This document shows, piece by piece, positions 1 through 16,502 of a DNA stretch of 16,502 nt (within the stretch, counting starts at the first letter, position 1; every line of letters begins with the position of its first letter). The translations under genes were made by a program, and so were the position numbers. The stretch comes from a virus, in UHGV virus genome UHGV-0224345; one strand, written 5' to 3'. The notes beneath the pieces were generated by a model. It did no database searches, was not told the DNA's origin, and worked only from the letters and a program-made list of their open reading frames with translations.

Positions 1-498
1 TACCTTAATCGCAGTGACCGGCGTAATTTTGCTGCGTTCTTCCGCTACAGAAGGTTTACCCACGTTAGTGACTTTCACCGTGCGGGTGATCACTTCTTTC
101 GCCGTCACGGCCTTACCGATACTGCTGACCCAGCCACGAAACACATCCACCGTGCCATTCGGAAAACGGATTTTATAGGCCCGGACATCGCCGCTTTCAA
201 ACCAGCCTATAAGCCCTTTCTGACCTTCCTCTCCCGGTTTCCAGGCCAGCGTAAAACTGGTATCACCTGCAGATTTCTGCCCCTGACCGGTCGCGGTCCA
301 GTCCGCGTCTTCATCATCCAGGTAGTTATCATCGTAGGGTTCAGCCGTCATCTCGCCCGGCGTCAGATCCTTCACCTTAGCCAGTCGCTGCCAGTCATCG
401 TCTGACAACGGGTTTGCATAAGCATCAGCCTTGCCGTTGTAAACCCACAGAGTGGTACCGGCACCTTTTACCGGCTCCAGGGGATTTGGTGTTGCCAT
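1..498 (-). CDS. V: Major tail protein V, N-terminal part; gene runs off the window start
   Basis: Reverse-complement from ATG at 498 translates [20 protein letters not shown]...[38 protein letters not shown], matching lambda gpV as I recall it. No stop before position 1, so it is absent from the ORF track. Confidence 0.9.
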
Positions 499-505
499 AT
501 CGTCC

Positions 506-901
506 TCACATCTCGTATGTAATGGAATAAGTCAGATCCGCAGAGCTCCATAACGCCATATCGTCATCACGACGATACTCATAGCCCTGCGTAACCATCG
601 TGGTAATCAGTCCTGCCAGTGCCGGGATCGCAGTCATCGCCGGGTAAATCCGGCTTTCCATCCACTGATCAAGCTCTGAATCCGGTACCTGTGCCGGTAA
701 AAACACCTCAATATGCAGCGTGGCCCGCCAGGTATCTGCATCCAGCTCTTCACCGGTATACTCTGCATCCGTCAGATAAACCGCGATCGCAGGAAAATCC
801 TCTTCGTCAAAAACAACGGGGCGACCATCAAACAGCGTCGCCCCGTGTTCATGCTGCTCGAGTGCATCCAGCACTGCGGCACGAATGTCAGTGTGTTTCA
901 T
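506..901 (-). CDS. U: Tail terminator protein U
   Basis: 131 aa, [17 protein letters not shown]...[13 protein letters not shown]; same length and near-identical to lambda gpU. ATGA start/stop overlap with Z. Confidence 0.95.
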
Positions 902-1473
902 CGTTTTATTGCAATCCTCAGTTGTTGTTTCAGCGCGTATGCCAGTTCTTTAGGCAGGCGTTCACGCCGGATACGGTCAACATTCTCATCAAATGCCTGT
1001 TTCAGTGGGGCCGCCATCGGGATTTTCACCACCTGAATGGGAAGGCGATTACGCTTTTTTCTTCCCTTGTCGTCATTGCCCTCCTCATATCTGGCCTGGG
1101 GAAGACGTTGCATAACATGCCAGCGCCCATTATTTAATCGCTGGATAAATGCCCGCTGATAACGATGCTGACCGGCTTTGAGTATGCTGTTCGGACGACG
1201 TCCCAGCATTCTGATCCCCAGCTTAATCACAGGGAGATCACCGCGGTTAACGATAATTCTGGCATTCGGATTTCTGACCGTCGCCCGTTTCAGTCTGGAC
1301 CGTTCCTTTACCAGTTTCCGTCTCACCCTGGTTTCCCGGGCAACCTGTGACGAAGACTGATTAATCGCCGTTGTGGCCACGCGGTTAATCGTCATTGCTG
1401 AAGCCGCCGGAATGGCGTTTTTACGAACCCGGCTCAGATTATCAATCGCCTGATCAAGCCCTTTTATCGCCAT
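898..1473 (-). CDS. Z: Tail completion protein Z
   Basis: 191 aa; N-terminus MAIKGL and C-terminus RRERLPKELAYALKQQLR resemble lambda gpZ, middle more diverged. Position between U and FII as in lambda. Confidence 0.9.
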   Translation of the reverse strand: MAIKGLDQAIDNLSRVRKNAIPAASAMTINRVATTAINQSSSQVARETRVRRKLVKERSRLKRATVRNPNARIIVNRGDLPVIKLGIRMLGRRPNSILKAGQHRYQRAFIQRLNNGRWHVMQRLPQARYEEGNDDKGRKKRNRLPIQVVKIPMAAPLKQAFDENVDRIRRERLPKELAYALKQQLRIAIKR

Positions 1474-1488
1474 AATTTCACCCTGCGT

Positions 1489-1842
1489 TTATCGTCGCCG
1501 GTTAACAGCGGGTGGTTGCCCACGGTTGAGCCAGAGATGACAGCTTCCACCATCATCCGGCGAAACCCGGTCTATCCAGAAGTTTTCCTCACCGATGGTC
1601 AGCGTGTCTCCACGCCGCAGTTGCCGCACATCATCAGTCCGGACAAACAGGGACGGGCTGGAGCCTTCAACGCGCACGCCCTGTCCGGCATAGCTGATAT
1701 TTTCAGGGTCATCAAAAACACCACGTATTACTGCGCCGGACTGCTCACCGGATGTCATGGTGGCTGACGTTCCCATGTACCCGCGTATCGTTTCATCGGC
1801 GCGGGCAATGGCAGCATCGAACAGGTTATCGAAATCAGCCAC
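1489..1842 (-). CDS. FII: Head-tail joining protein FII
   Basis: 117 aa, MADFDNLFDAAIARADETIRGYMG... near-identical to lambda gpFII. GTG start preceded by GGAGG. Confidence 0.93.
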   Translation of the reverse strand: MADFDNLFDAAIARADETIRGYMGTSATMTSGEQSGAVIRGVFDDPENISYAGQGVRVEGSSPSLFVRTDDVRQLRRGDTLTIGEENFWIDRVSPDDGGSCHLWLNRGQPPAVNRRR

Positions 1843-1853
1843 AGCGCCTCCCG

Positions 1854-2240
1854 TTATTGCATTCTGGCCAGGCCGCGTTCTGTCATTTCGGCTGCCACAC
1901 CGGCAGAGACACGGAACGCCGTTCCCGGCAGCACAAATGCCACAGTGTCATCCCGCGTGGCGTGAAGTGCATCAGTATGCAGCGTCACCAGTGCCACAAC
2001 CGTGACCAGATCAGCCGTATCAGTCACGGTATCCGGCTGCGCTGATACAACCTCATTTTCATGTCCGGTCAGCGCATTTTCCGGGCTGATAGGGGTATCC
2101 TGATCGGCAGTGTCATCAAGCTCCTCTTCCAGCTCTGCCACACGGAGCGCCAGTTCTTCTTTCGTTCCCGTCAGGCTGACATCACGGTTCAGTTGCTCAC
2201 CCAGCTCCTGAAGACGGGCAATCAGTTCATCTTTCGTCAT
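1854..2240 (-). CDS. FI: DNA packaging accessory protein FI
   Basis: Start chosen at MTKDELIARLQELGEQLNRDVSLTGTKEELALRVAELEEELDD (ATG 2240, GGAGGAG upstream); C-terminus AFVLPGTAFRVSAGVAAEMTERGLARMQ matches lambda gpFI. The track ORF extends 13 codons further upstream from a GTG. Confidence 0.9.
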   Translation of the reverse strand: MTKDELIARLQELGEQLNRDVSLTGTKEELALRVAELEEELDDTADQDTPISPENALTGHENEVVSAQPDTVTDTADLVTVVALVTLHTDALHATRDDTVAFVLPGTAFRVSAGVAAEMTERGLARMQ

Positions 2241-2263
2241 GAACTCCTCCACAGAGAGAAAAT

Positions 2264-2277
2264 GGCCCCGAAGGGCC
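2264..2277 (-). terminator. GC hairpin with UUCG loop plus pyrimidine/U-rich tail in the E-FI intergenic region
   Basis: Minus-strand RNA reads GGCCC-UUCG-GGGCC followed by AUUUUCUCUCU, immediately 3' of the E stop (2282-2284). Confidence 0.4.
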
Positions 2278-2281
2278 ACGA

Positions 2282-3307
2282 TTACGCCAGTTGTACGGAA
2301 ACGAACTCATCAGGGTCAGCCAGCAGCATCAGCGGTGCTGACTGAATCATGGTGAACTCACGCGCCGGATCGCCGGTGGTCACCCAGTTTTTCGGGTAAC
2401 GGGCAGAGGCGTTAATGCCTTCGCGCTGTGCATCCGCATCCTGAATGCAGCCATAGGTGCGCAGACCGCGTGCATGAGTGTTACCCAGCACCATCGTGTT
2501 GTCCGGCAGGAAGTTCTTTTTGACGCCGTTTTCCACGTACTGTCCGGAATACACGACGATGGCCACATCGCCATACATTCCCTTATAAGACACCGCTTTG
2601 CCCAGGTCTTTTACCGCTGTCTCCAGTTCGGAATGAGAGCCGCGACGGGTATCCAGCTTCTCCCTGACGGCTTTGAAGGAACGGAACAGCGCCCAGCCTT
2701 TCGGGTCAAACACAATGATATTCACCACGCCGCTGGCGTTCAGCGCGTAGGCTTCGATATCGTCGGTCGGGTCATACGTGGACTTGTCACGCTTGCTCCA
2801 CTCCGTGCCGCCGGACTGTGTGATGTTGTTCGCCGCACTGCGGCCCATATCCACCTCAACCGGATCAAAGGCTTCACCGGTCATGGTGTATTTGCCCTTA
2901 AGCACGGCAGAAACTGCCTGCATCTCTTCGACCTGGGCAATGGCCAGCTCTTCGTCACGCATGTTCTGCATGATGATGCGACGGCGGCGGTAAGCCGGGT
3001 CCGCCAGATTCTGCGGATCTTCATCCGGCAGGCGACGCAGGGTCATCTGCGGATTCACCTCATGCTTCGGCTTGACATATCCCGGCGTAAATTCAGAGGT
3101 GGAGCCGCCACGGGAACGGATAACCTCACCGGAAACAATCGGCGAAACGTACAGCGCCATGTTTACCAGTCCCGGAATTTGTGAGAGATAGACTTTCTCC
3201 GTGGTGAAGGGATAGCTCTCACGGAAAAAGAGACGCAGAAACAGCGGATCAAACTTAAATTTCTGCTCATTTGCCGCCAGCAGCTGGGCGGTTGTGTACA
3301 TCGACAT
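2282..3307 (-). CDS. E: Major capsid protein E
   Basis: 341 aa, MSMYTTAQLLAANEQKFKFDPLFLRLFFRESYPFTTEKVYLSQIPGLVNMALYVSP...; same length and near-identical to lambda gpE. Confidence 0.97.
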   Translation of the reverse strand: MSMYTTAQLLAANEQKFKFDPLFLRLFFRESYPFTTEKVYLSQIPGLVNMALYVSPIVSGEVIRSRGGSTSEFTPGYVKPKHEVNPQMTLRRLPDEDPQNLADPAYRRRRIIMQNMRDEELAIAQVEEMQAVSAVLKGKYTMTGEAFDPVEVDMGRSAANNITQSGGTEWSKRDKSTYDPTDDIEAYALNASGVVNIIVFDPKGWALFRSFKAVREKLDTRRGSHSELETAVKDLGKAVSYKGMYGDVAIVVYSGQYVENGVKKNFLPDNTMVLGNTHARGLRTYGCIQDADAQREGINASARYPKNWVTTGDPAREFTMIQSAPLMLLADPDEFVSVQLA

Positions 3308-3324
3308 AAAAAAATCCCGTAAAA

Positions 3325-3346
3325 AAAAGCCGCACAGGCGGCCTTT
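3325..3346 (-). terminator. Stem-loop plus U-tract in the D-E intergenic region (minus-strand RNA)
   Basis: Minus-strand RNA AAAGGCCGC-CUGU-GCGGCUUUU, then UUUUACGGGAUUUUUUU running into the E ATG. The 56-nt D-E gap matches lambda spacing. Confidence 0.45.
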
Positions 3347-3363
3347 AGTGATGAAGGGTAAGG

Positions 3364-3696
3364 TTAAACGATGCTGATTGCCGTTCCGGCAAACGCGGTC
3401 CGTTTTTTCGTCTCGTCGCTGGCAGCCTCCGGCCAGAGTACATCCTCATAACGGAACGTGCCGGACTTGTAGAACGTCAGCGTGGTGCTGGTCTGGTCAG
3501 CAGCAACCGCAAGAATGCCAACGGCAGCACCGTCGGTGGTGCCATCCCACGCAACCAGCTTACGGGTGGAGGTGTCCAGCATCAGCGGGGTCATTGCAGG
3601 CGCTTTCGCACTCAATCCGCCGGGCGCAGTTGCGGTATGAGCCGGGTCACTGTTGCCCAGCGGCTGGTAATGGGTAAAGGTTTCTTTGCTCGTCAT
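3364..3696 (-). CDS. D: Head decoration protein D
   Basis: 110 aa from the second ATG ([27 protein letters not shown]...[11 protein letters not shown]), matching lambda gpD. AAGGGA sits 5 nt upstream of this ATG. Confidence 0.95.
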
Positions 3697-3705
3697 AAAC
3701 ATCCC

Positions 3706-4311
3706 TTACACTGGTGTGTTCAGCAAATCGTTAACGGCATCAGATGCCGGGTTACCTGCAGCCAGCGGTGCCGGTGCCCCCTGCATCAGACGATCCAGCG
3801 CAGTGTCACTGCGCGCCTGTGCACTCTGTGGTGCAGCTGCCAGAATGCGGCGGGCCGTTTCCACGGTCATACCGGGGGTTTCTGCCAGCACGCGTGCCTG
3901 TTCTTCGCGTCCGTGAGCCTCCTCACAGTTGAGGATCCCCATAATGCGGCTGTTTTCTGCCGCAACCGCTGCGGTGATCTGCGCGTTCACGTCCGGCTGC
4001 GCCGCGCTGGCGTTCTCGCCCTCCGTCGCTGGCACCACGTCAGTAACGTCAGCCTGCGAAGCAGTGGCTGAAACAGTTGTTGATTGAGTCTCTTTGGTCA
4101 TTCGCCCTCCTGAGAGACGGGATTTACGTGCATCCAGTGCATCACGCATAACGGTGATCGCATCGGTACTGTTAACAAGTTCATCAGCCAGTCCGGCATC
4201 AATGGCCTCCTGACCGCTGTACACTGCAGCCTCGGTATCCAGCACAGCCTGCACGGACAGGCCGGTATATGCCGACACCTTCTGCGCAAACATCTGGCGG
4301 GTTGCGTCCAT
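3706..4311 (-). CDS. Nu3: Scaffolding protein Nu3, in-frame internal start within C
   Basis: ATG at 4311 (MDATRQMFAQKVSAYTGLSV...) lies 714 nt downstream of the C start and shares the C stop, the same geometry as lambda Nu3. Confidence 0.8.
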   Translation of the reverse strand: MDATRQMFAQKVSAYTGLSVQAVLDTEAAVYSGQEAIDAGLADELVNSTDAITVMRDALDARKSRLSGGRMTKETQSTTVSATASQADVTDVVPATEGENASAAQPDVNAQITAAVAAENSRIMGILNCEEAHGREEQARVLAETPGMTVETARRILAAAPQSAQARSDTALDRLMQGAPAPLAAGNPASDAVNDLLNTPV

Positions 4312-5005
4312 CCGGGACTGCAGTGTCTCCCGGACGTCATCCGGAAGATGGCTGTAGGGATTGCCATCCACCTTATGGCTGCCGCTGTAAATCAGCGTGA
4401 TTTCCACGCCCTGTTTCTCCAGCGCAGCACCGTAATTGCTGTGAGCCATCATGACGCCGATGGAGCCTGTCCGGGCGGTCTGCGTGACCAGACGCCGGGA
4501 GGCGGCGCTGGCAAGCAGCTGACCTGCACTGCAGTTCATGTCGTTGGCCAGCGCCCATACCGGTTTTATGTCTCGCACACGGGCGATGATGTCAGCACAG
4601 TCAAATGCTCCCGCCACCATTCCGCCTGGCGTGTCCATATCGAGCAGAATGCCGTCCACCATCGGATCGCTGGCAGCCTGTTGCAGACGGGCGATAATGC
4701 CGTTGTAACCGGTCATCCCCGAATACGGCTGTAGCGCCCGCGTCCGGCTGACCAGCGTGCCGGAAACCGGCAGCACGGCGATGCCGTTCATGACCTGATA
4801 ACTGCGGGCCTGTCGTGGTCCGTCATCATCACCGGATAATGCCAGCGCCGCGGGTGCCTCCTGGGCAGTCAGGCTGTCACCGGACACCGCATCCGTCAGG
4901 CGGCTGATCCCAAGCTGGCCTGCAAGCGCACAAAAGAAAACCCGCGCATAGGCGGGTTCAAGCATCAGCGGCTCATTAAAGGCCATACTGGCAATATGCG
5001 GGAGA

Positions 5006-5025
<20 letters not shown>
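3706..5025 (-). CDS. C: Head maturation protease / scaffold protein C
   Basis: Lambda gpC homolog of 439 aa beginning VTAELRNLPHIASMAFNEPLMLEPAYARVFF from GTG at 5025 (GGAGGAGAAGA upstream). The start overlaps the B stop by 20 nt as in lambda. The track's 477-aa ORF is an upstream in-frame extension. Confidence 0.93.
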
Positions 5026-8706
<3,681 letters not shown>

Positions 8707-8732
<26 letters not shown>

Positions 8733-9252
8733 TCAGCAACCCCGGTATCAGTTCATCCAGCGCGGCTGCTTTGTTCATGGCTTTGATGATATCCCGTTTC
8801 AGGAAATCAACATGTCGGTTTTCCAGTTCCGGAAAACGCCGCTGTACCGAGAGAGGGATCCCGTCAAGAATACTGGCAATTTCACCTGCGATCCGTGACA
8901 GCACGAAAGTACAGAATGCGGTTTCCACCACCTCTGCGGAGTCTCTGGCATTCTTCAGCTCCTGTGCGTCGGCCTGCGCACGCGTAAGTCGATGGCGTTC
9001 GTACTCAATAGTCCCAGGCTGGAGATCTGCCTCACTGGCAGCCCTGTAATCCTCAACCTCTTTACGGAGTTTTTCATTTTCGATATCAGCTTCCCTCTGC
9101 GCATACCACTGAATTGCCATGGCGGTATCAAATACAGATTCAACGCCCTTACCACCTCCGGAGACGCAAGGGAGTCCCTGAGACTGCCAGCGTTCAATCG
9201 TTCGCGGATCCACGTTGAAAATTTCGGCAAGTTTCTTTTTATTAACCTTCAT
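8707..9252 (-). CDS. nu1: Terminase small subunit Nu1 (N-terminal DNA-binding region diverged from lambda, remainder lambda-like)
   Basis: 181 aa. From about residue 70 ([60 protein letters not shown]...) it matches lambda Nu1 as I recall it. The N-terminal part ([41 protein letters not shown]...) is only partly conserved. Confidence 0.95.
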
Positions 9253-9277
9253 GAAACAGTCTCACAATAAATACAGG

Positions 9278-9393
9278 GGCCGACATGAAAGTGCCCGAAA
9301 ATGACTTTTTTAGGCGTTTTCATGTCGGACCTTTTACGGATTCGATATTAGAAAAAACAAATAGTTATGTTCGAGAAGTACCGACATGATTTT
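9278..9393. promoter_or_regulatory. cosB-like terminase binding region: three copies of CCGACATGA in the R1 / R2 (inverted) / R3 arrangement
   Basis: CCGACATGA at 9280-9288 and 9381-9389 (direct), TCATGTCGG at 9320-9328 (inverted), lying between cosN and the Nu1 start, where lambda has R3-I1-R2-R1. Confidence 0.6.
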
Positions 9394-9428
9394 CCCCGGA
9401 AAATTTTCATAAATAGCGAAAACCCGCG

Positions 9429-9440
9429 AGGTCGCCGCCC
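9429..9440 (-). other. cos: cosN cohesive-end site (12-nt GGGCGGCGACCT on minus strand); cosQ-like sequence about 9457-9470
   Basis: Reverse-complement of 9429-9440 is GGGCGGCGACCT, followed on the minus strand by CGCGGGTTTTCGCTATTTATGAAAATTTTCCGG. Plus strand 9441-9470 is the reverse-complement of a lambda right-end-like sequence (GGGTCCTTTCCGGCGATCCGACCGGTTACG). Confidence 0.9.
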
Positions 9441-9646
9441 CGTAACCGGTCGGATCGCCGGAAAGGACCCACGAAATGATAATGATTATCATCTATATAA
9501 GGTTTATCACAACATGTGTGTACGCCATCAAACCACGAGAAATAATCAATTATGACGCAGGTATCGTATTAATTGATCTGCGTCAAATTAACGTAAAAGC
9601 AACTTCAGATAATACAAATCAGCAACACTGAATATGGGGAAACATT

Positions 9647-9832
9647 ATGTCATCAAAGAACAGAACCCGCAGAACAACAACCCGCAACATCCGATTTCCA
9701 AACCAGATGATTGAACAAATTAACATCGCTCTTGATCTGAAAGGTTCAGGAAACTTTTCAGCGTGGGTTATTGAAGCCTGCAGAAGAAGGCTGTCAACAG
9801 AGAGTTCGGGTATGAATTACATAATTAAGTAA
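9647..9832 (+). CDS. Small ribbon-helix-helix (Arc/MetJ/CopG-like) putative DNA-binding protein
   Basis: 61 aa, MSSKNRTRRTTTRNIRFPNQMIEQINIALDLKGSGNFSAWVIEACRRRLSTESSGMNYIIK. Basic N-tail, then strand (NIRFP), helix (MIEQINIALDLKG), helix (NFSAWVIEACRRRL). GGGGAAA sits upstream of the ATG. Lies in an AT-rich island. Confidence 0.65.
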   Translation: MSSKNRTRRTTTRNIRFPNQMIEQINIALDLKGSGNFSAWVIEACRRRLSTESSGMNYIIK

Positions 9833-9964
9833 CATGGTGTTCACAGAACACGCAGTTACCGGACACATCAGTTTTCCATTCGCTCCCCGGCAGTACAGGC
9901 TTCCCCTCTGACGGGATAGCCTGAAAAAATAACACAGAAAATTATTTGTTATAATTAATATAAC

Positions 9965-10105
9965 TTACTCAAAAAAAAGCGACGAGAAAATCAGCATCAA
10001 CGAACAATAAGCGCCAATACGTGATAACAAATGGCAGCCATATTTATCTGCAGTATAAGCAATGGACAGGATAACCACACCAGAAACCGTCAGCATAAAA
10101 TCCAT
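9965..10105 (-). CDS. Candidate 46-aa hydrophobic peptide (not in ORF track; hand-translated)
   Basis: Minus-strand ATG at 10105 to TAA at 9965-9967 gives MDFMLTVSGVVILSIAYTADKYGCHLLSRIGAYCSLMLIFSSLFFE. GGGGAAG lies 6 nt upstream. AT-rich context, convergent with the RHH ORF. Confidence 0.25.
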   Translation of the reverse strand: MDFMLTVSGVVILSIAYTADKYGCHLLSRIGAYCSLMLIFSSLFFE

Positions 10106-10455
10106 TTGAACTTCCCCGGACAAAATCGACTCATCTAAAGATTTACAGCTCTTTTTATTATCAATATGTTAAAAGTAAAATAAACAGATGTTCAATAACA
10201 CGAATACAAAAACGTGCTGAAATTCAATGAATCCATTTCTGTGTCATCAATTAATAGTGATAAACATCCGGCTTCTTCCACCATCGCACCGGACAGGCGA
10301 CTATGAGGGGACAACGCCGCGCTCCGTTAACGCGGTAAACCCCGGTGTGTATCGTTTTTGATTATCCCCGCACACTCGCGCAGAGGAGTCTCCCTGTCGG
10401 GCTGCGGTCTCTGTTAATGAGGGAATACAGCGACGATACGGCGCATCAACAAAAC

Positions 10456-10929
10456 TTATTTCAGGCACTGAGTGCGGATATAGTCCTGTGCCCCTTCCAG
10501 TTGCTTGTGCATCGTCATCAGCCGCTCTCTGAGGGTGAAATAATCCCGTGTAACGGTGTCTGCCAGTTGGGGGCCGGTTGCATTATCCACGCCGGAGGTG
10601 GTGGGGGCTTCACGCACGGAGCCTGGACAGGTGGCGTTGATCCGCAGGCGCTTACGACCAGCGGCAACGTCAGCGCGAAGAGTTTCATTTTCAGCTCTCG
10701 CATCGGCTAATTCCCTCGAGTATTTTGCATCGAGCGCAGCAACATCGCGCTGGCGCACCTGCATATCAGTAATGGTTGCGTTCGCCAGCTTCAGTTCACT
10801 GGCTTTGTTATCGCGCTGCGCTTTGTAGGTAATCGCGTTATCACGGTAATGGTCTGTTGCCATCCACAGCGCACCACAGGCCACCAGCAGAATAACGATA
10901 AACGCGGAAAGCATTCGGTTTATGTTCAC
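10456..10929 (-). CDS. Rz: Spanin inner-membrane subunit Rz (i-spanin)
   Basis: 157 aa; [69 protein letters not shown]...[22 protein letters not shown] strongly resembles lambda Rz. GTG start overlaps the upstream ORF stop (GTGA); an alternative ATG is at 10914. Confidence 0.9.
10518..10703 (-). CDS. Rz1: Spanin outer-membrane lipoprotein Rz1 (o-spanin), embedded in the +1 frame of Rz
   Basis: 61 aa, [61 protein letters not shown]. Lipobox (VVSAC) and proline-rich [11 protein letters not shown] core as in lambda Rz1; nested entirely within Rz. Confidence 0.85.
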
Positions 10930-11057
10930 CCCAGCAACCCCGACGAAGACAACATCATCCAGGCCATGGAAAGAAAAAGAGCAACCAGCATTAGTGAAAA
11001 TGAAATGCCGACAATTACACAGAGGATCTTCGCCAGCGTTATGAGTTTGTCTGACAT
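10926..11057 (-). CDS. Small single-pass membrane protein (43 aa), translationally coupled to Rz
   Basis: [43 protein letters not shown] from ATG at 11057 with GGGAGG 7 nt upstream; stop TGA overlaps the Rz GTG. The track shows a 73-aa version extended upstream. Confidence 0.45.
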
Positions 11058-11071
11058 GCTTAATCCTCCCT

Positions 11072-11254
11072 TCACGATTTCAACGCAATGACCAGTTTTG
11101 CCAGCCCATACAGCATCGGGGACACAGCAACACCGACCGCCACCCACTTAATGGCAAAAGCCAGTGCTCTGCTGATGTCATCAGTTACAGGCGCTTTCAG
11201 TTCAAGGCCATTTTTCATAGTCAACCTCAACAGAATTCGTTTATACTTCGCCAT
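11072..11254 (-). CDS. Small protein (60 aa) with C-terminal hydrophobic segment
   Basis: [60 protein letters not shown] from ATG at 11254 with AAGGGAGAA upstream; stop 14 nt before the next ORF's ATG. The track shows a 71-aa version from an upstream GTG. Confidence 0.45.
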
Positions 11255-11410
11255 GTTCTCCCTTGCCTTACTCAAGGTCAGAAACACAAAACCTCGCTTG
11301 GTGCCAACAAACGGGGTTTTTACTTTTATTCACTTACGTTTCGCCAGTTCGCAGGATTTCGTGTTATCCGCCCGCGTGGCCATTCCTCATTTTTCAGCAA
11401 AATATTCTGC

Positions 11411-11944
11411 TTATCTGTCGATTCCCCAGCACGCCAGCGCGCTCTCCTGGTCACGACGGGATACCTGACCATAACAGTTATTTGAGCGGATACGGCAGTC
11501 TCTGCCACCGTCCTTAATCCACCAGCGAATCGCCTCACACGCTCCCCTGCGATCACCTGCATTAATTCGTTTATAAAACGTCGACGGGAAACACTTACCG
11601 GGACCAATGTTGTACGGACAGAATGACGCGATCCCCGCTTTCTGGGGTTCACTCAATGGCACTCTGATGTTTTTCTCCACCCATGCCAGCGCCTTATCAC
11701 GCTCAATGGCGTTAACCCGGTCGCATTTTTCCTTCGACAACTTCATGCCCGGGACGACAGGTTTACTATCCACCAGGATGGCACCGCGGCAGATGGTCCA
11801 GATACCCGCGCCATCACGGTATGCCGTGGTGTGGTTACCTTCCTTTTCATCCAGAAACTGGTCGAGGATTTCAGGCGCAGGCGCACCTGCGGCAATCAGC
11901 GCCAGAACGGCAGCCGACAGGCCGTATTTGATTTTGGTGTTCAT
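11411..11944 (-). CDS. R: SAR (signal-anchor-release) endolysin, T4-lysozyme-like muramidase
   Basis: 177 aa, MNTKIKYGLSAAVLALIAAGAPAPEILDQFLDEKEGNHTTAYRDGAGIWTICRGA... Weakly hydrophobic Gly/Ala-rich N-terminal segment, then a lysozyme-like E...D...T catalytic motif; resembles phage 21 R21 / prophage RrrD-type lysozymes. Confidence 0.9.
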   Translation of the reverse strand: MNTKIKYGLSAAVLALIAAGAPAPEILDQFLDEKEGNHTTAYRDGAGIWTICRGAILVDSKPVVPGMKLSKEKCDRVNAIERDKALAWVEKNIRVPLSEPQKAGIASFCPYNIGPGKCFPSTFYKRINAGDRRGACEAIRWWIKDGGRDCRIRSNNCYGQVSRRDQESALACWGIDR

Positions 11945-11994
11945 GGATATTTATCAGGGTTTATCGATTTCAAATCCCTGGATATGTTAAGTCT

Positions 11995-12339
11995 TCAGGC
12001 CAGCGGTGGAGTCTTCAGAGAACCAGTAATTATTCCCGGTAGTTTTCCTCTGTAGGTTATCAACACATCCTGCGCCTCTAAAATTACGGGGCGCTTTTCC
12101 GGCAACGGACCATCCCCTTCACATAACCCGGCAGCAACATCCATGAAAAACTGCTTCGCCTGCTTTTTCGCCTCAGCTTCGTAAAACTCCAGCGTGGCAT
12201 CTTCAGTACGGTCAAGACTAATCGCCACATCTGGCAACAACAGTGACGGATACCCACCAATTTCCAGTGCCACAGTAACAGTAATCTTATCCGGGTAATT
12301 ATTTATCCCTTTAACAACCAGTTCGTATTTTTTCTTCAT
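11995..12339 (-). CDS. Conserved-looking protein of unknown function inserted between holin and endolysin
   Basis: 114 aa, MKKKYELVVKGINNYPDKITVTVALEIGGYPSLLLPDVAISLDRTEDATLEFYEAEAKKQAKQFF... ATG lies 4 nt after the holin stop. No transmembrane segment evident. Confidence 0.7.
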   Translation of the reverse strand: MKKKYELVVKGINNYPDKITVTVALEIGGYPSLLLPDVAISLDRTEDATLEFYEAEAKKQAKQFFMDVAAGLCEGDGPLPEKRPVILEAQDVLITYRGKLPGIITGSLKTPPLA

Positions 12340-12343
12340 CGCT

Positions 12344-12559
12344 TTACTCTCCCCGCGCCGCCTTACGCCGGTCCTCTCTGATTTTGAAATACAGGTTAGT
12401 CAGATATGTCAGCAGCCCAAACAGCAGACTCCCCAGCACGCCTATTGCCGCCCACTGAGACGGGGAAACCCTGTCCAGCAACTGCAGGAACCAGTAGCCC
12501 GTTCCCACCGCTGACGTGGTGTATGACACACCTGTTGTGATTTTTTCCATCTGGTACAT
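12344..12559 (-). CDS. S: Class II holin (phage 21 S21-type pinholin) with dual-start motif
   Basis: 71 aa, [71 protein letters not shown]; strongly resembles phage 21 S (S2171/S2168) as I recall it. Met1 and Met4 give a holin/antiholin dual start. Confidence 0.9.
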
Positions 12560-12599
12560 ACCCCGTCTCCCGTTATCCGGAAGCTCACAACAATATAAA

Positions 12600-12623
12600 G
12601 ACCACCGGCACACACCGATGGTC
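12600..12623 (-). terminator. Strand-specific intrinsic-terminator-like hairpin about 40 nt upstream of the holin start
   Basis: Minus-strand RNA GACCAUCGG-UGUGUG-CCGGUGGUC (9 bp including one G-U, which would be a C-A mismatch on the plus strand), followed by CUUUAUAUUGUUGUG. Confidence 0.5.
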
Positions 12624-12635
12624 CCTTGCGCAGGC

Positions 12636-12881
12636 TTACATCATCATGTCGCTGTCAGGTGTGGGTTCACCGCCATCTGAAGCACTCCCGTCACCCGCGA
12701 TACCTTCCGGCTCCGGAACCGCTGGTACGCCCAGCAGCTCATCCAGAATGGCATCCACTTCTGCATCAAGACGCGACTCAAGGTTCTGGCGGAGTTTCTG
12801 TTTCAGTGCGCTCAGGACTTCTTCAGAGCGCAGGACTTCCTTCACTGCCTCAGCAGTGACCAGGGATGTGATTTCTGACAT
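12636..12881 (-). CDS. Small acidic protein of unknown function (81 aa)
   Basis: [81 protein letters not shown] from ATG at 12881. Protein-like composition, whereas overlapping plus-strand ORFs are Ser/Arg/Pro-rich. Weak ribosome-binding site. Confidence 0.55.
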
Positions 12882-12918
12882 GGGATTTTCTCGTTGAAAG
12901 GTGTTGTCAAGAAAGTGA

Positions 12919-13101
12919 CTACGGAATGAGCGGATCTTCGGGTTTGCTTCCGGCTGACTGACTGGCGCTGATTCTCTCAGCGGCCCTTTTATCAATCTGC
13001 CTGCGCCAGAAATCGCGCACTGCCCTGTACCCACCCGAAAGAAGATACATAACACAGACTGCCATACAGAAGTACAGCATTACCTGATGAATAAATGTCA
13101 T
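12919..13101 (-). CDS. Small membrane protein (60 aa), N-terminal transmembrane helix and basic C-terminal tail
   Basis: MTFIHQVMLYFCMAVCVMYLLSGGYRAVRDFWRRQIDKRAAERISASQSAGSKPEDPLIP; ATG at 13101 with a weak Shine-Dalgarno sequence. Confidence 0.4.
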   Translation of the reverse strand: MTFIHQVMLYFCMAVCVMYLLSGGYRAVRDFWRRQIDKRAAERISASQSAGSKPEDPLIP

Positions 13102-13199
13102 AATTTCTTACCGTTATGGTTGACAATGAGAACTGTTTTCATTTAGAAATGATTGATGTCGAAAGCATCTTTTCTTTACATTCTCCATTGGGATTACCT

Positions 13200-13236
13200 C
13201 CGCCAGCTTCCATTCCTGCCGCTGGCGGCTTTTTTT
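13200..13236 (+). terminator. Rho-independent terminator oriented on the plus strand, abutting the NanS-p-like stop codon
   Basis: Plus strand CCGCCAGC-(13-nt loop)-GCTGGCGG then C and seven T (13230-13236). On the minus strand the hairpin is preceded by an A-run and not followed by U. Confidence 0.6.
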
Positions 13237-13237
13237 A

Positions 13238-15214
13238 TCATGCCGCGATGTCCGCGTTGTTCACTTCCACCTTCACACTGTCAATCAGCAGCGTATATGT
13301 CGCCGCCTTTGATATGCCTGTCAGTTGCAGTTTGTCCGCCGCCCCTGATGCCGGAGATTTCACCAGTGTGAACGGCGTCCCCCGTTTCTCATCCAGTACC
13401 GGCGTCACCTGAATGCTGTTGTTTCCGGCAAACTCAAAAGCCAGTGTGTGCCATCCGTTATCAAAGACCCCGAACGTTTCCAGCTTCGCATTCGGCTTCT
13501 TGTGGTGCATCGCGTTCAGGTTCGTCGCATCCGTCTGCAGAAAGAAGGACATCAGCATGTCGTTGCCTTCCTCTGCCAGCGTCACTCCCTCCGGCAGGGA
13601 CGACAACTGCCAGTAAATGCCCAGGGCAAACTGATTCGGCACCAGTGAACCCGGCAACTTAAACCGTACGCTCACACGTCCCCCCTTCTTCAGTAACTCC
13701 ACTCCCTGTCCGGCTGCATCATGCTCCAGAAACCAGATGTGGTTTTCCGGTTTATTCAGTTGCAGGGCCTTACCTCCCGTAGCCCCCGCATCACTGACCA
13801 CCGCTTCAGCAATGTTTTTGTTAACATTGTCTCCGCTCGCCGGTTTGTGATAATAGCGCCAGCCCTGTGATGCCAGGTCTTCGCCGGACGCCAGCAGACT
13901 CATCAGGGTTCGGTTACTGACCGGGGCTTCCGGCTCTCTCTCCGTACCTTCACCGGAAGGTCCGGTGGGCTTCACCGTATCAGGCTGTTTTCCGGTAATG
14001 AATTCAGCGTTTCTCCCGGCATGCACAAGAATCGCCGTTGCCAGACGGTCGGAAATAATCCCACGACGTGCCCATGATCCAAAATGCGTTTTACGGTCGG
14101 CCGTCGTCCAGGTTTTGGCGTCCGTTCGACCACCGGCTCCGTAATACCCAATATCCGCAACATCCGGATCTTCTGACGGCTCGTTGGTACCCACATTTCG
14201 CCCGTTTTCATCCGTCATAAACGGCACAAAGAAGATTTTTTTTGCGGATTTCGTCTTGTATGCACCATACACCGCATCGTATTGCGAAGAATAAGTCTGC
14301 TTCCAGTAGTAGGTCGTGTCGCCACAAATCCAGGGAACCGATGACGGAGAGCCCCCGAGACACTGACCTCCGAATTCCGACAGGTCAGAACGATATTTTT
14401 CCACCATGGAATCAAACAGCCCCGGCTGAGTGGCGTATGCACCCTGTTTCAAATCAAACTCGCCCTGCATCCAGACCACTGCAAGCAGAATATTTTTAGG
14501 GTTGGCCTTCAGTGCGGCCTGAGTACGGGTAAGCAGGTCCTTGTACAGTGGCTTATCAACACCCCAGCGTGCCGAGGTCTCGCTTGCGCCGGTGGATTCG
14601 CTGAAGGTACCTTCATCGCCCGCCAAAAATGCAGAACCACCACGGCAGCACGGAACCAGAAGAATACCGGCATTCGCCGGAATAAACGGCAACAATTTCT
14701 TCGCGATATGTAATCCCTGCCCCACGCATCCATACTGAGCTGCGCTGGCTTTCGGGTGTGAAAACTTACTCAAATCCTGAACATCATGCAGGCAGTGGTC
14801 CGCAGGAATAATGTCATTGTAGTTACAGGACGCACCACCCGGCGTGACAGTGCTGCGACGCGCCAGCTGTTTAATACGCGGGTCCGGACGGTCATATGTC
14901 TCCGGCAGCGGAAGCCCTTCACCATACGCCATACCGTTTGACTGCCCGGCCAGGGCAACAACAAAGTAATACTCCGGGTTGCTGGTGGTGCTGATAACTG
15001 CGCCTTCTCCATCCGACGGCTTCACCACCACAGGTGTGGTGACATCACCTTCCGCCGCAATGGCCTGCATCAGGGTATAAGGCGTGATGGCCACCGGACT
15101 GCCAAATGGCTGCCACCCCTCCTTCAGTTTTTGTGTCAGTCGTTTCGCAAGGTCTGACGGCGATGCCGCCCTGACAACATCATAGTGTTTAAATGCCATG
15201 GTTCTTTCCACCAT
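13238..15214 (-). CDS. nanS-p: Prophage-encoded sialate O-acetylesterase (NanS-p-like; N-terminal DUF1737-like region plus SGNH-type esterase and C-terminal domain)
   Basis: 658 aa. MAFKHYDVVRAASPSDLAKRLTQKLKEGWQPFGSPVAITPYTLMQAIAAEGD... resembles the NanS-p / YjhS-like esterases of EHEC lambdoid prophages, which sit between the late regulatory region and S. The likely start is the second ATG at 15199 (MAFKH). Confidence 0.85.
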   Translation of the reverse strand: MVERTMAFKHYDVVRAASPSDLAKRLTQKLKEGWQPFGSPVAITPYTLMQAIAAEGDVTTPVVVKPSDGEGAVISTTSNPEYYFVVALAGQSNGMAYGEGLPLPETYDRPDPRIKQLARRSTVTPGGASCNYNDIIPADHCLHDVQDLSKFSHPKASAAQYGCVGQGLHIAKKLLPFIPANAGILLVPCCRGGSAFLAGDEGTFSESTGASETSARWGVDKPLYKDLLTRTQAALKANPKNILLAVVWMQGEFDLKQGAYATQPGLFDSMVEKYRSDLSEFGGQCLGGSPSSVPWICGDTTYYWKQTYSSQYDAVYGAYKTKSAKKIFFVPFMTDENGRNVGTNEPSEDPDVADIGYYGAGGRTDAKTWTTADRKTHFGSWARRGIISDRLATAILVHAGRNAEFITGKQPDTVKPTGPSGEGTEREPEAPVSNRTLMSLLASGEDLASQGWRYYHKPASGDNVNKNIAEAVVSDAGATGGKALQLNKPENHIWFLEHDAAGQGVELLKKGGRVSVRFKLPGSLVPNQFALGIYWQLSSLPEGVTLAEEGNDMLMSFFLQTDATNLNAMHHKKPNAKLETFGVFDNGWHTLAFEFAGNNSIQVTPVLDEKRGTPFTLVKSPASGAADKLQLTGISKAATYTLLIDSVKVEVNNADIAA

Positions 15215-15392
15215 CTGAAAAATAATTCTTTAAAATACCTGACATGTAATACAGAAAAAACACAAAACCATACCTTAAATAAAAACCTCATCATCAAGCA
15301 GATATGCATGGATAAACTACAAGACGAGATATAAACCACCCTGCATTTAAATAAACAATAAACAACATCAGAAAAATAATTCTGCTCTATGG

Positions 15393-15421
15393 TTTACATT
15401 CAAAAATATCATTTATACTTT
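15393..15421 (+). promoter_or_regulatory. Candidate sigma-70 promoter for the 111-aa ORF
   Basis: TTTACA (15393-15398), 17-bp spacer, TACTTT (15416-15421); alternatively TATACT at 15414-15419 with a 15-bp spacer. AAGGAA ribosome-binding site before the ATG at 15460. Confidence 0.35.
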
Positions 15422-15459
15422 TCAGAACATCACCAGCAAGACATAAACAAGGAAACTAA

Positions 15460-15795
15460 ATGAAGTGGATTGTGATTGATACAGTTATCCAGCCATCATG
15501 CGGAATATCTTTTTCAGTCATATGGAGTAAAATAAAATTAATAATCTGGTATCAATCGGATGCTTTCTTACCTCCTGAAAGTATATTTACACTGACTCAC
15601 ACAGGTATCATGCTCAATAACAAAGTGCTACCTGTAACCATTTACAACGTAGCACCATTCAATAAAACATTCTGGAATTTAATCAAAAACAGCCAGGAAT
15701 GTCCTACAAATACAGATAACGTATTGAATGAATGCTTTAATAACCGTTGCACTCTGCAAATATGTCCTTATGGACTAAAACAACAAAGTCCATAA
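15460..15795 (+). CDS. Hypothetical protein (111 aa), AT-rich, Cys-containing, divergently transcribed from the NanS-p-like gene
   Basis: [111 protein letters not shown]. Good ribosome-binding site (AAGGAA 6 nt upstream). Markedly AT-rich compared with flanking phage genes. Confidence 0.55.
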
Positions 15796-15830
15796 GGAGT
15801 TTACTCACATCTGACAAAATCAATATAAAC

Positions 15831-15850
15831 AGCCCCTCCGGAGAGGGGCT
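15831..15850. terminator. GC-rich hairpin AGCCCCTC-CGGA-GAGGGGCT; U-rich tail only on the minus-strand side
   Basis: 8-bp GC-rich stem with 4-nt loop. Minus-strand RNA continues GUUUAUAUUGAUUUUGUC; plus-strand RNA continues GGAGAGUGGCGC. Confidence 0.4.
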
Positions 15851-16287
15851 GGAGAGTGGCGCTATGTGCCATTGCATGGTGCCGGGTGCCTCCCGGTGAA
15901 TTCAGTACCAGCACCTGAATCCGCGATTATCCCATATACCTACTCGCTGATTGCCCCTCCGCACAGGGGGATTCACCATGCCAGTTTCTTTTAACAAACT
16001 CCCCGCAAACCAGACAACAGTCAACCGCCTGAATTGTGAAGTATTTAAAAATTTCTCCCGCTAACTGATACCCGGCTAACAGTCTGGCGTTTTCTTTTTC
16101 AGCAACGGGAAAGCAACAACCACCACACCCGCCACCAGCACACCGTCAGCCAGCACTGACATTATCCGGCTGCTGCAATGCCACTCACAAAAACAGTAAG
16201 CAATCACTTTTTACCGTAACAAGTGATAATCCAGATATGTATCTACCCCAGATGAGTAATCCGAAGTTCATCCATACCACAGGTACT

Positions 16288-16502
16288 GGCTATTCTGTTG
16301 TACTCCTGAACAAGAGCAAATAATTCTGAATTAGCAACCATGAACTCATCGCAAACCCGGTGATGCTGCCAACTTACTGATTTAGTGTATGATGGTGTTT
16401 TTGAGGTGCTCCAGTGGCTTGCAGCATCACCGGGTTTGCGATGAGTTCATGGTTGCTAATTCAGAATTATTTGCTCTTGTTCAGGAGTACAACAGAATAG
16501 CC
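16288..16502. repeat. Perfect 82-bp inverted repeat (arms 16288-16369 and 16421-16502) around a 51-bp spacer; the right arm runs to the last base of the window
   Basis: The reverse-complement of 16421-16502 is identical to 16288-16369 (checked base by base). Confidence 0.85.
16359..16420 (+). mobile_element. IS1 left terminal fragment (about 62 bp including the left inverted repeat), truncated
   Basis: GGTGATGCTGCCAACTTACTGATTTAGTGTATGATGGTGTTTTTGAGGTGCTCCAGTGGCTT matches the IS1 left end as I recall it. The expected continuation (CTGTTTCTATCAGC..., the insA start) is absent. Confidence 0.75.

What the first reader, a model, noticed from the sequence alone, without database searches (positions are those of the whole stretch)
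9253..9480. Lambda-type cosN/cosQ paired with non-lambda cosB repeats and a hybrid Nu1
cosN and the roughly 45 bp beside it are lambda-like, and Nu1 from about residue 70 plus gpA look lambda-like. But the three R elements in cosB read CCGACATGA (direct, inverted, direct) rather than the lambda CGTTTCC(T/G)TTCT I recall, and the Nu1 N-terminal DNA-binding region is diverged. This would be a recombination joint inside nu1 that swaps packaging-initiation specificity while keeping the gpA-interacting part. The comparison relies on my memory of lambda.
Basis: partly seen in the sequence, partly recalled or inferred. Interest (0 to 1): 0.45.

Follow-up and report, generated by a model that had tools for sequence, protein, structure and literature searches.

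The report
Natural lambda/phage-21 hybrid packaging site
This E. coli prophage has lambda-type DNA-packaging and head genes, but a roughly 340-bp piece (the terminase binding site cosB plus the DNA-binding end of the small terminase subunit) is of the well-studied phage 21 type; this is a natural version of a hybrid made in the lab in the 1980s, it occurs in about a tenth of complete E. coli genomes, and it is therefore real but ordinary.

Summary
All genes here lie on the minus strand.

- **R boxes.** CCGACATGA occurs exactly three times in the window: 9280 (+), 9320 (-) and 9381 (+). These sites align with the annotated R1, R2 and R3 terminase boxes of phage 21 cosB (15/16, 16/16 and 15/16 identical). 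Lambda matches only 9-10/16.
- **Other cos sites.** The only IHF-consensus match in the region lies at the phage 21 I1 position, between R3 and R2. cosQ (GGGTCCT, 9464-9470), the 12-base cohesive end (9429-9440) and I2 are conserved, and their informative sites are lambda-type.
- **Small subunit.** Nu1 residues 1-70 are 61/70 identical to phage 21 gp1, and the recognition helix [10 protein letters not shown] is identical. Residues 71-181 are 108/112 identical to lambda Nu1.
- **Large subunit.** gpA is 631/641 identical to lambda.
- **Cassette boundaries.** The 21-type cassette runs from 9396 to 9061. One end lies between I2 and R3. The other lies at nu1 codons 65-72, which is the end of the solved DNA-binding domain.
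- **Precedent and spread.** The architecture is that of the viable laboratory hybrid lambda-21 hy51. The same hybrid (at least 95% identity) is in about 540 of 5,426 complete E. coli genomes, including O157:H7, and in the deposited phage IdasGreatGrand.

Verdict: a new member of a known kind, of low interest.

The parts
9464..9470 (-). cosQ (GGGTCCT), lying inside the 12-bp 'R4' box annotated in phage 21 (window 9460-9471)
   Evidence: Sequence read. It aligns to the R4 feature of M81255 at 11/12, and also to lambda at 11/12. The identification of the 7-bp cosQ with lambda bp 48473-48479 is from memory (Wieczorek and Feiss). PMC4669245 states that the 7-bp cosQ is highly conserved.
9429..9440 (-). 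cosN: the 12-base cohesive-end sequence GGGCGGCGACCT. The wider terminase nicking region aligned to the 21 annotation is 9411-9457.
   Evidence: The region 9411-9457 is 45/47 identical to lambda and 43/47 to phage 21.
9397..9411 (-). I2 (IHF-like site as annotated in phage 21). This is the last lambda-type block before the cassette.
   Evidence: 15/15 identical to lambda and 13/15 to phage 21. Informative sites 9399 and 9397 are lambda-type; 9395 onwards are 21-type.
9376..9391 (-). R3 box of the 21-type cosB (core TCATGTCGG at 9381-9389, which is bp 52-60 from the left cohesive end)
   Evidence: 15/16 identical to phage 21 R3 and 10/16 to lambda R3. bp 56 is G and bp 59 is G, the 21-type states of the two positions that PMC4669245 names as critical for small-subunit recognition.
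9355..9369 (-). I1, the IHF bending site between R3 and R2
   Evidence: 13/15 identical to the annotated phage 21 I1. It is the only match to WATCAANNNNTTR with at most 1 mismatch in 9253-9480 (9355-9367).
9318..9333 (+). R2 box, inverted relative to R3 and R1 (core 9320-9328)
   Evidence: 16/16 identical to phage 21 R2 and 9/16 to lambda. Found as inverted repeats I1 and I3.
9275..9290 (-). R1 box (core 9280-9288)
   Evidence: 15 of 17 aligned columns match phage 21 R1, against 9/17 for lambda.
9061..9396 (-). The whole 21-type specificity cassette: cosB (R3-I1-R2-R1) plus nu1 codons 1-64
   Evidence: Informative sites are 116 of 21-type against 14 of lambda-type. Identity to phage 21 is 84% in cosB and 93% in codons 1-64; identity to lambda is 52% and 61%.
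9061..9252 (-). nu1 codons 1-64: the winged helix-turn-helix DNA-binding domain of the small terminase subunit, 21 type
   Evidence: 50/54 identical to PDB 7LWR, which has the sequence of phage 21 gp1 residues 1-54. The recognition helix [10 protein letters not shown] is identical to 21, with E20 and S24 where lambda has Q20 and E24.
9031..9060 (-). Recombination joint zone, nu1 codons 65-74, with mixed ancestry
   Evidence: Informative sites: 4 of 21-type, 7 of lambda-type, 2 matching neither. The zone coincides with the end of the solved lambda Nu1 DNA-binding domain (PDB 1J9I, residues 1-68).
8707..9030 (-). nu1 codons 75-181: oligomerisation and gpA-binding part, lambda type
   Evidence: 128 lambda-type against 5 21-type informative sites. 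96% nucleotide identity to lambda and 58% to phage 21. At protein level, residues 71-181 are 108/112 identical to lambda.
6807..8732 (-). A, the large terminase subunit gene, lambda type
   Evidence: 631/641 identical to lambda gpA, against 419 of 647 aligned columns for phage 21 gp2. Pfam GpA_ATPase and GpA_nuclease.

Best explanation
The region is the cos site and terminase genes of a lambda-like prophage. Its packaging-recognition cassette is of the phage 21 specificity class, embedded in otherwise lambda-type DNA. The cassette comprises cosB (R3, IHF site I1, inverted R2, R1) plus the first 64 or so codons of nu1, which encode the winged helix-turn-helix DNA-binding domain of the small terminase subunit.

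Proposed mechanism, with each step marked as shown or inferred:

1. The chimeric small subunit binds the three TCATGTCGG R boxes through a 21-type recognition helix (E20, S24). IHF bends the DNA at I1 to bring R3 and R2 together. This is inferred from sequence identity with the experimentally defined phage 21 determinants.
2. The lambda-type C-terminal half of the small subunit recruits the lambda-type gpA. gpA nicks the shared cosN to give GGGCGGCGACCT cohesive ends, translocates the DNA into lambda-type proheads, and terminates at the next cosQ/cosN. This is inferred. The laboratory hybrid lambda-21 hy51 has the same domain composition and is viable with phage 21 packaging specificity.
3. 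The cassette arose by homologous recombination. One exchange was in the conserved cosN/I2 block and the other at the boundary of the DNA-binding domain in nu1. The mosaic pattern is shown; the direction and timing of the exchange are inferred. Experiments on lambda and the defective prophage DLP12 show that the neighbourhood of cos is a recombination hot spot and that an exchanged nu1 works.
For: **Anatomy**
- The three 9-mers sit at the positions of the phage 21 R boxes, at 15/16, 16/16 and 15/16 identity.
- The only IHF-consensus match in the region is at the I1 position.
- R3 bp 56 and bp 59 are both G, as in phage 21. The recognition helix is identical to gp1. PMC4669245 names R3 bp 56 and 59 and small-subunit residues 20 and 24 as the specificity determinants.
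- The R boxes are better conserved against phage 21 than the spacers between them: 45/48 against 52/69, Fisher p = 0.012. This indicates constraint on the boxes.

**Hybrid structure**
- Segment identities and informative sites switch sharply at both ends of the cassette (p = 2e-51).
- Nu1 residues 71-181 are 108/112 and gpA 631/641 identical to lambda.
- Window 1217-9440 is 94.9% identical to lambda but only 66-71% to phage 21. Right of cos, window 9441-9781 matches the lambda right end at 87%.

**Functionality**
- All head-gene ORFs keep lambda-like lengths.
- The deposited phage IdasGreatGrand has an identical Nu1 and a cos-nu1 region 99.1% identical.
- The hybrid is kept at 98-100% identity in about 540 complete E. 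coli genomes.
- The laboratory hybrid lambda-21 hy51 carries cosB-21, with the 5' half of the small-subunit gene from phage 21 gene 1 and the 3' half from Nu1. It is viable and 21-specific (PMC4669245; PMC9026076).
- Recombination between lambda and DLP12 is frequent next to cos, and the exchanged nu1 is functional (PMC3945230).
Against:
- The cassette is not phage 21 itself. It is 84% identical in cosB and 93% in nu1 codons 1-64.
- Five of the first 54 residues differ from gp1. Three of these are in the wing loop: the window has CVSGGGKG, phage 21 has CASKGSKG, and the GGGKG part is lambda-like.
- R3 has A where phage 21 has G at bp 54.
- A shifted specificity is therefore not excluded.
- GenBank lists IdasGreatGrand as a phage isolated from swamp mud. 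I found no paper that documents its growth.
Confidence: 0.85

Rival explanations
1. The cassette defines a third packaging specificity, related to phage 21 but functionally distinct, so that this terminase would discriminate against genuine phage 21 cos as well as lambda cos.
For: - Five of 54 residues in the DNA-binding domain differ from gp1, three of them in the wing loop.
- The cosB spacers are only about 75% identical to phage 21.
- R3 differs from phage 21 at bp 54.
- Further specificity classes do exist among lambda-like phages: N15/Monarch (PMC4669245) and the quite different Nu1 N-terminus of O157 Sakai Sp4/Sp14.
Against: - The recognition helix is identical to gp1.
- The 9-bp R cores are 26/27 identical to phage 21.
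- The experimentally defined determinants are all 21-type: residues 20 and 24, and R3 bp 56 and 59.
- R-box positions and orientation are unchanged.
Confidence: 0.08
2. This is a decaying cryptic prophage in which cos and nu1 are no longer functional, so the mosaic has no consequence for packaging.
For: - E. coli carries many defective lambdoid remnants with Nu1 homologues. nohA and nohD genes match the lambda-like half of the query in thousands of genomes.
- The prophage sits in a chromosome, and related copies show decay elsewhere: a frameshifted methyltransferase and a truncated esterase in strain SF-088.
Against: - nu1, A, W, B, C, D, E, FI, FII, Z and U are all intact with lambda-like lengths.
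- The R boxes are better conserved than the spacers.
- An identical Nu1 and a near-identical cos are present in a deposited phage genome.
Confidence: 0.05
3. There was no recombination. The pattern reflects unequal evolutionary rates along one vertically inherited gene, with a fast-evolving DNA-binding region and a slowly evolving C-terminus.
For: Specificity regions can evolve quickly. The joint zone at codons 65-74 is mixed rather than a clean breakpoint.
Against: - The window is close to different references on the two sides: 93% to phage 21 and 61% to lambda upstream, then 58% to phage 21 and 96% to lambda downstream. Rate variation cannot produce this reciprocal switch.
- A second sharp switch occurs between 9397 and 9395.
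- Phage 21 gp1 is diverged from lambda over its whole length.
Confidence: 0.02

Closest known systems
Phage 21 cos (cosB-21: R3, I1, R2, R1) and gp1, the phage 21 small terminase subunit (GenBank M81255; DNA-binding domain structure PDB 7LWR)
   Same: - The number, order, orientation and spacing of the R boxes are the same.
- The R cores are 26/27 identical.
- I1 lies between R3 and R2.
- The recognition helix is identical.
- R3 bp 56 and 59 are the 21-type bases.
   Different: - Small-subunit residues 71-181 are only 56/112 identical to gp1, and the large subunit is only about 65% identical to gp2.
- The head genes are 66-71% identical in nucleotide sequence to phage 21.
- The cosB spacers are diverged.
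- The wing loop is GGGKG rather than SKGSKG.
Laboratory hybrid lambda-21 hy51 (Frackman, Siegele and Feiss 1985, as described in PMC4669245 and PMC9026076)
   Same: Same architecture: cosB-21, a chimeric small subunit with its N-terminal half from phage 21 gene 1 and its C-terminal half from Nu1, and lambda gpA. The hybrid is viable and has phage 21 packaging specificity.
   Different: - hy51 was made by crossing lambda with phage 21 in the laboratory. The exact hy51 crossover could not be compared because no sequence was available to me.
- Here the cassette is a diverged natural allele.
- The natural form has a second joint between I2 and R3, and it circulates in wild E. coli prophages.
Phage lambda cos, Nu1 and gpA (NC_001416; Nu1 DNA-binding domain PDB 1J9I)
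   Same: cosQ, cosN, I2, Nu1 residues 71-181, gpA and the head genes are lambda-type at 95-98%.
   Different: - The cosB R boxes are CGTTTCC-type in lambda (9-10/16 identical to the window).
- Nu1 residues 1-70 are 42/70 identical to lambda.
- The recognition helix has Q20 and E24 in lambda, against E20 and S24 here.
Other natural cosB/small-subunit swaps with a shared lambda-type cosN: N15/Monarch, O157 Sakai Sp4/Sp14, and the Rpp-dependent cosB of phage-inducible chromosomal islands (PICIs)
   Same: The principle is the same: cosN and cosQ are conserved while the cosB/DNA-binding module varies (PMC4669245; Figure S8 of PMC2669165; PMC6739421).
   Different: Those systems use unrelated R sequences and unrelated recognition helices or proteins. 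The window carries no rpp gene and encodes a complete head module.

Membership tests
Phage 21-type packaging specificity class (cosB-21 plus gp1-type DNA-binding domain) | Three R boxes, with R2 inverted relative to R3 and R1, located between cosN and the small-subunit gene | tested here: met
   Sites at 9381 (+), 9320 (-) and 9280 (+), aligned to the annotated R3, R2 and R1 of M81255.
Phage 21-type packaging specificity class (cosB-21 plus gp1-type DNA-binding domain) | 21-type R-box sequence, including G at R3 bp 56 and bp 59 (lambda has T and C) | tested here: met
   R boxes are 15/16, 16/16 and 15/16 identical to phage 21. Positions bp 56 and 59 were counted from the cohesive end and both are G. 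The role of these positions is from PMC4669245.
Phage 21-type packaging specificity class (cosB-21 plus gp1-type DNA-binding domain) | IHF site I1 between R3 and R2 | tested here: met
   13/15 identical to the annotated phage 21 I1. It is the only match to the IHF consensus with at most 1 mismatch in 9253-9480. IHF binding itself was not tested.
Phage 21-type packaging specificity class (cosB-21 plus gp1-type DNA-binding domain) | gp1-type recognition helix (E20, S24) | tested here: met
   [10 protein letters not shown] is identical to gp1 and to PDB 7LWR. Lambda has RTIQNWQEQG.
Phage 21-type packaging specificity class (cosB-21 plus gp1-type DNA-binding domain) | Discrimination of more than 1000-fold in favour of 21-cos over lambda-cos DNA in packaging | not testable with these tools
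   This needs in vivo helper-packaging or in vitro cos-cleavage assays.
Lambda-type terminase holoenzyme (Nu1 C-terminal half with gpA) | Small-subunit C-terminal (gpA-binding) half and large subunit of lambda type | tested here: met
   Nu1 residues 71-181 are 108/112 and gpA 631/641 identical to lambda.
Lambda packaging specificity (cosB-lambda) | Lambda R boxes (CGTTTCC-type) and a Nu1 recognition helix with Q20 and E24 | tested here: not met
   The R boxes are 9-10/16 identical to lambda, and the helix differs at positions 20, 21 and 24.
Phage 21 itself (Jouyvirus head operon, M81255) | gp1 C-terminus, gp2 and head genes of phage 21 type | tested here: not met
   56/112 for the gp1 C-terminus, 419 of 647 aligned columns for gp2, and 66-71% nucleotide identity over the head operon.
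Pfam PF07471 Phage_Nu1 | Score above the gathering threshold over the full model | tested here: met
   302.6 bits against a cut-off of 30, covering model positions 1-164 of 164.

The most novel reading that the evidence does not exclude
The cassette might be more than a passive 21-type swap. In E. coli strains with many co-resident lambda-like prophages, alternative cosB/DNA-binding cassettes on a common lambda-type gpA and head module (lambda-type, this 21-like type, and the Sp4/Sp14 type) could be maintained by selection. Selection could act to keep co-resident prophages from packaging each other's DNA. It could also act to escape PICI Rpp proteins that capture the small subunit. The joint zone carries D68 and a Y69 found in neither lambda nor phage 21. 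These residues lie among the positions (E65, D68, L69, R70) where Rpp-escape mutations were reported in the lambda and phage 80 small subunits.
Probability: 0.1. Interest if true: 0.45.

Novelty: new member of a known kind. Interest (0 to 1): 0.15.

Why it matters
This is a clean natural example of modular exchange of packaging specificity. Only the DNA-recognition cassette (cosB plus the small subunit's DNA-binding domain) is replaced. The exchange points are a conserved DNA block on one side and a protein-domain boundary on the other. This matches what the classical lambda-21 hybrid genetics predicted would be viable.

In practice it means that about 10% of complete E. coli genomes, including O157:H7 strains, carry a prophage with lambda-like heads that should package 21-type rather than lambda-type cos DNA. 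That bears on three things:

- predicting which co-resident prophages, cosmids or satellite elements can be mobilised by which terminase;
- annotation, since these genes are labelled only 'terminase small subunit';
- the design of cos-based vectors or transduction assays in wild strains.

It does not open a new question.

Tried and rejected
1. **A phage 21-family prophage.** Rejected. The nu1 3' half, A and the head genes are lambda-type, and only 66-71% identical to phage 21.
2. **Chance repeats.** Rejected on the count (3 observed, 0.14 expected) and, more decisively, on positional identity with the annotated phage 21 R boxes.
3. **A recent transfer from phage 21 proper.** Rejected. Prophages in Nissle and N53 encode a gp1 identical to phage 21, yet their cosB and gene 1 are only 84% and 93% identical to the window. 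The donor was therefore a diverged 21-class allele. I did not find the non-hybrid parent.
4. **O157 Sakai Sp4/Sp14 as carriers of the hybrid.** These prophages have experimental packaging data. Their Nu1 turned out to be a third, unrelated N-terminal type. The O157 copy of the hybrid (strain 86-24) lies in a different prophage, which I did not identify by name.
5. **Literature on natural lambda/21 chimeric small subunits, and on phage IdasGreatGrand.** Nothing found. Sippy et al. 2015 (PMC5006951) is not held in the library.
6. **Exact source of the window.** AR_0372 matches 2-9492 at 99.8% but diverges to the right of cos. SF-088 and S4 match 9253-10400 at 100%, but SF-088 has a truncated esterase. 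I did not pursue this further.
7. **tRNA scan of the window.** None found.
8. **Large protein-database, structure-prediction and metagenome searches.** Not used. The annotated phage and E. coli collections answered the question.

Full report
**What is at the coordinates**

The packaging genes lie on the minus strand. nu1 is 8707-9252 (181 aa) and A is 6807-8732 (641 aa). Both are followed leftwards by intact W, B, C, D, E, FI, FII, Z and U homologues. Pfam confirms Phage_Nu1 for the small subunit, and GpA_ATPase plus GpA_nuclease for the large one.

Read on the gene strand, the interval 9253-9480 holds these sites in order:
- cosQ, GGGTCCT, at 9464-9470
- the 12-base cohesive-end sequence GGGCGGCGACCT at 9429-9440
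- an I2-like block at 9397-9411
- three copies of TCATGTCGG

On the + strand the 9-mer reads CCGACATGA. It occurs at 9280 (+), 9320 (-) and 9381 (+) and nowhere else in the 16.5-kb window, against 0.14 expected.

**What the repeats are**

A megablast of the region against phage genomes gave three kinds of match:
- Lambda-like phages matched in two pieces only (about 62% coverage), with the middle missing.
- Phage 21 (M81255) matched continuously from cosN to the middle of nu1.
- One phage, IdasGreatGrand, matched over 96% of the query at 99.1%.

The phage 21 record carries the curated cos features R4, the terminase nicking region, I2, R3, I1, R2, R1 and I0. In a four-way alignment the three 9-mers fall exactly on phage 21 R3, R2 and R1. 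Identities to phage 21 are 15/16, 16/16 and 15 of 17 aligned columns. Lambda has its CGTTTCC-type boxes at the same places and matches the window at only 9-10/16.

The annotated phage 21 I1 IHF site aligns at 13/15. It is also the only match to the IHF consensus (at most 1 mismatch) in the whole interval.

Counted from the cohesive end, R3 bp 56 and bp 59 are both G. PMC4669245 names these two positions as critical for small-subunit recognition and gives a GC pair at bp 56 of phage 21 R3 against TA in lambda. In the alignment phage 21 reads G and G at these two positions and lambda reads T and C.

Against phage 21, the R boxes are better conserved (45/48) than the rest of cosB (52/69). Fisher p = 0.012. 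This is what constraint on binding sites predicts.

**The protein**

Nu1 residues 1-70 are 61/70 identical to phage 21 gp1 and 42/70 identical to lambda Nu1. Residues 71-181 are 108/112 identical to lambda and 56/112 identical to phage 21.

The recognition helix [10 protein letters not shown] is identical to gp1, with E20 and S24. Lambda has Q20 and E24. [quoted passage not shown]

The closest solved structure for residues 1-54 is PDB 7LWR. Its sequence equals phage 21 gp1 residues 1-54, and it is 50/54 identical to the window. The lambda DNA-binding domain structure 1J9I covers residues 1-68.

gpA is 631/641 identical to lambda, against 419 of 647 aligned columns for phage 21 gp2.

**The mosaic**

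I scored the sites where lambda and phage 21 differ:

| Window interval | Content | 21-type : lambda-type sites |
|---|---|---|
| 9397-9471 | cosQ-cosN-I2 | 1 : 6 |
| 9061-9396 | cosB plus nu1 codons 1-64 | 116 : 14 |
| 9031-9060 | nu1 codons 65-74 | mixed |
| 8707-9030 | rest of nu1 | 5 : 128 |

Fisher p = 2e-51 for cassette against downstream.

One joint lies between 9397 and 9395, that is, between I2 and R3. The other lies at the end of the DNA-binding domain. The swapped unit is therefore a cassette of about 340 bp that holds exactly the two interacting specificity elements.

On a larger scale, window 1217-9440 is 94.9% identical to lambda. The 340 bp to the right of cos match the lambda right end at 87%. 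The phage 21 head operon is only 66-71% identical.

**How it most likely works**

The chimeric small subunit binds the 21-type R boxes, with IHF bending the DNA at I1. Its lambda-type C-terminal half recruits the lambda-type gpA. gpA nicks the shared cosN, and packaging into lambda-type proheads ends at the next cosQ/cosN. All of this is inferred from sequence.

The inference is strongly backed by the laboratory hybrid lambda-21 hy51. That hybrid has cosB-21 and a small-subunit gene whose 5' half comes from phage 21 gene 1 and whose 3' half comes from Nu1. It is viable and serves as the '21-specific helper' (PMC4669245; PMC9026076).

Viability of the natural form is supported in three ways:
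- the head genes are intact;
- IdasGreatGrand, deposited as a phage, has an identical Nu1;
- the hybrid is widely conserved (see below).

The origin by homologous exchange fits experiments showing that lambda recombines with the defective prophage DLP12 most often right next to cos, and that the replaced nu1 is functional (PMC3945230).

**How common it is**

Among 5,426 complete E. coli genomes, 1,168 have a strong match to 8850-9400 (E-value at most 1e-100), and nearly all of those matches cover at least 80% of the query. They fall into two groups:
- About 540 are at 95-100% identity over the whole query. These carry the same hybrid. Examples include O157:H7 strains such as 86-24, an O103:H2 strain and strains with ST38 or ST80 in their names.
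- About 620 are at 81-83%. These are the true phage 21 type. The Nissle and N53 prophages encode a gp1 identical to phage 21.

The window's cassette is thus a diverged 21-class allele (84% in cosB, 93% in codons 1-64), not a recent import from phage 21 itself. The window is identical over 9253-10400 to prophages in strains SF-088 and S4.

**Comparison with the known, and verdict**

This is a member of the phage 21 packaging-specificity class by every sequence criterion I could test. It sits on a lambda-type terminase and head backbone. It is not phage 21, and it does not have lambda specificity.

I found no paper describing the natural chimera. However, its parts, its logic and a laboratory equivalent have been known since the 1980s, and the sequence is present in hundreds of public genomes.

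A residual possibility is a shifted specificity, because of five substitutions in the DNA-binding domain (three of them in the wing) and one change in R3. I put this at about 8%.

Overall, the finding is a correct and well-reasoned reading of an ordinary feature: a new member of a known kind, of low interest.

Noticed in passing
window 9031-9060 (nu1 codons 65-74): The joint zone reads [10 protein letters not shown]69 occurs in neither lambda nor phage 21, which both have L69; D68 is shared with phage 21. Rpp-escape mutations in the lambda and phage 80 small subunits were reported at E65K, D68G, L69R and R70P (PMC6739421). This patch could therefore affect capture of the small subunit by PICI Rpp proteins. 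Y69 is also present in the IdasGreatGrand and O157 copies.
   Followed up: partly
window about 9145-9165 (nu1 codons 30-36): Inside the 21-type DNA-binding domain the wing loop reads CVSGGGKG. Its GGGKG is lambda-like, whereas phage 21 has SKGSKG. It appears as a small cluster of lambda-type informative sites. It is either a micro-mosaic or the ancestral state.
   Followed up: no
window about 8650-8712 (start of A, gpA residues 8-21 and 37): The gpA N-terminus differs from lambda at 8 of its first 50 residues (IDILRRD against VNRLRHF). Nucleotide identity to lambda drops to 80% here, against 96-100% in the flanking DNA. From memory, this is the part of gpA that binds Nu1. The patch is identical in IdasGreatGrand and O157 86-24.
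   Followed up: partly
window 9448: There is a C where lambda, phage 21 and IdasGreatGrand all have A (GACCGGTTACG against GACAGGTTACG). The position is 8 bp outside the cohesive end, between cosQ and cosN.
   Followed up: no
window 9476-9492: A perfect 8+8 palindrome, ATGATAAT-G-ATTATCAT, lies just outside cosQ. Lambda has the inner GATAATGATTATC. Similarity to related prophages breaks here: AR_0372 is 99.8% identical up to 9492 and then diverges, and IdasGreatGrand similarity ends at 9470. cos therefore sits on a mosaic boundary.
   Followed up: partly
window 9647-9832 (+): A 61-aa YlcI/YnfO (DUF3950) ORF lies on the opposite strand just right of cos, within a stretch (9441-9781) that is 87% identical to the lambda right end. 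It is followed by an AT-rich stretch at about 9840-10260 that contains only a small hypothetical ORF.
   Followed up: partly
window 10456-15214 (-): The late and lysis region is not lambda-like. It holds an Rz-family lysis protein, a lysozyme, a YdfR/DUF1327 protein, a P21-type class II holin, and a 658-aa ORF with DUF1737, SASA carbohydrate esterase and DUF6645 domains. The esterase ORF is truncated in the otherwise matching SF-088 prophage. The Ile/Arg/Arg tRNA genes seen upstream in related prophages are not within the window.
   Followed up: partly
literature: O157 Sakai prophages Sp4/Sp14 (supplement of PMC2669165): These prophages have a lambda-like cosN followed by a completely different Nu1 N-terminus (MATQTEVARHLSLTDRQLRRLQK...) with a recognisably Nu1-like C-terminal half. 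This is a further natural cosB/DNA-binding cassette type on the same kind of backbone.
   Followed up: no
E. coli genome hit H125 (strain HMDUC-17, nohD): A gene annotated nohD is 100% identical to the lambda-type 3' half of this nu1 (query 293-551) but lacks the 21-type 5' half. It is either a possible lambda-type parent or a truncated derivative of the hybrid.
   Followed up: no

What the first reader, a model, noticed from the sequence alone, without database searches (positions are those of the whole stretch)
9647..9832. Arc/MetJ-like ribbon-helix-helix gene directly beside cos in an AT-rich island
A 61-aa ORF with a clear strand-helix-helix signature and a basic N-terminal tail lies about 200 bp from cosN on the strand opposite the packaging genes. 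It has its own ribosome-binding site and sits in an AT-rich stretch (9441-10455) typical of accessory insertions. RHH proteins are usually repressors or antitoxins, but no obvious operon partner is on the same strand. Its target is unknown; it could regulate the convergent small ORF or act in trans.
Basis: partly seen in the sequence, partly recalled or inferred. Interest (0 to 1): 0.55.

Follow-up and report, generated by a model that had tools for sequence, protein, structure and literature searches.

The report
YlcI/YnfO ribbon-helix-helix gene beside cos
The 61-codon ORF next to the phage cos site is a real, strongly conserved gene of the already catalogued but uncharacterised YlcI/YnfO (DUF3950) family, present even in phage lambda, and it most likely encodes a small ribbon-helix-helix DNA-binding repressor made by the prophage.

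Summary
ORF 9647-9832 (+) starts 206 bp past cosN (9429-9440), opposite the Nu1/A packaging genes, in an AT-rich stretch. It is a real gene: Pfam DUF3950 E=9e-19, NCBIfam YlcI/YnfO above cut-off, and pN/pS 0.07-0.10 over codons 1-49. RefSeq already names the identical protein "YlcI/YnfO family protein". E. coli K-12 has two copies (ylcI, ynfO). Phage lambda has an intact 64-aa copy that its reference records do not annotate.

In 80 related loci the gene always lies on the anti-late strand, directly before the packaging module (lambda-type cos, or an HNH gene 42 bp away). Its C-terminal tail and far-side neighbours are swapped by recombination. Divergent relatives sit in the regulatory zone of P4/PICI-like satellites, behind palindromic operator-like arrays.

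No functional study exists. Best reading: a prophage-expressed, probably autoregulating RHH repressor. Its DNA target in this phage could not be identified. This is a known family of unknown function, of modest interest.

The parts
9647..9832 (+). YlcI/YnfO (DUF3950) family gene, 61 aa. Basic N-terminal arm (residues 1-12), predicted ribbon strand RNIRF (13-17), helix A (19-32), GSGNFS turn, helix B (37-55 in the model). Conserved core is about residues 1-50; the tail is variable.
9636..9641 (+). Shine-Dalgarno-like GGGGAA, 7 nt upstream of the ATG
   Evidence: sequence. Homology with the HNH-type phage PPyecE starts here.
9608..9613 (+). Weak -10-like hexamer GATAAT (GACAAT in lambda) with no good -35. 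Only a candidate for the gene's own promoter.
   Evidence: The promoter scan did not call it; inference.
9545..9577 (.). Inverted repeat ATCAATTATGACG/CGTATTAATTGAT (13-nt arms, 7-nt spacer) in the most conserved part of the cos-to-gene spacer. Candidate operator or cos-associated element, specific to cos-type phages.
   Evidence: Absent from the HNH-type context.
9429..9440 (-). cosN cohesive-end sequence (GGGCGGCGACCT on the - strand); a landmark, invariant in all cos-type loci
9826..9890 (+). Decayed partial copy of the gene's own start region and first codons, directly after the stop codon (recombination scar). Contains the palindrome GTGTTCACAGAACAC (9837-9851).
9965..10105 (-). Convergent 46-aa hydrophobic ORF (RefSeq hypothetical WP_000347013.1) that travels with this tail variant of the gene. 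No family match.
9441..10455 (.). AT-rich accessory (moron) region between cos and Rz. 9647-10452 forms a block shared at 95-98% with phages that have a different packaging module.

Best explanation
The ORF encodes a small ribbon-helix-helix DNA-binding protein of the YlcI/YnfO (DUF3950) family. Like other RHH proteins it should form a dimer. In that dimer the two RNIRF strands pair into a ribbon that enters the major groove, helped by the basic N-terminal arm. By alignment with Arc, the candidate base-contacting residues are T12, N14 and R16. The gene lies antisense to the late operon and has its own ribosome-binding site, so it is most likely transcribed from its own weak promoter in the lysogen and silenced by late transcription after induction. 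There it most likely acts as a transcriptional repressor that controls its own promoter and the leftward (anti-late) accessory transcription unit that starts beside cos. The cargo of that unit differs between phages: nothing further in this window, and a DUF1398 gene in Qin-like prophages. Shown here: it is a real gene under purifying selection, it belongs to the family, it has the RHH fold, its position and strand are fixed, and relatives have operator-like arrays upstream. Inferred: dimerisation, DNA binding, repression, expression in the lysogen and the identity of the target.
Confidence: 0.5

Rival explanations
1. It is a trans-acting cross-regulator between mobile elements. The phage copy binds operators on other prophages or on P4/PICI-type satellites, or the reverse. 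That would make it part of helper-satellite or inter-prophage immunity rather than a local autoregulator.
For: The family is shared by lambdoid phages and by satellites with integrase, AlpA, primase and their own TerS. E. coli genomes carry several copies, with a median of 2 places and up to 14. No cis motif is common to the two phage contexts. One satellite lies embedded next to a prophage's own copy, a configuration described for helper-embedded PICIs (PMC10111431).
Against: The satellite proteins are only 35-50% identical and differ at a predicted base-contacting position (G instead of N14). Their putative operators are not found in this window. There is no direct evidence of any cross-talk.
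Confidence: 0.2
2. It is a packaging-associated DNA-binding factor. It would bind near cos, for example to modulate terminase action or to protect the prophage cos from terminases of other phages.
For: It always lies directly before the first packaging element. In the 61 loci that carry lambda-type cosN, cosN is 211-219 bp from the ATG in 60 of them (632 bp in L009). In 17 of the 19 loci without cosN, an HNH endonuclease gene starts exactly 42 bp away. The cos-to-gene spacer is constrained. In satellites the domain is fused to the N-terminal DNA-binding part of a Terminase_2 small subunit in five protein clusters of 120-129 aa.
Against: It is antisense to the late operon, so it should be poorly expressed when packaging occurs. 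The same protein core accompanies two unrelated packaging systems. Divergent members lie in non-packaging contexts: satellite regulatory zones, and a chromosomal site after a cytochrome-bd/CydDC-like operon in Pantoea and Erwinia. From established knowledge of lambda, a cos fragment of about 200 bp (cosQ-cosN-cosB) suffices for packaging.
Confidence: 0.12
3. It is an orphan RHH antitoxin, or part of a toxin-antitoxin or defence pair.
Against: No co-directional partner exists in this window. The tail beyond the core is only about 11 residues. PADLOC gave no hits for the gene or its alternative neighbours. The covariation of tail and neighbour is explained by a recombination junction inside the gene.
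Confidence: 0.05
4. It is a non-functional relic whose conservation reflects constraint on cos-flanking DNA.
For: The DNA from cos to about codon 45 is co-conserved with lambda.
Against: pN/pS is 0.07-0.10 with differences concentrated at third positions. The gene is equally conserved where no lambda-type cos is adjacent. It is intact in the decayed prophages DLP12 and Qin.
Confidence: 0.02

Closest known systems
E. coli K-12 YlcI (DLP12 prophage, b4589) and YnfO (Qin prophage, b4533); Pfam PF13132 DUF3950; NCBIfam NF041551
   Same: Same family (about 77-80% identical), same NFS motif, and the same position next to the Nu1 homologues nohD/nohA on the opposite strand. The window protein is identical to RefSeq WP_001329960.1.
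   Different: Only the C-terminal tail and the far-side neighbour differ. None of these proteins has a known function.
Unannotated lambda ORF (approximately complement 48109..48303 of NC_001416), 64 aa
   Same: The orthologous gene, about 218 bp from cosN. Codons 1-49 differ at 4 nonsynonymous and 17 synonymous sites.
   Different: Different tail (TSEKRAYTSIKSDEE). It is convergent with lambdap79 (YbcW-like) instead of the 46-aa ORF. It is not annotated in NC_001416 or J02459.
Arc and Mnt repressors of phage P22 (RHH, immI region)
   Same: Small phage-encoded RHH proteins with an N-terminal arm. The strand-helix segment aligns in register (NLRWPREV against NIRFPNQM). They are expressed on their own in a late-gene neighbourhood.
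   Different: No significant sequence-profile match (hhalign probability 2.8%). No adjacent antirepressor gene under its control in this window. Operators unknown.
CopG/omega/PutA-type RHH transcriptional repressors and RHH antitoxins (TacA, ParD, HicB)
   Different: No toxin partner, no plasmid-copy-control context, and sequence similarity at noise level.

Membership tests
DUF3950 / YlcI-YnfO family (PF13132, NF041551) | Score above the curated cut-off of the family models | tested here: met
   Pfam 67.5 bits against 25. NCBIfam 35.2 bits against 30. phrog_949 E=9e-32.
DUF3950 / YlcI-YnfO family (PF13132, NF041551) | Conserved NFS motif and a small size of about 50-80 aa | tested here: met
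   N36-F37-S38 are present. F37 is invariant and S38 nearly invariant across divergent members.
DUF3950 / YlcI-YnfO family (PF13132, NF041551) | Genomic position as in the named members (beside the Nu1 homologue of a lambdoid prophage, opposite strand) | tested here: met
Ribbon-helix-helix (Arc/MetJ/CopG) superfamily | Strand-helix-helix topology of about 45 residues | tested here: met
Ribbon-helix-helix (Arc/MetJ/CopG) superfamily | Glycine-containing turn and helix-B N-cap (G-x-S/T/N) between the helices | tested here: met
   G33-S34-G35-N36-F37-S38 precede helix B.
Ribbon-helix-helix (Arc/MetJ/CopG) superfamily | Significant match to a curated RHH sequence profile or to a solved RHH protein | tested here: not met
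   No RHH family in Pfam at E<=1. PDB phmmer found none. The PDB profile search gave CopG 9kkd at E=0.88 only. HicB-like PHROG E=0.012. hhalign to Arc gave probability 2.8%.
Ribbon-helix-helix (Arc/MetJ/CopG) superfamily | Obligate homodimer with an intermolecular antiparallel beta-ribbon | not testable with these tools
Ribbon-helix-helix (Arc/MetJ/CopG) superfamily | Sequence-specific binding to repeated operator sites | tested here: inconclusive
   Operator-like palindrome arrays lie upstream of divergent satellite members. No equivalent site is identifiable for this gene.
Type II toxin-antitoxin RHH antitoxins | Adjacent co-directional toxin gene and a C-terminal toxin-binding extension | tested here: not met
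   No same-strand neighbour. The tail is about 11 residues. No PADLOC hits.
P22 immI-type Arc/Mnt | Pfam Arc match and control of an adjacent antirepressor gene | tested here: not met
   No Arc hit. No antirepressor in the window near the gene. Some relatives have a KilA-N or antirepressor gene 1.5 kb or more away, but not adjacent.

The most novel reading that the evidence does not exclude
YlcI/YnfO-type RHH proteins may be a shared regulator family of lambdoid helper phages and their P4/PICI-like satellites. The phage copy, kept at the lysis-packaging junction and expressed from the prophage, would act in trans on satellite or other-prophage operators (or the satellite copies on the helper). 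Variants fused to a TerS DNA-binding domain would interfere with packaging-site recognition.
Probability: 0.12. Interest if true: 0.65.

Novelty: already known. Interest (0 to 1): 0.3.

Why it matters
The gene itself is already catalogued, so the finding is not a discovery of a new element. Its value is in three points. First, a gene present in about 85% of complete E. coli genomes (the 1.2-kb region that contains it matched 4639 of 5426), and in phage lambda itself, still has no known function and is missing from the lambda reference annotation. Second, the evidence here gives it a fold (RHH) and a fixed place in the phage genome. Third, relatives in satellites come with clear candidate operators. 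Together these make simple binding and reporter experiments possible. If the protein proves to regulate prophage accessory genes or helper-satellite interactions, it would fill a small gap in the best-studied phage group.

Tried and rejected
- Foldseek against PDB gave no hits. Sequence and profile searches of PDB gave nothing significant. hhalign to Arc aligned in the right register but with negligible probability.
- Rfam found no RNA family in 9250-10500.
- PADLOC gave no defence or toxin-antitoxin signature for the gene or for its alternative neighbours.
- The two satellite-type operator motifs (GTGTTTAAACAC, TGGTACGTACCA) are not enriched in the window.
- The single GTGTT..AACAC palindrome just after the stop codon is not significant by count.
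- GGTA-N-CGTA lies upstream of the gene in 61 of 80 loci and is unique in the window. It was chosen post hoc, and a shared gapped 8-mer between two 300-bp sequences is expected by chance, so it is only a lead.
- No k-mer of 8 or more is shared between the cos-type and HNH-type upstream regions.
- The 'transcriptional repressor' label under the Pasteurella Pmp7 match belongs to a doubtful ORF on the other strand and was discarded as evidence.
- The lambda ribosome-profiling paper (Liu et al. 2013) could not be obtained.
- Literature searches for ylcI, ynfO and DUF3950 returned only gene lists and polymorphism tables.
- The first genome contigs attempt failed for lack of a conserved stretch and was repeated with a tighter alignment.

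Full report
WHAT IS THERE

The window is a lambdoid phage or prophage segment in reverse orientation. The large terminase (6807-8732) and Nu1 (8707-9252; Pfam Phage_Nu1 E=7e-91) are on the - strand. The reverse complement of the lambda cohesive-end sequence GGGCGGCGACCT is at 9429-9440. Rz (10456-10929) and a lysozyme (11411-11944) follow, also on the - strand.

The ORF of the finding, 9647-9832 (+), is exactly as described:
- It has 61 codons and an ATG start, with GGGGAA 7 nt upstream.
- The ATG is 206 bp past cosN.
- It is on the strand opposite the packaging genes.
- GC content in this stretch drops to 0.34-0.43, against 0.52-0.58 on both sides.
- Nothing follows on the same strand. The next gene is a convergent 46-aa hydrophobic ORF.

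IS IT A GENE

Yes.
- It matches Pfam DUF3950 (E=9.2e-19, 67.5 bits against a cut-off of 25), NCBIfam NF041551 'YlcI/YnfO family' (35.2 bits against 30) and phrog_949 (E=9e-32, function unknown).
- The 1.2-kb region is 100% identical to prophages in E. coli SF-088 and S4. There PGAP already names the product 'YlcI/YnfO family protein' (WP_001329960.1).
- Similar DNA occurs in 4639 of 5426 complete E. coli genomes, at a median of two places each.
- Against the lambda copy and the copy in phage PPyecE_EH1910, 17-18 of 21-22 differences in codons 1-49 are at third positions, and pN/pS is 0.07-0.10.
- Across 35 distinct cos-type sequences, diversity is 0.032, 0.017 and 0.158 at codon positions 1, 2 and 3.

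LAMBDA AND K-12

- Phage lambda has an intact 64-aa homologue, MSTKNRTRRTTTRNIRFPNQMIEQINIALEQKGSGNFSAWVIEACRRRLTSEKRAYTSIKSDEE, at the same distance from cos.
- Neither NC_001416 nor J02459 annotates anything between 47944 and 48502. Some recent lambda records call it 'hypothetical protein'.
- In K-12, ylcI (DLP12) and ynfO (Qin) each lie 389 bp from the Nu1 homologues nohD and nohA, on the opposite strand.
- ynfO is followed 57 bp later by ydfO (DUF1398) on the same strand.

FOLD

- With a 29-sequence alignment that includes genuinely divergent members, AF2 gave a model with mean pLDDT 73.6. Residues 11-50 score 77-87. There is an extended segment at 13-18 and helices at 19-32 and 37-55.
- Foldseek found nothing in PDB.
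- The sequence fits the RHH pattern. It has a basic arm (KNRTRRTTTR), an alternating strand RNIRF, a hydrophobic helix A, a G-S-G-N-F-S turn and helix B. I15, R16, F17, F37, S38, V41 and A44 are invariant or nearly so even in members only 31-55% identical.
- hhalign places NIRFPNQM on Arc's NLRWPREV, though with negligible probability. By that register T12, N14 and R16 would face the DNA; this is inference.
- Curated RHH sequence profiles do not match significantly. The only hints are a HicB-like PHROG at E=0.012 and a CopG-family PDB chain at E=0.88.
- A dimer model could not be run.

CONTEXT

In 80 IMG/VR loci the gene is always on the strand opposite the late and packaging genes, directly before the first packaging element.
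- 61 loci have lambda-type cosN. In 60 of them it lies 211-219 bp from the ATG (632 bp in L009).
- 19 loci lack cosN. In 17 of these an HNH endonuclease gene starts exactly 42 bp away and divergent, followed by a Terminase_2 small subunit.
- In the HNH-type phage PPyecE_EH1910, homology to the window begins at the ribosome-binding site. The gene is therefore conserved independently of cos DNA.

The far side is variable:

| Far-side neighbour | Strand relative to the gene | Distance | Loci |
|---|---|---|---|
| 46-aa hydrophobic ORF | convergent | 135-198 bp | 46 |
| DUF1398 (YbcV-like) gene | same strand | 105 bp | 15 |
| Rz | opposite | 833-937 bp | 19 |

- The C-terminal tail after about residue 50 varies in sequence and length, and it covaries with that neighbour.
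- Window 9833-10452 is 98% identical to PPyecE, while the gene core differs at 22 of 147 positions. A recombination junction therefore lies inside the 3' end of the gene.
- The 60 bp after the stop codon are a decayed copy of the gene's own start region. This is another recombination scar.

FAMILY BREADTH

- A profile search of 1.84 billion representative proteins found only 177 hits. Many of them are error-ridden lambda sequences.
- Genuine divergent members are confined to Enterobacterales, Gilliamella and a Pasteurella satellite.
- Most lie in P4/PICI-like satellites, between the integrase/AlpA genes and the primase operon and divergent from that operon (L153, L144, L131, L137, L004). This is the 'dynamic' regulatory zone described for Gram-negative PICIs (PMC10111431).
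- A Pantoea/Erwinia group lies 110 bp after a cytochrome-bd/CydDC-like operon, in a chromosomal context.
- Five protein clusters of 120-129 aa fuse the domain to the N-terminal 50 or so residues of a Terminase_2 small subunit.

OPERATOR-LIKE SITES IN RELATIVES

- In L004, the 60-aa family member is preceded by two perfect TGGTACGTACCA palindromes 33 bp apart. They flank a TATAAT, and the second abuts the ATG.
- Upstream of members with a KGIRFP strand, GTGTTTAAACAC-like palindromes (up to 2 mismatches) occur at 2.5 per kb, against 0.03 per kb in 432 kb of flanks.
- Four such sites lie at -123, -100, -76 and -30 in Xenorhabdus and Pectobacterium.
- This is the layout expected of autoregulating RHH repressors. 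That the proteins bind these sites is inference.

THE WINDOW'S OWN TARGET

This could not be identified.
- The cos-to-gene spacer is more conserved (pi 0.078) than synonymous sites. Its most conserved part (9537-9596, pi 0.016-0.054) contains an inverted repeat that is unique in the window.
- That repeat is absent from the HNH-type context, and the two contexts share no motif.
- The satellite motifs are not enriched here.
- The palindrome at 9837-9851 and a GGTA-N-CGTA motif are leads without statistical support.
- No convincing sigma-70 promoter was found on the + strand. A GATAAT at 9608-9613 (GACAAT in lambda) is the best candidate.

EXPRESSION AND LITERATURE

- No functional study of YlcI, YnfO or DUF3950 was found. 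ynfO is listed among uncharacterised y-ome genes (PMC11551758).
- ybcW-ylcI is reported as a convergent overlapping transcript pair in at least half of the K-12 RNA-seq samples analysed (PMC12288877). ylcI is therefore transcribed in a cryptic prophage.
- ydfO, the gene after ynfO, is strongly induced by an ionic liquid in exponential phase (117-fold by qPCR). That paper also cites earlier work in which YdfO overexpression increased resistance to oxidative stress (PMC4077768).
- PADLOC shows no defence or toxin-antitoxin signature.

CONCLUSION

The finding is real and its structural interpretation is right. The gene belongs to a family already present in Pfam, NCBIfam and RefSeq, and it is a standard feature of lambdoid phages rather than a peculiar insertion.

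The best-supported mechanism is a dimeric RHH repressor that is made from the prophage on the anti-late strand, controls its own promoter and whatever accessory cargo follows it, and is silenced by late transcription (confidence about 0.5).

Three rivals remain:
- a trans-acting role between phages and satellites (0.2);
- a packaging-related role (0.12);
- an orphan antitoxin (0.05).

Novelty is 'already known' as a family with unknown function, and interest is modest.

Noticed in passing
window 9477-9491 (and 9497-9509): A perfect 15-bp palindrome TGATAATGATTATCA lies right next to the cosQ-like AGGACCC (9464-9470). It is conserved in lambda and matches 14 of 19 positions of the Fur-box consensus as I recall it. 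The only promoter-like site called in the island (-35 TTGTGA, -10 GATAAT, - strand, 9512->9485) overlaps it and points toward cos and Nu1.
   Followed up: no
window 9826-9890: There is a decayed partial duplicate of the ylcI-like gene's start region and first codons immediately after its stop codon. It reads 'MVFTEHAVTGHISFPF', compared with '...TRNIRFPN' in the gene. It looks like a recombination scar.
   Followed up: partly
window 9965-10105 (-): This is a 46-aa very hydrophobic ORF (MDFMLTVSGVVILSIAYTADKYGCHLLSRIGAYCSLMLIFSSLFFE), annotated as hypothetical in RefSeq. It has no Pfam, PHROG, NCBIfam or PADLOC match. It is co-oriented with the late operon and accompanies this tail variant of the gene in 46 of 80 loci.
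   Followed up: partly
window 15821-16010 (-): A strong Rfam match to the sRNA STnc100 (132 bits, E=1.8e-29) lies next to a very AT-rich stretch (GC 0.32-0.34 at about 15150-15750).
   Followed up: no
L004 (E. coli CP027459, 3713563-3725925): A PICI-like satellite (integrase, AlpA-like gene, D5-type primase, its own 162-aa TerS, a capsid-like gene) lies directly beside a prophage's lysis-DUF3950-HNH junction, where the prophage TerS is reduced to a 61-aa fragment. This looks like a helper-embedded PICI of the kind described in PMC10111431. It carries two DUF3950 genes, one of them fused to a TerS N-terminal domain.
   Followed up: partly
L090-L122, L138, L145 (genome-contig hits); IMG/ENA 3.5-kb contigs; phage record MW057783: Many assemblies of unrelated taxa (Streptomyces, Cohnella, Pedobacter, Shewanella and others) contain lambda-identical contigs of about 3.5 kb or 48.5 kb. 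A 'Campylobacter phage CJLB-4' record also looks like lambda. These probably come from lambda control DNA. They inflate the apparent taxonomic range and the number of error-ridden 'homologues' of this protein.
   Followed up: no
L168 (Pasteurella phage Pmp7, OR544138) 4853-5032 (+): A genuine DUF3950 ORF is unannotated here. The overlapping 224-aa 'transcriptional repressor' annotated on the opposite strand looks like a spurious call.
   Followed up: partly
L139-L143, L158-L161 (Pantoea/Erwinia): A 55-56-aa family member sits 72-119 bp (about 110 bp in most loci) downstream of a cytochrome-bd-like plus CydDC-like four-gene operon, on the same strand. This is a conserved chromosomal, apparently non-phage context.
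   Followed up: no
window versus L003: The SF-088 prophage that matches 9300-10500 at 100% has three tRNA genes upstream of its lysis cassette. ARAGORN finds no tRNA anywhere in the window, so the window is mosaic relative to that prophage outside the tested stretch.
   Followed up: no

What the first reader, a model, noticed from the sequence alone, without database searches (positions are those of the whole stretch)
12919..13236. Small membrane-protein ORF whose leader faces a plus-strand terminator and a TTGACA box: possible antisense RNA / type-I-toxin-like arrangement
Immediately after the NanS-p-like stop (13238-13240) sits a clean intrinsic terminator readable only on the plus strand (8-bp GC stem, seven T at 13230-13236). 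About 80-110 bp to its left is a perfect TTGACA (13120-13125), but the best -10 candidates (TAGAAA, TTAGAA) are weak. A plus-strand transcript of 80-100 nt ending at this terminator would be antisense to the 5' leader of the minus-strand 60-aa membrane ORF, which has a weak ribosome-binding site. This resembles type I toxin-antitoxin or antisense-controlled small membrane proteins. No plus-strand protein gene ends here to explain the terminator.
Basis: inference. Interest (0 to 1): 0.6.

Follow-up and report, generated by a model that had tools for sequence, protein, structure and literature searches.

The report
Esr41-like prophage small RNA gene
The backwards-facing promoter box and terminator enclose an unannotated small regulatory RNA gene of about 82 nt, a relative of the known Esr41/EcOnc32 RNAs, lying between the sialic-acid esterase and the lysis genes of an E. 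coli prophage; it is a new copy of a known kind, not a demonstrable toxin-antitoxin pair.

Summary
TTGACA (13120-13125), a weak -10 (TAGAAA, 13144-13149) and a plus-strand-only intrinsic terminator (stem 13200-13207/13221-13228, T7 13230-13236, -15.1 kcal/mol) lie in the 137-nt spacer between the NanS-p stop and the 60-aa ORF.

The ORF is a real late-operon gene: Pfam DUF1378, one N-terminal TM helix, pN/pS 0.23.

The promoter-to-terminator unit is a homologue of Esr41 (Rfam RF02676). A covariance model built only from DUF1378-linked variants finds Esr41 at E=4.7e-7 and EcOnc32 of prophage Sp3 at E=2e-4. Homology to Esr41 begins at the -35 box and ends at the T-run.

EcOnc32 and its EPEC copy occupy the same antisense slot before a lysis cassette. 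Published data show them expressed, Hfq-bound and paired to the entC ribosome-binding site.

Across 41 variants the -35 box, the stem arms, the T-run and the motif UUCUCCAU are conserved, while loops and 5' parts drift.

My reading: an Hfq-type, mainly trans-acting sRNA gene, present but unannotated in 964 of 5,426 complete E. coli genomes.

The type I toxin-antitoxin reading is not supported. Relatives of the RNA occur without DUF1378, the RNA does not cover its SD or AUG, and no promoter for DUF1378 was found.

A cis role on late or lysis mRNA remains possible.

The parts
13120..13125 (+). -35 hexamer TTGACA of the sRNA promoter
   Evidence: Read directly. Kept in 39 of 40 full-length spacer variants, one of which has TTGACT. 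Also present in Esr41, EcOnc32, PasA, PasC and EcOnc52. Homology to Esr41 starts exactly here.
13144..13149 (+). Weak -10 candidate TAGAAA (18-nt spacer; alternatively TTAGAA at 13143-13148 with a 17-nt spacer)
   Evidence: Read and not called by the consensus scan. PasA, which is experimentally expressed, has the same kind of box: TTGACA-N18-CAGAAA, placed correctly relative to its mapped 5' end. This region varies among variants, with a pairwise difference of 0.22-0.27.
13155..13236 (+). Predicted 82-nt sRNA, an Esr41 family member (the start at G13155 is inferred, the 3' end is the U-run)
   Evidence: Rfam Esr41 matches full length (1-74/74) at 20.7 bits, E=0.046. Model R1 gives 109.5 bits here, 34.1 bits (E=4.7e-7) on Esr41 and 21.5 bits (E=2e-4) on EcOnc32. 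Identity to Esr41 is 69%, z = 7.7.
13155..13169 (+). 5'-terminal hairpin GAUGU[CGAAA]GCAUC
   Evidence: Found in both the MFE and centroid folds. Esr41 has an equivalent 5' hairpin, GAUGCU[CUA]GGCAUC, as do L063 and L073 with different sequences. No consensus helix was recovered by RNAalifold.
13181..13188 (+). Invariant single-stranded motif TTCTCCAT (UUCUCCAU), the likely seed, complementary to an SD plus AUG
   Evidence: Invariant columns in alignment A1. Present in Esr41, and as UUCUCCAC in EcOnc32. The EcOnc32 motif pairs with the entC SD/AUG at the site recovered by RIL-seq.
13200..13236 (+). Rho-independent terminator: 8-bp stem, 13-nt loop, C, then U7
   Evidence: One compensatory C-G to U-A change occurs, with a U.G intermediate that is a valid pair only on this strand.
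13102..13237 (-). Spacer of the late mRNA between NanS-p and DUF1378; 13155-13236 of it is fully complementary to the sRNA
   Evidence: This is direct geometry. The spacer contains a non-conserved mini-ORF, 13191->13117.
12919..13101 (-). DUF1378 gene: 60 aa, with an N-terminal TM helix and a basic tail
   Evidence: PF07125 matches 1-59/59 at E=1.6e-35. PHROG 494, function unknown. Variable sites by codon position are 7/7/23, pN/pS is 0.23, and Kyte-Doolittle hydropathy is 1.96 over residues 3-21. Found only in E. coli and Shigella, at 72% identity or more.
13238..15214 (-). NanS-p-type sialate O-acetylesterase gene; its stop codon abuts the sRNA terminator
   Evidence: RefSeq annotates it as a SASA family carbohydrate esterase.

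Best explanation
Window 13120-13236 (+) is a self-contained small-RNA gene with a sigma-70-type promoter (perfect -35, poor -10), an RNA of about 82 nt and a Rho-independent terminator. It is inserted backwards in the spacer between the sialate esterase gene and the DUF1378-DUF826-pinholin-endolysin block of a lambdoid E. coli prophage.

It belongs to the Esr41/EcOnc32 family of prophage-borne, Hfq-dependent sRNAs.

Most likely mode of action, by inference from relatives. The RNA is made from the repressed prophage. It binds Hfq through its U7 tail and U-rich body. It uses the single-stranded motif UUCUCCAU to pair with SD/start regions of host mRNAs and repress their translation. This has been shown for Esr41 on chuA, cirA and bfr, and is indicated for the EcOnc32-type RNA on entC.

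Its terminator faces against the late operon, so it does not stop late transcription. Its perfect complementarity to the late-mRNA spacer follows from its position and may add a secondary cis effect.

Shown here: the sequence features, the homology and the conservation pattern. Inferred: expression of this particular copy, its 5' end, Hfq binding and its targets.
For: 1. Homology in both directions.
- Rfam Esr41 aligns full length at 20.7 bits, E=0.046.
- Model R1 was built from 24 DUF1378-linked variants and contains no Esr41. It hits the Sakai Esr41 gene at 34.1 bits, E=4.7e-7.
- R1 hits EcOnc32 in Sp3 and its copy in PP4 at 21.5 bits, E=2e-4.
- Rfam Esr41 also hits EcOnc32 at 32.3 bits.
- The window RNA is 69% identical to Esr41 (z = 7.7). 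The DUF1378-linked variant L063 is 80% identical to EcOnc32 (z = 11.8).

2. Unit boundaries. Similarity to Esr41 starts at TTGACA and ends at the T-run, and the flanks are unrelated.

3. Experimental support for relatives in the same slot and orientation.
- EcOnc32 gave an Hfq-CRAC peak in 5 of 5 data sets and a Northern band of about 112 nt (PMC4104026 Table S2).
- The EPEC copy is labelled as the CDS E2348C_1013. Its RNA-seq baseMean is 2064, and it falls 2.9 log2 in the hfq deletion (padj 1e-23).
- In RIL-seq it is always RNA2 in its chimeras. It forms 263 chimeras with the entC 5'UTR (p = 4e-165) (PMC8550237 supplements).
- Esr41 represses chuA, cirA and bfr at their ribosome-binding sites, confirmed by compensatory mutations (PMC5286369; PMC8065619).

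4. Conservation pattern (pairwise differences).
- Conserved: -35 box 0.00-0.01, stem arms 0.02-0.03, T-run 0.02-0.04.
- Drifting: loop 0.14-0.31 and 5' part 0.15-0.28.
- For comparison, pS in DUF1378 is 0.167.
- UUCUCCAU is invariant.
- The stem shows a C-G to U.G to U-A path that is tolerable only on the plus strand.

5. Shared fold plan: a 5' hairpin, a single-stranded seed and a terminator.

6. The weak -10 is not disqualifying. PasA is abundant in vivo and has TTGACA-N18-CAGAAA placed correctly relative to its mapped 5' end.

7. No plus-strand protein gene could own the terminator.
Against: - There are no expression data for this copy.
- The closest published relative in sequence is the Sp5 (VT2-Sakai) copy, which is 81% identical over the RNA. 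It gave no peak among the 63 Hfq-CRAC candidates of Tree et al. 2014.
- The -10 lacks the conserved T at its last position, and the consensus promoter scan does not call the site.
- The Rfam score is far below the Esr41 gathering threshold (20.7 against 102 bits).
- Only one stem pair covaries.
- Predicted pairing of the window RNA with the entC initiation region is only marginal: -16.8 kcal/mol, reached by 5.8% of shuffles.
- Pairing with chuA, cirA and bfr was not tested.
- DUF1378 genes always have some antisense unit upstream, even when its body is unrelated. This also fits a cis function.
Confidence: 0.68

Rival explanations
1. A cis-acting guard of the lysis cassette. The convergent sRNA gene exists mainly to act on the late transcript it overlaps. 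It could work by RNase III cleavage of the 82-bp duplex, or by promoter/RNA polymerase collision. Either would damp leaky read-through from pR' into DUF1378, the holin and the endolysin in lysogens, or tune lysis timing after induction. Any trans targets would be secondary.
For: - Every esterase/lysis junction examined carries an antisense unit with its terminator facing the late operon, even when the RNA bodies are unrelated. Examples are the window type, the L056 type, L091, L095, PasA, PasC, EcOnc52 and EcOnc32.
- Some loci carry two units in tandem.
- PasA RIL-seq partners include the 3' end of the neighbouring esterase mRNA.
- A cis-antisense RNA is complementary whatever its sequence, which would explain body turnover at a fixed position.
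Against: - Esr41 keeps the whole unit in SpLE1, where there is no late operon.
- The seed motif is invariant across contexts, which cis pairing does not require.
- Relatives have verified trans targets.
- Phage lambda has no such unit (my own knowledge, not tested here).
- The duplex lies 54 nt or more upstream of the next start codon.
Confidence: 0.16
2. A type I toxin-antitoxin-like pair. DUF1378 would be a membrane-damaging toxin whose synthesis is held in check by the divergently transcribed antisense RNA pairing with its leader. This would resemble tisB/istR-1 or zorO/orzO.
For: - DUF1378 is 60 aa with one hydrophobic helix and a basic tail.
- Its SD is weak.
- An antisense RNA gene lies 19 nt from its AUG and is complementary to its leader.
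- All 80 viral loci and three more distant loci with DUF1378 have an antisense unit upstream.
- Known type I antitoxins can pair far upstream of the SD (my own knowledge of tisB/istR-1).
Against: - No promoter for DUF1378 was found on the minus strand. The gene is embedded in the Q-dependent late operon immediately before the holin. It would therefore be made when the cell is to be lysed anyway.
- The RNA does not cover the SD or AUG.
- The RNA family exists without DUF1378, and similar sRNAs precede holins directly.
- DUF1378 matches no toxin or defence family in NCBIfam or PADLOC, and nothing in the PDB.
- The tight linkage is trivially explained by the 19-nt distance between the two.
Confidence: 0.05
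3. No RNA of function. The hairpin plus T-run would be an orientation-specific insulator or an mRNA 3'-end stabiliser for the esterase message, or a relic of a decayed sRNA gene. The TTGACA box with its poor -10 would not fire.
For: - The -10 is weak and variable.
- There was no CRAC peak at the Sp5 copy.
- The hairpin also forms in the late mRNA just after the esterase stop, at -18.2 kcal/mol.
Against: - TTGACA and UUCUCCAU are conserved far better than synonymous sites.
- The U.G intermediate is valid only on the plus strand.
- Relatives with equally poor -10 boxes are abundantly expressed.
- The whole promoter-to-terminator unit is what has been transplanted to SpLE1.
Confidence: 0.11

Closest known systems
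Esr41 (Rfam RF02676; EcOnc14), an Hfq-dependent sRNA of EHEC O157 island SpLE1
   Same: - TTGACA -35 box.
- 5' hairpin starting GAUG.
- Single-stranded ACAUU(UU)CUCCAU(G/U)GGG.
- CCUCCGCC(A/G)GC...GCUGGCG terminator followed by U7.
- 69% identity.
- Significant match with a reciprocal covariance model.
   Different: - Esr41 has a good -10 (TATATA), a shorter body (72 against 82 nt) and a different loop.
- It sits in a non-phage island next to iha, not antisense in a late operon.
- The window RNA scores 20.7 bits against a gathering threshold of 102.
- The Esr41 targets (chuA, cirA, bfr, ler/fliC effects) are untested for the window RNA.
EcOnc32 (Tree et al. 2014), the RNA annotated as CDS E2348C_1013 in EPEC
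   Same: - Same slot and orientation: antisense, immediately upstream of a class II holin lysis cassette in lambdoid prophages Sp3 and PP4.
- Same promoter box, the UUCUCCA(C/U) motif, GCCAGCG/CGCTGGC arms and a U-run.
- 80% identical to the DUF1378-linked variant L063.
- Expressed and Hfq-dependent.
   Different: - Only 59% identical to the window RNA, with a longer loop.
- No esterase and no DUF1378 in those loci.
- The Northern size of about 112 nt is larger than the roughly 90-nt unit I delimit.
PasA / PasC (EPEC) and EcOnc51 / EcOnc52 (EHEC)
   Same: - Same position: between the SASA esterase stop and the lysis genes.
- Same antisense orientation.
- TTGACA-N18-(C/T)AGAAA promoter type.
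- About 80 nt long.
- GCCAGC/GCTGGC terminator abutting the esterase stop.
- Hfq-dependent (Zhu et al. 2026).
   Different: - The bodies are not demonstrably homologous: R1 gives 8-13 bits (E 0.1-2) and alignment z is 3-4.
- The reported PasA seed lies in the terminator arm.
- No DUF1378 in those loci.
Type I toxin-antitoxin systems with a divergent antitoxin RNA (tisB/istR-1, zorO/orzO, shoB/ohsC)
   Same: - A small single-helix membrane protein.
- A neighbouring, oppositely oriented RNA of about 80 nt complementary to its leader upstream of the SD. This comparison rests on my own knowledge of those systems.
   Different: - The putative toxin has no detected promoter and is a late-operon gene.
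- The RNA family is found without it.
- There is no sequence relation to any known toxin family.
Phage lambda OOP RNA (77-nt cis-antisense RNA)
   Same: A short, constitutively promoted, intrinsically terminated RNA encoded antisense within a lambdoid phage operon (my own knowledge).
   Different: - OOP overlaps the 3' end of the cII coding sequence and acts through RNase III on that mRNA.
- The window RNA overlaps only an intergenic spacer.
- The window RNA's relatives act in trans.
AgvB / AsxR anti-sRNAs
   Same: Prophage-borne, Hfq-bound RNAs oriented against the late operon in the moron region. Family members share conserved 3' ends and have variable 5' parts.
   Different: - They lie upstream of the esterase, 3' of stx.
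- They are 51-60 nt long.
- They sponge the core sRNAs GcvB and FnrS.
- No Rfam match to them was found here.

Membership tests
Esr41 family (RF02676) | Match to the Rfam covariance model at or above its gathering score (102 bits) | tested here: not met
   20.7 bits, E = 0.046-0.11, although the match is full length (1-74/74). EcOnc32 also falls below the threshold at 32.3 bits. From the 102-bit cut-off I infer that the Rfam seed alignment is narrow.
Esr41 family (RF02676) | Detectable homology by an independent model that does not contain Esr41 | tested here: met
   R1 was built from 24 DUF1378-linked variants. It hits Esr41 at 34.1 bits (E=4.7e-7) and EcOnc32 at 21.5 bits (E=2e-4). Pairwise z is 7.7.
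Esr41 family (RF02676) | Architecture: own promoter, 5' hairpin, single-stranded UUCUCCAU region, and Rho-independent terminator with a long U-tail | tested here: met
   The -10 is weaker than in Esr41.
Esr41 family (RF02676) | Expression as an RNA of about 70-110 nt that binds Hfq and depends on it for stability | not testable with these tools
   Shown in the literature for Esr41, EcOnc32 and E2348C_1013. Not shown for this copy. The Sp5 copy is absent from the CRAC list.
Esr41 family (RF02676) | Repression of targets by pairing at the ribosome-binding site (chuA, cirA, bfr; entC for the EcOnc32 type) | tested here: inconclusive
   For the entC initiation region, the window RNA gives -16.8 kcal/mol, reached by 5.8% of shuffles. 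The EcOnc32 type gives -19.2 kcal/mol, reached by 2.6%. chuA, cirA and bfr were not fetched.
PasA/PasC (EcOnc51/52) | Sequence homology of the RNA body | tested here: not met
   R1 gives 8-13 bits, E 0.1-2, driven by the terminator. Global alignment z is 3-4.
PasA/PasC (EcOnc51/52) | Location between the sialate esterase and the holin/lysozyme genes, antisense, with the terminator next to the esterase stop | tested here: met
   Compare with the window.
Type I toxin-antitoxin | Small hydrophobic protein that is toxic when expressed | not testable with these tools
   A TM helix is present. Toxicity is unknown. No match to toxin or defence families.
Type I toxin-antitoxin | Toxin mRNA made from its own promoter, independently of a phage late operon | tested here: not met
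   No promoter-like site on the minus strand between 12000 and 14500. The gene order is that of the late operon. This is a consensus scan only, so it is a weak test.
Type I toxin-antitoxin | Antitoxin RNA pairs with the toxin mRNA so as to block its translation or trigger its decay | tested here: inconclusive
   Perfect complementarity to 13155-13236 of the leader, but none to the SD or AUG. No extra pairing of the RNA body to the DUF1378 initiation region above background.
Type I toxin-antitoxin | Toxin and antitoxin co-occur as a unit | tested here: inconclusive
   DUF1378 always has an antisense unit upstream: 80 of 80 viral loci plus L091 and L095. However, the RNA family occurs without DUF1378, and the two are only 19 nt apart.

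The most novel reading that the evidence does not exclude
The junction in front of lambdoid lysis cassettes is an obligatory slot for a convergent sRNA gene whose body is interchangeable. Its common function would be in cis. The antisense promoter and RNA would guard the lysogen against leaky late transcription into DUF1378, the holin and the endolysin, or set lysis timing. The trans targets of Esr41 and the Pas RNAs would be later acquisitions. In that reading DUF1378 plus its antisense RNA would behave as a toxin/antitoxin-like safety pair.
Probability: 0.15. Interest if true: 0.6.

Novelty: new member of a known kind. Interest (0 to 1): 0.35.

Why it matters
Esr41 is described in the literature as an EHEC-specific island sRNA. 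These results place it, together with EcOnc32, in a wider family whose home is the esterase/lysis-cassette junction of lambdoid prophages.

The window's version is present in 964 of 5,426 complete E. coli genomes, with a median of 2 and up to 7 copies. These include extraintestinal and avian isolates. No record listed for that search annotates an RNA gene at the site.

If these copies are expressed, many non-EHEC strains carry Esr41-like regulators. Such regulators could reach iron-uptake and other host genes.

The fixed position and orientation of unrelated sRNA bodies at this junction is unexplained. It is open to direct testing.

Tried and rejected
- AsxR/AgvB identity. Rejected: those genes lie upstream of the esterase, and there is no Rfam match here.
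- Membership of PasA/PasC. Position and architecture fit, but homology could not be shown.
- A conserved late-strand peptide. The mini-ORF at 13191->13117 has a GGAGG SD, but its length varies from 4 to 25 aa with frame changes. Rejected as a conserved protein.
- A convergent plus-strand protein gene owning the terminator. None exists. The plus-strand ORFs nearby have no Pfam family and are shadows of minus-strand genes.
- Trans pairing of the RNA body with the initiation regions of NanS-p, DUF1378, DUF826, the holin, DUF1327 or the lysozyme. None is better than background.
- DUF1378 as a known toxin or defence protein. No match in NCBIfam, PADLOC or the PDB.
- GTDB genome scan for DUF1378. 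It found nothing. This is consistent with a family restricted to E. coli and Shigella prophages.
- A literature search for published Esr41 homologues in Stx phages found none. The only related statement is the remark of Zhu et al. 2026 that Esr41 hits lie near PasD.
- TTGACA alone as evidence. It is not above chance.
Full report
**Setting**

The window is the late region of a lambdoid E. coli prophage, with the late operon on the minus strand.
- An STnc100-type pR'-proximal RNA lies at 16010->15821.
- A NanS-p-type esterase runs 15214->13238 (Pfam SASA, DUF1737, DUF6645).
- The 60-aa ORF at 13101->12919 is a full-length DUF1378 (PF07125, E=1.6e-35).
- It is followed by DUF826, a P21-type class II holin, DUF1327, a phage lysozyme and Rz.
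- Identical DNA occurs in many RefSeq genomes with this same annotation and no RNA feature.
- Stx phages such as VT2-Sakai are about 84% identical over this stretch.

**Checking the observation**

- The hairpin CCGCCAGC/GCTGGCGG has 8 bp and a 13-nt loop, followed by C and U7. It folds at -15.1 kcal/mol, and none of 200 shuffles does as well.
- On the late strand the same hairpin has A7 before it and no U-run after it, so it reads as a terminator on the plus strand only.
- TTGACA at 13120-13125 is not above chance as a hexamer: 6 copies found, 9.9 expected.
- The -10 candidates are poor, and the consensus scan does not call a promoter.
- No plus-strand protein gene ends here.

**Evidence from related sequences**

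I fetched 80 viral contigs encoding DUF1378. They gave 41 distinct versions of the spacer.
- TTGACA is present in 39 of the 40 full-length versions; one has TTGACT.
- The stem arms and the T-run are almost invariant. Pairwise differences are 0.00-0.04.
- The loop differs by 0.14-0.31 and the 5' part of the putative RNA by 0.15-0.28.
- For comparison, the synonymous divergence of the adjacent DUF1378 gene is 0.167.
- One stem pair changes C-G to U-A through a U.G intermediate. That intermediate is a legal pair only on the plus strand.
- An eight-base motif, TTCTCCAT (13181-13188), is invariant.
- The unit persists when the gene on the far side is not the esterase.

This is the signature of a promoter, a functional RNA segment and a terminator. 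In short, it looks like a small gene.

**Identity**

- At a relaxed threshold, Rfam aligns the region full length to Esr41 (RF02676). The score is 20.7 bits, E=0.046, far below the 102-bit gathering score.
- I ran the reverse test with a covariance model (R1) built from 24 DUF1378-linked variants only.
- R1 finds the Sakai Esr41 gene at 34.1 bits, E=4.7e-7.
- The aligned core is ACAUU(UU)CUCCAU(G/U)GGG(U)AUU(C/A)CCUCCGCC(A/G)GC...GCUGGCG-U7. Overall identity is 69% (z = 7.7).
- Similarity begins at the -35 hexamer and ends at the T-run. The flanks are unrelated, and the Esr41 locus has no DUF1378.
- R1 also finds a unit in Sakai prophage Sp3 and EPEC prophage PP4 at 21.5 bits, E=2e-4. It lies antisense between the PasD/EcOnc13 RNA and the holin. 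Rfam Esr41 scores 32.3 bits there.
- Its coordinates coincide with EcOnc32 of Tree et al. 2014. EcOnc32 gave Hfq-CRAC peaks in 5 of 5 data sets, has a predicted Rho-independent terminator, and gave a Northern band of about 112 nt.
- In EPEC the same RNA is hidden under the CDS label E2348C_1013. It is abundant (baseMean 2064) and falls 2.9 log2 in the hfq deletion.
- In RIL-seq it is always the second RNA of its chimeras. It forms 263 chimeras with the entC 5'UTR.
- One DUF1378-linked variant, L063, is 80% identical to EcOnc32. This links the two contexts.

**Relation to the Pas RNAs**

- PasA, PasC, EcOnc51 and EcOnc52 occupy the same place: just 3' of the esterase stop, antisense, about 80 nt long.
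- They have TTGACA-N18-(C/G)A(G/A)AAA promoters and GCCAGC/GCTGGC terminators.
- Zhu, Shabalina and Storz 2026 describe an esterase-PasA-holin-lysozyme arrangement and note Esr41 hits near PasD.
- Homology of the RNA bodies to the window RNA could not be shown: 8-13 bits, z 3-4.
- I therefore treat them as positional and architectural analogues. They possibly share the promoter and terminator shell (inference).
- PasA has an equally poor -10 and is highly expressed. The weak -10 of the window unit is therefore not strong evidence against expression.

**Structure and likely mechanism**

- Started at G13155, the RNA folds into three parts. These are a 5' hairpin (GAUGU[CGAAA]GCAUC), a single-stranded U-rich stretch carrying UUCUCCAU, and the terminator.
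- Esr41, L063 and L073 follow the same plan with different hairpin sequences.
- Esr41 represses chuA, cirA and bfr by pairing at their ribosome-binding sites.
- The EcOnc32-type RNA pairs AUAUCAUUUCUCCAC with the entC SD/AUG at the RIL-seq site: -19.2 kcal/mol, reached by 2.6% of shuffles.
- The window RNA gives -16.8 kcal/mol there, reached by 5.8% of shuffles, which is only suggestive.
- I therefore commit to an Hfq-type, mainly trans-acting sRNA made from the repressed prophage. Expression of this copy, its 5' end, Hfq binding and its targets are inferred.

**The toxin-antitoxin idea**

DUF1378 is a genuine coding gene.
- Variable sites by codon position are 7/7/23, and pN/pS is 0.23.
- It has one N-terminal TM helix and a basic tail.
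- It is restricted to E. coli and Shigella prophages at 72% identity or more. Its function is unknown.

- The geometry resembles tisB/istR-1 or zorO/orzO (my own knowledge of those systems).
- Every DUF1378 gene examined has an antisense unit upstream. This includes distant loci whose units have unrelated bodies (L091, L095 and the L056 type).

Points against it:
- No promoter for DUF1378 was found.
- It is a late-operon gene next to the holin.
- The RNA stops 54 nt before its AUG.
- The RNA family lives without DUF1378 in SpLE1, Sp3 and PP4.
- The invariant seed is not needed for cis pairing.
- DUF1378 matches no toxin or defence family.
- A 19-nt separation makes co-inheritance automatic.

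I rate this reading at about 5%. A broader cis role on the late mRNA or the lysis cassette gets about 16%.

**Distribution and novelty**

- The 125-bp unit is found in 964 of 5,426 complete E. coli genomes, with a median of 2 and up to 7 copies. No record listed for that search shows an RNA annotation at the site.
- Among the 80 viral loci, 72 carry the Esr41-like body. The other 8 carry another body inside the same promoter/terminator shell.
- This is a new member, or sub-family, of a known kind. The added points are the link from Esr41 to a lysis-cassette-associated prophage family, and the constancy of the slot.

Noticed in passing
window 15821-16010 (-): A full-length STnc100 (RF02076) match at 132 bits, E=1.8e-29. 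This is the pR'-proximal PasD/StxS-type RNA upstream of the esterase.
   Followed up: partly
window 15460-15795 (+): A 111-aa ORF on the antisense strand between the pR' RNA and NanS-p. An identical RefSeq prophage annotates it as anti-adapter protein IraM. It has no Pfam hit. It looks like a moron gene expressed against the late operon.
   Followed up: partly
window 13117-13191 (-): A late-strand mini-ORF of 24 aa, MENVKKRCFRHQSFLNENSSHCQP, with a GGAGG SD. It ends 12 nt before the DUF1378 AUG. Its start, ATGGAGAA, is the complement of the sRNA motif. Its length varies from 4 to 25 aa among variants, so it is not a conserved peptide. It could still be translated.
   Followed up: yes
window 12636-13055 (-): A 139-aa GTG ORF overlaps DUF1378 out of frame and runs into DUF826. 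It corresponds to orf43 of VT2-Sakai and to PHROG 8301. It looks like an annotation artefact.
   Followed up: partly
window 12597-12626 (-): A 13-bp hairpin with a T-rich tail on the late strand, just 5' of and overlapping the alternative GTG start (12613) of the holin, whose ATG is at 12559. It may be a dual-start control structure like those of other holins. Not examined further.
   Followed up: no
L091 1385-1500 and L095 1354-1500 (minus strand of each locus): More distant DUF1378 loci (72-77% identity) have spacers unrelated in sequence. Each again has an antisense-only terminator abutting the esterase stop and a -35-like box (TTGCAT or TTGAAA). Neither has any Rfam hit.
   Followed up: partly
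L050, L051, L053, L055-L057, L059, L074 (about 2290-2450, minus strand): Eight DUF1378 loci keep TTGACA and the CCGCCAGC/GCTGGCGG arms. Between them lies a different body of about 100 nt without UUCUCCAU and with a 39-nt loop. This looks like a body swap inside the same shell.
   Followed up: partly
L001 2368-2640 (-) and L005 1420-1690 (+): EPEC PP2 and Sakai Sp12 carry two tandem antisense units, a PasA type and an EcOnc52 type. This explains the 236-nt minor PasA form, which ends at the esterase stop.
   Followed up: partly
L001 2734-2763 (+), L002 2545-2574 (+), L005 1288-1317 (-): A terminator-like hairpin on the late strand, CCGTCAGTG..CACTGGCGG followed by T6, lies just upstream of the class II holin in PP2, PP5 and Sp12. 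It faces the antisense sRNA units.
   Followed up: no
L088 801-1199 (-) = E2348C_1013 / E2348C_RS28255; L089 767-1165 (-) = ECs_0817: These annotated hypothetical proteins overlap the EcOnc32-type sRNA, and on the other strand the PasD RNA. [quoted passage not shown] The CDS calls are therefore doubtful.
   Followed up: partly
window 12905-12910 (-): A second perfect TTGACA lies on the late strand in the DUF1378-DUF826 spacer. It has no acceptable -10 at 16-18 nt and is not conserved in VT2-Sakai.
   Followed up: partly

What the first reader, a model, noticed from the sequence alone, without database searches (positions are those of the whole stretch)
15215..15850. AT-rich, divergently transcribed 111-aa ORF with its own promoter-like signals
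The region upstream of the NanS-p-like gene drops sharply in GC content. It contains a plus-strand ORF with a good ribosome-binding site, a plausible -35/-10 pair, and a GC hairpin 35 nt after its stop. The protein has five Cys, no recognisable motif, and codon usage unlike the neighbouring phage genes. This is the layout of a horizontally acquired accessory gene; the function is unknown.
Basis: partly seen in the sequence, partly recalled or inferred. Interest (0 to 1): 0.55.

Follow-up and report, generated by a model that had tools for sequence, protein, structure and literature searches.

The report
Known RpoS-stabiliser gene iraL on prophage
The AT-rich 111-codon gene is iraL, an already characterised prophage-borne gene whose small protein blocks the adaptor RssB and so protects the stress sigma factor RpoS from degradation; the finding is real but ordinary.

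Summary
The ORF is real: window 15460-15795, + strand, 111 aa, 5 Cys, 34% GC inside a 630-bp AT-rich block. Its function is already known. It is iraL, the fourth RssB anti-adaptor of E. coli (Hryckowian et al. 2014, PMC4045071).

- **Identity:** it differs by one residue (A65 vs V65) from the characterised CFT073 gene c1429. Its promoter region is conserved with CFT073, and the published 5'RACE start site maps to window 15427.
- **Family match:** it scores 162 bits on NCBIfam NF007393 (cut-off 121). Residues 1-78 match the IraM chain of the IraM-RssB crystal structure 8TWD (E 2e-32).
- **Distribution:** the same 636 bp occur in 1446 of 5426 complete E. coli genomes.

"No recognisable motif, function unknown" is wrong. 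The GC hairpin is also misassigned. It is the terminator of a convergent prophage sRNA on the minus strand (Rfam STnc100, 15821-16010, 132 bits). It is also present in a related phage that lacks iraL.

Side observations:
- Stx2 phages carry an apparently unstudied IraM-family clade in the same slot, next to stx2B.
- Four C-terminal cysteines are invariant across the family.
- The contig ends in an IS1 fold-back.

Novelty: already known.

The parts
15460..15795 (+). iraL coding sequence (111 aa plus stop), an RssB anti-adaptor of the IraL/IraM family
   Evidence: ORF list. NCBIfam NF007393 at 3.7e-48, 162.4 bits vs cut-off 121. 110 of 111 residues identical to CFT073 IraL and 63% identical to K-12 IraM. 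3 of 336 nt differ from CFT073, two of them synonymous. PDB 8TWD IraM chain at E 2.2e-32 over residues 1-78. PHROG 4407 at 4e-73.
15427..15459 (+). iraL 5' UTR. The transcription start is at 15427, assigned by homology to the CFT073 5'RACE product. AGGA Shine-Dalgarno at 15450-15453.
   Evidence: The published mRNA 5' end ACATCACCAGCAAGGCATAAACAAGGAAACCA maps to 15427-15458 with 2 substitutions.
15393..15419 (+). Inferred sigma-70 promoter: TTTACA (15393-15398), 15-nt spacer, TATACT (15414-15419, positions -13 to -8)
   Evidence: Read from the sequence relative to the mapped start site. Window 15293-15425 (-134 to -2 relative to the start site) is identical to CFT073, where the paper predicts sigma-70 -10/-35 elements. 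My hexamer assignment is an inference, and the generic scan did not call it.
15201..15830. AT-rich iraL cassette (about 32% GC; one search gives 0.317 for 15215-15829), bounded by the esterase start codon and the sRNA terminator stem
   Evidence: Phage PhiR5_1 matches window 14619-15200 and 15831-16142. In between it has 233 bp of unrelated DNA. Composition profile.
15209..15229 (+). Copy 1 of a 21-nt direct repeat, CACCATCTGAAAAATAATTCT, lying over the esterase start region
   Evidence: the repeat finder. The 18-nt core was found twice, with 0 matches expected in shuffles. Function unknown.
15363..15383 (+). Copy 2 of the direct repeat, CAACATCAGAAAAATAATTCT, at -64 to -44 of the iraL start site
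   Evidence: A possible regulator site; not tested.
15821..16010 (-). STnc100-family prophage sRNA, convergent with iraL. Its terminator stem is the GC hairpin at 15830-15851, followed by UUUAUAUUG.
   Evidence: Rfam RF02076 at 132.4 bits (gathering score 47), full-length match to model positions 1-206, with the hairpin aligned to the model's terminal stem. Terminator-like on the minus strand only. The published STnc_100 qPCR primers match exactly at 15888-15907 and 15961-15980.
13238..15199 (-). NanS-p-like sialate O-acetylesterase gene, intact here and divergent from iraL
   Evidence: Pfam DUF1737 (9.5e-16), SASA (6.2e-09) and DUF6645 (2.4e-43). PHROG 143. The RefSeq homologue starts at the position equal to 15199. 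The gene is truncated in CFT073 and frameshifted in MCJCHV-1.
16076..16207 (-). Small DUF3927 / TciB-like moron ORF (43 aa) upstream of the sRNA
   Evidence: ORF list. RefSeq 'DUF3927 family protein' at the same place in MCJCHV-1 and CFT073. PHROG 1470 at 7.8e-13.

Best explanation
The ORF is iraL, a prophage-borne member of the IraL/IraM family of RssB anti-adaptors.

Proposed mechanism:
1. It is transcribed from its own sigma-70-type promoter, starting at window 15427, during ordinary exponential growth of the lysogen. This is independent of, and antisense to, the phage late operon.
2. The 111-aa protein folds into a PmrD-like beta-barrel (residues 1-78) followed by a Cys-rich tail.
3. It binds the N-terminal receiver domain of the ClpXP adaptor RssB. 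This probably happens on the alpha4-beta5-alpha5 face, through I4, I6, W22, K26 and I42.
4. Binding prevents RssB from handing sigma-S (RpoS) to ClpXP. Sigma-S half-life roughly doubles, and the general stress regulon is primed even without stress.

Shown elsewhere for the near-identical CFT073 allele: the transcription start, the effect on sigma-S level and half-life, co-purification with RssB, and two-hybrid binding to the RssB N-terminal domain. Inferred here: that this allele behaves the same way, and the identity of the contact surface.
For: **Identity with the characterised gene**
- 110 of 111 residues are identical to CFT073 IraL.
- The CDS differs at 3 of 336 nt, and the 260 nt upstream at 7 positions.
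- The published 5'RACE start maps to 15427, and window 15293-15425 (-134 to -2) is identical to CFT073.

**Family membership**
- NCBIfam NF007393 at 162.4 bits vs cut-off 121.
- PDB 8TWD IraM chain at 2.2e-32.
- An AF2 model (low confidence, pLDDT 56) reproduces the strand/helix order. Its top Foldseek hits are 8TWD_A (E 3e-7, TM 0.70) and then PmrD 2JSO.

**Same genomic slot as CFT073 iraL**
- In CFT073's potB-island lambdoid prophage the order is Q - tRNAs - DUF3927 - iraL - esterase - holin.

**Published function of IraL**
- Deleting iraL lowers log-phase sigma-S and halves its half-life (about 5 min to 2.5 min).
- iraL with its native promoter raises sigma-S in K-12.
- His-IraL and CBP-RssB co-purify.
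- Two-hybrid interaction is with the RssB N-terminal domain only.

**Contact residues, taken from the IraM-RssB structure and checked here**
- Cluster I (N-terminal-domain contacts): 5 of 5 identical.
- Cluster II (C-terminal-domain contacts): 3 of 5 (T13S, L75I).
- Cluster III (linker contacts): 2 of 4 (H63N, I64V).
- This pattern fits N-terminal-domain-only binding.

**Expression in lysogens is documented**
- IraL levels increased in CFT073 lacking Fur.
- iraL mRNA rises by 1.6 log2 at 37 C vs 23 C.

**Prevalence**
- 1446 of 5426 complete E. coli genomes carry this DNA, 670 of them at 99% identity or more.
Against: - Nothing in the sequence contradicts this reading.
- No experiment was done on this allele or in this host.
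- Position 65 (A here and in K-12 IraM, V in CFT073) lies between contact residues I64 and P66, so an effect on binding cannot be excluded.
- There are 3 substitutions at or after the start site (-1, +15, +31) that have not been tested.
- The hexamers I assign have a short 15-nt spacer, and the consensus scan did not call them.
- The window does not include rssB, rpoS or the integration site, so the host background is unknown.
Confidence: 0.93

Rival explanations
1. It is the Mg2+-starvation anti-adaptor IraM, as the database name says. That would make it an orthologue of K-12 b1160, induced through PhoP/PhoQ and binding both RssB domains.
For: RefSeq and NCBIfam label it 'anti-adapter protein IraM'. 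The N-terminal domain is 67% identical to K-12 IraM over residues 1-78.
Against: - It is only 63% identical to K-12 IraM but 99% identical to IraL.
- The upstream regions of iraL and iraM cannot be aligned beyond the start codon, so the iraM regulatory inputs are not inherited.
- The genomic context differs: K-12 iraM lies beside e14, while iraL lies in a lambdoid late region.
- The paper finds no overlap between iraL and iraM BLAST matches, and a different RssB interaction pattern.
Confidence: 0.03
2. It is an intact iraL allele that is silent or inactive in this host. Possible causes are xenogeneic silencing of the AT-rich cassette, the start-site-proximal substitutions, or the A65 change.
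For: - The cassette has about 32% GC in a 53% GC prophage, which is typical of H-NS targets. From my own knowledge, K-12 iraM and iraD are H-NS-repressed (Battesti et al. 2012).
- iraL mRNA is lower at 23 C than at 37 C in CFT073.
- The paper notes that promoter variants of unknown activity exist, such as JJ1886 iraL2.
Against: - Window 15293-15425 (-134 to -2 relative to the start site) is identical to CFT073, where the gene is active in log phase.
- This exact 636-bp allele is shared at 100% identity by many clinical isolates, which argues that it is maintained.
- A65 is the residue found in functional K-12 IraM.
Confidence: 0.04
3. It is a spurious ORF in AT-rich spacer DNA.
For: Pfam finds nothing even at E<=10. 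The promoter scan is not above chance.
Against: - Chance probability of such an ORF is 0.007.
- It is a full-length match to a curated family and to a crystallised homologue.
- The family is conserved down to 53% identity, with invariant residues.
- Genetic and biochemical data exist for the CFT073 allele.
Confidence: 0.002

Closest known systems
IraL of uropathogenic E. coli CFT073 (c1429, WP_000871291.1; Hryckowian et al. 2014, PMC4045071)
   Same: 110 of 111 residues identical. Same promoter and start site, same length, and the same prophage slot between DUF3927/tRNAs/Q and the esterase and lysis genes.
   Different: - A65 instead of V65.
- 7 substitutions in the 260 nt upstream.
- The neighbouring esterase gene is intact here but truncated to its DUF1737 stub in CFT073.
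- The window's structural-gene module is mosaic relative to the MCJCHV-1 potB-type prophage.
IraM of E. coli K-12 (b1160, formerly YcgW/ElbA; structure 8TWD with RssB)
   Same: Same family and fold. 63% identity. All five RssB N-terminal-domain contact residues are conserved, as are the four tail cysteines.
   Different: - Unrelated upstream region.
- 107 aa vs 111 aa.
- Substitutions at C-terminal-domain and linker contact positions (T13S, L75I, H63N, I64V).
- IraM responds to Mg2+ starvation and contacts both RssB domains, whereas IraL acts in unstressed log phase and binds only the N-terminal domain in two-hybrid assays.
IraM-family gene of Stx2a/Stx2c-converting phages (e.g. LC567829.1 'iraM', NC_011357.1 phage 1717)
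   Same: Same slot and orientation: antisense, between the STnc100 sRNA and the nanS-p esterase gene. 76% protein identity to the window's IraL.
   Different: - A distinct clade, 65% identical to IraM, and 107 aa long.
- It lies directly downstream of stx2B.
- It is unannotated in most of the 41 phage records.
- I found no functional study of it.
RssC of Salmonella (IraL/IraM-like)
   Same: The IraL paper reports it as a family member found only in Salmonella. A Salmonella-associated fragment, 34% identical over residues 35-109, keeps the four tail cysteines and the CP.GL motif.
   Different: Much more divergent: the paper gives 49% nucleotide identity. I did not confirm that the fragment I saw is RssC.
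PmrD (polymyxin-resistance connector protein; PDB 2JSO/4HN7)
   Same: Same unusual beta-barrel fold, and it also binds a response-regulator receiver domain.
   Different: 15% sequence identity. It targets PmrA rather than RssB and has no Cys-rich tail. It is not a family member by sequence: my own Pfam scan found nothing, although the precomputed table lists PF11183 for the homologues.
IraD and IraP (the other RssB anti-adaptors)
   Same: Same target (RssB) and the same outcome, sigma-S stabilisation.
   Different: Unrelated sequences and folds, different RssB surfaces and different inducing signals. They are functional analogues, not relatives.

Membership tests
IraL (as defined by Hryckowian et al. 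2014) | [quoted passage not shown] | tested here: met
   333 of 336 nt identical (99.1%).
IraL (as defined by Hryckowian et al. 2014) | Conserved iraL promoter and upstream regulatory region (at least 96% identity to CFT073) with the mapped start site | tested here: met
   7 mismatches in 260 nt upstream (97.3%). Window 15293-15425 (-134 to -2) is identical. The 5'RACE sequence maps to 15427 with 2 substitutions.
IraL (as defined by Hryckowian et al. 2014) | Located in a lambdoid prophage (the potB island in CFT073), not beside e14 | tested here: inconclusive
   The local context (DUF3927 - iraL - esterase - holin/lysis - terminase) matches CFT073 and MCJCHV-1. The integration site lies outside the window, and the head genes are mosaic.
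IraL (as defined by Hryckowian et al. 2014) | Binds RssB (N-terminal domain) and increases sigma-S stability in log phase | not testable with these tools
   Shown for the CFT073 allele only. Here it is inferred from 99% identity.
IraM/IraL anti-adaptor family (NCBIfam NF007393) | Full-length match above the curated cut-off | tested here: met
   162.4 bits vs 121, residues 1-110 on profile positions 1-113 of 114.
IraM/IraL anti-adaptor family (NCBIfam NF007393) | PmrD-like beta-barrel with a C-terminal helix (residues 1-78), as in 8TWD | tested here: met
   phmmer hit to 8TWD_A at 2.2e-32. The AF2 model has 7 strands plus helix 69-76, and its top Foldseek hit is 8TWD_A with TM 0.70. Model confidence is low (pLDDT 56).
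IraM/IraL anti-adaptor family (NCBIfam NF007393) | Conservation of the RssB-contact residues defined in the IraM-RssB crystal structure | tested here: met
   Cluster I 5 of 5, cluster II 3 of 5 (the other two conservative), cluster III 2 of 4, P66 kept.
IraM sensu stricto (K-12 b1160 orthologue) | At least 95% identity to K-12 iraM, and the iraM regulatory region | tested here: not met
   63% protein identity. The upstream regions are not alignable.
STnc100 sRNA (Rfam RF02076), for the hairpin | Covariance-model score above the gathering threshold, full length, with a terminal stem-loop and U-tract | tested here: met
   132.4 bits vs 47, model positions 1-206. The hairpin at 15830-15851 aligns to the terminal stem. 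It is terminator-like on the minus strand only.
NanS-p prophage sialate O-acetylesterases, for the neighbouring gene | DUF1737 + SASA esterase + C-terminal DUF6645 architecture | tested here: met
   Pfam hits at 9.5e-16, 6.2e-09 and 2.4e-43.

The most novel reading that the evidence does not exclude
The iraL family, the STnc100 sRNA and the nanS-p esterase gene may form a conserved three-part accessory module in lambdoid late regions. The arrangement suggests three untested couplings.
1. iraL and the convergent sRNA share one hairpin as a bidirectional 3' end, so their transcription could interfere.
2. Q-antiterminated late transcription reads through that hairpin antisense to iraL, which would switch the RpoS stabiliser off once the prophage is induced.
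3. The invariant C-X10-C-X4-C-X4-C tail, removed from the only crystal structure, could be a metal or redox sensor that gates anti-adaptor activity.

The sister clade next to stx2B in Stx2 phages would then link Shiga-toxin prophage carriage to RpoS control.
Probability: 0.12. Interest if true: 0.4.

Novelty: already known. Interest (0 to 1): 0.07.

Why it matters
For this window it matters little. The gene, its promoter, its binding partner and its phenotype were published in 2014, and about a quarter of complete E. coli genomes carry it. The practical value is correct annotation:
- the product is IraL, not 'IraM' and not a hypothetical protein;
- the hairpin belongs to the STnc100 sRNA;
- the RefSeq 'hypothetical protein, partial' on the + strand at 15866-15994 overlaps that sRNA, so it is questionable as a protein-coding gene.

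The biological point is that a temperate phage delivers a constitutive stabiliser of the general stress sigma factor, re-wiring RpoS levels in uropathogenic and Shigella lineages. The side observations could justify small follow-up experiments. These are the apparently unstudied IraM-family clade beside stx2B in 41 Stx2 phage records and the invariant Cys4 tail.

Tried and rejected
- **Pfam** scans of the ORF at E<=0.01 and E<=10 found nothing. The precomputed table lists PF11183 (PmrD) for the homologues. I therefore treat the PmrD relation as fold-level only.
- **Generic promoter scan:** no enrichment, and it missed the mapped promoter, so it is not informative here.
- **tRNA scan:** none in the window. 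The tRNAs found upstream in CFT073 and MCJCHV-1 lie beyond the IS1 break.
- **Promoter comparison:** aligning the iraL and iraM upstream regions to look for a shared PhoP-type site showed no homology.
- **Fur box:** I looked by eye for a Fur box in the 21-nt direct repeat. The match was poor, so I dropped the idea.
- **AF2 model:** low confidence (pLDDT 56, tail below 50). I used it only to confirm strand order and the top PDB hits. It says nothing about the Cys tail.
- **Literature searches:** searches for iraL with H-NS, and for RssB with Stx2 phage, found no direct study.
- **Hairpin as iraL's own terminator:** rejected. There is no T-run on the + strand, it matches the sRNA model, and it is present in the phage that lacks iraL.

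Full report
**Observation**

The described features are present.
- The ORF listing gives a + strand ORF at 15460..15795 (ATG start, 111 aa). It has five cysteines, at positions 14, 81, 92, 97 and 102.
- GC drops from 0.55-0.57 over the neighbouring minus-strand gene to 0.31-0.34 across 15200-15800.
- The ORF has GC 0.342 and GC3 0.32. The neighbouring esterase gene has GC 0.547 and GC3 0.59.
- AGGA sits 6 nt before the ATG.
- A 9-bp GC-rich stem lies at 15830-15851, starting 35 nt after the stop codon.
- The neighbour on the minus strand (13238..15199/15214) has the NanS-p architecture DUF1737 + SASA + DUF6645.
- An ORF this long arises in only 0.7% of composition-matched simulations of the AT-rich block.
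- The generic sigma-70 scan is not enriched over shuffles and does not call the real promoter.

**Identification**

The 636-bp interval matches 1446 of 5426 complete E. coli genomes, 670 of them at 99% identity or more. Every listed best hit is annotated 'anti-adapter protein IraM'. It also matches four phage records.

Pfam is silent. NCBIfam NF007393 (IraM) matches end to end at 3.7e-48, with 162 bits against a cut-off of 121. Residues 1-78 match the IraM chain of PDB 8TWD at 2.2e-32.

The literature resolves the name. Hryckowian et al. 2014 (PMC4045071) described IraL, the CFT073 homologue of IraM. It is 58.9% identical to IraM at the protein level by their count, and it lies on the potB prophage island.

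I fetched the CFT073 region and K-12 iraM for comparison.
- The window protein is 110/111 identical to CFT073 IraL and 63% identical to K-12 IraM.
- The CDS differs from CFT073 at 3 of 336 nt: two synonymous changes and A65 vs V65.
- The 260 nt upstream differ at 7 positions.
- The published 5'RACE sequence maps to window 15427-15458 with two substitutions.
- Window 15293-15425 (-134 to -2 relative to the start site) is identical to CFT073.

From the start site I infer TATACT (15414-15419) as the -10 element and TTTACA (15393-15398) as the -35 element, with a 15-nt spacer. This hexamer assignment is my own inference. The upstream regions of iraL and iraM share no alignable sequence, which fits their different regulation.

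**Mechanism**

The following was shown for the CFT073 allele.
- Deleting iraL lowers log-phase sigma-S and halves its half-life, from about 5 min to 2.5 min.
- iraL with 100 bp of native promoter raises sigma-S in K-12.
- IraL and RssB co-purify in both directions.
- In two-hybrid assays IraL binds only the RssB N-terminal domain, whereas IraM binds both domains.

The IraM-RssB crystal structure (PMC10844676) defines three contact clusters. I checked each in the window protein.

| Cluster | RssB region contacted | IraM residues | Identical in the window protein |
|---|---|---|---|
| I | N-terminal domain, 4-5-5 face | I4, I6, W22, K26, I42 | 5 of 5 |
| II | C-terminal domain | T13, C14, F18, W30, L75 | 3 of 5 (T13S, L75I) |
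| III | linker | I61, Y62, H63, I64 | 2 of 4 (H63N, I64V) |

That pattern agrees with N-terminal-domain-only binding.

An AF2 model built from 16 family members is of low confidence (pLDDT 56, tail below 50). It still reproduces seven strands plus helix 69-76. Its top PDB matches are 8TWD_A (TM 0.70) and then PmrD 2JSO.

Expression in lysogens is documented. IraL levels increased in CFT073 lacking Fur. iraL (c1429) mRNA rises by 1.6 log2 at 37 C relative to 23 C.

**The hairpin and the cassette boundaries**

The hairpin scores as an intrinsic terminator only on the minus strand, where UUUAUAUUG follows it. On the + strand GAGAGUGG follows it.

Rfam places a full-length STnc100 sRNA (RF02076, 132.4 bits, gathering score 47) at 15821-16010 on the minus strand. 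The hairpin aligns to the model's terminal stem. Published STnc_100 qPCR primers match the window exactly.

Phage PhiR5_1 provides an empty site. Its DNA matches window 14619-15200 and 15831-16142, with 233 bp of unrelated, GC-normal DNA in between, and the hairpin is retained. The acquired cassette is therefore 15201-15830, and the hairpin is backbone.

On the minus (late-operon) strand the local order is: small DUF3927/TciB-like ORF, then STnc100, then iraL (antisense), then the esterase gene, then the lysis genes. In CFT073 and MCJCHV-1 the Q gene and tRNA genes precede this.

**Relatives**

The word-indexed protein search found only Escherichia proteins, all named IraM where a name is given.

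A tblastn search of phage records found 46 records.
- Four carry iraL (97% identity).
- 41 are mostly Stx2a/Stx2c-converting phages with a distinct 107-aa clade. It is 76% identical to IraL and 65% identical to IraM. It sits in the same antisense slot between STnc100 and nanS-p, directly downstream of stx2B. Most of these records leave it unannotated.
- One is a Salmonella-associated fragment at 34% identity.

My searches of the paper library found no functional study of the Stx2-phage clade.

**Verdict**

The finding is a correct description of a real gene, but that gene is already characterised. 'Function unknown' and 'its own hairpin' are not. Novelty: already known. Interest is low.

Noticed in passing
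window 15821-16010 (-): A full-length STnc100-family prophage sRNA (Rfam RF02076, 132 bits) lies convergent with iraL. Its terminator is the GC hairpin in the finding. The RefSeq 'hypothetical protein, partial' on the + strand (window 15866-15994) overlaps it, so that ORF is questionable as a protein-coding gene.
   Followed up: yes
L005 (LC567829.1) 4816-5139; 41 Stx2a/Stx2c phage records: Stx2-converting phages carry a third IraM-family clade: 107 aa, 76% identical to IraL and 65% identical to IraM. It lies antisense between stx2B/STnc100 and nanS-p. Most records leave it unannotated, and I found no functional study.
   Followed up: partly
window ORF residues 81, 92, 97, 102 (nt about 15700-15768): The tail pattern C-X10-C-X4-C-X4-C, followed by P-x-G, is invariant in 16 family members spanning 53-97% identity. 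All four cysteines are also kept, with a one-residue insertion between the second and third, in a 34%-identical Salmonella fragment. The tail is otherwise the less conserved part and was removed from the crystal structure 8TWD. A metal- or redox-binding role is possible but untested.
   Followed up: partly
window 15209-15229 and 15363-15383 (+): A 21-nt direct repeat, CA(C/A)CATC(T/A)GAAAAATAATTCT, occurs twice (19 of 21 identical; none expected in shuffles). One copy lies over the esterase start and the other at -64 to -44 of the iraL start site. It could be a regulator binding site.
   Followed up: partly
window 16359-16502: Homology to the reference prophages stops at 16358. The next 65-73 nt are the end of IS1 (98.5% identity to 'IS1 family transposase' loci). 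Positions 16432-16502 are the exact reverse complement of 16288-16358, forming an 82-nt perfect inverted repeat with a 51-nt loop. This looks like a contig-end fold-back artefact at an IS1 insertion.
   Followed up: partly
window 13238-15199 (-): The NanS-p-like esterase gene is intact here (653-658 aa). It is truncated to a DUF1737 stub in CFT073 and in phage vB_EcoS-640R1, and frameshifted in MCJCHV-1.
   Followed up: no
window 1-10300: The structural-gene part of the window is mosaic relative to the MCJCHV-1 potB-type prophage. Only 10327-11953 and 12012-16358 are collinear at 97-99% identity, so the iraL cassette travels on different phage backbones.
   Followed up: no
L003 (K-12) 16681-18108: K-12 iraM lies just outside the annotated e14 boundary, next to ycgX (DUF1398). 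A DUF1398 gene, ydfO, is also present in the CFT073 iraL prophage. The iraM locus may therefore also be a lambdoid prophage remnant.
   Followed up: no

What the first reader, a model, noticed from the sequence alone, without database searches (positions are those of the whole stretch)
16288..16502. Truncated IS1 end embedded in a perfect 82-bp fold-back at the window edge
The first 62 bp of IS1 are present, but the element then breaks off and the sequence becomes the exact reverse-complement of the preceding 82 bp, including IS1 bp 1-11. A perfect palindrome of this size centred on an insertion-sequence end is unusual for native DNA. The likeliest explanations are a fold-back or chimeric assembly artefact at a repeat-induced contig end, or a genuine IS1-mediated inverted duplication. 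Either way it marks where the lambdoid late region is interrupted; no Q-like coding sequence or late promoter is recognisable in the preceding 450 bp.
Basis: seen in the sequence. Interest (0 to 1): 0.6.

Follow-up and report, generated by a model that had tools for sequence, protein, structure and literature searches.

The report
IS1 insertion with fold-back contig-end artefact
The window ends in an ordinary IS1 insertion in an E. coli lambdoid prophage, and the perfect 82-base fold-back after IS1 base 62 is most likely an assembly or library artefact at a repeat-broken contig end, not a real rearrangement.

Summary
Window 16421-16502 is the exact reverse complement of 16288-16369 (82 nt, 100%), with a 51-nt spacer. 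IS1 bp 1-62 occupy 16359-16420. The right arm stops on the last base of the window, so 82 nt is a lower bound.

One complete E. coli genome, SCU-176, is 100% identical to window 12900-16420. It carries a complete 768-bp IS1A at the same base and in the same orientation, with a 9-bp target duplication (CGCAAACCC). tRNA genes and the Q antiterminator follow it. Many genomes, such as EC958, have the empty site.

The window leaves the SCU-176 sequence after IS1 bp 62 and turns back onto its own opposite strand at IS1 bp 11. Neither base is an IS1 terminus, so transposase chemistry does not explain the join. There is no microhomology and no quasi-palindrome precursor.

The junction is absent from 5,426 complete E. 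coli genomes (more than 62,000 IS1 places), from GTDB representative genomes, from IMG/VR and from JGI metagenomes. Both window ends lie in multi-copy DNA, as in a short-read contig.

Verdict: a known IS1 insertion plus a fold-back artefact. Interest is low.

The parts
16243..16358 (-). C-terminal remnant of a 117-aa hypothetical ORF that the IS1 insertion splits
   Evidence: The ORF is intact in EC958 (L002 3344-3697, minus strand). Window 15900 corresponds to L002 3001. SCU-176 annotates the other half as a partial hypothetical CDS to the right of IS1.
16288..16369 (+). Left arm of the fold-back: 71 nt of prophage flank (16288-16358) plus IS1 bp 1-11 (16359-16369). This is genuine genomic sequence.
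   Evidence: It is 100% identical to SCU-176.
16350..16358 (+). IS1 target site CGCAAACCC, the left copy of the 9-bp target-site duplication seen in SCU-176
   Evidence: SCU-176 reads CGCAAACCC|IS1|CGCAAACCC. The empty site in EC958 has one copy.
16359..16420 (+). IS1 (IS1A type) bp 1-62. The left terminal inverted repeat is bp 1-23 (16359-16381). The insA GTG start is bp 56-58 (16414-16416).
   Evidence: It matches the 768-bp IS1A of SCU-176 for exactly 62 bases. RefSeq annotates an IS1A family transposase starting at IS1 bp 56.
16370..16420 (+). 51-nt non-palindromic spacer (loop) of the fold-back, equal to IS1 bp 12-62
16420..16421 (.). Fold-back junction: IS1 bp 62 joined to the complement of IS1 bp 11, with zero microhomology on either side
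   Evidence: The 27-mer across the junction is absent from three public collections and from complete E. coli genomes.
16421..16502 (+). Right arm: reverse complement of 16288-16369, running to the last base of the window. Judged to be artefactual sequence.
   Evidence: It maps back at 100% in reverse onto the same SCU-176 bases as the left arm, whereas SCU-176 continues with IS1 bp 63-768.

Best explanation
The real biology is a simple IS1 (IS1A-type) insertion into the Q-proximal part of the late operon of a mosaic lambdoid prophage of E. coli. It lies at target CGCAAACCC, between the Q and tRNA genes, which are off the window to the right, and the DUF3927, iraM-like, esterase and lysis genes.

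The window is best read as a short-read contig that breaks at this multi-copy element. Its last 82 bases are not genomic. They are a fold-back, meaning the contig's own opposite strand, appended after IS1 bp 62.

The most likely source is one or a few inverted chimeric molecules or reads made during library preparation or amplification. The assembler would have used them to extend the contig at a point where the true path, the interior of IS1 shared by many copies, was ambiguous. A purely graph-level hairpin traversal is the other possible artefact route.

The true sequence after 16420 is expected to be IS1 bp 63-768, then CGCAAACCCTCTGTATAGC..., tRNA-Arg, tRNA-Ile and Q, as in SCU-176.

Shown: the fold-back geometry, the complete IS1 at the identical site in a relative, the non-terminal junction, the lack of microhomology, and the uniqueness of the junction.

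Inferred: that the window end is a contig end, that the data were short reads, and the chimeric-read mechanism.
For: - SCU-176 is 100% identical to window 12900-16420. It continues with a full 768-bp IS1A flanked by the 9-bp duplication CGCAAACCC, then tRNA-Arg, tRNA-Ile and Q. EC958 and many other genomes show the intact empty site.
- The right arm is an exact reverse copy of bases already present 51 nt to its left, and it ends on the final base of the window.
- IS1 is multi-copy: 22 places in SCU-176 and a median of 10-11 per genome. The left window end lies in a phage tail gene present up to 8 times per genome. Both ends are therefore typical repeat-induced breaks of a short-read contig.
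- A junction 27-mer made only of IS1 sequence has 0 hits in GTDB representative genomes, IMG/VR and JGI metagenomes. No complete E. coli genome spans the junction, with this flank or at any of more than 62,000 IS1 places. It is a one-off, not a recurrent IS1 product.
- The junction has 0 nt of microhomology, no quasi-palindrome precursor (18/82 identity to IS1 63-144) and no priming complementarity longer than 5 nt. No orderly in vivo mechanism is suggested.
- Palindromic contigs are a documented error of short-read SPAdes assemblies of bacterial genomes (PMC9455707).
- Chimeric molecules joining a strand to its own nearby reverse complement are a documented library-preparation artefact (PMC10908179). 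Fold-back read artefacts are also reported in long-read data (PMC12870357 and PMC13141652, abstracts).
- Inference only: in a node-centric de Bruijn graph with k = 63, the unique flank unitig would end exactly at IS1 bp 62 (k-1). That would place the junction at the natural repeat boundary of the contig.
Against: - No reads, assembly graph or source record could be examined, and the source contig was not found. That the window end is a contig end is assumed, not shown.
- The library artefacts described in PMC10908179 are usually seeded by short natural inverted repeats. None is present at this junction.
- A path-extending assembler would also stop at the outer end of the second arm of a genuine short inverted repeat. 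Ending exactly at the arm boundary therefore does not by itself discriminate.
- An 82-bp arm with a 51-nt spacer would not necessarily be lethal or unstable in E. coli (my own knowledge, not tested here).
Confidence: 0.88

Rival explanations
1. A genuine in vivo fold-back inverted duplication. A break or stalled fork inside IS1 near bp 62 was repaired by strand switching or fold-back synthesis onto the complementary strand at IS1 bp 11. This would create a real palindrome, with arms of at least 82 bp and a 51-bp spacer, in the chromosome of the sequenced strain or a subpopulation.
For: The structure is exact and lies in otherwise authentic sequence. A spaced palindrome of this size could be tolerated in E. 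coli (own knowledge). An assembler would also stop at the outer end of a real inverted repeat.
Against: - There is no microhomology or short inverted repeat to seed fold-back priming or template switching, and no quasi-palindrome precursor.
- The junction is absent from 5,426 complete E. coli genomes and three large collections.
- The closest relative has an ordinary complete IS1 at the site.
- If the arms extended much further, the palindrome would be expected to be unstable in wild-type E. coli through SbcCD (own knowledge).
Confidence: 0.07
2. An IS1 transposase-mediated rearrangement, such as intramolecular replicative transposition giving a duplicative inversion. This is the 'IS1-mediated inverted duplication' the first reader proposed.
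For: The fold-back is next to an IS1 end. IS1 is known to promote adjacent deletions and inversions (established knowledge of the IS1 family).
Against: Transposase-made joints connect an IS terminus (bp 1 or bp 768) to target DNA and create 8-9-bp target duplications. Here the new joint connects IS1 bp 62 to the complement of IS1 bp 11, both internal, with no new duplication. The IS1 terminus itself (16358|16359) is an unaltered simple-insertion junction, identical to that of SCU-176.
Confidence: 0.02
3. A covalently closed hairpin end of a linear DNA molecule, such as an N15-type telomere or a hairpin-capped break or replication intermediate. Reads would run round the end into the opposite strand.
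For: Hairpin-ended replicons do give contig ends that continue into the other strand (PMC13293297).
Against: - The turn-around contains 51 nt of non-palindromic IS1 sequence instead of a tight telomere palindrome.
- The region is internal to chromosomal prophages in all relatives and continues normally past the site.
- No protelomerase is annotated among the window's genes in near-identical relatives, which carry only head, tail, terminase, lysis and esterase genes.
Confidence: 0.01

Closest known systems
Simple IS1 (IS1A) insertion, as in E. coli SCU-176 (NZ_CP054345.1, 2476403-2477170)
   Same: Same target base, same orientation, same left flank (100% over 3.5 kb) and identical IS1 bp 1-62.
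   Different: The window shows only bp 1-62. The rest of the element, the right terminal repeat and the second copy of the 9-bp duplication are replaced by the fold-back or lie off the window.
Palindromic or fold-back contigs and inverted chimeric reads (assembly and library artefacts: PMC9455707, PMC10908179, PMC12870357)
   Same: A contig that turns into its own reverse complement, located at a contig end next to a multi-copy repeat, and not reproduced in independent assemblies.
   Different: Only the last 82 nt fold back, not the whole contig as in the M. bovis cases. [quoted passage not shown] Read-level evidence is unavailable.
IS1-mediated adjacent inversions and deletions (intramolecular transposition)
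   Same: An inverted-orientation rearrangement adjacent to an IS1 end.
   Different: The joints are not at IS1 termini, there is no second IS1 copy and there is no new target duplication.
Fold-back (palindromic) inverted duplications initiated at short inverted repeats, and quasi-palindrome template switching
   Same: The product geometry: two inverted arms around a short unique spacer.
   Different: The short inverted repeat or microhomology that defines these mechanisms is absent: 0 nt at the junction and at most 5 nt nearby.
Hairpin telomeres of linear phage-plasmids and replicons (N15 type)
   Same: The sequence at a contig end continues into the opposite strand.
   Different: A 51-nt non-palindromic loop, no protelomerase, and an internal chromosomal prophage position.

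Membership tests
IS1 family insertion sequence | Left terminal inverted repeat GGTGATGCTGCCAACTTACTGAT at the element boundary | tested here: met
   Window 16359-16381. It is identical to the annotated IS1A of SCU-176.
IS1 family insertion sequence | Complete element of about 768 bp with insA and insB' (programmed frameshift) and the right terminal repeat | tested here: not met
   Only bp 1-62 are present, with just 7 nt of insA. The complete element is present at the same site in SCU-176.
IS1 family insertion sequence | 8-9-bp target-site duplication | tested here: inconclusive
   The left copy CGCAAACCC is present at 16350-16358. The right copy would lie beyond the window. The duplication is seen in SCU-176, and a single copy in the empty site of EC958.
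IS1 transposase-mediated inversion or duplication | The new joint connects an IS1 terminus (bp 1 or bp 768) to target DNA | tested here: not met
   The joint is IS1 bp 62 to the complement of bp 11.
Assembly or library fold-back artefact | Located at a contig end adjoining a multi-copy repeat | tested here: inconclusive
   The right arm ends on the last window base. IS1 has about 10-22 copies per genome, and the left end is also in repeated phage DNA. That the window end is a contig end could not be verified, because the source was not found.
Assembly or library fold-back artefact | Not reproduced in independent assemblies of related genomes, which show an ordinary structure instead | tested here: met
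   There are 0 hits for the junction in three collections and in 5,426 complete E. coli genomes. SCU-176 has the ordinary IS1.
Assembly or library fold-back artefact | The junction is supported only by rare chimeric or soft-clipped reads | not testable with these tools
   No reads or assembly graph are available.
Fold-back priming or quasi-palindrome template switch (in vivo) | Microhomology or a short inverted repeat at the switch point | tested here: not met
   0 nt on either side of the junction. The best nearby complementarity is 5 nt. Identity to the sequence expected at that position is 18/82.
Hairpin telomere of a linear replicon | A tight palindromic turn-around and a protelomerase gene | tested here: not met
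   The loop is 51 nt and non-palindromic. Annotated near-identical relatives show only lambdoid late genes, and the site is internal.

The most novel reading that the evidence does not exclude
The fold-back is real: a spontaneous, microhomology-independent inverted duplication that began inside IS1 (bp 62 joined to the opposite strand at bp 11) in a prophage late operon. That would capture an early palindrome-forming event of the kind that seeds palindromic amplification, here in a natural E. coli isolate.
Probability: 0.06. Interest if true: 0.45.

Novelty: not a real feature. Interest (0 to 1): 0.07.

Why it matters
It matters mainly as quality control. The last 82 bases of this window should be trimmed and not interpreted, and the IS1 copy should be treated as complete.

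Fold-back ends of this kind can create spurious inverted repeats, false hairpin or telomere calls and duplicated gene fragments in large contig collections.

The biology that remains is an IS1 insertion between Q and the tRNAs on one side and the lysis and esterase genes on the other, in the slot that holds stx in Stx-converting phages. That is ordinary and already represented in a complete genome. It could be polar on late gene expression, but this was not tested.

Tried and rejected
- **Source contig.** I looked it up through exact-protein searches with the 658-aa esterase and a 61-aa DUF3950 ORF. No 16.5-kb contig turned up. The second protein is in 8,082 blocks, too common to help.
- **Flank-IS1 junction scans.** An exact scan for the flank-IS1 junction in metagenome, viral and GTDB contigs gave 0 hits, so no further carriers of this insertion were found there.
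- **Junction-crossing ORF.** I looked for one to use as a unique protein handle. None reaches 30 aa.
- **IS1 variant.** An apparent 3-base extension past the junction suggested a possible IS1 variant. That variant has CCA, not GCA, at bp 63-65, so it was BLAST running over a mismatch.
- **Microhomology, seeding inverted repeats and a quasi-palindrome precursor.** None was found.
- **Terminal fold-backs in other contigs.** I checked the 13 other loci held at that point for the same kind of terminal fold-back and found none. The sample is too small to give a base rate.
- **Assembler arithmetic.** k = 63 would give k-1 = 62, and k = 83 would give k-1 = 82. These are suggestive but not decisive, so I kept them as inference only.
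- **Two broad literature searches** returned nothing specific.

Full report
**Observation.** The last 215 bases of the window form a perfect spaced palindrome. The arms are 16288-16369 and 16421-16502, 82 nt each and 100% complementary, separated by 51 nt. A script confirmed exact reverse-complement identity. It is the only long inverted repeat in the window. Its chance expectation is about 6e-42. As a single strand the 215 nt would fold at -104.5 kcal/mol, z = -26.6, which is the trivial consequence of an 82-bp stem. The right arm ends on the final base of the window, so 82 nt is a lower bound.

IS1 begins at 16359. Window 16359-16420 equals bp 1-62 of a 768-bp IS1A, after which the window reads GCAGCATCACCG where IS1 has CTGTTTCTATCA. 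The spacer is IS1 bp 12-62, and the symmetry centre (16395) is IS1 bp 37. Only the GTG start codon and four further bases of insA are present (IS1 bp 56-62).

**What the locus looks like elsewhere.** A search of 5,426 complete E. coli genomes with window 15900-16502 found one genome, SCU-176 (NZ_CP054345.1), that matches through to IS1 bp 62 at 100%. Many others, including EC958, JJ1887 and other ST131 strains, match at 100% only up to the base before IS1.

In SCU-176 the sequence is ...CATCGCAAACCC | IS1 (768 bp, annotated as an IS1A family transposase with programmed frameshift) | CGCAAACCCTCTGTATAGC.... This is a textbook simple insertion with a 9-bp target duplication. EC958 has the uninterrupted site CATCGCAAACCCTCTGTATAGC.

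To the right of the site, both genomes carry tRNA-Arg, tRNA-Ile, the Q-type antitermination protein, RusA and a DUF968 protein, all on the minus strand. To the left lie DUF3927, an iraM-like gene, a SASA-family esterase, DUF1378, DUF826, holin, lysozyme, Rz, terminase, head genes and tail genes. The late operon is therefore read right to left in window coordinates. IS1 sits just downstream of Q and the tRNAs, inside a 117-aa hypothetical ORF. Q and its promoter lie beyond the window end.

The prophage is mosaic:
- Window 2-9491 is 99.7% identical to strain S1-ZIM-01-A.
- Window 12900-16420 is 100% identical to SCU-176.
- SCU-176 has a different head module.
- No deposited phage genome carries IS1 at this site.

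**The junction.** The window follows SCU-176 exactly up to IS1 bp 62. It then continues with the reverse complement of IS1 bp 11-1 and of the 71 flank bases. BLAST places the last 82 bases back on the same SCU-176 bases as the left arm, in reverse, at 100%.

Neither IS1 bp 62 nor bp 11 is an IS1 terminus, while the true IS1 terminus joint at 16358|16359 is unaltered. From established knowledge of IS1, transposase products join a terminus to target DNA with an 8-9-bp duplication. The fold-back is therefore not a transposition product.

There is no microhomology on either side of the junction. No complementarity longer than 5 nt exists that could prime a fold-back. What follows the junction has no resemblance to what should follow it (18/82 identity to IS1 bp 63-144). 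Template switching at a quasi-palindrome and fold-back priming at a short inverted repeat are therefore unsupported. An apparent three-base extension of some IS1 matches past the junction came from a variant with CCA at bp 63-65 and is not a real match.

**Recurrence.** A 27-mer across the junction made only of IS1 sequence, and so independent of the flank, has no exact match in one genome per species of GTDB, in IMG/VR or in JGI metagenome contigs. No complete E. coli genome spans the junction, either with this flank or at any of more than 62,000 IS1 places. The event is a one-off. It is not a product that IS1 sequence repeatedly generates, whether biologically or algorithmically.

**Contig-end context.** IS1 is multi-copy, with 22 places in SCU-176 and a median of 10-11 per genome. 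The left end of the window lies in a phage tail gene found up to 8 times per genome. Both ends are thus the sort of place where short-read contigs break.

Palindromic contigs are described as assembly errors in SPAdes assemblies of bacterial isolates (PMC9455707). Chimeric molecules that join a strand to its own nearby reverse complement are described as products of sonication and enzymatic-fragmentation library preparation (PMC10908179). Fold-back artefact reads are also described for long-read platforms (PMC12870357 and PMC13141652, abstracts).

As an inference only: in a node-centric de Bruijn graph with k = 63, the unique flank path would end exactly at IS1 bp 62. The fold-back may therefore begin precisely at the natural end of the contig. 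Other values of k could be made to fit other numbers, so I give this little weight.

**Rivals.**
- A real inverted duplication cannot be excluded without reads. An assembler would also stop at the outer end of a real inverted repeat, and a palindrome with 82-bp arms and a 51-bp spacer might be tolerated. It needs an unseeded strand switch inside IS1, has no precedent in the genomes searched, and competes with a documented ordinary structure in the closest relative. I give it about 7%.
- A transposase-mediated inversion is contradicted by the junction coordinates (about 2%).
- A hairpin-ended linear molecule does produce contig ends that run into the other strand (PMC13293297). It is contradicted here by the 51-nt non-palindromic loop, the internal chromosomal position and the absence of a protelomerase among the annotated genes of near-identical relatives (about 1%).

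**What could not be done.** The source contig was not located. That the window end is a contig end, and which sequencing and assembly methods were used, therefore remain assumptions. No reads were available.

**Verdict.** The IS1 insertion is real and already represented in a complete genome. The fold-back is most probably not a feature of the genome. Confidence in the artefact reading is about 0.88. Interest is low.

Noticed in passing
window 16243-16358 (minus strand); L002 3344-3697: The IS1 target lies inside a conserved 117-aa hypothetical ORF between the prophage tRNA genes and DUF3927. The ORF is intact in EC958 and in all ten contigs returned for the esterase look-up. Its function is unknown.
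   Followed up: partly
window 1-16420: The prophage is a mosaic. Window 2-9491 (tail, head, terminase) is 99.7% identical to S1-ZIM-01-A, and 12900-16420 is 100% identical to SCU-176, which has a different head module. No complete genome covers more than 84% of the window.
   Followed up: partly
window 9492-10326: This stretch between the small terminase gene and Rz is unmatched in the two nearest genomes. It carries a 61-aa DUF3950 ORF (9647-9832, plus strand) that is extremely common in other lambdoid prophages, appearing in 8,082 index blocks.
   Followed up: partly
window 15830-15851 (minus strand) and 15953-15969: A terminator-like G+C-rich hairpin followed by a T run lies on the minus strand, between DUF3927 and the iraM-like gene. 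A diverged second copy of its 17-mer lies 121 nt away.
   Followed up: no
window 15765-15798: A perfect 12-bp inverted repeat with a 10-nt loop (TCCTTATGGACT / AGTCCATAAGGA) overlaps the 3' end of the iraM-like gene at 15460-15795.
   Followed up: no
window 15200-16420: This Q-to-esterase interval is the position that holds stx in Stx-converting phages (own knowledge). 61 Stx2-type phage records match parts of it. The window has no stx genes and no tRNA genes; the tRNAs lie beyond the IS1.
   Followed up: partly
window 1-400: The left end of the window falls inside a phage tail protein gene that occurs 2-3 times in many E. coli genomes and up to 8 times in some. That is consistent with a repeat-induced contig break at this end too.
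   Followed up: partly
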